Source: an uncultured Bacteroidota bacterium
GTDB lineage: Bacteria > CLD3 > SB21
DNA: 38,472 nucleotides
Reading direction: 5' to 3'
NCBI GenBank assembly: GCA_964535295.1
Contig: CAZHUW010000006.1
Location: forward strand, 1-38,472
Part shown: one piece after another, positions 1 to 38,472 of the stretch
Position numbering within the stretch: position 1 is the first letter of the stretch
Layout: each line of letters begins with the position of its first letter
Made by a program: the position numbers and the translations under genes
Notes under the pieces: model-generated
The model's input: the letters and a program-made list of their open reading frames with translations, nothing else
The model's database searches: none
Told to the model about the DNA's origin: nothing

Positions 1-2
1 TC

Positions 3-3000
3 CACAAATCCGGCGGCACAGGCGTTTCAAGTTTTGAATATCAGATCAGCAATTACGGTACACTTCAAATAGACTCCGGTCTGACCGTTCTGTGTTATGA
101 CAGCCTTGTTAACTTCAGCGGCGGCATCATCACAGGAAAAGGTACACTCGATGTCAGCACTCGAATGACCAATGCCGGAACGATTCGCCCCGGAACTTCT
201 CCAGGTAAACTTAGAGTAACGGGAAATTTGAAGAATACGAGTACCGCCATTTATGATGCGGAGATCGGCGGGAAAAACCCCGGACAATTCGATGAACTTC
301 GCGCATCCGGCACCGCAACGCTTGCGGGAACTTTGAACATAAATCTGATCGACGGTTATCTGCCTGCTTTAAACGACACGATCAAGGTATTGAATTACGG
401 TTCCAAGACGGGCGCTTTCGGCGCGATCAACGGACTCCGTAGCGGCGGACCATATGATTTCGTACCGCTGTACAAAGACACGGCGCTTTTTTTGATCGCC
501 TCGGATTCGCTCAATTCAGAACCGGTTGCATCCACTGATTTTTTGTCTGCTCCTGAAGATGTTGAAACCCATCTTCCCGTTCTCAGAAACGATGTAGATT
601 CGAACAGCGACGCTCTGTCTGTTGTGGAAATTTTATCCGGTTACCCGCAGTATGGAACCGCGCACATTGGTTCGCCCGACACGACCATTGTGTACACATC
701 CCCGCTCAACTACTTCGGTAAGGATACTTTGCGTTACGTCGTATATGACGGACGCGGCGGATGGGACACCGCAGGCGTTAGTGTCACGATTACTCCCGTT
801 AATGATGCTCCAACTCTCAAGGACACTTTCGCCATTGCGAACCAATTTGGCGTCGCGAGGATCAATGTAATCACCACGGCCACCGATGTCGAAGGTTCCG
901 CACTTTTTGCGTCCACTGCATCCAAACCAAAATACGGCGAGGCGCATGTTGACGGTAACGACTCATTCGTCGTCTATATTCCGCCCGTACATTTCACAGG
1001 CATTGACAGCTTCAAATTCTATGTTTCCGACGGCAGCGCAGTTGATTCGGCAACGATGGTCGTCACAGTTTCCTCCGGTGATTCATTCCTGGTAACCTGG
1101 AGTAAATTCAATTCGAGCGACGAGGGATGGAATACATTCAACGATGTTTCCGATTCAGCCTTCTTATCAACGGGCGGAAACCCGGGCGGTTATTTCTATG
1201 CCGTGGACGCCGTGACCGGAGCTTGGTGGTATTTTAATGCGCCGTCCAAATTCCTGGGAGATCTGAGTTCGACCTACAACAAGACCCTGCGATTTGATAT
1301 GAAACAGAATCCGGCGGGCACGGATAATTCACAACCCGACGTGATACTGATCGGAAACGGCGTGCAATTGAATTATGATTTTCCGCGTAATCCCAGGACC
1401 AATTTCACCGGTTTCGGCCTGATACTCAACGAGACTACCGGTTGGAAAAAACAAACGACCGGGTTGGCGCCGAGCCAATCAGAAATGCAAAACGTGCTGG
1501 CCAATGTAACTACGCTCAGAATTCGTGGTGAATTCACAGGAGGAGCAGACAGCGCCGGCATTGACAATATCATACTTGGTAAGATTCCAGGTAATTCATC
1601 GCCTGTGGCCAATGCAGACGACGCAAGCACTAACGAAGAAGTATCCGTGCAGGTTTCTCCGCTGACCAACGATACCGATCCGGAGAGCCAGTCACTCACG
1701 ATCACGGCCGTTGGCAACGCCCTCAACGGTACTGCAACCATTGATGCAGGCACTCTCACCATTACTTACAAACCGGATTCTAATTTCGCGGGCGTCGATT
1801 CTTTCGCATATCATATCACGGACGGGTACGGCGGACAGGATTCTGCTTATGTCCGGGTAACGGTGAACAACATCAACGATGCGCCGGTCGTCGTTGCGGC
1901 GATTCCCGACACTACCTTCAATGAAGATTTCGGCAAATCGTTTTTGGCCGTGATGTCCGACGTATTTTATGACGTGGATAACGGTCCGACGTTCGGAGCA
2001 ACTAACCTTTCCGGCGGCGTTACGCCGTTCATTTCCAATGATAGTTTGTACGTTTTGAGTTCGGCCTACTACAACGGCACCGTGGATATTCGTGTCACGG
2101 CGAATGACGGGGAATATACGGCAGCCGACACGTTTTCTGTCAATATCACCGGCGTGAATAACGCGCCGACGCTAACCGCCGCCCTTCGCGATACGTCGTT
2201 CAACGAAGATTTCGGGCGAACTTTCGCCGGATTGCTGTCGGCTTACTTCACCGATACCGATGGCGATACGCTGACATTCGGTTCAAATGTTCTTTCAGGA
2301 AGTGTGACCGTTCAAACCGATCTCGACAGCTTATTTATTACCGGCGGTGCTGATTTCAACGGGCCTGCCTTCGTTCGCGTTACAGCTAGTGACGGGCAGA
2401 ACGCAGTGTCCGACACGTTTCAGGTTACCGTTACGCCAATCAATGATTCACCGGTACGCCTTAGCGAAATCAGCGACCGGAATCTGGCACAGGATTTCGG
2501 AAGAGTATTTGGAGACAAACTTTCCGACATGTTTACAGATATTGACAACTTTTCGCTCACCTACGGAGTTACGACGCTTAACGCCGGAGTCAATGGAGAA
2601 ATCTCCAACGATACACTGTATCTGGTAAGCACAAACGGTTTCACCGGCGCTTCAACGCTGCGTGTATCAGCAAGTGACGGCGAATATACGGTTGCAGATA
2701 CGTTCATAGTGAATGTAAATTCTTCCAATGTCCCTCCGACAATGTCCGCCATACTTCGCGACACCACACTATTTGAGGATTTCGGGCAGTTGTTCGTCTA
2801 TAAACTCAGCAACTTTTTCAGCGACACAGAAGTTCTTACTTATTCCGGGTCTGCGCTCGGCGCCGGTGTGGCTGCACAGGTTTCCAATGACAGTTTGTAT
2901 CTTACAAGTACTTCCGATTTCAACGGCAGCGTATCGGTTCGTGTCACCGCCTCGGACGGGATCTTTACGGTTCCAGACACATTTATAGTAAACGTATCAC

Positions 3001-4556
3001 CCATTAACGACGCACCGGTTCTGACCCAATTCCTGTCCGACGTTACCTTAGCGGAGGATTTCGGAAGTTATTCTGCAGGACTTCTGTCCGGTTATTTCTC
3101 TGATGTTGACAATGTGCTGACTATTTCTGCTACGAATCTCGATGCGGGCGTAACCTCTGTCATATCCAACGATTCGTTGTATTTGCTCGGCTCGATCAAT
3201 TTTTACGGGAATGTTCGCATCAAAATTACAAGCGATGATGGGCAATATACCGTGTCGGACACGTTCGTAGTAACAGTAACTCCACAGAACGATGCGCCTT
3301 CAGTGTTTTCTTTACTTGCCCCGGCGCCAAATGCTCTTATCAATATCCTCCGGCCCGTATTCCGATGGAATACATCAAAGGACATTGACGGCGATACTTT
3401 ACAGTATCTGCTTGAGATATCGACGCAGACGGACTTCTCCTCGCTGGAGCAATCCTATTCGATTGCCGATACCGTTCAGACGCTGACGTCCGATCTTGAC
3501 AGTACGGGAACGTATTACTGGCGGGTCACGGCCACTGACGGGAGCGGCGGAAGTTTTCAGACAACGGCGCTAAGTTTCCGGACAGATGCAACGCGGCCGG
3601 ATATCCGCATCAGCGTTCTGCAAGGACCCATAACAAAACGTTATCTTGATACTTACGCCTATTCCAACGAGAACTTATCCGGGGCGGTCAATTCGACTTT
3701 CACGCTGAAAAACAGCTCAGGAACCACGATCGACAGCCGTTCCGCCGCGATGAACAAAATAGGAACGTCGAACTTATATACCTCTTCGTATCACGTTGCC
3801 GACGTCGGAAGCCTTGAGATCCAAGTCACGGCGCAGGACGCAGCCGCTAATCAGCGTATTGCAAACAGAAATTATACGGTCAACGCTCTGCTCAAAGGAG
3901 AAACGTTCGTATCGCTCTCGCCGGAATTTGAAGTGAGTTCAATCAAACCGGCGATTTCCGAATCCGGATTCATACTAACCGGTCCGGTAAAAGAAATCGA
4001 ATCAGCCGTGATGACATCGCTAAAAAACGGGGTCGAATTGATCGGCACGACGGAGCTTAAAGATGCGCTAAAGCTCACGATCCGGTACGACGCATCGGAA
4101 ATGTCGTCTTTAAAGTTAAGATCCAATTTCGACGAACGTAAGATCGGCATCTATCGCGTTACTGAAAACGGCTTTGAATATGCCGGCGGACAAGGACACG
4201 ATCATGCGGTCACGGTGACGGTATCGTCCTATGGCAAATACGTTGCGCTTTACGATGACCGCCATGAGATCGTGCCGGAACGAATTGAATTGGCACAGAA
4301 TTATCCTAACCCGTTCAATCCGTCAACCACGATCCAATACGGACTCGCCGTGACCGGCAAAGTACGTCTTGTCATTTACAACGTCCTTGGCCAGCGCGTA
4401 AGGGAATTGATTGATGCAAACCAGCCGGCAGGTTACCACAAAGTCCTATGGGACGGAAGAAACGCTTCAGGACAAACCGTTGCGACGGGCATGTATATTT
4501 ACCGCCTCGAGACATCGGACGGCGTGCTTTCGCGTAAGATGATGTTAATAAAATAA
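3..4556 (+). CDS. Large secreted/surface adhesin-like protein (5'-truncated): beta-helix-like N-terminal segment, Ig-like domains, laminin-B-like domain, five cadherin/Ig-like repeats, FN3-like domain, C-terminal FlgD-Ig/T9SS type A sorting domain
   Basis: The frame is open without a stop from position 3 (HKSGGTGVSS...) into the listed ORF at 165, so the gene starts upstream of the window. It carries repeated N(D/N)AP...D....EDFG units and ends in LAQNYPNPFNPSTTIQY...LWDGRNASGQTVATGMYIYRL, typical of FCB-group secreted proteins. Confidence 0.9.
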   Translation, partial: HKSGGTGVSSFEYQISNYGTLQIDSGLTVLCYDSLVNFSGGIITGKGTLDVSTRMTNAGTIRPGTSPGKLRVTGNLKNTSTAIYDAEIGGKNPGQFDELRASGTATLAGTLNINLIDGYLPALNDTIKVLNYGSKTGAFGAINGLRSGGPYDFVPLYKDTALFLIASDSLNSEPVASTDFLSAPEDVETHLPVLRNDVDSNSDALSVVEILSGYPQYGTAHIGSPDTTIVYTSPLNYFGKDTLRYVVYDGRGGWDTAGVSVTITPVNDAPTLKDTFAIANQFGVARINVITTATDVEGSALFASTASKPKYGEAHVDGNDSFVVYIPPVHFTGIDSFKFYVSDGSAVDSATMVVTVSSGDSFLVTWSKFNSSDEGWNTFNDVSDSAFLSTGGNPGGYFYAVDAVTGAWWYFNAPSKFLGDLSSTYNKTLRFDMKQNPAGTDNSQPDVILIGNGVQLNYDFPRNPRTNFTGFGLILNETTGWKKQTTGLAPSQSEMQNVLANVTTLRIRGEFTGGADSAGIDNIILGKIPGNSSPVANADDASTNEEVSVQVSPLTNDTDPESQSLTITAVGNALNGTATIDAGTLTITYKPDSNFAGVDSFAYHITDGYGGQDSAYVRVTVNNINDAPVVVAAIPDTTFNEDFGKSFLAVMSDVFYDVDNGPTFGATNLSGGVTPFISNDSLYVLSSAYYNGTVDIRVTANDGEYTAADTFSVNITGVNNAPTLTAALRDTSFNEDFGRTFAGLLSAYFTDTDGDTLTFGSNVLSGSVTVQTDLDSLFITGGADFNGPAFVRVTASDGQNAVSDTFQVTVTPINDSPVRLSEISDRNLAQDFGRVFGDKLSDMFTDIDNFSLTYGVTTLNAGVNGEISNDTLYLVSTNGFTGASTLRVSASDGEYTVADTFIVNVNSSNVPPTMSAILRDTTLFEDFGQLFVYKLSNFFSDTEVLTYSGSALGAGVAAQVSNDSLYLTSTSDFNGSVSVRVTASDGIFTVPDTFIVNVSPINDAPVLTQFLSDVTLAEDFGSYSAGLLSGYFSDVDNVLTISATNLDAGVTSVISNDSLYLLGSINFYGNVRIKITSDDGQYTVSDTFVVTVTPQNDAPSVFSLLAPAPNALINILRPVFRWNTSKDIDGDTLQYLLEISTQTDFSSLEQSYSIADTVQTLTSDLDSTGTYYWRVTATDGSGGSFQTTALSFRTDATRPDIRISVLQGPITKRYLDTYAYSNENLSGAVNSTFTLKNSSGTTIDSRSAAMNKIGTSNLYTSSYHVADVGSLEIQVTAQDAAANQRIANRNYTVNALLKGETFVSLSPEFEVSSIKPAISESGFILTGPVKEIESAVMTSLKNGVELIGTTELKDALKLTIRYDASEMSSLKLRSNFDERKIGIYRVTENGFEYAGGQGHDHAVTVTVSSYGKYVALYDDRHEIVPERIELAQNYPNPFNPSTTIQYGLAVTGKVRLVIYNVLGQRVRELIDANQPAGYHKVLWDGRNASGQTVATGMYIYRLETSDGVLSRKMMLIK
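1875..3287 (+). repeat. Five tandem ~93-95 aa cadherin/Ig-like protein repeats
   Basis: Repeat starts (N-D/N/V-A/S/P-P) at 1875, 2157, 2442, 2727 and 3006; the next unit boundary is at 3288. Shared motifs: (E/Q)DFG, SNDSLY, V(T/S)ASDG..TV.DTF.V.V. Confidence 0.85.
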
Positions 4557-4590
4557 GGCAGACGCAAAACTTTTCAATAGGAGATTATCG

Positions 4591-5169
4591 ATGAGACCAA
4601 TGGCAAAATTTTTAATTGGAACCTTATCCGCTCTCATGATGGGATGCGGCGGCGGCGGACAAAGCGATCCGCTGGCTGATGGCTGGAATCATTTCACATC
4701 CGGACTATATCAGGAAGCGCATGCCTCGTTTGTTTCGGCCGTTGAATCGGGGAACAACGAAGGTTACACCGGGCTCGGCTGGGTTTGTATCGATCTGGAT
4801 TCACTTCCAGAAGCGGACCGGTATTTCGGCCTTGCTGCAGCAGGCAATTTCGCAGACGGCTACGCCGGATGGAGCGCCGTATTGTGGGCGCGTGAAAATT
4901 ACTCCGACTGTATCACAAAAGCCGATCTCGTTTTACAAAATGAGCCTGCGTATTCCTTCGATTTCAGGCCAACGGTCAATTACCAGGATATGTTATGGTA
5001 TCAGGCCTCAAGCTATCTTCACCTAGGAAATTTTAGTCAGTGTTTGGAAAGAATACAAGAATTGGACGGTAGCTTCACAACGGACGTTAACGCGGTCAAT
5101 GCGGGGGATCTGCTGGCGGCTAAATTGGAAACTTTGGCAGGACAATTGGCGAAACAAATGAGACGTTGA
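4591..5169 (+). CDS. TPR-like lipoprotein
   Basis: AGGAG RBS upstream, lipobox LMMGC, and helical A/G/W/Y patterns typical of TPRs (GYTGLGWVCI, GYAGWSAV). Likely co-transcribed with the giant protein (34-bp gap). Confidence 0.75.
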   Translation: MRPMAKFLIGTLSALMMGCGGGGQSDPLADGWNHFTSGLYQEAHASFVSAVESGNNEGYTGLGWVCIDLDSLPEADRYFGLAAAGNFADGYAGWSAVLWARENYSDCITKADLVLQNEPAYSFDFRPTVNYQDMLWYQASSYLHLGNFSQCLERIQELDGSFTTDVNAVNAGDLLAAKLETLAGQLAKQMRR

Positions 5170-5174
5170 GTTTA

Positions 5175-6068
5175 TTAAAGCTTGTCGAACCGGTTACTGC
5201 AGGAATTAGAATAGATCTCTTTGGACAGGTCGTACGTGCAGGCGGCCGCAGAAGGCATGCCCTGAAGGCAAAAGATTCGATGAAATAATCTTTCATCCCC
5301 GTTATTTTTTTCTACGACGTCAATTAACATGCCCTGATCGCAGGCGTAGCATTTTTCGGCCTGTTTGGAAAGCGTGGTTCCGACAGATCGTGCTACCAGG
5401 GATTTACTGTCCGTCCAATATTCATCGCTTTGATTTTTTTCCTTAAAAGCGATCTGCTTCATCTTCTGAAACACGAGCCTTCCATCCTGTAAAGTCAATA
5501 TCGCTTTGAATTCCAGCCGATCACCCGGGTTAAACTTCAACCGGTTCTGAAATTCACGCCCAACAATGCAATACGTCAGATCCTCGAAATGATCGTTACC
5601 GATAAAGGCATCATTAAAACAAATAAGATAGCCAAGTAATTGGTTGCGTTCGGCCTTAGGGTTTGATGCGTTACCGTAAAACAATTTTTTGATGCGGGGT
5701 TTGACCGAACGGATCGTTGCGAGCACCCAATGCTCTCTATTCTCCGCGTCGCGCAGCCATTCTTCAAAGTCATGCAGCTCGTCCAGAAAAGCCGCATACC
5801 CACTCTCATCGGCTTTAACCAGTGAACGCGTGAATTTTTCCTCGTCAAAAAATTTACAGCCCGGACAATTCTTTCCTACATGACTGTAACCCCGGTAACA
5901 TTTTCGCCGGTGTTCCAATTCATGGCACTTCCATCTAAAATAAGTACATCCGTTGGGAAAACACCCTTTGCGGTGCATGGTATGATAGACGGATACAAAA
6001 TGCCCGCGCTGACCATGGGCATCATGCGTACAACGGAAAATATCCTGACGTTTGTATTGGTTTTTCAT
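5175..6068 (-). CDS. Hypothetical Cys/His-rich, putative multi-metal-binding protein
   Basis: 297-aa ORF downstream of mazG on the same strand. Motifs: C-x4-H, C-x4-C, C-x8-C, CPGC, CYAC, C-x9-C. Confidence 0.8.
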   Translation of the reverse strand: MKNQYKRQDIFRCTHDAHGQRGHFVSVYHTMHRKGCFPNGCTYFRWKCHELEHRRKCYRGYSHVGKNCPGCKFFDEEKFTRSLVKADESGYAAFLDELHDFEEWLRDAENREHWVLATIRSVKPRIKKLFYGNASNPKAERNQLLGYLICFNDAFIGNDHFEDLTYCIVGREFQNRLKFNPGDRLEFKAILTLQDGRLVFQKMKQIAFKEKNQSDEYWTDSKSLVARSVGTTLSKQAEKCYACDQGMLIDVVEKNNGDERLFHRIFCLQGMPSAAACTYDLSKEIYSNSCSNRFDKL

Positions 6069-6072
6069 AAGC

Positions 6073-6137
6073 AGAATTCAGAAGTCAGAATACAGAATCA
6101 TTCCATCTTGTTTTTTGTATTCTGACTTATGAGTTCT
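6073..6137. repeat. Inverted repeat built of CAGAAT-like heptamers, overlapping the mazG 3' end
   Basis: Left arm 6073-6094 is AGAATTCAGAAGTCAGAATACA. The reverse complement of the right arm (6116-6137) is AGAACTCATAAGTCAGAATACA, a 20/22 match. Confidence 0.8.
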
Positions 6138-6961
6138 ATTTTTTTCGCTTCATTCCAGAATACATCCATTTCTTCAAGGGTTGCATCCTTCATATTACGG
6201 GAAGATTCAGAGAACTTCTGCTCGACATACCGGAACCGGCGCATGAATTTCTCGATCGTGCCGCGAAGCGCGTCTTCAGGGTTGACCTCGAGGAATCTTG
6301 AAATATTGACGATCGAAAACAACACGTCGCCCAATTCCTCTTCCGTCTTTTTAAGGTCTTTCTTTTGTAATGCTTCTTCAAGTTCTTTAAGTTCTTCGTA
6401 CACTTTCGGCCAGACATCCTTGATATCGCCCCAGTCAAATCCGACGCGCGAAGCTTTCTCCTGTACCCGGTACGCGCGCGCCAAAGCCGCCATAGTCCGA
6501 GGAACGCCGTCCAGTACCGAATTACGGTTAGCCTCGGTCAGTTTGATCTGCTCCCAATTTTTTAGAACCTGTTCCGCATCGTTGGCCACAACTTCCCCAA
6601 AAACATGCGGGTGCCGGCGGATCAGTTTATCGTTCAAACTCCGGATCACATCCTCCATATCAAAGATATCATTCTCCGAAGCGATGCGTGAATGAAAAAG
6701 GATCTGCAGCATCAGATCGCCCATCTCTTTGCGCAATTCTTCATAATGCTTTTCATCCAGCGTTTCCAAAACCTCGTAAACTTCTTCCAGCAGATATTGC
6801 CGCAGTGAATCGTGCGTTTGTTCCCTGTCCCACGGACATTTGGTTCGAAGTTCGCGCATGATATTGTACAGACGGCCGAATTGTTCCCGCACAGCGGCAC
6901 TTTTTTCGTCGTCGGTAATTTGGATTTTTTCAGTTTCGGTGAACTTATTATTGCTCGACAT
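6098..6961 (-). CDS. mazG: Nucleoside triphosphate pyrophosphohydrolase MazG
   Basis: CPWDREQT, LLEEVYE, EMGDLMLQILFHSRIA, KLIRRHPHVFG and second-domain EEELGDVLF motifs. Confidence 0.96.
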   Translation of the reverse strand: MSSNNKFTETEKIQITDDEKSAAVREQFGRLYNIMRELRTKCPWDREQTHDSLRQYLLEEVYEVLETLDEKHYEELRKEMGDLMLQILFHSRIASENDIFDMEDVIRSLNDKLIRRHPHVFGEVVANDAEQVLKNWEQIKLTEANRNSVLDGVPRTMAALARAYRVQEKASRVGFDWGDIKDVWPKVYEELKELEEALQKKDLKKTEEELGDVLFSIVNISRFLEVNPEDALRGTIEKFMRRFRYVEQKFSESSRNMKDATLEEMDVFWNEAKKIELISQNTKNKME

Positions 6962-7003
6962 ATCCGGATATTCTTTCTTTTATGTTTGCTGCTTTGTAAT
7001 TTT

Positions 7004-7113
7004 CAAACCCCAAAACACAAATCTCAAATAAATTCTAAATACTAAATTCATACCCGGTATAGTTTATAAATTAGAATTTGTGATTTATTTGTGATTTGAA
7101 TATTGAGATTTCT
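7004..7113. repeat. Degenerate AT-rich heptamer inverted-repeat element (CAAAT(C/A)n units facing ATTTG(T/A)G units)
   Basis: Left arm caaacccCAAAACACAAATCTCAAATAAATTCTAAAT; right arm TTAGAATTTGTGATTTATTTGTGATTTGAATATTGAGATTT. Lies in the TPR-mazG intergenic region. Confidence 0.7.
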
Positions 7114-7114
7114 A

Positions 7115-9475
7115 TTATTGTTTCTTCTGCTGGATACGCTTGAGCAATTCCTCCCGATAGGCCTGCTCGTATTGGCGAACGAGTTCCTTGAACGTCGGTT
7201 TATTTTTAACCTGGATGAATAGCTTATTCTTGTCCAGTTCGGCAAAATCCGAGAAATTATTATGAAAAGCTTTCAGCATCCAGCGCGCCGCTCCGGCTTC
7301 ATCATTCCGCGCCGCAAATACCGATGCGATGCGATACGGCGTGATATCGGATAAAGAATCCAATGCCCACTGAAGTTCATACTGCGACAAAGCAAGATCC
7401 ATTTTATTCTGTTGAAGCAGGATATCCCCGTAGTCCCCATACAAACGCGCATCGGGATTTTGAGCCCGGTTCATTAAGCGTATCCCTTCCATAATCTCTT
7501 TCTCAGCATCTTCCCATCGCTCAAGCGAGAAATAAACATGTGAAAGCGTTTGTCTTGAATAATAATTGGATGAATCCAACGAAACCGCTTTTTGTGCATT
7601 TTGCAGCGCTCTATCGTATTTTTTCATTTCTTCGAATGTCCGCGCCATTTCAAGATACACGTCAATATAATTCGGAAAGGTCCTTACGGCTTTTTCAAAA
7701 GCATTGACCGCTTCCTCGTTCTGTTTGTTCCCTTTGAGTGCCAGCCCGTATTGGTAATAGGATTCGGCATTCGGATACATACGGATACTTTTGAGAATTT
7801 CCAGCTGCGCGTCCTCGAATTTTTTCTGTTTGACCAGGATCCTGCCGATCATCAAGTGACAGCGGGCAAAATTATAACTATCTTTCGCATCGTCCGCATA
7901 GATGCGATAATAATCCAGCGCCTGCGGAAGCTTGTCGGAACGATAATACGATTCTGCCAGATAAAATCTGAGCCGCAGCGCATCCGGTCTTAATTTAAGT
8001 GCGATCTGAAATTGATTGGCCGCCTCTGCAAAATCATTAAGGTAATACAACGAAGCGTAACCTAAGGCCGAGCGATATAAAAAATCTTCCTGCGCGTTCA
8101 GTTCGCCTTCCAGGAGCGATTCATTCAGGGAATCCGCCAGCGTCTGAACGGGTTTGATATCTTTGCGGTTCTTGGAGAGGAATTGAAAGATCTGGATCGG
8201 GTTCTCTTTTGAATTCTCCAATTCCGGCTTGACGATCACTCCCTGCATAAAATAAGCGGCGGCCTGTTTGACATTTCCCTGCAGATAATTCAGATTCGCG
8301 TACGAGACCATGGCGAAAGCGTCCGAAGGATCGGCATCGATGATCTGGAGATACAGGGCTTTGGCCTCGTCATAATTGGTTTTGAGTTCATATAGTCGCG
8401 CCAGGTTCTTCCGCGCCGGGATCTCGTACTTATTGATCCGGGCCGCCTGCATAAAGTATTCTTTCGCTTTGGCGGAGTCCTTCAAACCCATGGACGAAAG
8501 TCCGAGTAAATTCAGTGCCGGGCTTTCCAACGCATTCAGTTTTAAAGCCTGGTTCGCGTATTGTTTCGACAATTCATAATTCTTGTCGTCGTAGGCGCAA
8601 TAGCCGAGGCGAACCTGCACGGCAGCGCTCGGATTCAGAGCCAGTTCTTTTTCATAATATCCTTTTGCTTTCCGGGTATCATTCAGATGATAATAATAGA
8701 TATCTCCGACGGCGCTGTTGACATCCTTTGCCAACGGCCATTTGTCCTGGTAACTTTTATAAATATTAAACGCGCGTTCGTATTCTTTTTTGATTACATG
8801 GACCTGGGCAAGTTCGGCGTACGCCTGGAAAAAATTTCCGTCCTCATGGATCGCATTCTGAAAATACTCAGCGGCTTTTTGAAGCCGTTCATCGGTTTGT
8901 GTAGCCGAACGCTGCGCTTTTCCCGCCATATAATTACGGTAGGCCCCAAAGCTTTTTGTCAGCTGAATTTTTTGAACTGCCTTCTGGATAGCCTCTTTAT
9001 TCACCGTAAGGGTGGCTTTGAGAAACTCCGATACTGCTTTTTCATGTACCGAAAAGATCTGATCCGTTATTTCACCTTTGAATACCGATTTCTTAAGCAG
9101 ATATTTTTTTTGAATGACGCTGACGGCATCGACGACGTATTCGATCTTATTTTTGTCGATCCTGGCCGTGATCAGAACGGCATACTGGAAAGGAGAGGCC
9201 GGTTTGTTCAATACCGCGTCGAGTGTGAGTTGATCTTTTTTGACGTTCTTAGCCGAATAACTATGCAGGTGTCCCTGAAATCCTGAAGAGCCGAGCGCCT
9301 TATCAAATGATTCCAATACCGCATACGCTGCCCAGCCGTTGCTGTCCGTTATGATATCATTTTCATGAATAAGCGTCAGGTCCACATGGGTAACTTCATT
9401 CTGAGCCAACAATGTTCCGGCGCTTATAAATGCTAAAACTAAACGGCTCAAAAAAAAGAAAGTTATTTTTTTCAT
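7115..9475 (-). CDS. Exported tetratricopeptide-repeat protein
   Basis: N-terminal signal peptide (MKKITFFFLSRLVLAFISAGTLLAQ) followed by many TPR units (A...LG..Y, A.A.F..A...P). Start overlaps the esterase stop (ATGA). Confidence 0.9.
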   Translation of the reverse strand: MKKITFFFLSRLVLAFISAGTLLAQNEVTHVDLTLIHENDIITDSNGWAAYAVLESFDKALGSSGFQGHLHSYSAKNVKKDQLTLDAVLNKPASPFQYAVLITARIDKNKIEYVVDAVSVIQKKYLLKKSVFKGEITDQIFSVHEKAVSEFLKATLTVNKEAIQKAVQKIQLTKSFGAYRNYMAGKAQRSATQTDERLQKAAEYFQNAIHEDGNFFQAYAELAQVHVIKKEYERAFNIYKSYQDKWPLAKDVNSAVGDIYYYHLNDTRKAKGYYEKELALNPSAAVQVRLGYCAYDDKNYELSKQYANQALKLNALESPALNLLGLSSMGLKDSAKAKEYFMQAARINKYEIPARKNLARLYELKTNYDEAKALYLQIIDADPSDAFAMVSYANLNYLQGNVKQAAAYFMQGVIVKPELENSKENPIQIFQFLSKNRKDIKPVQTLADSLNESLLEGELNAQEDFLYRSALGYASLYYLNDFAEAANQFQIALKLRPDALRLRFYLAESYYRSDKLPQALDYYRIYADDAKDSYNFARCHLMIGRILVKQKKFEDAQLEILKSIRMYPNAESYYQYGLALKGNKQNEEAVNAFEKAVRTFPNYIDVYLEMARTFEEMKKYDRALQNAQKAVSLDSSNYYSRQTLSHVYFSLERWEDAEKEIMEGIRLMNRAQNPDARLYGDYGDILLQQNKMDLALSQYELQWALDSLSDITPYRIASVFAARNDEAGAARWMLKAFHNNFSDFAELDKNKLFIQVKNKPTFKELVRQYEQAYREELLKRIQQKKQ

Positions 9476-10479
9476 ACTGAAATGACCTCGCTTATTTTAG
9501 CTAATGATACGTCGTAACGGTAATTCGTTCCCATATGGCCGTCATCAAATTCCTCATACCAGAACGGAATATCGTATTTTTTTAACTTTTTGACGAATAT
9601 TCTAGCGCCGATATGCAGATGATATTCATCGCGCGAACCGCATTCAAGAAAAAGACCCCGGAGTTTTCTCAATTTGAGCTGATATTTTAATTCAGAGACC
9701 AAATGTACAGGGTCGTATTTGATCCATTTTTTCCATATGGTTTCTCGCAATTCGCCGGTCTCCAGGTCAAAAGGCAGATCGATCCCGTACGTCGATGACT
9801 TTGGATTGGGTGAATATGCAGCACTCATGGCAATAACATTGATCGCCGTTAACATTTCCTGTGTTTTTTTCGGTGCATGGAAGAATTGCTCGAAGAATTT
9901 CTCAAGGCTCCCCGCACGGCGGATCGCATTATAACATTTCGGAATATCCGGTTTGTACGCGTATTCAAAATACATGTCGCCCGAACTGCAGAAAAAAGCC
10001 GAAAAAATATCCGGGTAGTTCATCGCAAGCATTAAAGCGCCGTATCCTCCGCTCGATTTGCCCATGACGGCGCGATGCTGCCCGGTTGCCAGAGTGCGAA
10101 AATTCTTATCGACATAAGGAACGATCTCTTTAAGCAGATAATCTTCATACCGGCCCATTGCGGTGGAATTCAGGTATTGGGATCCTCCCCATTGAGTAAA
10201 ACAATCGGGCATTACAAGGATACATTCTTTCATCCGGCTTTCAGCGATGAGTTTATCGCAGCGCTCGTCGATGGAATAGCTCCATGCCTGAGGCGAAAGG
10301 AGCATTCTGCCTGTGCCCATAAAACTGCTCAGCATATAGATGACCGGGTACCGCTTAGCATTATTTGAAGCGTAACCCGTAGGCAGATAGACGGCAAGTT
10401 TGCGAACAAAGTGATCCCCGAGCGGATTGTTTTTTAAGACCTCGCTCGTGAATGATTCAATAATGACTTGTGAGGACAT
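9472..10479 (-). CDS. Putative esterase (enterochelin-esterase-like alpha/beta hydrolase)
   Basis: VYLPTGY, YPVIYML, nucleophile elbow GKSSGGYGAL, acid in GSRDEY and His in DDGH. Confidence 0.9.
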   Translation of the reverse strand: MSSQVIIESFTSEVLKNNPLGDHFVRKLAVYLPTGYASNNAKRYPVIYMLSSFMGTGRMLLSPQAWSYSIDERCDKLIAESRMKECILVMPDCFTQWGGSQYLNSTAMGRYEDYLLKEIVPYVDKNFRTLATGQHRAVMGKSSGGYGALMLAMNYPDIFSAFFCSSGDMYFEYAYKPDIPKCYNAIRRAGSLEKFFEQFFHAPKKTQEMLTAINVIAMSAAYSPNPKSSTYGIDLPFDLETGELRETIWKKWIKYDPVHLVSELKYQLKLRKLRGLFLECGSRDEYHLHIGARIFVKKLKKYDIPFWYEEFDDGHMGTNYRYDVSLAKISEVISV

Positions 10480-10521
10480 AACGGAATACCTGGTCTGGTG
10501 ATGGGAAAGAGATCAAACGTA

Positions 10522-11577
10522 TTATGCTTTCAATGAAACACTATTTTCATGCCGGGTTCCGATCAGACCGCCGAGTTTTGGAAACTTAGCCAGGTCCGCT
10601 TCGGACAGATCCATATTCCTGATCTCTTCTTCATACGCAGCGAGCCGGTCGAGAATCGGAGCAACCGTTGAATAGGTCATGAGTTCCGCGCGCAGTTTTG
10701 CGATAAAAGGCAGTCCTTTAAGATAACCGGAATAATATTTCCTGAATTCGAGTACGCCGTATTTCTCGCCTTTGTATTGTACGGACAAATTAAGATGGTC
10801 GATACAAACCCGGATACGTTCCGCCGGCGAAGGCAGCGGAAGAAATTTGCCTGTCTCAAGATAATAACGTGATTCTCTGAATATCCAAGGATTAGCTATT
10901 GCGGCGCGGCCGATCATCACCCCGTCGCAGCCTGTTTCCAGCATTCGCTTTGCATCTTCCGGCAGCCGAATATCGCCGTTCCCAATCAATGGAATCGAGA
11001 TGACCTTTTTGATCTTCTCCAGCCACGACCAGTCGGCTTCGCCGTCGTGTGCCATGTCCCGTGTTCGGCAGTGAACGGTCAATGCTTTCGCGCCGGCATC
11101 TTCGACCATGCGCGCGACTTCAAGAATATTAATGCTGCTTTTATCCCAGCCAAGGCGGGTTTTGACAGTAACCGGCAGTTTGGTTCCTTTAACCGTGGAG
11201 CGTACGATCGCTTCGAATCTCGGCAGATCGCGCAACAATCCTGAACCCGCGCCGCGCATGGCAACGTCCTTGACCCAGCAGCCGCAGTTGATGTCGATAA
11301 AATCGGGATTCATTCTTTCTGCCACCGCCGCCGCGCCTTCCATCGAAGTTTCCACGCCGCCGAACAATTGGATCGCGACGGGCCGTTCCTCTTCTGCGAC
11401 CTGGATCTTCCGGAGCGCTTTGACCGCATCGCGGATCAGCGCTTCGCTGCTGGTGAATTCCGTATAAAGCAGATCGGCGCCAAGCCTTTTGCAAATGATA
11501 CGGAATGAGATATCCGTCACATCCTCCATCGGCGCCAGCGCAAGAGGTTTGTCAATGTCAATCTGTCCTATCTTCAT
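10522..11577 (-). CDS. dusB: tRNA-dihydrouridine synthase (DusB-like)
   Basis: LAPMEDVTD, IDINCGCWV, PVTVKTRLGW, LTVHCRTR, LIGNGDI, DGVMIGRAAIANPWIF. Confidence 0.93.
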   Translation of the reverse strand: MKIGQIDIDKPLALAPMEDVTDISFRIICKRLGADLLYTEFTSSEALIRDAVKALRKIQVAEEERPVAIQLFGGVETSMEGAAAVAERMNPDFIDINCGCWVKDVAMRGAGSGLLRDLPRFEAIVRSTVKGTKLPVTVKTRLGWDKSSINILEVARMVEDAGAKALTVHCRTRDMAHDGEADWSWLEKIKKVISIPLIGNGDIRLPEDAKRMLETGCDGVMIGRAAIANPWIFRESRYYLETGKFLPLPSPAERIRVCIDHLNLSVQYKGEKYGVLEFRKYYSGYLKGLPFIAKLRAELMTYSTVAPILDRLAAYEEEIRNMDLSEADLAKFPKLGGLIGTRHENSVSLKA

Positions 11578-11586
11578 ATTACGTGT

Positions 11587-11615
11587 AGGATAATAATATT
11601 TGCTTTGAATTGCAA
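11587..11615 (-). promoter_or_regulatory. Putative sigma70 promoter of dusB (near-leaderless)
   Basis: TTGCAA-N17-TATCCT on the minus strand. The -10 ends 9 nt before the ATG and there is no SD. Confidence 0.55.
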
Positions 11616-11745
11616 CTTTTAGAATTGTGGAAAAGACACCTAATTGAGGTGATTTTATATTATTTTTTCCAAATTAGAAATAATAATGCAAGAGTTAAAT
11701 AACTATTAAATAAACATTTAAAATCACATGAAATATTTTTTTGAA

Positions 11746-11760
11746 TGGCGTGATATCTGC
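11746..11760 (+). promoter_or_regulatory. Putative sigma54 (-24/-12) promoter
   Basis: TGGCGTGATATCTGC has the GG-N10-GC spacing of TGGCACG-N4-TTGC with three mismatches. It is preceded by about 110 bp of very AT-rich DNA. Confidence 0.45.
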
Positions 11761-11812
11761 CTTGTAAATATGCGTGATACTCAACATAACTAATTCCTGA
11801 AGGAGTTAACAT

Positions 11813-12058
11813 ATGACGCAAGTTAATCAATCCAAACCGTATAGCCTGGATGAACGCGAAACCATCGAGCAGGTGCTGGCGGAATTACACGCTTCCGATC
11901 CTGTACCGCCGATCGGTAAAACCCTCTTAGCCGTCAATCCGGAAGAAACGGCGATTTCAGAGGAATTCCGATTCTTCTTCGAATCCATTATCGGCGACTT
12001 TGAAGCATCGCTTAATGAATCCTATGAATGGATGGGATCGCGAACCGCGGCTGCGTAA
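11813..12058 (+). CDS. Small acidic hypothetical protein
   Basis: Strong RBS (GAAGGAG) upstream. The 81-aa ORF fills an otherwise empty intergenic region. No family recognised. Confidence 0.75.
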   Translation: MTQVNQSKPYSLDERETIEQVLAELHASDPVPPIGKTLLAVNPEETAISEEFRFFFESIIGDFEASLNESYEWMGSRTAAA

Positions 12059-12120
12059 ATTAGAAAACAACCATTTCTTCAAATCATCCTCTTCACCGAA
12101 GCATTTGAATTCCGGTTCAT

Positions 12121-12149
12121 TTGCTATTGCGCCAGTTTATTTCTACATT
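12121..12149 (+). promoter_or_regulatory. Putative sigma70 promoter
   Basis: TTGCTA-N17-TACATT upstream of the 12231 gene. Confidence 0.5.
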
Positions 12150-12230
12150 AGATAGTGAAAAATATAGCATGATGGTGTCCAAAGACTTCATCAAGAGGAA
12201 ATACAAAATTAACGACGCGGGGACAAACTT

Positions 12231-13496
12231 ATGAAAACGATCACATTGACTTTAGCAGTGCTTTTCTGTATTGCGATTGCAACATGTGTGGACGACAGTG
12301 AAGGTACCAATACTGCCAGCGGAACGTACATCTGGAATCCAGAAACAGGTGTTCTGATATGGAATTGGACAAGTTCCGATTTCACGTGCAACGGCCCGGA
12401 ATTAGGCCACGACACGACAACGGGAGTTGTCGTCACGGCCACAACCATGACATGGGCGGACATGGATGGAATGACCTGGGACCGGCCGAGTGGAACAGCC
12501 GGCGATATCGTCGGAACGTGGACAGCCGAAGACCCGGATGGTAATTCTTACACAGTGACTTTCGAAGCAAACGGCACGGTTTCTGTGACGGCAACTATCG
12601 CAGACTGCGAAGACAACGAGAATAGTACGAAAAATGCAAGTGGAACATACACCTGGGATCCGGTAGCGTATGTTATGACAATGAACACTACGAGTTCAAA
12701 CTTCACATGTGAAGGTCCGGTAGTAGGCGTCGACACGATGACGGGCGTCACGATAACTTCCACGACCATGACCTGGACAGGTTCCCAAATGACTTGGAAC
12801 CGTTCCAGCGGAACCGCCAATGATATCGTGGGAACATGGACAGCGGTGAGTCCGGCTGAAAAAACATACACGGCTGTATTCAACGGTAACGGGACCTTTA
12901 CAGTCACCGCAGTTATCGGTGAATGTGACGGAGGCGCTTATGCTGTCGCCCAGCATTGGCCGAGCAGTTATGTGGTCCAATTAACCTATGATGATCCGAA
13001 CAAAGACGCAACTTCAGTGAGCGTAACGGGCCCGGGAATAACAGGATCGAAAGCGCTTACTTACGACGCGGATGACGGAAGATGGAATTCCTGGACACCG
13101 CCCAGCAGTTCCGTATATTTCGGAACTTCCTATCCGACGGGTTTGCCTTACACCTATACCTTCTATATAACTGATAATGGCGGCACGTGGACAGCGACTT
13201 CTTCCGTGGATTGTTTTCAACAGGATTTTGCCACAAACCTCTCACCGGCTGATACGGTTTCAGGAACTCCCACTTTCAGTTGGACCGGAATTACTGATGT
13301 TAATGCAAGATATCAGGTTCAACTGAATATTGACGGGGATAGAATTTGGGATAGCCCTGACGTAAGCGGCACCACAGTCTTATACAGCGGTCCTGCCCTG
13401 AATCCTGGTACAACGTATCATTATGATGTAGTTTTAACCCGGAGCAGCGCTTGTGATGAAGAGTCTTTTGCTCAAGGAAGTTTTACGTATCAATAA
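12231..13496 (+). CDS. Exported beta-rich protein (possible lipoprotein) with a tandem-duplicated N-terminal domain and Ig/FN3-like C-terminus
   Basis: Hydrophobic N-terminus ending in ...IATC (atypical lipobox). Thr/Gly/Trp-rich. Two ~98-aa repeats at 12315-12608 and 12636-12926. Confidence 0.8.
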   Translation: MKTITLTLAVLFCIAIATCVDDSEGTNTASGTYIWNPETGVLIWNWTSSDFTCNGPELGHDTTTGVVVTATTMTWADMDGMTWDRPSGTAGDIVGTWTAEDPDGNSYTVTFEANGTVSVTATIADCEDNENSTKNASGTYTWDPVAYVMTMNTTSSNFTCEGPVVGVDTMTGVTITSTTMTWTGSQMTWNRSSGTANDIVGTWTAVSPAEKTYTAVFNGNGTFTVTAVIGECDGGAYAVAQHWPSSYVVQLTYDDPNKDATSVSVTGPGITGSKALTYDADDGRWNSWTPPSSSVYFGTSYPTGLPYTYTFYITDNGGTWTATSSVDCFQQDFATNLSPADTVSGTPTFSWTGITDVNARYQVQLNIDGDRIWDSPDVSGTTVLYSGPALNPGTTYHYDVVLTRSSACDEESFAQGSFTYQ

Positions 13497-13580
13497 ATAT
13501 CCTTATCCGTTGTTCACCGCTGTTTTTTTCCGTGTGCTTGAAATGCACTCGCCATGCGCGTTGACTAAATCTTATTTTTC

Positions 13581-13610
13581 TTGACAATCGCATGAGGTAT
13601 GCTATATATT
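13581..13610 (+). promoter_or_regulatory. Putative sigma70 promoter of the K+ transporter gene
   Basis: Perfect TTGACA followed after 18 nt by TATATT(TG). Confidence 0.55.
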
Positions 13611-13702
13611 TGCCCACTTCTCACGGCACGTTTCGGCAACTTTTTAGTTGGCCTGAACCAAAAGCATAAGCTAGCGTCCGTATTGAGAATTTCAGATCAG
13701 GT

Positions 13703-15322
13703 ATGGACGAAACCAAAAATACCGGTTCCTCCGACGCGCACCCCGGCAAATCCGAAACACCCCAAACGGATTCTTCATCGGTCACTCCCCACAAGTTTAT
13801 CCAGGCGGAAGTTCAGAAATTCGAAAATATTTTCGAGAAAGGCCTCCGAAGATATTCTGCGGCTGAGATCACCATCTTCGGTTTTGCGTGCGCTATTCTA
13901 TTAGGATCGTTGATCCTGTATCTCATTGAAAATCTATCCGATAACCCGCTGGGCTATGTTGATGCCTTGTTCATTTCAACTTCAGCTATTTGTGTCACCG
14001 GTCTCACCTCTATAGATTTCAGCAAATTCACATTCGCCGGACAGTTCGTTACGATGCTGCTCATTCAGATCGGCGGATTCGGCGTTGTAACGGCATTCCG
14101 TCTCTTATGGATCGGACGTTCTAGCGATCTTTCACCGGGTTCGGCTCAAACTCTGGGCTCCGTGATGGACGTGGACGGAGGCCATCAAACCGTTTTGCAG
14201 GTCCTGGCTTCCACGGCTAAGATCACACTGGCTATCGAAGGACTCGGGTGTATCTTTATGTATTATCACATGCAGGACCGGGTCGAATCACCGCTCTGGT
14301 TCTCGGTTTTTCATACGATTTCCGCTTTTAATAATGCGGGATTCGGGCTGAATGCGGATAATTTGATGCAGTACCGCGGCGATGTATTTTTCAATTTGAT
14401 CGTTGCCGCCCTGGTCATTTTCGGAGGAATCGGTTATCCGGTACTGCTCGGCATCGAACAGTTCTTCTTATTGACACTGCACAAAGCGCTTGGTTTTTCT
14501 GAGGCGCTGATGGAAATGGTAGCGATCCGCAAGCCCGAGCGGTTAGGTCTGGTAGAACCGTTTTACAACTTTGTTGATAAACTTTATTTGAGAGCCAAAA
14601 AGATCAAAGAAGAACTTGCCGGCGTCGCATCGCCTCTCCAAATGAAGATCGTGTTTTACGGAACGATATTTCTCATCTTTGCCGGAATGATCTTTACGCT
14701 GATATTCGAATGGCATGACGAGCGTTCATTAGGCACGTTGTCGTTAGGCGATAAGATACTTACTTCGTTCTTCCATTCAGTGACAACACGAACGGCCGGG
14801 TTCAATACGATCGATATAGGTGCCCTCCAGATACGAACATTATTGCTTTACATTTTATTAATGTTCATCGGCGCGGCGCCTCAGGGTACGGCGGGTGGAA
14901 TTAAGATCCCGACCTTCGTCACGATGCTGGGTTATATCCGCAGTTCCTTCCGCGGAAGAACTCGTGTTGCGGTCTTCAATTACGTCGTTTCTAAAACTTC
15001 CGTAGGCAACGCCGTCAAACTCTACGTACTCAGTTCAACTTTCGTTCTGGGAGTGATCCTCATGATGTCGATCATCGAGGTACAATTTTCGCTCGTTCAA
15101 ATGGCTTTTGAGACAGTGAGCGCCTTCGGTACGGTCGGTTTGTCCACCGGCATAACTATGTTGCTGAGCCCCTCATCAAAATTACTTCTTGTAGCCACCA
15201 TGTTTACCGGCCGTGTCGGCCTTCTGACCATCGGAAGCGCTATCATCAAACCCGCCGATGAGATCGTTCAGACACCGCCAGGCACGTGGACCGATGACGG
15301 AATGAAGCTGCAGATCGGGTAA
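13703..15322 (+). CDS. Trk/Ktr family potassium uptake membrane subunit (KtrB/TrkH-like)
   Basis: Four pore loops, each with the filter Gly: SAICVTGL, SAFNNAGF, TTRTAGFN, SAFGTVGLS. Also GTAGGIK and MFTGRVG. Confidence 0.93.
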   Translation: MDETKNTGSSDAHPGKSETPQTDSSSVTPHKFIQAEVQKFENIFEKGLRRYSAAEITIFGFACAILLGSLILYLIENLSDNPLGYVDALFISTSAICVTGLTSIDFSKFTFAGQFVTMLLIQIGGFGVVTAFRLLWIGRSSDLSPGSAQTLGSVMDVDGGHQTVLQVLASTAKITLAIEGLGCIFMYYHMQDRVESPLWFSVFHTISAFNNAGFGLNADNLMQYRGDVFFNLIVAALVIFGGIGYPVLLGIEQFFLLTLHKALGFSEALMEMVAIRKPERLGLVEPFYNFVDKLYLRAKKIKEELAGVASPLQMKIVFYGTIFLIFAGMIFTLIFEWHDERSLGTLSLGDKILTSFFHSVTTRTAGFNTIDIGALQIRTLLLYILLMFIGAAPQGTAGGIKIPTFVTMLGYIRSSFRGRTRVAVFNYVVSKTSVGNAVKLYVLSSTFVLGVILMMSIIEVQFSLVQMAFETVSAFGTVGLSTGITMLLSPSSKLLLVATMFTGRVGLLTIGSAIIKPADEIVQTPPGTWTDDGMKLQIG

Positions 15323-15362
15323 ATCAATTTTAGATAGAAGATTTACTTTCAACTTTTCACAT

Positions 15363-15404
15363 AAACAAAGACCAAATTCTATCGAATTTGGTCTTTGTTT
15401 TTTC
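15363..15404. terminator. Bidirectional intrinsic terminator
   Basis: Perfect 17-bp stem AAACAAAGACCAAATTC-TATC-GAATTTGGTCTTTGTTT plus a T-tract, between convergent genes. Confidence 0.85.
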
Positions 15405-15419
15405 GAACAATCGTTAACT

Positions 15420-16079
15420 TTACTTTAACGTCGCATTCAAAAACTTATTGAACGGATGCAGTACTTTGAATACATCGGCACAGTGTTTTGCAAAAGTATC
15501 CGACAAAATCATTTTGTCATTCATTTTGTGAACAACTACCAAACTTTTGAATTTCAGCGTTTCTGCAGCCGGGTGATCCGGATCGAATCCGGGCGGCAGC
15601 CGTTTTAACTTTTCTCCTTCCATCTCTGTGAAGTATTTTTTGAACCGACCGTCCTTATTGATCTTTTCAAACGCCTTCCAATTTTTATACACATGATTCC
15701 GAAGGGCTTTTAGCCAATCCGAATCCGGCATATGTGCGCCGCCTGCCAGGAAACTGCCGTTAGGTTCGACATGAAGGTAGTAACCGGCGCCCGCTTCAGC
15801 TTTTTTACCGTCCTTCACCATCCACGCGCCCATATTCGTCTTGTACGGCGATTTATCCTTGGCAAATCGGACATCTTTATAGATGCGGAAGATGCAATCT
15901 CTTGGCGACAGATCGGCAATGTCTTTGTCAAATTTCCCGATCCGCCCGATGACGTCCTCGACCAAGGATTCAAATTCGTCTTTTACCAGGAGGTAATCGG
16001 CTTTGTGTGCATTGAACCAATCGCGATTATTGTTTTTCTTAAGTTCTTTGAAAAAGGTAATCGTTTTGAATGTTAACAT
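15420..16079 (-). CDS. DUF2461 family protein
   Basis: FFKELKKNNNRDWF, IFRIYKDVRFAKDKSPYK, GYYLHVEP..SFLAGG, LKRLPPGF. Confidence 0.92.
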   Translation of the reverse strand: MLTFKTITFFKELKKNNNRDWFNAHKADYLLVKDEFESLVEDVIGRIGKFDKDIADLSPRDCIFRIYKDVRFAKDKSPYKTNMGAWMVKDGKKAEAGAGYYLHVEPNGSFLAGGAHMPDSDWLKALRNHVYKNWKAFEKINKDGRFKKYFTEMEGEKLKRLPPGFDPDHPAAETLKFKSLVVVHKMNDKMILSDTFAKHCADVFKVLHPFNKFLNATLK

Positions 16080-16155
16080 GTGAATCCGGTGTTTTGCTTT
16101 AAATTTTCTTCAGTATAAAATTATTTAACAATCGAATCAATCACTTTGAATGATA

Positions 16156-16189
16156 TAAAAAAATCCCGCACGCCAAAAGCATACGGGAT
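16156..16189 (-). terminator. Intrinsic terminator after the porin gene
   Basis: Minus strand ATCCCGTATGC-TTTTG-GCGTGCGGGAT (two G-U pairs) followed by TTTTTT. Confidence 0.8.
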
Positions 16190-16219
16190 GATTCTCAGAA
16201 TTAACAGTTATTTTTTCTA

Positions 16220-17584
16220 TCAGAATCTGTATTGCACACGGAACGTGAACACATTGTCTTTCACATCTTTCCTGAACCGCACCAGTGCTGAAGAAGTTGC
16301 AGCGCTATTTACTTTTTCATTTTGAACCATTTCATAATAGGCCGTTAATTTCACATTATCGTCCCAATGGTAGATCCAGCCAAGGCCGATAGTGTTGAAC
16401 TTGATATCCGCAGGCGATGTTTTGCTCCCGACACCGATGTCCGAACCTTTGACGCCCGTATTCGGATCGTAGATATCGTATTTGACAACGGCCTGGTTCT
16501 TCTTCCCGGCATTCTGAATATACATGACATACATACCTGCGAATTTACGCCTATAAACCGGCTGCACATCCGGTATGGATTTGACCGAAGTCCCGCTAAC
16601 CGTCTGAACGGTACCCGGATTATAGAAAGAACCCGAAGAGGCGGTGCCGGGCTGATCCCCGGAAATATATTCTCCGCGGATCTGCATCGCGCCGATCACA
16701 GGAAGCTCATAATAGGCCTGCGCATCGAAGCCCAGGTATTTTCTATCGAAGGACGCAAGAATATTACTTGAAGACGAATCGCGCACAAAGTTCTTATTGC
16801 TGATGCGGTACACCTCCGCTGAATTGCTTGTTATTTTTCCGGAATACATGGAAATGCCGCCGTCGACAACCAGATTCATAGTTTTCACAGGCAGTGTAAA
16901 TCCAAAACGGCCTATGATATCTTTGTTATCGTCGTTCTCATTGGCTGTATTCAGGACACCGTTGAAAACACCCGCCTTTAAGTTAAAATGGCTCCATAGG
17001 CCGGTTTCTTTCTTTGGAAATATCTCTGCTTTAACGCCGATCTCACGCTCACCGGGAAAAAGCGTCTGATACATTCTTGAACGCTCGGGCGATTCGCGTT
17101 TTGATGACGAATAAGAGATCTCATAACCGAACGGCCGATCTGAGGCGCCGATAACGAACGTAGCCGTTTTGAACCACGGCTCCGTCACCGCAACATACGC
17201 GTCTTTGATCCCAACGCCGTTTTGCGTCACATCGACCTGCAAGACGAATTGAGAAAGCCCGTTATCATACACTGCTTTGAGCCTTCCGCGGCGCACGGCA
17301 AAACGCGATTTGACATTAGACGGGAATGTCCCACCTGCAAAATCGCCGGCTTTCCACTGCGACGTACCCTGGCTGTCCGTGAATTGGTACTGTGCCTGGA
17401 TGTAACCTGAGAACTTCAGTTTATTGGTTTTGTCCACCGATTTTTTAACATCCTGAAGCGCTTTCTTAAGCTCCTCAATTTGTTCGTCGCCCGGCTTTTC
17501 CGTCGAGCTGCCGGTCTGTTCCTGAGCCGTCACCATGCGGTGTGCCGCGAACAGAAGTATCAGAATCCACGCAAATTTCTTCAT
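16220..17584 (-). CDS. Outer-membrane porin, phosphate-selective OprO/OprP-like
   Basis: Signal peptide, short coiled-coil, FSGYIQAQYQ, FAVRRGRLK, IKDAYV, FGYEISYSSSKRESPERS and a C-terminal Phe beta-signal (VQYRF). GGAGG RBS. Confidence 0.8.
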   Translation of the reverse strand: MKKFAWILILLFAAHRMVTAQEQTGSSTEKPGDEQIEELKKALQDVKKSVDKTNKLKFSGYIQAQYQFTDSQGTSQWKAGDFAGGTFPSNVKSRFAVRRGRLKAVYDNGLSQFVLQVDVTQNGVGIKDAYVAVTEPWFKTATFVIGASDRPFGYEISYSSSKRESPERSRMYQTLFPGEREIGVKAEIFPKKETGLWSHFNLKAGVFNGVLNTANENDDNKDIIGRFGFTLPVKTMNLVVDGGISMYSGKITSNSAEVYRISNKNFVRDSSSSNILASFDRKYLGFDAQAYYELPVIGAMQIRGEYISGDQPGTASSGSFYNPGTVQTVSGTSVKSIPDVQPVYRRKFAGMYVMYIQNAGKKNQAVVKYDIYDPNTGVKGSDIGVGSKTSPADIKFNTIGLGWIYHWDDNVKLTAYYEMVQNEKVNSAATSSALVRFRKDVKDNVFTFRVQYRF

Positions 17585-17627
17585 GATCCCTCCATTAGTA
17601 TTAGAAAACTATTTTTAAATGCGCGGA

Positions 17628-17683
17628 AATGTAGCCTGAGTGTGTTACAATTTGATTATTGAAATATTATCAAATTGTTAAAT
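17628..17683 (-). promoter_or_regulatory. Pho-box-like array (four 7-bp half-sites, 11-bp period) plus -10 element of the porin gene
   Basis: Minus strand ATTTAAC-AATT-TGATAAT-ATTT-CAATAAT-CAAA-TTGTAAC-N10-TACATT. Confidence 0.7.
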
Positions 17684-17722
17684 TTGCACTAAGCTTTTTT
17701 TATCGTTTGATGTTCTCTGATG

Positions 17723-17757
17723 AAAAAAATACCCCGTAAACTAAATGTCTACGGGGC
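17723..17757 (-). terminator. Intrinsic terminator after the 160-aa lipoprotein gene
   Basis: Minus strand GCCCCGTAGAC-ATTTA-GTTTACGGGGT followed by ATTTTTTT. Confidence 0.8.
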
Positions 17758-17824
17758 CTTGCGTGGTTCCGATTACTTTCTAATCGGTGTTTCTCCTACC
17801 TAACAAAGGAGAAAATTTATTTCA

Positions 17825-18307
17825 TCAATCTCTGTAGCTTAAAAATTTGTACTCGCCCTTTCTTTCTATGATCGAACCGCAAAACTTAAGTGCTTTTATA
17901 TTTCCGTCCTTGTCGGTCACATTCAAAACCGCAGAAGTGTAAATTGTGAAAGTAGCATATCTTTCTGAATTCTCTTCAAATGCTACGTCAACGAGCCGAT
18001 ATTCCTGCCCTCCGATATCGGTCAGTGCGCGCGTCATGCCTTTGATCGTTTTCCCATTCAGATTATCCCATGCAAAATCAAACGGAAAGTTCTTTTTACT
18101 GGCTGGAAATTCCGGCCACAGATAGTTTTTAAATTCGTCATGATTGATTCGAAGCGCATCCAGTTCTTTAATGTCATTCGATTCGATGGCCATAAGAACC
18201 TTCTTAGCCAGATCGTCAATTGAATCTCCGGAATGAGCCAGATCACGTTTCTGACATGACGAAAGAATCAAAATTACAAAGAGCGGTAAAAGCATTAGGT
18301 TTTTCAT
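17825..18307 (-). CDS. Hypothetical lipoprotein
   Basis: Lipobox LSSC after a hydrophobic signal. Alpha-then-beta layout; no family recognised. Confidence 0.8.
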   Translation of the reverse strand: MKNLMLLPLFVILILSSCQKRDLAHSGDSIDDLAKKVLMAIESNDIKELDALRINHDEFKNYLWPEFPASKKNFPFDFAWDNLNGKTIKGMTRALTDIGGQEYRLVDVAFEENSERYATFTIYTSAVLNVTDKDGNIKALKFCGSIIERKGEYKFLSYRD

Positions 18308-18324
18308 AGAATAAAAAATACGGA

Positions 18325-18449
18325 CTTATCGGATTTACTCACATGCCATTCTGAACTTGATTCGGAATCTGCACTAGAGCGTTGTGAAAATGAGATTCTG
18401 AAACAAGTTCAGAATTACAATTTTTATAAAAGTGAGTAAATCCGATAAG
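18325..18449. repeat. Nested inverted repeat / REP-doublet-like element
   Basis: Perfect outer 18-bp inverted repeat (CTTATCGGATTTACTCAC at 18325-18342 and its complement at 18432-18449). Inner 23-bp inverted repeat (18348-18370 vs 18393-18415, 21/23 match); each inner arm is itself a hairpin (ATTCTGAA-CTTG(A/T)-TTC(G/A)GAAT). Confidence 0.85.
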
Positions 18450-18462
18450 CAGTTAAAATTAG

Positions 18463-18496
18463 GGATGCAGGTTGCACGCAAATACAACCTGCATCC
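18463..18496 (-). terminator. Hairpin after the beta-helix lipoprotein gene (terminator or mRNA-stabilising stem)
   Basis: Perfect 12-bp stem GGATGCAGGTTG-N10-CAACCTGCATCC with a weak U-tract. Confidence 0.6.
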
Positions 18497-18511
18497 GTGG
18501 TACATTAAAGT

Positions 18512-20440
18512 TTAATTCGTGGCCCAGGTCGTCCAGGTGGCTAACCAGTTCGTCGTATTGAATGCGCCGATATAGGTCGCGGCAACATCAAAGAAACCGT
18601 CATTCGGAGGCGTACCGCCGGTCACAACGACCGTGGGAACCGGGTTCGGCATCGTTCCGTTGAACGGGTTCGCATTCGCTGCGGTATTCACACTGGTGAA
18701 GTTCGGGTTCTGAACCAATATATTCCATGAACCGATAATAGAGCGAAGCCCGATGGTATCATAGTTCTGCGCAGTGGTCTTTAGCGCAACCTGCGTAATA
18801 TGTTTGGCCGGATTAACGGCGTTATTGAACATGATAATGTTTTTTGCTGTTGCCGTACCGTTAGCGGCGTTGGTGCTGTCGGCCGTGCCGTCAAGGGTCA
18901 AACCTATACGGTTAAAGTACGATACGATACCGTTATTGGCGTCATACTGCGTATTGCGCCGCCAGTACATGCCTTCGTTGTTATCATCATTATTCTTGTC
19001 ATCCGTTCCGTTACCGCCAACAAAAGTGAAATTCCAAATGGTTGGTTTAGAAACCGGCGTATTAGAACTTCCGGACGCATCGTTATCGGCTTCCATGCCG
19101 CGGTTTCCGAGAGCCTGATCTTGTATACCGAACACATACTGCAATTTGACCTGAGTTCCAAAATCCGTGTCGAACATGTCATCGTCGCAACCGGAGGCAA
19201 CTAGGTATTTGCCTTTGACCGTTCCGCCAAACCATTCGAATCCGTCATCGGCGATCATGTGCGATTGAATATGATCCAGGACCGTGTTGCTTCCAACGGC
19301 ATTGAAAGTCCAGCCGTTGACTTCATTATCGGGCGTTACCTTCGTTCCGCCAAATTCAACACGCACGTATTGGAAAATTCCGCTGCTCATCGTGTCGCCG
19401 ATCGAAGAGTTCAATGTGAACCCACCGTAGCCGGGACCGTAGGTTCCGGTATTACCTTCGCCAACGCCGATCCCGCCGGGCACATTCAGGCTGGCCGCTC
19501 CGTTCAACACGATCCCGCCCCACAAACCGCGCGTACGCGTTCCCGCAGCGCGTTCGGTTGTAAACACGATCGGCTGAGCCGCCGTTCCAAGAGCATATAT
19601 TTTTCCATTGGCTTTGGACACAGTGCTGGCATTGGTGGCCTGCGCGCGAAGCGTAATGATCACGGCTCCGCTGCCTTCTACCGCTTCGATTCGTGTTCCG
19701 GCCGGAATGGTCAAAACGGCGCCGGGAACGATCTGATAAGGACCATTGAGTTTATAAACAATATTCGGATCCAGTGTAAGGCTCGTATTGAGATTGCCCG
19801 ATAAAGTGACCGACTGTGTCATGGCAAAATTAGCCGTTGCGGTTACATTCGCCGTCACGGTAACACCGGTAGTAGAATCGGCAACATAACCGTCGCGCGA
19901 TACCGCTACCGTGTAAGTTCCAACGAATACGCCCGTGAATGAATAGGTTCCGTTCGCGGCTGTTGTTGCTGTACGGCCTGAACTTGCCGTAGTGCCGAGA
20001 ATCTTAACTTCAGCGCCTTCTAAATTGCCGCCCCCGCCGGTCACAGTACCGGAGATCGTTCCTGTCTGTTCGCTGGTCGCCGGAATCGTAGATACACCTA
20101 CTGTAACATTAGGATCGTTCTCAACTACGGATACATTTGTGCTGGTCGTAACATAATCGGCGCCGGAGAAGGTCAAGGTATAGGAACCGACCTCAACGCC
20201 TGTAAATGTATAAACGCCATCCGCGCCCGTTGTATCGGACATGGCCGGTGTAGTCGAGATCGTTACGATAATATTGGCGATCGGCTGGTTAGCACTGTTC
20301 TTAACTGTACCGGTCACGGTCGCACCTGTGGAACTGTCATTATTTTTGTCATCGCTGCAACCGGTCATCGTCATGTTCACAGCGAACATAACCGTAATTG
20401 CCAGTGCAGACAATAAATTTGTCATTTTGTTTCCGTTCAT
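18512..20440 (-). CDS. TBDR-associated lipoprotein: two carboxypeptidase-regulatory-like Ig domains plus an Asp-rich parallel beta-helix domain
   Basis: Start refined to 20440 because a GGAGG RBS lies 4 nt upstream (ORF track starts at 20485). Lipobox MTGC; GTISGTV / G.Y.FTGV..G.YT Ig motifs; beta-helix motifs GLWGGIVLNG, YVRVEFGG, ADDGFEWFGG, CDDDMFDTDFG, GMEADND; C-terminal YIGAF...NWLATWT.W. Confidence 0.85.
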   Translation of the reverse strand: MNGNKMTNLLSALAITVMFAVNMTMTGCSDDKNNDSSTGATVTGTVKNSANQPIANIIVTISTTPAMSDTTGADGVYTFTGVEVGSYTLTFSGADYVTTSTNVSVVENDPNVTVGVSTIPATSEQTGTISGTVTGGGGNLEGAEVKILGTTASSGRTATTAANGTYSFTGVFVGTYTVAVSRDGYVADSTTGVTVTANVTATANFAMTQSVTLSGNLNTSLTLDPNIVYKLNGPYQIVPGAVLTIPAGTRIEAVEGSGAVIITLRAQATNASTVSKANGKIYALGTAAQPIVFTTERAAGTRTRGLWGGIVLNGAASLNVPGGIGVGEGNTGTYGPGYGGFTLNSSIGDTMSSGIFQYVRVEFGGTKVTPDNEVNGWTFNAVGSNTVLDHIQSHMIADDGFEWFGGTVKGKYLVASGCDDDMFDTDFGTQVKLQYVFGIQDQALGNRGMEADNDASGSSNTPVSKPTIWNFTFVGGNGTDDKNNDDNNEGMYWRRNTQYDANNGIVSYFNRIGLTLDGTADSTNAANGTATAKNIIMFNNAVNPAKHITQVALKTTAQNYDTIGLRSIIGSWNILVQNPNFTSVNTAANANPFNGTMPNPVPTVVVTGGTPPNDGFFDVAATYIGAFNTTNWLATWTTWATN

Positions 20441-20552
20441 TTTTCCTCCATTTGATTTGTATAAACTGTTATTACGTTTTATCATCTTGTCTAATTTAGA
20501 GTTTTATATTAAACCCGTATTATGCCCGTGCTGTGATTGTGTTATCTTTTAT

Positions 20553-23351
20553 TTAGAAGTCATAGGTAACTGAAGTCGAGAAACTCATTCCCGGCTTATA
20601 AGTGTGCGTCGTGTATTTTCCCATCTTAAAGGTCACCGTATCGTCCAGAATGTTCTTCCAGCTTCCTTTAAGTTTCAGATTCTTCGTCAGTTTTTGCGCG
20701 ACGGTCAGATCCAGCTGGTTATAAGGCTGCTCGTACACATCGTCGTATACCTTATTGCCATCGGCGTCATTTAATTTGGTTCCGATCTCTGCGATGCGCT
20801 TTCCGAATATATTATAGGAGAGGTTGATATCTGTCCGCGAAACCGCATTCGCATAATTCAATCCAATATTGACCACATAAGGCGACTGGCCCTGCATCGG
20901 ACGTTTTTTGCTGGCAACAAAATCGGGAGAGAATAAGGTCGGATCATCGCTGCCGAGCGTATAGACCTTGATGGCATTTTTCTGAGTTAGCCTGGAACGG
21001 ATCAGGGACATATTCGCCGTCACGCTGAAATCTTTGAGCGTTTCAGCCACATGGATCAGGCTCGCCCGCAGATCCAATTCAAGTCCAATATTGGTCGCAT
21101 TGCCGCCATTAACGGGAACCGGATCGCCCGACGGGTTGCCCGGATTGGGAAGAAGGAATTTTTCAATCGGATTCTCAAAAGTCTTATAGAAAAAGCTGGC
21201 CGCAAGAAGTTCCCCGGAGATCGGGAAGAATTCCCAACGTAAATCATAATTGCGTATATAGCTGGACTTCAAAAAAGGATTGCCGTAGGTGCTGCGGCGG
21301 TAATCATCATAACGGAACGGCGCGAGTTCACGGAACTGCGGACGGGAAGTGGTCTGGCTGTAGCCGACCCGGATATTCATTCTTTCGCTAAGCGAGTACA
21401 CGACGTTGAGCGCCGGGAAAAAATCCTTATTCGTATATTTTGGCGAGAGCTGCTTATTGGCAGAACCCGATGCCGGATCGATGGAATTCAATTCCGTACG
21501 CACATTCTCGTACCGCACACCGCCGACAAACCGCCATTTTTTATCCAGCGGCAAGTCTGCCATGATATATCCTGCGACGGTGTTTTCATTGGCCGTATAC
21601 TGATCATTGGGCTGGGTATTGTCTTCAAAGTTCACGAGCCCGTTGGCAATGTTATCCGAACTGAATAACTGATCCGGCTGTTGAGCACGAACCGCATCGG
21701 CAAAATTGGAATACGCATAACGGTGCGCATCAAAATCACGGTCTTTAAGACGGACCAGCGATCCGATCTTGAGTTTGGAATTTTTGACCAATTCCATCGG
21801 GATCGTCCAATCGACCCCTGTATTTATTTCCTTGTCAACCAGATCGGAGAAAAACCTCGAATTATTTGATGTTCCGAAAGCTTCATAAGTGTTCAGACCT
21901 TCATTGAGCACATACGCTGTCTGGCGCGTATCCGGTTCGTTCCGATCCGCCTGGGAATACGCCGCATGCCATTCGACCTTGCTTTTCAGCAGCTGATTCA
22001 TCTGATGTTCTCCGAGCAACTGCATTGAGAGAAGCGCGCGCTGTTGGTAGCGTAAACGGGTAAAACGGACGTCGCCACCCGAACTGCCGTTCTTAACTCC
22101 CGAGGTTGTGCTTGCCTCGTCATCGGATTGTATGTTATAAACCGTTTTCACGCCGATCTTGTTATTGGAATTGAGTTTATAATTAAGGTCTACGAGCGCG
22201 CCCCACAGCACGGAATAACTACCCTTTGTCGTCCTGTAATCGTAAGACGGAGTTCCGTCGAATTGCGGAAAAAACTCATTTTCAGTGCGGGTATTAAAGT
22301 CTGAACTGTAGGTCAGAGACGCGAGAAAACCAATGTTGGACTGATCACCTACGCTGTTGCCAACCGAAAAACTGAATCCGGAATTATTAGCAACTTGCCG
22401 GTTAGTCGGGCTCCAGATATTTTGAAAACGGCTGTTATACAATGCCTTCTGACTGTTTGACGTGGAACCGTTGAAGTCCGGTATGTTCGGCCTTTGTCTT
22501 TTGCCGTCGTCAAATCCAAGAAAATCCGTTCCGCTGCCCTGGTAGCGCGGGATCTTTGAAAACGAGGCGTTGTTGAAACCGGTTGAAACGCCGGCCGCCA
22601 TGAAAAAAGTTTCCGGAAATTCTTTGGTATTGATCTTCACCAAACCGCCGGAAAAATCGCCGGCCATATCGGGATTGTAGGTTTTAACGACCGTAATATT
22701 CTGAATAGATCCGGAAGGAAATATATCCATCGGGATTATTTTCTTTTCGGGTTCCGGGCTCGGAATTTCGATCCCGTTCAATTGCGCATTACTGTACCGT
22801 TCGCCCAATCCGCGGACGTACACGTATTTATTGCCTACGACGGAAAGTCCGGTAACACGTTTAAGCGCATCGCCGGCGTTCTTGTCGGGCGTTTTGCTGA
22901 TCTGCTCATTGCCGATCGCATCGCTTACGACGATCGCTTTTTTCTGCTGAACCAGCAGCGCGCTGGAGGCCGCACGATCCGCTTTGGCTTCGACGACAAG
23001 TTCCTCGCCCATGATCGATTCGGGTTCCAGCGAGATCTGCAAATTGTACGTTAAGCCAGCGGTAACGGGAACGGGGGTGATGGTCTTTTTCACATAGGAG
23101 ATGTAAGAAAACACAACGGCATAGGAGCCTTCGGGAACATTGCTTACAAAAAAGTTGCCGTTCAGGTCCGATGAGGCGCCGTATTTGGTTCCGGCCAATA
23201 TGACGTTACAACCGATCAGCGGATCGCCATTCGATGCGTCGACGATCTTTCCAGCAATTTTGCCGGTTTTTACCGGGCCGGTTTGCGCTGTCAGATGAAA
23301 TGGTAAAAACAGCACGGAGGCAATGGTTAAGAGTAATCTTAGGTTTTTCAT
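20553..23351 (-). CDS. TonB-dependent receptor with N-terminal carboxypeptidase-regulatory-like domain
   Basis: Signal peptide, GKIAGKIVD...PLIGCNV, plug domain (AGDALKRVTGLSV, YVRGLGERYS, DIFPS..IQNITVVKT), SRPQFRELAPF, NYDLRWEFF and C-terminal Phe (VTYDF). Confidence 0.95.
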   Translation of the reverse strand: MKNLRLLLTIASVLFLPFHLTAQTGPVKTGKIAGKIVDASNGDPLIGCNVILAGTKYGASSDLNGNFFVSNVPEGSYAVVFSYISYVKKTITPVPVTAGLTYNLQISLEPESIMGEELVVEAKADRAASSALLVQQKKAIVVSDAIGNEQISKTPDKNAGDALKRVTGLSVVGNKYVYVRGLGERYSNAQLNGIEIPSPEPEKKIIPMDIFPSGSIQNITVVKTYNPDMAGDFSGGLVKINTKEFPETFFMAAGVSTGFNNASFSKIPRYQGSGTDFLGFDDGKRQRPNIPDFNGSTSNSQKALYNSRFQNIWSPTNRQVANNSGFSFSVGNSVGDQSNIGFLASLTYSSDFNTRTENEFFPQFDGTPSYDYRTTKGSYSVLWGALVDLNYKLNSNNKIGVKTVYNIQSDDEASTTSGVKNGSSGGDVRFTRLRYQQRALLSMQLLGEHQMNQLLKSKVEWHAAYSQADRNEPDTRQTAYVLNEGLNTYEAFGTSNNSRFFSDLVDKEINTGVDWTIPMELVKNSKLKIGSLVRLKDRDFDAHRYAYSNFADAVRAQQPDQLFSSDNIANGLVNFEDNTQPNDQYTANENTVAGYIMADLPLDKKWRFVGGVRYENVRTELNSIDPASGSANKQLSPKYTNKDFFPALNVVYSLSERMNIRVGYSQTTSRPQFRELAPFRYDDYRRSTYGNPFLKSSYIRNYDLRWEFFPISGELLAASFFYKTFENPIEKFLLPNPGNPSGDPVPVNGGNATNIGLELDLRASLIHVAETLKDFSVTANMSLIRSRLTQKNAIKVYTLGSDDPTLFSPDFVASKKRPMQGQSPYVVNIGLNYANAVSRTDINLSYNIFGKRIAEIGTKLNDADGNKVYDDVYEQPYNQLDLTVAQKLTKNLKLKGSWKNILDDTVTFKMGKYTTHTYKPGMSFSTSVTYDF

Positions 23352-23415
23352 ACTTTTCTCTCACTTGGTTAGGTTTAGTAAAACACACGCTATGCAGCTT
23401 GGGTTTAGGTGCACA

Positions 23416-23491
23416 AATATAACAGTGCATTGTTAGCGCGAAATTACACGATTATTATGGTTTCGCTTGATTTGTTATGAAATTGTTGCCT
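23416..23491 (-). promoter_or_regulatory. Pho-box-like array (2+3 half-sites, 11-bp period) plus -10 element of the TBDR gene
   Basis: Minus strand AGGCAAC-AATT-TCATAAC-N13-CCATAAT-AATC-GTGTAAT-TTCG-CGCTAAC-N10-TATATT(TG). Confidence 0.65.
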
Positions 23492-23531
23492 GAAAAGGAG
23501 CTGCCGATATATAGAATGGCTGTTTTTTAAC

Positions 23532-23560
23532 TTGCTTATTCCTGACACCGGATGTACATT
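23532..23560 (+). promoter_or_regulatory. Putative sigma70 promoter of the DUF151-htrA genes
   Basis: TTGCTT-N17-TACATT. Confidence 0.55.
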
Positions 23561-23658
23561 ATTTAGCACTCATTGTGGGACATTGAAGTTTTAGATCCGA
23601 AGTAAAACCCAGGGCACGTCAAATCCTTGGGTTATTTTGTCTTGAAGAAAGTGTTTTC

Positions 23659-24291
23659 ATGGAATCGGTTCATGATACATCGGTCCCGCCGGAGAGTTTT
23701 TCAGCGGAACAGCCCAAGGCCAACGGGGATGTTATGCGCCGCATCGTATTGATCGTTTTATCTGCTATGCTTTTTTTTGGCCTGGCGGGGATTTTTTCGA
23801 AGAACATTTTGTTTGACCGCAGTTCCGTGTTGATGACCGGGGATTCGAATGTAACGGAGATGAAAGTTCTCGGTGTTGTGATGGATTCCCTCAGCGAAAC
23901 GCCGGCGGTTTTTTTGTACAGCGAAAAGGAAGAGATATTCCTCCCGATCTGGATCGGCGCCAACGAAGCGGTGGCTATTCAGGCGGAACTCTCCGGCGTC
24001 AAATCGCCGCGCCCTCTGACCAACGACCTTCTGAAGGATGTCATTGAAAAACTGGATGCTACGCTCGAAAAAATTGTCATAACAAAAGTACAGAACGACA
24101 CGTATTACTCGATACTTTATATCAAAGGAAATAAAGGCGCTTTGGAGATCGATGCGCGGCCCAGCGATGCTTTGGGGCTGGCCATCCGTTTCAAATGCCC
24201 GATCTGGGTCAATGACGAGATCGTAAAAAAATACGGCATGTCGTCGCAGGATGCGGCAAAAAAACGTCTGGAAAAAAGTAAGAAAATTTAA
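23659..24291 (+). CDS. Bifunctional-nuclease (DUF151/BFN) domain protein with N-terminal transmembrane/signal segment
   Basis: LPIWIGANEAVAI, PRPLTNDLL, NDTYYSIL, IDARPSDALGLA..KCPIWV. Hydrophobic segment IVLIVLSAMLFFGLAGIF. An alternative start at 23734 (MRRIVL) is plausible. Confidence 0.88.
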   Translation: MESVHDTSVPPESFSAEQPKANGDVMRRIVLIVLSAMLFFGLAGIFSKNILFDRSSVLMTGDSNVTEMKVLGVVMDSLSETPAVFLYSEKEEIFLPIWIGANEAVAIQAELSGVKSPRPLTNDLLKDVIEKLDATLEKIVITKVQNDTYYSILYIKGNKGALEIDARPSDALGLAIRFKCPIWVNDEIVKKYGMSSQDAAKKRLEKSKKI

Positions 24292-24298
24292 ATACGAA

Positions 24299-24391
24299 CT
24301 CAGAGGCACAGAGAACACGAAGAGACCTGAAATATTGTTTAAGCTTTTTAAATTGAAACTCATGAAACCCTATGCTCTCTGTGTCCCTGTG
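24299..24391. repeat. CACAGAG-type short inverted repeat element
   Basis: Left arm CTCAGAGGCACAGAGAACACGAAG; right arm CTCTCTGTGTCCCTGTG. Lies between DUF151 and htrA. Confidence 0.65.
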
Positions 24392-24442
24392 ATAAAAACT
24401 GGGCACGACTAAACTGAAAAACAATTCGAGAAAGAGATACCT

Positions 24443-25909
24443 ATGCGTCAACGACTGCCTCTTGTTATTTTAACCGCCGTACTTGCGATCGGGATTTTTG
24501 CCGGATTAATACTGAGTTCCAAACTGGATCTGACCGGGTTCACCCGTGCGGACGATAAACCCGATGTTAATTTTGCTTCTGCCGCAACCGACTTGGTCCA
24601 GATTGAATCTTCGGGCAAAGCGTTTGCACAGATAGCCAATCAGGTCAAGCCTGTGGTGGTCACGATAATCAGTGAAAAAAAAGTTTCCGTGGGCGGCGGT
24701 TTCGACGAGATATTCCGAAAATTCCATAAGAACATTCCTGAACAAGGGCTGGGGTCCGGCGTGATCGTTCACCCCGACGGCTATATTCTTACCAATCATC
24801 ACGTTGTGACCGAAGCCGATCAGATCACCGTAAGACTTCTCGATAAACGTGTCTTCAGGGCGGAATTACTCGGTTCCGATCCGCTCACCGATATCGCGCT
24901 TATCAAGATCGACGCGGAAAAACTTCCGGCCGCCAAATTCGGCAATTCGGATAATATCGATGTCGGCGAATGGGTACTGGCGATCGGTTCTCCTCTCAGC
25001 CTTAATTCCACCGTCACTGCCGGTATCATCAGCGCGCTCGGGCGTCAGATCGATATTATCGGCGACCAATACGGGGTCGAGAGTTTTATTCAGACCGATG
25101 CCGTGATCAATCCGGGCAACAGCGGCGGCGCATTGGTCAATATCAAAGGCGAACTCATCGGCATCAATACCGCGATCGCTACAAAGACAGGGCTTTATCA
25201 GGGTTACGGATTTGCCGTACCCTCCAACATCGCCAAACATGTGATGGAAGATATCATCCGGTACGGACAGACCGTTCGCGGGTACGTGGGCGTGGGCATC
25301 AAGGATGTGGATGCCACGTACGCTAAAGCGGTCGGGTTGACCACGGCGCAGGGCGTATTAGTTGAATCGCTGGTGGATAATGGCGCAGCGAAAGAAAGCG
25401 GTCTCGAAGAAGGCGATGTAATACTTGAAATAGACGGACGAAAATTAAATCAATCCAACGATCTGCAGGCCTATGTGGCTCTTAAACAGCCCGGCGATGC
25501 CGTAAAACTGCTTATTCAGCGCAACGGGAACAGGATCACAAAATCCGTTACTCTCAAATCCGTTGACGGATCGACCACACCGCCCCCCGTAAAGACGCAA
25601 AATAATTTGAAGAAAGAAATAAAGGACGAGATCGGCGAGGGCATGGGATTTGAAGTGGAGGAAACTTCGGATAATGCGCTGGCGGCCAAAAACGTGATCG
25701 TGACCAATTCTTCCTGGCAAGCCAAAGAGCAAAGCGTTTACGAAGGATTTATCGTTACTCGCGTGAACAATAGACCTATTTCCAACATGGATGATTATAG
25801 ATCTGCGATCAGGGACCTCAAGAACGGCGACGCGGTTATTCTGCATTTGATGACCGCACGGCGCGAGAACAAGATCATCACGGCCGTTGAAGTGAAGAAG
25901 AAAAATTAA
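24443..25909 (+). CDS. htrA: HtrA/DegP (Do family) periplasmic serine protease with two PDZ domains
   Basis: N-terminal TM, GLGSGVIV, ILTNHHVV (His), DIALIKI (Asp), IQTDAVINPGNSGGALVN (Ser), then PDZ domains. Confidence 0.95.
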   Translation: MRQRLPLVILTAVLAIGIFAGLILSSKLDLTGFTRADDKPDVNFASAATDLVQIESSGKAFAQIANQVKPVVVTIISEKKVSVGGGFDEIFRKFHKNIPEQGLGSGVIVHPDGYILTNHHVVTEADQITVRLLDKRVFRAELLGSDPLTDIALIKIDAEKLPAAKFGNSDNIDVGEWVLAIGSPLSLNSTVTAGIISALGRQIDIIGDQYGVESFIQTDAVINPGNSGGALVNIKGELIGINTAIATKTGLYQGYGFAVPSNIAKHVMEDIIRYGQTVRGYVGVGIKDVDATYAKAVGLTTAQGVLVESLVDNGAAKESGLEEGDVILEIDGRKLNQSNDLQAYVALKQPGDAVKLLIQRNGNRITKSVTLKSVDGSTTPPPVKTQNNLKKEIKDEIGEGMGFEVEETSDNALAAKNVIVTNSSWQAKEQSVYEGFIVTRVNNRPISNMDDYRSAIRDLKNGDAVILHLMTARRENKIITAVEVKKKN

Positions 25910-26014
25910 AAAATCATCTTGATTTTTCACAAGAATGCCTGTAGCGCAACCTAATTTGCAAAAAAATTATCGTTAATATAAATAAATCAGGTCACCAAAC
26001 CGTAAAGGAAAGTT

Positions 26015-26683
26015 ATGAATCCTATTAAACGGCAATTGATCGTTTTTAGTTGTTTGATCCTGTCTGGCCTGACCGGATTGGCATTGTTCATGAACGCCAT
26101 TCATAACAAGTCTCTGGAGATCAACAACAACTGGCTTCCCAGTGTCCAGCACGTCAGCACTATCAATACGCTGACATCCGATTTCCGGATCAATGAGCTG
26201 GAACACATCTTGTCGGTAACCGAAGATCAGATGAGATCTTATGAAAACAATATGCAGAAGATAAACGAAGCGATACGTGAAGAAATGACAGGCTACGAAC
26301 CCTTGATTACCACCTTAAATGAAAAAAGGCTGTATGCCGATTTCGTTTCAAAATGGGATGAATATCTGAATCAACACCGCCTTATGATCTCGCTATCCAA
26401 AGAAAATAAGAATGAAGATGCCAAAGCCGTTATCCTTGCCAAGTCGAGTGCCCTCTTTCATGAATTCTCTGCCTCCCTCACGTTACTGGCCGCTGAAAAC
26501 CGGATGCTGGCGCAGCAGGAAACGGATGCCGGAAAACAACTGTTAATACTGACCGCTATGAATCTTGTTCTGATCCTGGGGCTTCTGATCTATTTTGTTT
26601 ACCGAACGGCACAACATATGAAAACCATGTTCGAGAAACTGGTTCATCGCTGGGTCTCGGTCATGACGGATATTTACGTTTAG
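26015..26683 (+). CDS. Orphan chemoreceptor four-helix-bundle sensor (4HB_MCP_1-like) with two TMs and no signalling domain
   Basis: TM1, then INNNWLPSV...FRINELEHIL...YEPLI...EKRLYADF..KWDEY...MISLS, then TM2. The ORF stops about 26 aa after TM2. Confidence 0.8.
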   Translation: MNPIKRQLIVFSCLILSGLTGLALFMNAIHNKSLEINNNWLPSVQHVSTINTLTSDFRINELEHILSVTEDQMRSYENNMQKINEAIREEMTGYEPLITTLNEKRLYADFVSKWDEYLNQHRLMISLSKENKNEDAKAVILAKSSALFHEFSASLTLLAAENRMLAQQETDAGKQLLILTAMNLVLILGLLIYFVYRTAQHMKTMFEKLVHRWVSVMTDIYV

Positions 26684-26694
26684 CGGCAGGATCG

Positions 26695-27312
26695 TTAGCG
26701 GAAAACTTTGTCTTTCGTCCTGATGATCGGTTTTCTTAATTTGTATATGAGATAAGCGCTCCCCGCCCCGACCACGGCGCCCATCAGCACGTCGCTCGGA
26801 TAATGCATCCCGATCGCCATGCGGCTGTATCCCGCAATCCCTGCCCAGGCAAAACTCGGTACGATCACGTACCACTTGGGATAATTCAACGAAACCATCG
26901 TCGCTACGGTGAAAGCGGAACTCGTGTGGCCTGATGGAAACGAAGCGCTGCGTTCCGTTGACCCGACCGTGTGTACGCCCGACAACGCTTTGTAAGGACG
27001 TTTTCGATCAACCGCATTTTTCATTCCATACGTAATTCCGTAGTTCAGAATGGCCGCGGTCAACAGCAAAAATCCCGTATCTTCCGCTTTTCGGTCCTTC
27101 CGAATGATGCCCGTGGCAAGAAAACCCAAAGGCGTTCCGATATAAACGGGCTTGACGGAATTGCTTTGAAAACTGAAAAAATTATCGCTGAATTTTGTAT
27201 GATGATCGTTGATCGAGCGGAAGATACGCGTGTCGAGATTTTGCGCTTCGAGGAGCGCGCCTTTGAAAAACAAACAAATGGTAAAGATCGATATTGCAGA
27301 CCCGTATTTCAT
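26695..27312 (-). CDS. PAP2 family phosphatase
   Basis: C1 K..VDRKRP, C2 SFPSGH, C3 SRMAIGMHYPSDV. N-terminal signal-like segment. Confidence 0.93.
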   Translation of the reverse strand: MKYGSAISIFTICLFFKGALLEAQNLDTRIFRSINDHHTKFSDNFFSFQSNSVKPVYIGTPLGFLATGIIRKDRKAEDTGFLLLTAAILNYGITYGMKNAVDRKRPYKALSGVHTVGSTERSASFPSGHTSSAFTVATMVSLNYPKWYVIVPSFAWAGIAGYSRMAIGMHYPSDVLMGAVVGAGSAYLIYKLRKPIIRTKDKVFR

Positions 27313-27707
27313 TTCAGTTTCTCCAAAAATTTCTTTGGCGGGCGCGCCGGCCGGCCGCTATGATCGGTAAAAGCGTGAACGGTATGACCCGTAGCAACTA
27401 ATACCGTTTGACAGAATAACTTGTATTCGATCCGTATGCGCGCGCCATTCTGTTCTGTAAAAGCCGAATGCAGATCCAGTTCATCATCGTAGCGGATCGG
27501 TTTGATATAATTACAATGCGCCTCGATCACCGGAAGAAAAAATCCTTCCGATTCAAGCTGCGAATAAGGATAGCCCAGATCGCGCATGATCTCATTGCGG
27601 CCGACCTCGAACCAAACAAAATAACTCGCGTTATATGCGACTTTCATGCTGTCGGTCTCGGCGTAGCGGACGCGGATGCGGGTAATATTGGTTTTTGTTG
27701 AATTCAT
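27309..27707 (-). CDS. Acyl-CoA thioesterase (YbgC/FadM hot-dog fold)
   Basis: IRVRYAETDSMKVAYNASYFVWFEVGR. Start refined to the ATG at 27707; the upstream 35 codons of the ORF track are repeat-derived low-complexity sequence. Confidence 0.92.
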   Translation of the reverse strand: MNSTKTNITRIRVRYAETDSMKVAYNASYFVWFEVGRNEIMRDLGYPYSQLESEGFFLPVIEAHCNYIKPIRYDDELDLHSAFTEQNGARIRIEYKLFCQTVLVATGHTVHAFTDHSGRPARPPKKFLEKLK

Positions 27708-27731
27708 CTGTGGAATGTTTAATACGGGGCC

Positions 27732-27758
27732 CGCGAAATACGCGAAAAACACAAAAGA
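27732..27758 (+). repeat. Degenerate 9-mer tandem repeat (CGCGAAATA CGCGAAAAA CACAAAAGA)
   Basis: Directly visible in the accA-thioesterase spacer; only one arm is present. Confidence 0.5.
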
Positions 27759-27816
27759 ATGGAAGAAACAAAAAACACTTAACAAGAAATGAAAAATGAC
27801 TAATTGACTCAATGAA

Positions 27817-28773
27817 TCAATTCTTCAACTCTCCCCACCGTCCCATTTTGGAGTATTTCTCAATACGCGCATCAAGAAGCTCCGGTACAGGCATCTGCTG
27901 CAACACCTCCAATTCTTTCAAAACGGCTGCCTTCACATTTTTTGCGGCCTGATCGTAATCGCGGTTGGCGCCGCCGATAGGTTCCTTGATGATCCCGTCG
28001 ATCACATTGAACTTCATCAGATCGTCGGCGGTGAGTTTCAAAGCCGAAGCGGCTTGTTCCTTATACTCCCAGCTTCGCCATAAAATACTTGAACACGATT
28101 CCGGCGCGATCACAGAATACCAGGTATTCTCCATCATCAGCAATCGGTCGCCGACGCCGATACCTAAAGCGCCTCCGGAAGCGCCCTCTCCGATAATCAC
28201 GCAGATGACCGGAACGGGTAATCGCGACATGACCAAAAGATTTTTCGCGATCGCTTCGGCTTGTCCTCTCTCCTCCGCTTCAATACCGGGATAGGCGCCC
28301 GGCGTATCGATCAGCGTCAGGATCGGCCGTTTGAATTTAGCCGCCATATTCATCAGGCGCATGGCCTTGCGGTAGCCTTCCGGGTTGGGCATACCGAAAT
28401 TACGATACACGTGACTCTTGGTGTCTTTGCCTTTTTGCTGGCCGATGATCATGAATTCCGTGTTTTCGATCTTACCGATGCCGCCAACGATCGCGTGGTC
28501 GTCGCCAAATAAACGGTCGCCATGCAGTTCCACAAAGCCGACGCTGATACGCTCGATATAATCAAGCGACCGCGGCCTCTCGGGATGCCTCGCCAGTTGT
28601 ACCTTTTGCCAGGGGGTCAGGTTGGAGTAGATCTCTTCGCGCATTTGCTCCACCTTTTTTCTGAGGCCTTCGAGTTCTTCGGAAATATCCACTTGTTCCG
28701 CCGCAGATTCCATCTCCTGGATCTTACTCTCAAGTTCCGCGATCGGTTTTTCAAAATCCAATATAACGGGCAA
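27817..28773 (-). CDS. accA: Acetyl-CoA carboxylase carboxyltransferase alpha subunit
   Basis: [66 protein letters not shown] start with GGAGG RBS. Confidence 0.98.
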
Positions 28774-28788
28774 GACGCCTCCTTGTGT

Positions 28789-29526
28789 TTATAACCTGCC
28801 GAAAAAATGCTTGATCTTCAGTTTCCAGACAAGCAGCAATCCTTCTTTGACGATATTCGCCGACATTTTGGAATAACCTATCGTTCGATCATAAAAGATG
28901 ATCGGCGTTTCACATAACTTAAACCCGAGTTTCCACACGCGGTAATTCATCTCGATCTGAAATGAATACCCGCTCGCGCTCACGCGGCTGAGATCGATGG
29001 CGCGAAGAACGTCGGCCCGAAAACATTTGAACCCGGCGGTCACATCGCGCACCGGAATTCCCGTCACAAACCGCGCATACCTATTGCCGAAATAACTGAT
29101 CAAAAGCCTGCTGAGCGGCCAATTGATCACATTCACTCCTTTGACGTATCGCGATCCGATCACGAGATCGTATTCCAGGATCTTTTCAAAAAAGTCTTTC
29201 AGGTATACGGGGTCGTGCGACAGATCGGCGTCCATCTCAAAAATGTAATCGTACTTCTGTTCCAACGCAAAAAGAAATCCTGCCACGTACGCTTTCCCGA
29301 GGCCTTGCTTCTCGCTGCGTTCGAGCAAATGGATCCGCGGATCGGAGGTTTGCAACTCTTTAACAACCTGTCCGGTACCGTCGGGAGAATTATCATCCAC
29401 CACCAGGATATGCAGTTCCGATATATAACGGGTGAAATCGTACGCGTATATCCTGGCGATAATCAGCGGAATCGTATCTTTCTCATTGTAGGTCGGAATC
29501 ACAATGAGCGCGCGTTTATCGTTCAT
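28789..29526 (-). CDS. Polyprenol monophosphomannose synthase-like glycosyltransferase (GT2, DPM1-like)
   Basis: IVIPTYNE, VVDDNSPDGT, GLGKAY, EMDADLSH, VIGSRY, DVTAGFKCF, GYSFQIE. Confidence 0.93.
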   Translation of the reverse strand: MNDKRALIVIPTYNEKDTIPLIIARIYAYDFTRYISELHILVVDDNSPDGTGQVVKELQTSDPRIHLLERSEKQGLGKAYVAGFLFALEQKYDYIFEMDADLSHDPVYLKDFFEKILEYDLVIGSRYVKGVNVINWPLSRLLISYFGNRYARFVTGIPVRDVTAGFKCFRADVLRAIDLSRVSASGYSFQIEMNYRVWKLGFKLCETPIIFYDRTIGYSKMSANIVKEGLLLVWKLKIKHFFGRL

Positions 29527-29541
29527 CCAAATTCCTTTGTA

Positions 29542-30006
29542 TTAGAAACGGCATCCGTTTTGTTTAAAGAACAATAAACGGTCTCTCAAATGATGATCCG
29601 AAAAAGAAAGTATCTGCGCGGCAAGAATCGCGGCGTTCTTTGCGCCGTTGGGGCCGATACCCATCGTGGCTACCGGCGTGCCTTCCGGAAGCTGAGCCAT
29701 GGCATAAAGCGTATCCAATCCATGCGTCGAACCGGATGAAAGCGGAATGCCGATCACAGGCAGATAGGTCCGGGAGGCGATTGCCGAGGCTAAACCCGAT
29801 GTGGTACTGTAGGCGGCTATAAAGACCCGGATCCCGCGATCGGTGCCTTTTTTGACAAACTCGACCAGTTCTTCCGGATTAGATAAATGTTCAATAGTGA
29901 CGGTTTCGTAACGCAGACCGAAACGATCAAGGTATTCCTTGCACCCTTTGATTTGCTCCGCCTCCTGGCCGTTCTCGAGCATAATAGCGATCTCGGTTAG
30001 ATTCAT
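29542..30006 (-). CDS. PurE (AIR carboxylase/N5-CAIR mutase)-fold protein with degenerate active site
   Basis: The C-terminal half is clearly PurE (LPVIGIP, GLDTLYAMAQLPEGTPVATMGIG, GAKNAAILAAQIL). The MGSxSD, SAHR and GAGGAAH motifs are replaced. Confidence 0.85.
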   Translation of the reverse strand: MNLTEIAIMLENGQEAEQIKGCKEYLDRFGLRYETVTIEHLSNPEELVEFVKKGTDRGIRVFIAAYSTTSGLASAIASRTYLPVIGIPLSSGSTHGLDTLYAMAQLPEGTPVATMGIGPNGAKNAAILAAQILSFSDHHLRDRLLFFKQNGCRF

Positions 30007-30012
30007 TTATCC

Positions 30013-30504
30013 TCAATTATGTATTTTGGTTACCATGTCGGACAGCAGCGCCGATTGGACCTGCTTTTCATCAACTAATTTCTGCATAAAAACGCGGGTG
30101 CCTTCATCCTGTGCAACGGCCGTATGAAAAATGTACTGATTGTACATGTCATGAATTTCCCTCAAGCTGAGCGAGAGACGCACGCCGAACTGATCATGAA
30201 ATACGAACTCCGGTTTTACGGGTTCCTTTCCGGCTTGTTCGGCAATACGCTGTTTGAGCGATTCGATCAATGCTGCCTGCCGCGTAAGAAAAGCGTTCAG
30301 TTTTTCTTTTAGATAAGGGTATTGAACTTCACTGATCACCAGCTTTACATGCTCATATACTTTCGATTCATGAATGTAAAAATCGAGGAACTGCGCATTC
30401 GATGCGCGGTGATTGGATTGGGCCGGAAACGTACGGTCCCACCAGTCCAATAATTTCTGCAGGGTCCTGCCTGCGCCGGTTGTATCTTGTTGTACCTGTG
30501 CCAT
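30013..30504 (-). CDS. Ferritin-like four-helix-bundle protein, apparently lacking di-iron ligands
   Basis: Helical pattern FLDFYIHE...YPYLKEKL...LKQRIAEQAGKEP and QDEGTRVFMQKLVDEK resembles ferritin-like domains. GAAGGA RBS. Confidence 0.6.
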   Translation of the reverse strand: MAQVQQDTTGAGRTLQKLLDWWDRTFPAQSNHRASNAQFLDFYIHESKVYEHVKLVISEVQYPYLKEKLNAFLTRQAALIESLKQRIAEQAGKEPVKPEFVFHDQFGVRLSLSLREIHDMYNQYIFHTAVAQDEGTRVFMQKLVDEKQVQSALLSDMVTKIHN

Positions 30505-30536
30505 AATATATCCTTCGAATAGTTTAGCTTGCGGGC

Positions 30537-30565
30537 AATTTAAATGAATTTTGAAAACGTTGCAA
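30537..30565 (-). promoter_or_regulatory. Putative sigma70 promoter of the ferritin-like...PAP2 operon
   Basis: TTGCAA-N17-TAAATT on the minus strand. Confidence 0.6.
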
Positions 30566-30667
30566 GTAGTATCTCAGGAAGACATCTGCAACGTCACCGG
30601 CGCTATAAAACAGATACCGTCCTTCAAACGTAACGAACCGTCACGATCCGTCTCACAAAATCAATAA

Positions 30668-30696
30668 TTGACCTGATTGGATAATATTCTTATAAT
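30668..30696 (+). promoter_or_regulatory. Near-consensus sigma70 promoter of anmK (leaderless)
   Basis: TTGACC-N17-TATAAT, ending 6 nt before the ATG at 30703. Confidence 0.75.
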
Positions 30697-30702
30697 TAAA
30701 AT

Positions 30703-31878
30703 ATGCATCTCATTGAAAAATTTTCCCAAAAACCAGAACGGCTGGTGATCGGACTCAATTCGGGCACATCTATGGACTCTATGGATGTCGCCTTGGTAAG
30801 AATTGAAGGCAGCGGCTTGTCGGCAAAGCCGCATCTGCAGATGTATAACCATTTCCTCTTCCCGGACGGACTCAAGGATCATGTTCTGTCGAGCGTCGAT
30901 AAAGGCTCGTTGCAGGATATTTCCCAGCTTCACGTTCTGCTGGGCCGCATCTTTGCTAACACGGTAAATCAATTTCTGGAACTCCTGGGTATCAAAGCCG
31001 GAGCGGTAGACCTTATTGGTTCGCACGGACAAACGGTATTGCACCATCCGAATATGGCAAGATTATTCCGGTACAACGTGCATTCCACGCTTCAGATCGG
31101 TGATCCCTCCGTGATCGCTCAGGAAACGGGCATTCTTACGGTCGGCGATTTCCGATCCGCCGATGTGGCTGCAGGAGGGAGCGGCGCCCCCTTGACGCCG
31201 TACCTGGATTACATCGTTTTCCGAAGCCCTACCCAAAATCGCGGTATATTGAATATCGGCGGCATTGCTAATTTCTCGGTGTTGAAAAAGGGCGGCAGCC
31301 TTGAAGACATCACCGCATTCGATACCGGGCCGGGTAATATGATGATCGATTATATCACGCAGAAATTCTTCGCACTGCCATGCGACAAGAACGGCGACAT
31401 TGCGCGGGCATCCAGAGTAAATGAAGAACTGCTGGAGGAACTGATGCATCATGCGTATTTCTTTCAGTCATTACCTAAAACAACGGGCCGCGAGATTTTC
31501 GGCCAACAATACTGCCAGCACCTGATCGCCCATTTTCCACAAGTATCCCCGGAGGAATTTGTTGCTACTTTTACGGAATTTACAGCCCGGTCGATATTCG
31601 ATCAGTATGAGCGTTTCGTTCAGCCGGAATCGCGCTGGGACGAACTCATTGTCAGCGGCGGCGGAGCCAGAAACCTGTTTCTCGTGGAGAGGCTGAAATT
31701 CCATTTTAAGGATGTTCATGTCAAATTATCTTCGGACTACAATATTCCGACGGATGCAAAGGAAGCGATCCTCTTCGCTATCCTTGCTAATGAGGCGATC
31801 TGCGGAAATGCGGCCAATATCCCGCATGTAACCGGCGCCAAGAAGAAAGCCATACTCGGAAAGATCTGTTTACCTTAA
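30703..31878 (+). CDS. anmK: Anhydro-N-acetylmuramic acid kinase
   Basis: IGLNSGTSMDSMD, IGSHGQT, DFRSADVAAGGSGAPL, LNIGGIAN, FDTGPGN, PKTTGRE, KEAILFA. Confidence 0.97.
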   Translation: MHLIEKFSQKPERLVIGLNSGTSMDSMDVALVRIEGSGLSAKPHLQMYNHFLFPDGLKDHVLSSVDKGSLQDISQLHVLLGRIFANTVNQFLELLGIKAGAVDLIGSHGQTVLHHPNMARLFRYNVHSTLQIGDPSVIAQETGILTVGDFRSADVAAGGSGAPLTPYLDYIVFRSPTQNRGILNIGGIANFSVLKKGGSLEDITAFDTGPGNMMIDYITQKFFALPCDKNGDIARASRVNEELLEELMHHAYFFQSLPKTTGREIFGQQYCQHLIAHFPQVSPEEFVATFTEFTARSIFDQYERFVQPESRWDELIVSGGGARNLFLVERLKFHFKDVHVKLSSDYNIPTDAKEAILFAILANEAICGNAANIPHVTGAKKKAILGKICLP

Positions 31879-31905
31879 ATCAATAGAAGCAAAAAAAAGC
31901 CGATT

Positions 31906-32202
31906 ATGAAAAAACCTGTTAAAGAAAAGATCCTGACCCTGCACCCTGAAGGTAAAACCGGTGTGAGGATCGACGCGGCGAAATACGAGATGATAAAAGA
32001 AGCGATCATCAAAATTCTCAAAAGAAGAAAGATCTTGACATTCGAAGGTCTGGCTGAAGAAGTTGTCGCGTCAGTTGAAAAACGATTTGAAGGATCGGTG
32101 CTTTGGTATTATACGACGGTTAAGCTCGATCTTGAAGCGAGAAAAATGATCCGGAGGATACCGGGTTCCCGGCCACAGCAGATAACCTTTGGAAAGAAGT
32201 AG
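31906..32202 (+). CDS. Small basic winged-helix-like protein (DUF6958-like)
   Basis: ILTLHPEGKTGV.I...KYE, LTFEGL, FEGSVLWYYTTVKLDLEARK.I.R. Confidence 0.75.
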   Translation: MKKPVKEKILTLHPEGKTGVRIDAAKYEMIKEAIIKILKRRKILTFEGLAEEVVASVEKRFEGSVLWYYTTVKLDLEARKMIRRIPGSRPQQITFGKK

Positions 32203-32256
32203 GCTAAAAACTCATAAATTTTCTCATACTACGACGCTCTTGTTAAAGAATGAATC

Positions 32257-32886
32257 ATGCACGGACCTGACCCATTAACAAAATTTCCTTTAAATGGAAT
32301 TGACTCCTTATGTTTTTTAAAGAACATACTATCCGCCCCAAATATCATCGTCGGCGATTATACCTATTATGACGACTTTGAAACGGTCGAGAACTTCAAG
32401 AAGAATGTGAAATATCATTTCGATTTTACCGGCGACAAACTGATCATCGGGAAATTCTGCCAGATCGCATCCGGTGTCGAGTTCATTATGAACGGCGGCA
32501 ATCATCTGGTGGATGCCGTCTCCACTTTCCCTTTCTCCATTTTCGGCAATGGCTGGGAAAGCACCATGGAAGGAAAAACTTTCCCAAACAAAGGCAATAC
32601 AGAGATCGGCAACGACGTGTGGATCGGTTACCGCTCTCTTATCATGCCGGGGATCAGGATCGGCGACGGCGCCATTATTGCAACCGCCTCGGTCGTAACG
32701 AAAGATATTCCACCGTATTCGATATCGGGAGGAAATCCTGCACAACTCATTCGAATGCGGTTTGACGAAAAGACCATAGAAAAATTACTTCAGATCAAAT
32801 GGTGGGATTGGGATGCGGAAAAGATCGCTAAATACGCTAATCTCCTGACATCAAACGATGTCAGGCCTTTTGAAAAAATAAGATAA
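32257..32886 (+). CDS. Vat/CatB-family hexapeptide-repeat O-acetyltransferase
   Basis: GPDP, NIIVGDYTYYDD, LIIGKFCQIASG, GGNH..DAVSTFPF, IGNDVWIG, IGDGAII, GGNPA..IR.RF, WWDWD. Confidence 0.92.
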   Translation: MHGPDPLTKFPLNGIDSLCFLKNILSAPNIIVGDYTYYDDFETVENFKKNVKYHFDFTGDKLIIGKFCQIASGVEFIMNGGNHLVDAVSTFPFSIFGNGWESTMEGKTFPNKGNTEIGNDVWIGYRSLIMPGIRIGDGAIIATASVVTKDIPPYSISGGNPAQLIRMRFDEKTIEKLLQIKWWDWDAEKIAKYANLLTSNDVRPFEKIR

Positions 32887-32906
32887 CGAGTAACAGAAAT
32901 CATTCG

Positions 32907-34799
32907 ATGCACAAAGACAAAATATTCGTTATCGATTTTGACAGCACTTTTATCCGGCTGGAATCGCTTGACGAGCTCGCTGATATTGCTCTCAAAGAAC
33001 ATCCGAATAAGAATAATATTCTGGCAGAGATCAGGAATATTACCCGCCAGGGCATGGAAGGAACTATCACCTTTTCAGAGTCCCTTAAAAAACGGCTGGC
33101 TCTTTTCACACCCAAAAAACAGCATCTGCAGGAATTGATCCACCTTCTTCGAGATGCCATTACACCGTCAATTTTGCGTAATAAAGAATTTTTTATCCAA
33201 TTTGCCGACCAGATCTACATCCTGTCCGGCGGTTTCACCGATTATATCTTTCCGGTCGTAGAAGAATTCGGGATACAGCGGTCGCATGTTCTTGCCAATA
33301 CGTTTGTCTTCACCAAGTCCGGCAGCATTTCCGGAGCCGATATGAAGAATCCGCTTGCTCAGAACGGCGGCAAAGCGAAAGCGATACGTCAAAAGAAACT
33401 CAAAGGTGATATCTTCGTGATCGGCGACGGGATCACCGATTACGAGATCAAAGAAAAAGGCCTGTGTAAAACGTTCATTGCCTTTACAGAGAACGTGCAA
33501 AGAAAGAACGTTATGGGGTTGGCGGACGCGGTATGCCCTAATTTCGACGATGTCCTCTTCTATCAGAACCTTCCCGGCCGATATTCATATCCCAAGAACA
33601 GGATCAAAGCCCTGCTGCTGGAAAACGTTCATCCGTCCGCGGCTGAAATTCTGAACAAAGAAGGATACACAGTCGAAACCTTACCCCAAGCCTTGAGTTT
33701 TGATGAACTAAAAAACAAACTTTCCGATGTCAGCATCCTTGGTATCCGCTCAAAGACCGAGATCACGCCGGAAGTGTTGAAACTGGCTCCTAAACTCATA
33801 GCGATCGGCGTTTTTGCAATCGGCACCAACGAGGTCAATCTAAAGGCTGCCGCCGAACAAGGCGTCCCCGTTTTCAACGCTCCGCATAGCAGTACGCGAA
33901 GCGTTGCCGAATTGGTTTTGGGATATATTTTTTCCTTGTCACGTCAATTACCACAGAAAAGCCATGAACTGCGAAGCGGCACCTGGACCAAAGCGGCAAA
34001 GGGTTCTTACGAAGTACGCGGTAAGAAACTGGGGATTATCGGCTACGGCAATATCGGGTCGACCCTTTCTGTACTGGCAGAATCGCTGGGAATGACGGTA
34101 TGTTTTTACGACATACAGGAAAAACTGGCGCTGGGCAATGCCACGGCTTGTTCATCCATGCGCGATGTTTTGCAACAGGCCGACATCGTCACCCTACATG
34201 TTGACGGACGAAAAGAGAACAAAAATCTGATCGGCGCGTATGAATTTGACGCTATGAAGGAAGGCGTACTTTTTATTAATGCAAGCCGCGGGAACGTTGT
34301 AGACATGGATGCCCTGTGCGCGGCGTTACGATCGGGAAAGATCCGCGGCGCGGCGGTGGATGTGTATCCGAAAGAACCTAAAAGCAATAAAGAGGCTTTC
34401 ATCTCACCCCTGCAGCAATTTGAGAATGTGATCCTGACGCCGCATATCGGCGCCAGCACAGAAGAAGCTCAGAAAAATATCGGCGAATATGTTGCGGGCA
34501 AATGCATCTCTTTTGTGAATACCGGCAATACGATGTTAAGCGTTAACTTTCCGCAGCTCCAGCTTCCGGAATTACGCAACGGACACCGGATCATTCACAT
34601 TCACCGCAATCTGCCCGGGGTACTGTCAAAGATCAACAGCATCATTGCGCATCATAAGATCAATATCGAAGGACAGTATTTAAAAACGAACGAGTACATC
34701 GGGTATGTCATCACGGACGTTACGGCGGAATATCCGAAAGAAGTAATTCAGGAACTCAAAGATATTCCAGAAACGATACGGCTGAGAATGCTTTATTAA
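32907..34799 (+). CDS. serA: Fused HAD phosphoserine phosphatase (SerB-like) and D-3-phosphoglycerate dehydrogenase with ACT domain
   Basis: N-terminal DFDST (HAD motif I), ILSGG, IGDGITD. From about aa 230: GIRSKT, GIIGYGNIG, NASRG, DVYPKEP, TPHIGAST and a C-terminal ACT domain. Confidence 0.95.
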   Translation: MHKDKIFVIDFDSTFIRLESLDELADIALKEHPNKNNILAEIRNITRQGMEGTITFSESLKKRLALFTPKKQHLQELIHLLRDAITPSILRNKEFFIQFADQIYILSGGFTDYIFPVVEEFGIQRSHVLANTFVFTKSGSISGADMKNPLAQNGGKAKAIRQKKLKGDIFVIGDGITDYEIKEKGLCKTFIAFTENVQRKNVMGLADAVCPNFDDVLFYQNLPGRYSYPKNRIKALLLENVHPSAAEILNKEGYTVETLPQALSFDELKNKLSDVSILGIRSKTEITPEVLKLAPKLIAIGVFAIGTNEVNLKAAAEQGVPVFNAPHSSTRSVAELVLGYIFSLSRQLPQKSHELRSGTWTKAAKGSYEVRGKKLGIIGYGNIGSTLSVLAESLGMTVCFYDIQEKLALGNATACSSMRDVLQQADIVTLHVDGRKENKNLIGAYEFDAMKEGVLFINASRGNVVDMDALCAALRSGKIRGAAVDVYPKEPKSNKEAFISPLQQFENVILTPHIGASTEEAQKNIGEYVAGKCISFVNTGNTMLSVNFPQLQLPELRNGHRIIHIHRNLPGVLSKINSIIAHHKINIEGQYLKTNEYIGYVITDVTAEYPKEVIQELKDIPETIRLRMLY

Positions 34800-34831
34800 T
34801 GAATAATGAGTAATGAACAATGTTCAATGAC
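34797..34831 (+). repeat. Five tandem heptamers (T/C)AATG(A/T)N bridging the serA stop and serC start
   Basis: TAATGAA TAATGAG TAATGAA CAATGTT CAATGAC immediately followed by ATG at 34832. Confidence 0.7.
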
Positions 34832-35905
34832 ATGATCTACTTCACAGCAGGACCGACACAAACGTACCCTACTTTGCGTCAGCATCTGGTCAAGGCAGCG
34901 GACGAACAGATCGGATCCATTTCTCACCGCAGTGTGGAATTCAAACGTATTTACGAGGAAACGGTCTTGCACCTGCGGCAACTTTTGAATTTGCCGATCG
35001 GCCATGAAATATTCTTTCTCTCGTCGGCAACGGAATGCTGGGAACGGATCATTGAGAATTGCGTTGCGGAATCGTCGTATCACCTGGTCAGCGGCGCTTT
35101 CGGCGCGAAGTTCTACGATACCGCCGTCGCCTTAAATAAGAAGCCGTTACAATCCCGCGTGCCCGAAGGCGAAGGATTTGACGTCGATCAAATAACGATA
35201 GCCCCGGAAACCGAACTGATCGCGGTCACTCAAAATGAATCTGCCACCGGAGTCGCCATGCCGCCGGAAGATATTGACCGGCTTGCAGAAAAATATCCGG
35301 ATAAACTGATCGCGGTGGATTGCGTTTCATCTCTTCCTTATGTTGACCTTAACTATGCACGTCTTGACGCGGTCTACGTATCCGTTCAAAAAGGTTTCGG
35401 ATTACCTGCCGGCCTGGCGATCATGATCGTTAGCCCGCGTGCCATTGAAAAGTCAAAGTTATTGCAAAAACAGGTTTATTACACCGGCGGTTACAGGGAT
35501 TTTTCATCTATGCAAACTTACGGACGCGAATTCCAAACCTTTGAAACTCCTAATGTTTTCAACATTTATTTATTGAATTGCGTACTCAAGGATATGCTTG
35601 GGCTCGGCATAAAAATCATTCGGGATGAGACCTTGCAAAAGCATACGGAACTCGAGAATTTTATTTCAGCGCATTCTAAATTCTCTTATTTTGTCAAAGA
35701 TCCCTTGGCAAGGTCCAAAACCGTTAATGTGATAAATGTAGACGGAGGATCCGCTGCACTGATCGCTACACTGAGAAAAAAAGGATTTGAGATCGGATCG
35801 GGATATGGAAAACACAAAGATTCCGTTGTACGGATCACAAATTTCCCGGCGCATAGTATGGATGATATGCGGCAATTGATCACAGCTATCCGGCAAGAAA
35901 TATGA
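34832..35905 (+). CDS. serC: Phosphoserine aminotransferase (class V PLP enzyme)
   Basis: IYFTAGP, ISHRS, QNESATGV, VDCVSS, SVQKGFG (PLP Lys), ETPN. Adjacent to serA. Start is 34832 or 34820. Confidence 0.85.
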   Translation: MIYFTAGPTQTYPTLRQHLVKAADEQIGSISHRSVEFKRIYEETVLHLRQLLNLPIGHEIFFLSSATECWERIIENCVAESSYHLVSGAFGAKFYDTAVALNKKPLQSRVPEGEGFDVDQITIAPETELIAVTQNESATGVAMPPEDIDRLAEKYPDKLIAVDCVSSLPYVDLNYARLDAVYVSVQKGFGLPAGLAIMIVSPRAIEKSKLLQKQVYYTGGYRDFSSMQTYGREFQTFETPNVFNIYLLNCVLKDMLGLGIKIIRDETLQKHTELENFISAHSKFSYFVKDPLARSKTVNVINVDGGSAALIATLRKKGFEIGSGYGKHKDSVVRITNFPAHSMDDMRQLITAIRQEI

Positions 35906-35933
35906 TCATACAAAACCCATAACATTTAATCGT

Positions 35934-36362
35934 ATGGCAGAATTAAAAACGAAAAAGAATGCGAAGAACGTTGCTCAATTCTTACATACCATTGAGGACG
36001 AACAAAAACGGAAAGATTGTTTTGATCTGCTGAAACTCATGGCCGAAGCCACTGGATCAAAACCGGTCATGTGGGGTGATGCGATTGTCGGATTCGGGGA
36101 TTATCATTACCGATCTGAAAGCGGCCGGGAAGGGGATTGGTTTGTTGCGGGTTTTTCGCCCAGGAAACAGAATATATCGCTGTACCTTATCGGCGGGATC
36201 AAAAAGCATCCCGATCTGTTGAGACAATTGGGCAAACACAAGATCGGCGGATCGTGTTTGTATATTAACAAACTGAGTGACGTACATTTGAAAACTTTGA
36301 AAGATCTGATTAAAAAAACCTCTGCCTCTCTGTTAAAAAAACAAAAAGGAACCCTGAAATGA
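35934..36362 (+). CDS. DUF1801 domain protein
   Basis: KPVMWGDAIVGFGDYHYR, GFSPRKQNISLY, LGKHKIGGSCLYINKL. Confidence 0.9.
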   Translation: MAELKTKKNAKNVAQFLHTIEDEQKRKDCFDLLKLMAEATGSKPVMWGDAIVGFGDYHYRSESGREGDWFVAGFSPRKQNISLYLIGGIKKHPDLLRQLGKHKIGGSCLYINKLSDVHLKTLKDLIKKTSASLLKKQKGTLK

Positions 36363-37213
36363 GACCATTTTATGTTTTGTTGATCTTTGTATTAACCCTG
36401 TCGGCTTGCGGGCCCGCGGATCAAAAGATCAAAACGCCGCTAAATTACAGCCTGACAGGCCAAGGGACCCGAACCTTAGTATTCGTTCATGGCTGGTGCA
36501 TCAACGGGTCGTATTGGAATAGCCAGGCTGATGCTTTTAAGAACCAATACAAAGTACTGACCCTCGATCTGGCGGGCCATGGGAGGTCAAAGGTCGAAAG
36601 AAAAGACTGGAGCATCGCCAATTACGCTAATGACGTAGTTGACCTCATCCGCCAATTAAAACTGGACAGTGTGATATTGATAGGCCATTCCATGTCGGGG
36701 AATATCAATCTTCTTGTGTACGATAAGATCCCGGAAAAAGTGACCGGATTCATCGGTATCGATAACCTACATGAACTCGGCAAGGAACAAAACGATACGG
36801 CTAAAGCGGAATCGGAAGCTTTTATTAAAATGCTGGAAACAAATTATGTATCCACCGCCAATCTATTTGCCAATTTTCTATTCAGTCCGACCACCGACAG
36901 TACGGTTCGCGCCCGGGTCATGAATGATATCCTGACGGCGGATACCGTACGGTCTGCTGCTACGTTGCGCAGTTTATATGAAGAATCTTCAAAAGAGAGC
37001 GTTTATTCGAAAAAGCTAAAAGTTCCGCTGGTACTGGTCAACTCGGACCGGTATCCCGTGGACGATAAACTGCTTACAAAAAATACCGGCAGCGGATATA
37101 AGGTCTTCTTCGTGAAAGGTACCGGGCATTATCCGATGATCGAAGCGCCACAGGAGTTTAATGCAAGATTACAGGAAGCTTTAGATTTTATTAAAAACAG
37201 CACTAAACAATAG
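36359..37213 (+). CDS. Alpha/beta hydrolase lipoprotein
   Basis: Lipobox LSAC, VFVHGW, DLAGHGRS, GHSMSG nucleophile, GTGHYPM. Confidence 0.92.
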   Translation: MRPFYVLLIFVLTLSACGPADQKIKTPLNYSLTGQGTRTLVFVHGWCINGSYWNSQADAFKNQYKVLTLDLAGHGRSKVERKDWSIANYANDVVDLIRQLKLDSVILIGHSMSGNINLLVYDKIPEKVTGFIGIDNLHELGKEQNDTAKAESEAFIKMLETNYVSTANLFANFLFSPTTDSTVRARVMNDILTADTVRSAATLRSLYEESSKESVYSKKLKVPLVLVNSDRYPVDDKLLTKNTGSGYKVFFVKGTGHYPMIEAPQEFNARLQEALDFIKNSTKQ

Positions 37214-37216
37214 GCT

Positions 37217-37753
37217 TTACTGCGGCGGTAGAAATTCGTCCCTTCGAATCAGATATGACGGATGCATGAATCCTGTCGGTGTATAAAATTCGTCATGGGT
37301 ATAACGGAATCCTAATTTCATCAACAAATGCCGGGAGGTTTCGTTCTTCGGATTATGTCCTGCAAAAAGGGCATTTGCCGATAAGGCTTTGAATGCATAA
37401 TTCATGACCGTCAACCCCGCTTCGGTTGCATAACCATGTCCCCACTGACCGGAACAGAGATGTACGCCTAACTCGAATATCCGGTCTTCCGGTTTATAAG
37501 GTCTCAGTCCGCAGCAGCCGATAAAGAGCTCATCAACTAACAGAAAAACCGGCCAATATTGCACATCGTACTTCTTGAAAATTTGGATCTCTTTGGTTAA
37601 CCGATCTTGGACTTGTTCGTTTGTAAGCTTTCCGCGGGCATCGATAAATTGAGTGACCTTTTCATCACCCCACAGTTGTAAGGCCAGAGGCAGATCATCT
37701 TCTGTCCAAATTCGAAATCCTAAGTGTTCCGATTTCAGAAAACACGTATTCAC
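37217..37753 (-). CDS. GNAT N-acetyltransferase (RimJ/RimL family)
   Basis: FIGCCGLRP, ELGVHL...QWGHGYATEA, N..SRHLLMKLGF. Start refined to the GTG overlapping the upstream stop (GTGA at 37753-37750). Confidence 0.88.
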   Translation of the reverse strand: MNTCFLKSEHLGFRIWTEDDLPLALQLWGDEKVTQFIDARGKLTNEQVQDRLTKEIQIFKKYDVQYWPVFLLVDELFIGCCGLRPYKPEDRIFELGVHLCSGQWGHGYATEAGLTVMNYAFKALSANALFAGHNPKNETSRHLLMKLGFRYTHDEFYTPTGFMHPSYLIRRDEFLPPQ

Positions 37754-38337
37754 TCTTGTCGGTCGTTTGGCCGCCGAAGTTGTTTGATTTTCAATCCCCC
37801 GGCAGAATCCTTGATCAGAGTTGAAAGTCTCTTGAGACGGGTCTCTTCCTGTTTCGCACTCATCACCCACCACATGGCCGGTTTTTGATACGACGGGGGC
37901 GTGGAAAGGAAGAACGCCCAGGCTTTTTTATTTCTCTTAAAAATCGTCTCATGTGTCTTATCCAGTTTCACCGCTTTTCGCTCAAACGAATAGATCTCCG
38001 AACGCCCCTCTTCCCTTTTTTCAAATGCAGCTGACCCTGATGGCATCATGAGGCCGAGCTTTTTGAGTTCCTTCACCCGTTTGATATTGATCGCGCTCCA
38101 GTTGCTTTTAGGCCGTCGCGGCGTGAAGCGGATCATGTAGCTCTTTTCATCAACAGACTTTCTGATTCCATCGATCCAGCCAAAACATAAAGCCTCGTCG
38201 ACCGATTGCGGCCAGGTAATACTGGGGATACCCGAATCCTTTTTGTAAAAACCTACCCACAGTTCGTCCAGCGAGTCATGGTTCTTATTCAACCATTTTC
38301 GAAAATCAGATTGGGTAGGAAAAAAAACGGGTCGCAT
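37750..38337 (-). CDS. YdeI/OmpD-associated (bacteriocin-protection, OmdA-like) protein
   Basis: FRKWL..NH...ELWVGFYKK, ALCFGWIDG, RFTPRRPKSNWS..N, AWAFF...PPSY, WVMSAKQEETR.KRL. Confidence 0.9.
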   Translation of the reverse strand: MRPVFFPTQSDFRKWLNKNHDSLDELWVGFYKKDSGIPSITWPQSVDEALCFGWIDGIRKSVDEKSYMIRFTPRRPKSNWSAINIKRVKELKKLGLMMPSGSAAFEKREEGRSEIYSFERKAVKLDKTHETIFKRNKKAWAFFLSTPPSYQKPAMWWVMSAKQEETRLKRLSTLIKDSAGGLKIKQLRRPNDRQE

Positions 38338-38364
38338 GGGTTTTTGACTTTTTAACCTAACGGA

Positions 38365-38472
38365 TCAAATATATTTATTTCTAATGATATTCAAATGGTG
38401 TAACTCATGCCCCGCGATATGATAAACGGCGGCCCGCACGCTCATGATCCCTCCATTGGCAATTCCGGACCG
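38365..38472 (-). CDS. C-terminal fragment of a DinB-family protein (runs off the window end)
   Basis: Minus-strand frame from 38472 reads RSGIANGGIMSVRAAVYHIAGHELHHLNIIRNKYI-stop. The 'IAGHELHH' metal-binding end is DinB-like. Confidence 0.7.
   Translation of the reverse strand, partial: RSGIANGGIMSVRAAVYHIAGHELHHLNIIRNKYI

Follow-up and report, generated by a model that had tools for sequence, protein, structure and literature searches.

We analysed a window of 38,472 nucleotides from an uncultured bacterium of the CLD3 phylum, whose habitat is wastewater and bioreactor sludge. The region of interest comprises four genes on the minus strand, encoding a TonB-dependent receptor (TBDR), a beta-helix lipoprotein, a 160-aa lipoprotein, and a porin, together with their promoters and terminators (Table 1). 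A preliminary description had read these genes as a phosphate-starvation scavenging system of the outer membrane, noting that the window held neither pst nor phoBR genes; tblastn likewise detected no pst or phoBR homologue in the 38-kb window.

Table 1. Genes and putative regulatory elements of the cluster, with positions counted along the window.
Feature	Position	Strand	Description
Terminator past porin gene	16163..16189	-	3' of the porin
Porin, 454 aa	16220..17584	-	Signal peptide, N-terminal coiled coil, beta-barrel; family heading pstS-pstCAB-phoU operons in related phyla
Porin -10 element TACATT	17628..17633	-	10 nt past the proximal unit
Porin promoter, four putative Pho-box units	17644..17680	-	TAAC 17680-17677, TAAT 17669-17666, TAAT 17658-17655, TAAC 17647-17644; 11-bp period; strict scan
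Conserved 3' element	17723..17813	-	Hairpin TTCTCC-N11-GGAGAA (17813-17791), second hairpin, intrinsic terminator 17757-17731 and T-run
Small lipoprotein, 160 aa	17825..18307	-	Lipobox LSSC; clade-restricted
15-bp stem-loop, weak T tail	18463..18496	-	Just past the lipoprotein stop codon
Lipoprotein, about 642 aa, predicted surface	18512..20440	-	Lipobox MTGC and two Ig-like domains (CarboxypepD_reg), with a right-handed beta-helix (Beta_helix_4, ElpS-type) at the C-terminus
Probable third, weaker Pho-box promoter	20493..20544	-	TAAC, CAGC, TAAT, TAAT (20544-20501), then TAAATT 20498-20493; ahead of the lipoprotein gene
TBDR, 932 aa	20553..23351	-	Signal peptide, CarboxypepD_reg domain, Plug, 22-strand-type barrel; Pfam
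TBDR -10/-7 element TATATTTG	23414..23421	-	10 nt past the proximal unit; region reads TATATT(TG) at 23421-23414
TBDR promoter, proximal three putative Pho-box units	23432..23457	-	TAAT 23457-23454, TAAT 23446-23443, TAAC 23435-23432; 11-bp period; strict scan
TBDR promoter, distal pair of putative Pho-box units	23474..23488	-	CAAC 23488-23485, TAAC 23477-23474; sequence

The TBDR matched PF07715 (E = 1e-9) and PF00593 (E = 6e-33) in Pfam, and its score against TIGR01782 TonB-Xanth-Caul was 217 bits, under the cut-off of 310. It shares 29% identity over 769 residues (full length, E = 2e-85) with a Henriciella TBDR that adjoins the gene at the ElpS position. A SusCD/PusCD-type pair was considered for the TBDR and its partner and was rejected, due to a TIGR04056 score of 54 bits (N-terminus only) against a cut-off of 368 and a partner without a SusD domain in Pfam.

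The open reading frame of the beta-helix lipoprotein extends to 20485; the ATG at 20440, which stands behind GGAGG, is the likely start, and the lipobox is followed by SDD. The Beta_helix_4 domain (PF28492) is on record both for cluster P0124, which is 99% identical to the window protein, and for every orthologue. AlphaFold modelled a right-handed beta-helix, with a pLDDT of 86 for the full lipoprotein and 91 for the beta-helix alone. In fold searches, matches to the full model were dominated by Ig-like domains, and the beta-helix alone retrieved generic right-handed beta-helices of pectate and alginate lyases, polygalacturonases, and tailspikes (E of at least 0.02, TM of at most 0.32). Such generic matches preclude an enzyme assignment, and a sequence search of the PDB returned nothing useful for this protein. 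Invariant acidic rows (DDGFEWFGG, DDDxFD, and ExDN) recur about one helix turn apart. A co-oriented TBDR lies directly upstream in all loci retrieved with a Beta_helix_4 homologue as the query and in about 11 porin-anchored loci.

The 160-aa lipoprotein had no Pfam or NCBIfam match, and its 19 homologues, the only ones retrieved, have no Pfam domain on record. Its gene always follows the beta-helix gene in CLD3-type loci. The stem-loop that lies between these two genes is possibly a partial terminator or an RNA-stabilising hairpin. The terminator previously proposed between the porin and the upstream genes was confirmed and forms the last part of a conserved 3' element. An Rfam scan of positions 16000-24000 gave nothing above threshold and two sub-threshold matches.

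The porin had been called OprO/P-like. Its family heads pst operons, and 16 of its 23 close members match PF07396 Porin_O_P (best E = 2e-8), but the window porin itself lacks a Porin_O_P match at E ≤ 1. The precomputed Porin_O_P matches on its orthologues are marked 'faint', and PDB searches with the single sequence and with the family profile matched no solved structure, OprP and OprO included. The window porin is only a distant, sub-threshold relative of the Pfam family. It resembles OprP/OprO as an outer-membrane beta-barrel that is probably under Pho control, and differs from them in its N-terminal coiled coil; its phosphate selectivity is putative.

The porin and TBDR promoters have the common architecture first proposed for them, with TAA(C/T) arrays of 11-bp period whose proximal site is separated from the -10 by exactly 10 nt, and the count of nine half-sites (four at the porin, three plus two at the TBDR) was also reproduced. 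For the TBDR array, the 11-bp period held within the triple and within the pair but not between them, as the spacing between the distal pair and the proximal triple is 20 bp instead of 22. The 9-bp junction is kept in the orthologues, with an intact unit there in locus L007, and the same pair occupies the same place in the orthologous loci L001, L003, L006, and L007. Both promoters had been described as lacking a -35, and a sigma-70 scan indeed located no TTGACA-like hexamer 16-18 nt from either -10, although this is a weak check while the normal promoter consensus of the lineage is not established. The -10 was confirmed in its position, but its consensus, originally given as TAnATT, is better written TAnnTT(TG), the form that follows the arrays of the relatives. 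This element resembles the Bacteroidota-type -7 box.

When both strands of the 38-kb window were scanned strictly, requiring three or more TAAY with an 11-bp period, only two sites emerged, the porin and TBDR promoters, both in the correct orientation. The same scan found no arrays at periods 9, 10, 12, and 13. As four units, the porin promoter scored 21.5 bits, against null maxima of 8.4-9.1±2.8 and a top null value of 17.5. The TBDR promoter, whose array has the phase slip, reached only 10.5 bits when scored as four in-phase units, a value that by itself lacks significance; its assignment is based on the 3-unit score, the placement, and the conservation. We also used an independent matrix, trained solely on 18 pst promoters from other genomes. 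With three units, this matrix ranked the porin promoter first in the window (18.6 bits) and the TBDR promoter second (17.7 bits), followed by a match of 12.1 bits, and the null maximum was 11.5±2.3 bits.

A probable third promoter of this kind, weaker than the other two, precedes the lipoprotein gene and was overlooked in the preliminary description. Taken by itself, its 4-unit score in the window (8.8 bits) does not reach significance. Scores at the orthologous sites were 19.8 (L001), 19.2 (L006), and 15.0 bits (L003), and Hymenobacter locus L091 has a 4-unit array at the equivalent place.

The link between the motif and pst genes was derived from loci of relatives, rather than from the window's own genome. 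These loci were collected by a porin-anchored scan of genome contigs from 80 genomes of related phyla, totalling 1.26 Mb. In the 80 genomes, porin homologues head a pho locus, and the typical order is phoB and phoR (where present), an array, the porin, pstS, a further array, pstC, pstA, pstB, and phoU. The response regulator of these loci has a median identity of 38% to E. coli PhoB. The scan yielded 96 arrays at period 11, compared with 1.6±1.2 in shuffles, and 0 to 4 arrays at the other periods in the range 8-14. Eighty of the 96 arrays stand directly upstream of a porin (53), pstC (15), a TBDR (9), or pstS (3), and three of the remaining ones precede open reading frames with metallophosphoesterase-like N-termini, as read by eye from the sequence. 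In 44 of 80 arrays, TAnnTT is found exactly 10 nt downstream of the proximal unit, and in another 14 the distance is 21 nt.

The preliminary description had looked to pst and pho promoters, to orthologues, and to synteny for support, and the relatives provided it on each count. In dozens of genomes, the same array precedes pstS/pstCAB-phoU and the porin homologues adjoining phoBR. Arrays are retained before the orthologous TBDR genes (L001, L003, L006, L007, and L004) and before the orthologous porin genes (L001 and L003), while the spacers vary. About 11 of the porin-anchored loci have a TBDR/Beta_helix_4 pair next to the pst genes, and the Hymenobacter pair carries the same kind of arrays. 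More distant orthologous loci have phosphorus-linked neighbours, namely a PstS-like PBP_like_2 gene (L004) and a Phosphodiest gene (L007). Because the arrays precede the pst genes of relatives and the pst-only matrix gives its two top ranks in the window to the promoters of the porin and the TBDR, in that order, we regard the window arrays as the predicted Pho boxes of this lineage, with TTAACA as their core, like the boxes of Bacillus and cyanobacteria.

The PhoP boxes of Bacillus subtilis are TTAACA-like repeats. The cyanobacterial SphR box consists of CTTAACCT three times at an 11-bp period (PMC1906773), and the E. coli PhoB box lies 10 bp upstream of the -10 (PMC1906773, PMC4415409). With these three types of box, the window arrays share at least three to four head-to-tail units, the 11-bp period, and the TTAAC core, as well as a proximal unit that stands 10 nt before the -10 and replaces the -35. 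They differ in the downstream element, which is TAnnTT(TG) in the window. For CLD3, Ignavibacteria, and Bacteroidota, literature searches brought up no earlier description of a Pho box.

Modules of this type have been described before, in Caulobacter and Flavobacterium (PMC2996285, PMC8115612). In Caulobacter crescentus, ElpS (CC0170) is a surface lipoprotein made under Pi starvation and encoded adjacent to the TBDR CC0171 (Le Blastier et al. 2010, PMC2996285). The window pair likewise combines a lipoprotein with an adjacent dedicated TBDR, and its sequence homology to ElpS is putative, being seen indirectly through a homologue in Henriciella. The Henriciella locus (Hyphomonadaceae type II secretion system) has the order gspO, Beta_helix_4 gene, TBDR, and gspC to gspJ, which is the elpS-cc0171-gsp layout described in PMC2996285, and its protein at the ElpS position shares 32-35% identity (E = 6e-38) with the Beta_helix_4 domain of the window. 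Unlike the Caulobacter pair, the window pair has no type II secretion genes nearby and has the TBDR first in order; its lipoprotein bears two extra N-terminal Ig-like domains and is followed by the clade-specific small lipoprotein. The Pho box sequence differs as well, and the window TBDR has its own array, whereas cc0171 was reported to be constitutive in Caulobacter (PMC2996285).

In Flavobacterium johnsoniae, Fjoh_0543-0546 encode phoR, phoB, a TBDT, and FII (the PUSIV/phoBR cluster), and PUSIII comprises FI (Fjoh_3856) and the TBDT Fjoh_3857 (Lidbury et al., PMC8115612). On Pi depletion, the TBDT Fjoh_0545 and FII Fjoh_0546 rose by log2 values of 8.0 and 9.9, respectively, and no gene was induced more strongly than FI Fjoh_3856 (PMC8115612 and its supplement). 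As in the window, these pairs combine a non-SusD, pectate-lyase-like lipoprotein with a TBDT carrying a CarboxypepD_reg domain; they are located beside phoBR or pst genes and are strongly induced by Pi depletion. The Flavobacterium lipoprotein mRNA far exceeds the TBDT mRNA, which fits the extra promoter ahead of the window lipoprotein gene. In Bacteroides, BT4055/BT4056 are a predicted TBDT-lid pair (bioRxiv 10.1101/2023.03.17.533168). The window differs from the Flavobacterium and Bacteroides pairs in its phylum (CLD3), in the attached porin and 160-aa lipoprotein, and in that phoBR is not adjacent; we infer its homology to FI, FII, and BT4056 through the ElpS link.

Taken with the arrays at the pst and porin promoters of relatives, the conservation, the synteny, and the pst-trained matrix, these comparisons support the phosphate-starvation reading. 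The TBDR, the beta-helix lipoprotein, the 160-aa lipoprotein, and the porin are very probably members of a Pho (phosphate-starvation) regulon controlled through the tandem arrays, with the TBDR and the beta-helix lipoprotein as an uptake pair. Metatranscriptome contigs from four sludge runs were thin and patchy over positions 14000-25000, for the cluster and the neighbouring genes alike; no 5' ends were seen in them, and they were uninformative on regulation.

Under the proposed mechanism, scarce Pi would lead to phosphorylation of a PhoB-type (OmpR-family) response regulator, which would bind head-to-tail on the tandem 11-bp units (core TTAACA/TAAY) and cover the -35 region. RNA polymerase would then be recruited at the TAnnTT(TG) element, 10 nt past the end of the last unit. 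Three promoters would be turned on in this way: that of the TBDR, the weaker one of the lipoprotein gene, and that of the porin, which lies behind a terminator. The porin may serve as a general anion/phosphate channel, consistent with its place as the first gene of the pstS-pstCAB-phoU operon in most relatives. The TBDR and the ElpS-type lipoprotein would form a TonB-powered uptake pair, in which the two Ig-like domains would hold the lipoprotein away from the membrane. At the cell surface, the lipoprotein is likely to capture a phosphorus-containing substrate, or to process it, before handing it over to the barrel, and the 160-aa lipoprotein may be a clade-specific accessory.

Different readings of the arrays were weighed against this one. 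The half-site (TAAY) is short and intergenic DNA is AT-rich, so that chance matches beside genes that are merely neighbours might be suspected; this reading is effectively refuted by the array enrichment (96 against 1.6 expected at period 11), the upstream placement, the ranks under the pst-trained matrix, and the strict window scan, whose exactly two matches are both correctly placed, and the arrays are moreover conserved in orthologues. It is also very unlikely, though less so, that the arrays are real and serve another OmpR-family or winged-helix regulator, such as a receiver-less 111-aa wHTH protein encoded beside the porin in some relatives, with a response to some different signal or only an indirect one to Pi. 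Direct repeats of 11 bp in tandem are a generic feature of the OmpR family, the window holds no regulator gene, and in L026, L031, L041, and L055 the region just upstream of the boxed porin encodes a stand-alone Trans_reg_C-like protein instead of a complete phoB. Other OmpR-family regulators, e.g., ArcA, use TAAC/GTTA half-sites at 11-bp spacing, so the sequence alone cannot name the regulator. However, in many genomes this motif stands ahead of pstS/pstCAB-phoU with a canonical phoB-phoR next to it, the controlled genes are classic Pho members, and Pi starvation switches on the homologous pairs of Flavobacterium and Caulobacter.

For the uptake pair, we consider it distinctly unlikely that the cargo lacks phosphorus, with a pectate-lyase-like carbohydrate enzyme as the beta-helix, uptake of a glycan or other polymer as the main function, and phosphate control as a secondary trait. 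The only fold matches are to beta-helices of carbohydrate-active and tailspike type, and Lidbury et al. suggest that FI/FII might bind or hydrolyse glycans (PMC8115612), but the matches are as weak and generic as described above, and the pair is found within pho loci beside PstS-like, phosphodiesterase, and metallophosphoesterase genes, not CAZyme genes. Within the phosphate-starvation reading, a more specific role for the ElpS-type lipoprotein can be put forward tentatively, and we hold it to be unlikely. The protein might be a metal-dependent surface enzyme and not a passive lid. It would cut an anionic polymer that carries phosphate (for example teichoic-acid-like material, phosphoglycan, eDNA, or polyphosphate) and feed the fragments to the TBDR, with the 160-aa lipoprotein as a third subunit of the complex.

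The arrays provide a usable Pho-box model, in which the last of several TTAACA-type units in tandem ends 10 nt ahead of TAnnTT, for CLD3 and its neighbours (Ignavibacteria-type and Bacteroidota lineages). The ElpS-type pair was observed from Alphaproteobacteria to Bacteroidota and CLD3, and the locus adds weight to the view that the pair is a core and very widespread part of bacterial phosphorus scavenging. The pair and its cargo are of interest for phosphorus cycling in wastewater sludge. In the plasmid collection, one homologue of the porin was present, an unannotated protein from Parabacteroides.

Our preferred reading of the four-gene cluster, held with high confidence, is that a PhoB-type regulator would activate three promoters under Pi limitation, and that the products would be a porin passing phosphate and other anions and a TonB-powered importer that would work with an ElpS-type surface lipoprotein to take up a putative phosphorus source. 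This module and its Pi-starvation response are already published for Caulobacter and Flavobacterium; new are the CLD3 version, which includes an attached porin and a clade-specific lipoprotein, and, for these lineages, a well-supported model of the Pho box. The relatives of the window carry the phylum label CLD3, and its sequence occurs in bioreactor, activated-sludge, and wastewater metagenomes; metatranscriptome contigs over the cluster were thin. As the preliminary description stated, no pst or phoBR homologue was found in the window (tblastn). The beta-helix lipoprotein probably starts at ATG 20440, downstream of GGAGG and 45 nt inside the ORF start; this gives about 642 aa, the orthologue length. 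The Pfam records hold a PF28492 Beta_helix_4 entry for a 99%-identical cluster and for every orthologue of the lipoprotein.

Features of the cluster and of its control regions (window positions unless a locus is named)
Feature	Position	Strand	Description
Four co-oriented genes	16220-23351	-	TBDR, beta-helix lipoprotein, 160-aa lipoprotein, porin
TonB-dependent receptor (TBDR), 932 aa	20553-23351	-	CarboxypepD_reg, Plug, and barrel domains
Beta-helix lipoprotein ORF	18512-20485	-	Two CarboxypepD_reg Ig-like domains, C-terminal PF28492 Beta_helix_4
Small lipoprotein, 160 aa	17825-18307	-	No known family; clade-specific
Porin, 454 aa	16220-17584	-	
TBDR promoter, distal pair	23488-23474	-	CAAC/TAAC
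TBDR promoter, units	23457-23432	-	TAAT, TAAT, TAAC
TBDR -10	23421-23414	-	TATATTTG, 10 nt past last unit
Third in-phase array	20544-20501	-	TAAC, CAGC, TAAT, TAAT; between TBDR stop and lipoprotein start
Third array with TAAATT	20493-20544	-	TAAATT after last unit
Stem-loop, 15 bp	18463-18496	-	Directly 3' of beta-helix lipoprotein stop codon
3' element after small lipoprotein gene	17723-17813	-	Hairpin TTCTCC-N11-GGAGAA, second hairpin, terminator
Porin promoter, units	17680-17644	-	TAAC, TAAT, TAAT, TAAC; exact 11-bp period
Porin -10	17633-17628	-	TACATT, 10 nt past last unit
Winged-helix protein, 111 aa	L041 7377-7712	+	Receiver-less, OmpR-type; just upstream of Pho-boxed porin

When both strands of the window were scanned strictly, three or more TAAY in an 11-bp register occurred only at the porin and TBDR promoters, and periods of 9, 10, 12, and 13 gave no array. 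The sequence check bore out the geometry described earlier for both promoters (11-bp units, 10 nt, then the -10), and it also confirmed the terminator that separates the porin promoter from the small lipoprotein gene. The distal pair of the TBDR promoter is 2 bp out of phase with the proximal units; because the more distant orthologous locus L007 retains a complete unit within this gap, along with a 9-bp junction, the real layout is taken as 2 + 4 units. The third array was weak in the window (8.8 bits), and its counterparts at the same place were strong in the orthologous loci L001 (19.8 bits), L006 (19.2), and L003 (15.0); in Hymenobacter (L091), an array likewise precedes the beta-helix gene. 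An array ahead of the lipoprotein gene fits the great excess of lipoprotein mRNA over TBDT mRNA in Flavobacterium.

For the test at pst genes, 80 loci were fetched from species-representative genomes with an alignment of porin homologues (labels Ignavibacteria, Bacteroidota, Chlorobi, Calditrichota, and Fibrobacterota), and Pst and Pho genes were marked by tblastn with E. coli K-12 proteins. In most genomes, the porin homologue stands at the head of a pho locus ordered (phoB phoR) – array – porin – pstS – array – pstC pstA pstB phoU. Homologues of PstC and PstA were found in 62 loci, of PstB in 57, and of PhoU in 49. Thirty-six loci encode a PhoB-like regulator, whose median identity to E. coli PhoB is 38% over the full length. 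The loci (1.26 Mb) contained 96 strict arrays; shuffled sequence gave 1.6±1.2, and other periods from 8 to 14 gave 0-4. Eighty of the 96 were directly upstream of the porin (53), pstC (15), a TBDR (nine), or pstS (three); several of the remainder sit at cut locus ends downstream of pstS, and three precede ORFs whose N-termini read as metallophosphoesterase-like. Such ORFs stand behind strict arrays in L060 (several sites) and L083 (about 1872) and, by sequence, are likely further Pho-regulon phosphoesterases of Ignavibacteria-type genomes.

The pooled unit consensus was c-t-T-A-A-C-A-(A/T)-T-n-c, and in 44 of 80 arrays TAnnTT lay exactly 10 nt beyond the proximal unit, with a distance of 21 nt in 14. 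The unit is similar to the TTAACA repeats of B. subtilis PhoP. It also resembles the cyanobacterial box, CTTAACCT x3 (PMC1906773), and the arrays match the E. coli 10-nt rule from Pho box to -10 (PMC1906773, PMC4415409). A matrix was trained on 18 pst promoters only; no sequence from the window or its orthologues, and no porin or TBDR promoter, was included. With three units, it ranked the window's porin promoter first (18.6 bits) and the TBDR promoter second (17.7 bits), ahead of a next-best match of 12.1 bits and a null maximum of 11.5±2.3; with four units, the porin promoter scored 21.5 bits versus a null maximum of about 9±2.8. The phosphate-starvation claim had called for the same motif upstream of pst genes, and related genomes have it, in 18 pst promoters with an array. 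The array counts, the placement at pst genes, and the ranking by the pst-trained matrix identify the arrays as the putative Pho boxes of these lineages.

The TBDR/lipoprotein pair also showed the proposed synteny with pst genes: in about 11 of the 80 loci, the porin-pst locus has as neighbours a full-length TBDR homologue (31-35% identity) and either one or two Beta_helix_4 proteins (helix domain 35-43% identical), with arrays ahead of the TBDR wherever upstream sequence exists. In the Hymenobacter pair, 4-unit arrays of the same kind precede both the TBDR and the beta-helix gene, and the TBDR array ends 10 nt ahead of TAGCTTTG. In Henriciella (Hyphomonadaceae), the order is prepilin peptidase – X – TBDR – gspC..J, where X has two Beta_helix_4 domains (32-35% identical to that of the window, E 6e-38) and the TBDR aligns with the window TBDR over 769 residues (E 2e-85). 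This is the elpS(cc0170)-cc0171-gsp layout of Caulobacter and Hyphomonas (Le Blastier et al., PMC2996285), in which ElpS is an outer-membrane lipoprotein produced under Pi starvation that boosts extracellular phosphatase activity, yet is no phosphatase. In F. johnsoniae, the ElpS-related lipoproteins FI, FII, and FIII, described as having 'weak homology with pectate lyases', rank with their TBDTs among the genes most strongly induced by Pi depletion; the genes for FII and its TBDT come immediately after phoR-phoB (log2 fold changes 9.9 and 8.0; PMC8115612). The putative Bacteroides homologue BT4056 is predicted to be the lid of TBDT BT4055 (Price et al., bioRxiv 10.1101/2023.03.17.533168).

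AlphaFold models (pLDDT 86 for the whole lipoprotein; pLDDT 91 and pTM 0.92 for the helix domain alone) show two predicted Ig-like domains and, C-terminal to them, a right-handed parallel beta-helix. Its invariant residues fall into acidic motifs (D413-D414-x2-E417-x-F419-G420-G421, D435-D436-x2-D439, and E465-x-D467-N468) spaced about one helix turn apart, and these clusters would fit a metal or ligand site. PDB fold matches of the helix domain were generic only (pectate and alginate lyases, polygalacturonases, and tailspikes; E>=0.02, TM<=0.32). A glycan rather than a phosphorus compound as cargo would suit such folds and is compatible with Pho control; with the matches weak and the pair placed in pho loci, we consider it unlikely. 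With phoBR absent from the window, its arrays might serve another OmpR-type regulator, which is somewhat less probable still, given the same motif at pst promoters. A chance origin, for which the short half-site and the AT-rich intergenic DNA might speak, is negligible beside the shuffled counts.

Orthologous loci were retrieved via the beta-helix protein (L001/L002 85% identity, L003 77%, L006 75%, L004/L005 66%, and L007 58%). All keep the TBDR and both lipoproteins, and only some have the porin. The arrays, whose absence from orthologues would have spoken against the proposed regulation, are kept upstream of TBDR and porin at the same distance to the -10, with varying spacer bases. The more distant loci have phosphorus-related neighbours: in L004, a PstS-like PBP_like_2 gene precedes the TBDR, and in L007, a Phosphodiest (NPP-type) gene lies downstream of the cluster. 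A Peptidase_M28 gene recurs beside TBDR/Beta_helix_4 pairs (L004 4339-6857, L041 4745-7224, and L091 3771-5072); in L004 and L041, a gene for a PstS-like PBP_like_2 lipoprotein accompanies it. ElpS release in Caulobacter requires a secreted protease, and by this analogy the link may be functional.

The porin family is large and well conserved in these phyla (2801 matches). Pfam Porin_O_P matched 16 of 23 sampled members (best E 2e-8); the window porin had no match to it at E<=1, and a PDB sequence search found no match to solved OprP or OprO. Its assignment to the phosphate regulon is made mainly because, in most related genomes examined, pst operons begin with a gene of this family. Close relatives have two divergent forms at the same locus (window 16220-17584 versus L001 12805-14154 and L042 1850-3109). 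The porins of the window and L003 share 78% identity, and both are 73% identical to that of L010, which heads pstSCAB-phoU. Those of L001 and L042 reach only 50-51% identity to the window porin, whereas the adjoining beta-helix protein is 85-90% identical; the comparison suggests that the porin gene was swapped by recombination.

The 3' element has a conserved GTTAGGT loop in its first hairpin and is strongly conserved (L001 12509-12533, L003 12502-12524, L006 12467-12489, L007 12461-12482, and L042 1553-1577), even without a porin downstream; Rfam gave only a sub-threshold trpB-motif match (28.8 bits). A gap of 204 nt separates the beta-helix lipoprotein gene from the small lipoprotein gene, and the stem-loop within it may be a partial terminator setting the ratio of lipoprotein to downstream transcript. 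The winged-helix gene of L041, which lies between the divergent M28 peptidase/PstS-like pair and the porin, also occurs in L026, L031, and L055, and its product could be a competitor or co-regulator at Pho boxes.

Follow-up and report, generated by a model that had tools for sequence, protein, structure and literature searches.

The window, a stretch of DNA of 38,472 nucleotides, carries on its minus strand (29542..30006) an intact reading frame for a PurE-like, AIRC-fold protein of 154 amino acids. PurE is a textbook enzyme, universally conserved and an antibacterial target. The protein described here is a paralogue of it and belongs to a clade that has dismantled the active site throughout while selection has held the fold strongly, apparently once an incoming purE-purK operon had taken over its function. 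It is well supported that this stand-alone pseudoenzyme is a new variant within the PurE superfamily and a real, selected feature, narrowly distributed; our literature searches found no description of a PurE pseudoenzyme.

The reading we prefer, with a probability of roughly 0.6, is that of a PurE-fold protein, non-catalytic and probably an octamer, whose termini do its work by contacting other proteins, the best candidate partner being a 163-residue protein encoded directly upstream. We infer the retention of the octamer, the absence of enzymatic activity and the nature of the partner. With the PurE core and the octamer-building segments kept, the protein would serve as a scaffold or adaptor. 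The clade offers a dated, testable example of a displaced enzyme recycled as a pseudoenzyme. It is also a warning for annotation, as counting AIRC-domain matches would wrongly credit the PurE step in pathway reconstructions. Its reach is limited, as the clade occurs in a single order of sludge bacteria within an uncultured phylum.

Fold and active site of the PurE-like protein

The protein belongs to the AIRC superfamily by its match to Pfam PF00731 (119.3 bits, cut-off 30) and scores below the cut-off of the purE equivalog model TIGR01162 (110.3 bits, cut-off 149.6). Membership of the LarB family was considered and rejected, the score against NF033503 being 16 bits for a cut-off of 175. Solved class I PurEs aligned to it without gaps over about 145 residues (3trh at 2.7e-27, 3oow and 1qcz), at 30–38% identity. 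Residues are numbered here as in E. coli PurE, whose sequence we confirmed to be identical to 1qcz_A. A first-pass annotation of the sequence had called for a structure prediction, and an AlphaFold2 model of the monomer, built with 119 homologues, reached a pLDDT of 93.7 and matched PurE crystal structures in Foldseek at TM 0.92–0.94. As modelled, the window protein keeps the PurE fold. Its C-terminal half is preserved, with LPVIGIP, QLPEGTPVAT and GAKNAAILAAQIL all present, much as the annotation had described.

The same annotation had drawn a gapless alignment to E. coli PurE with three replaced motifs, and all of it proved exact when checked against 1qcz_A. In the phosphate/ribose loop, M14-G15-S16-K17-S18-D19 has become L-E-N-G-Q-E. 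In the catalytic SAHR loop, S43-A44-H45-R46-T47 has become E-H-L-S-N, with Leu41 of the window protein at the position of H45. In the 70s loop, whose backbone amides bind carboxylate or CO2 in class I PurE, G69-A70-G71-G72-A73-A74-H75 has become A-Y-S-T-T-S-G. Three active-site features of class I PurE (His45; G15-S16-x-S18-D19; the 70s loop G-A-G-G-A-A-H-L) are thus missing from the window protein. The PurE active site is built from the P-loop, the SAH(R/K) loop and the 70s loop (PMC9376930; PMC10484210). The catalytic His is universal in class I and class II PurEs, as first claimed, and PurE loses its activity when this residue is replaced by Asn, Phe, Ala, Ser, Gln or Trp, as shown with the E. 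coli and A. aceti enzymes (PMC9376930).

We set 29 members of the clade beside 127 canonical class I PurEs. The replaced positions are 98–100% invariant among the canonical proteins, and the loss is therefore not chance drift of variable sites. The first-pass annotation had left open whether orthologues share the substitutions, and they do. His45 (canonical 100%) is L in 23 members, M in 5 and I in 1, with His in 0/29; G15 (100%) is D in 15, E in 11 and H in 3, with Gly again in 0/29. S16 (100%) is mostly N, and S18 (98%) is Q, N or E, with Ser in 0/29. D19 (100%) is D in 22/29 and E in the window protein. S43 (100%) is kept in 16/29, R46 (100%) in 8/29, and A70 and G71 (both 100%) in 15/29, while A74 (98%) is S in 21/29 and G78 (100%) is A, S or T in 25/29. 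The core and interface-region positions G62, I67, P87, V88, P92, G113, P115, V116 and N128-A130 are retained in the clade.

Two further candidates for the protein's activity were rejected. A His shifted by one residue, H40, had been suggested as an alternative catalytic residue, but it occurs in only 7/29 members, the window's genus-level subclade, and is not conserved. Membership of class II PurE (AIR carboxylase) fails because there is no His at the catalytic position and the clade adjoins class I sequences, a judgement made from the His and the tree position.

Constraint within the protein was measured region by region, as how frequent the top residue is, in the clade, in canonical PurEs and in the purEK-type PurEs of the same genomes. 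For the cis catalytic loops the values are 0.52 (entropy 1.79 bits), 0.92 and 0.96 respectively, and for the rest of the protein 0.71 (1.12 bits), 0.57 and 0.77. At the N-terminus they are 0.89, 0.46 and 0.65, and over the C-terminal 18 residues 0.81, 0.40 and 0.59. The old catalytic loops thus have the clade's lowest conservation and the termini its highest, whereas the termini are the least conserved part of canonical PurEs. The N-terminal MNLTE and the C-terminal FFKQNGCRF are invariant in the clade, and its specific invariants are N2, T4, E5, K53, F62, E108 in the 100s loop and F147-K-Q-N-G-C-R-F154. This movement of constraint from pocket to termini argues against a new enzyme using the old pocket and for a function that resides in scaffold and termini.

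New chemistry in the old pocket, one of the roles first proposed, is accordingly disfavoured, the old catalytic loops being the least conserved part of the protein. In its fullest form this explanation would have the anion site remade into an acidic or hydrophobic one that binds a cation, a metal or a non-phosphorylated substrate, possibly linked to a ferritin-like neighbour described below. The co-occurrence of that neighbour speaks for it, as do the residues themselves: position 15 is D or E in 26/29 members, position 19 is D or E in 26/29 and position 18 is Q, N or E in 26/29, position 45 is always hydrophobic, E5 is invariant and the clade-specific Glu of the 100s loop reaches 86%. The acidic and amide residues of the old phosphate loop, with that conserved Glu, could mean that the pocket is not dead but has been remade to bind a cation. 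However, besides the high entropy of the old loops, R46, A44 and the 70s loop vary between subclades and H40 is not conserved, and a helix that no longer holds a phosphate is also expected to carry acidic residues at its N-terminal end as mere caps. We consider a new ligand or chemistry improbable.

That the protein is still a PurE, a weak N5-CAIR mutase or AIR carboxylase working through other residues, is hardly credible. The AIRC homology runs over the full length, but the universal His, whose substitution inactivates the enzyme (PMC9376930), is gone, the phosphate loop, Arg46 and the 70s loop have been replaced as well, and the TIGR01162 score lies under the cut-off.

Distribution, selection and origin of the clade

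A search of 5.8 billion proteins returned 19 relatives at 48–81% identity, after which the matches fell abruptly to canonical PurEs of 45% identity or less. The clade profile, run against 1.84 billion cluster representatives, gave about three clusters (P0017, P0133 and P0137) before canonical PurEs, and a scan of genome contigs gave, among the matches listed, canonical PurEs of other phyla only. The paralogue is present in 13 of the 20 species genomes of the window's phylum, all 13 in one order, where it occurs in 12 of the 15 genomes of family f1 and one of the three of family f2. All the genomes compared are MAGs. JGI records of clade members carry the name PurE.

In trees of the PurE family the clade is monophyletic (SH-aLRT 100 with 155 proteins, and 99 in a repeat with 92 rows) and has a long stem, of 0.45 with the 155 proteins and 0.33–0.45 over the two trees. 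It adjoins the PurEs of family f3, which is of the same class, of Ignavibacteria and of Calditrichaceae; the order's purEK-type PurEs group apart from it, in a clade of their own. The paralogue has been lost cleanly from four of the order's genomes (G009, G010, G013 and G017) and is thus dispensable in some lineages. In G017, for example, the order panD-GT2-accA is the panD-PurE-like-GT2-accA of G015 minus the PurE-like gene.

The first-pass annotation had named dN/dS as the way to tell purifying from relaxed selection. Calculated by the Nei-Gojobori method on codon alignments, it is strongly purifying. The paralogues of G001 and G002 differ by a dN of 0.014 and a dS of 0.544, giving an omega of 0.027 against 0.076 for canonical purE; those of G002 and G004 differ by 0.012 and 0.509, giving 0.023, with no canonical value as no purE was found in G004. 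Purifying selection on the clade is strong, with an omega of 0.02–0.03 where dS is unsaturated. In distant pairs synonymous sites are saturated, and the paralogue's omega still does not exceed about 0.19. Family-wide, mean identity is 56% for the paralogue and 73% for canonical purE, and the paralogue's dN is about 1.8-fold higher: it evolves faster than canonical purE, yet is clearly constrained.

The frame is open in 13/13 genomes and also in another 19 cluster representatives from metagenomes. Contigs matching the gene with zero mismatches came from four metatranscriptome runs in two studies (sludge and wastewater), which is weak but independent support for transcription, as the contigs are short, of low depth and may contain DNA. 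Taken together, these observations make a decaying relic, without function and on its way to loss, very improbable. The four losses in the order and the raised non-synonymous rate would fit decay, but a decaying pseudogene is rejected by the low omega and the open frames, and a relic would not be expected to keep termini that are invariant across an order or to match metatranscriptome contigs.

Contig C147 of the window's genome (G000; 3.6 Mb, 98% complete) holds a second AIRC gene (203 bits). It carries MGSNSD, SAHRTP and AGAGGSAHLPG, and a purK of 377 amino acids comes immediately after it. As this canonical purE-purK pair lies elsewhere in the genome, the PurE-like gene is a paralogue. A search for such a pair had been proposed at the outset, with the proviso that the repurposing idea would fail if the PurE-like gene were the only purE in a genome with a complete pur pathway; C147 removes that objection. 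With the clade-wide substitutions and the purifying selection, the pair supports the view of the first-pass annotation that this is a repurposed PurE-fold protein. The genome also has purC. Contig C29 holds two SAICAR synthetase (purC) genes, at 2351-3025 and 16164-16910, about 13 kb apart, a duplication also seen in G004 and G013.

Canonical purE occurs in 12 of the 13 genomes that bear the paralogue. The thirteenth, G004, from the window's genus, shows neither purE nor purK although purC is present, which would favour the view that the paralogue is still a PurE. Against this, the paralogue of G001 is 99% identical to that of G004 and G001 has purEK, and G013 has purC without any AIRC gene, which suggests that purEK has been missed in some of these MAGs. 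G013, of the same family and 98% complete, had no AIRC-family gene and no detected purK; it represents either a recurrent binning gap at the purEK region or a case of a missing enzyme.

The regular presence of a canonical purE also bears on a prozyme-like role, in which the dead subunit would mix into the active purEK-type PurE octamer and tune or stabilise it. The trans-donated 100s loop (Q-x-P-x-G-x-P-V-A-T) and the core are kept (0.69, against 0.52 for the cis loops), and domain 2 of tandem PurE-PurE' proteins, which occur in several lineages, shows the same pattern of loss, with His replaced by I or T, a degenerate P-loop and a retained 100s loop. For the archaeal PurE', a structural role or a requirement in assembly has been suggested (PMC3261824). 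However, identity between the paralogue and the canonical PurE of its genome is only about 30%, and the two belong to different PurE lineages, so that compatible interfaces were not inherited from a recent duplication, and the two genes are unlinked, lying on separate contigs. Three genomes (G009, G010 and G017) have canonical purEK without the paralogue, and the strongest clade-specific constraint falls on termini not shared by the fusion PurE' domains. A mixed octamer, the leading alternative, seems to us unlikely, and we return to a scaffold or adaptor acting through its termini as the better account.

The clade stems from the PurE type of its sister lineages, which is independent of PurK, and most likely, we infer, it became redundant once purE-purK had been acquired. 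Family f3 has a single canonical PurE with the same type of C-terminal tail (FKNNGCKI) and no purK in the two genomes tested. In one Calditrichaceae locus the order is purE, pfkB-like kinase, rmlD and GT2; the canonical purE, of this same type, lies 2 kb from the orthologous GT2, and the synteny with GT2 may thus be partly inherited rather than functional. On the simplest history, the ancestor would have used a PurK-independent class I PurE, and the common ancestor of the order would then have acquired a purE-purK of a different PurE lineage. The resident PurE, now redundant and still near GT2, would have lost catalysis in a burst, leaving the long stem, and would afterwards have been retained by selection for another role. 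Gone in this process would be G15, S16 and S18, which bind the phosphate and ribose of the nucleotide, the essential His45 that serves as general acid/base, Arg46, and the 70s loop where the carboxylate binds.

Canonical PurEs with an F-K-x-N-G-C-K tail are followed by a pfkB/ribokinase-family kinase of about 310–355 amino acids in Calditrichaceae, an Ignavibacteria MAG and a 'Bacteroidetes' MAG (L034:188-3373, L030:1226-2607, L027:5905-7486 and L029:6004-8251), and in the two Calditrichaceae loci the reading frames overlap. No such kinase was seen at the purE loci of family f3. This kinase might serve in salvage, as one of aminoimidazole-riboside type, or might stand in for PurK.

The gene block and the upstream protein

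The PurE-like gene lies in a block of six genes on the minus strand. A helical reading frame of 163 amino acids (30013..30504) comes first, then the PurE-like gene, a GT2 glycosyltransferase of 245 amino acids resembling polyprenyl-phosphate hexose transferases (28789..29526), accA for the acetyl-CoA carboxylase carboxyltransferase alpha subunit (27817..28773), a YbgC/FadM-type acyl-CoA thioesterase (27309..27707) and, last, a PAP2 phosphatase of undecaprenyl-diphosphatase type (26695..27312). As originally reported, the 154-residue frame is open and no pur gene flanks it. The thioesterase frame was listed as 27309-27812, starting from a TTG at 27812 and encoding 167 amino acids, with a hydrophobic N-terminal extension of 35 residues that is absent from its orthologues (132–137 amino acids); judging from these, its true start is probably the ATG at 27707.

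The gaps on either side of the PurE-like gene are 6 nt (to the 163-residue frame) and 15 nt (to GT2). At the first junction, TGAGGA (30010..30015), the upstream stop TGA (30013-30015) overlaps a GAGGA Shine-Dalgarno sequence (30010-30014) that ends 3 nt before the PurE-like ATG, an arrangement that suggests translational coupling of the two genes. Scanned with consensus patterns for sigma-70 promoters and terminators, the block gave nothing useful on the minus strand, and none of the gaps separating its six genes held a terminator-like site.

PurE-like-GT2-accA is found in every orthologous locus, with GT2 always adjacent to the PurE-like gene. The thioesterase and PAP2 genes come next wherever the locus sequence extends to them, except in G015, where PAP2 directly follows accA and there is no thioesterase match. 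The outer flanks vary. On the plus strand of the window, at 32907-34799, lies a 630-residue fusion of HAD phosphatase, D-3-phosphoglycerate dehydrogenase and ACT domains (SerB-SerA-like), followed by an Aminotran_5 (SerC-like) gene, and this arrangement is conserved in a genus-level relative (L003).

The 163-residue protein has no Pfam or NCBIfam match, and sequence searching returned close relatives only. Of the 13 genomes that carry the paralogue, 10 have its gene, each time immediately upstream of the paralogue; the seven genomes that lack the paralogue all lack this gene too. G007, G008 and G015 have the paralogue and lack this frame, so that the partner is not obligatory. The model of the protein is of medium confidence (pLDDT 74) and gave weak ferritin/Dps-like matches (E about 0.01–0.1, TM about 0.6); a 'ferritin-like' four-helix bundle is thus a lead, not a finding. 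An invariant N-terminal DTTGAGKTL..L..WW precedes the modelled bundle. The conserved E46, E116, H118, D119, E146 and H162 may form a degenerate or novel di-metal site. The amphipathic helix at the N-terminus resembles a targeting or docking peptide.

Two more specific versions can be put forward as speculation, and we doubt that either will hold. In one, the former enzyme octamer would be the platform of a two-component module with the 163-residue protein, its pocket changed from anion binding to an acidic site for cations; in the other, the PurE-like protein would be a prozyme on its own, tuning the PurE gained by horizontal transfer. Each, if true, would be the first non-catalytic function to be described for the AIRC fold outside fused PurE' domains.

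Comparison with known systems

Class I PurE is a homo-octamer with 422 symmetry. The window protein shares its fold and length with this enzyme (N5-CAIR mutase, EC 5.4.99.18; E. coli 1QCZ and A. aceti 1U11), together with the conserved core, the 100s loop and the GAKNAA helix. It differs in lacking His45, G15, S16, S18, R46 and A70-G71, in being unlinked to purK or other pur genes and in having constrained termini.

The PurE' domains of fused PurE-PurE' proteins (Methanobacteria, PMC3261824; P0134-P0140) likewise combine a degenerate His and phosphate loop with a kept core and 100s loop. Unlike the window protein, which is stand-alone, unlinked, of other descent and has termini of its own, they are fused to an active PurE and stem from tandem duplication. 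P0134-P0140 have 319–351 amino acids and two PurE domains, the His of domain 2 being T, I, C or A/T and its GS loop lost. In the tree each domain 2 pairs with its own domain 1, apart from the window clade. The fusions thus arose at least three times independently, and a common origin with the window clade is rejected.

LarB, the pyridinium-3,5-biscarboxylic acid mononucleotide synthase, is a neofunctionalised PurE-fold enzyme, and so another member of the AIRC superfamily with a non-purine function. The window protein, at 154 amino acids, has no N-terminal extension of the LarB type (the model has 209 positions), and there are no lar genes near it.

Inactive paralogues that regulate an enzyme are familiar from the trypanosome AdoMetDC prozyme, plant PDX1.2 and the PRPS-associated proteins. 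In these, as here, an inactive paralogue of a homo-oligomeric enzyme is kept by selection beside the active one. The window clade differs in that any hetero-oligomer would be hypothetical and its active and dead copies are not recent duplicates.
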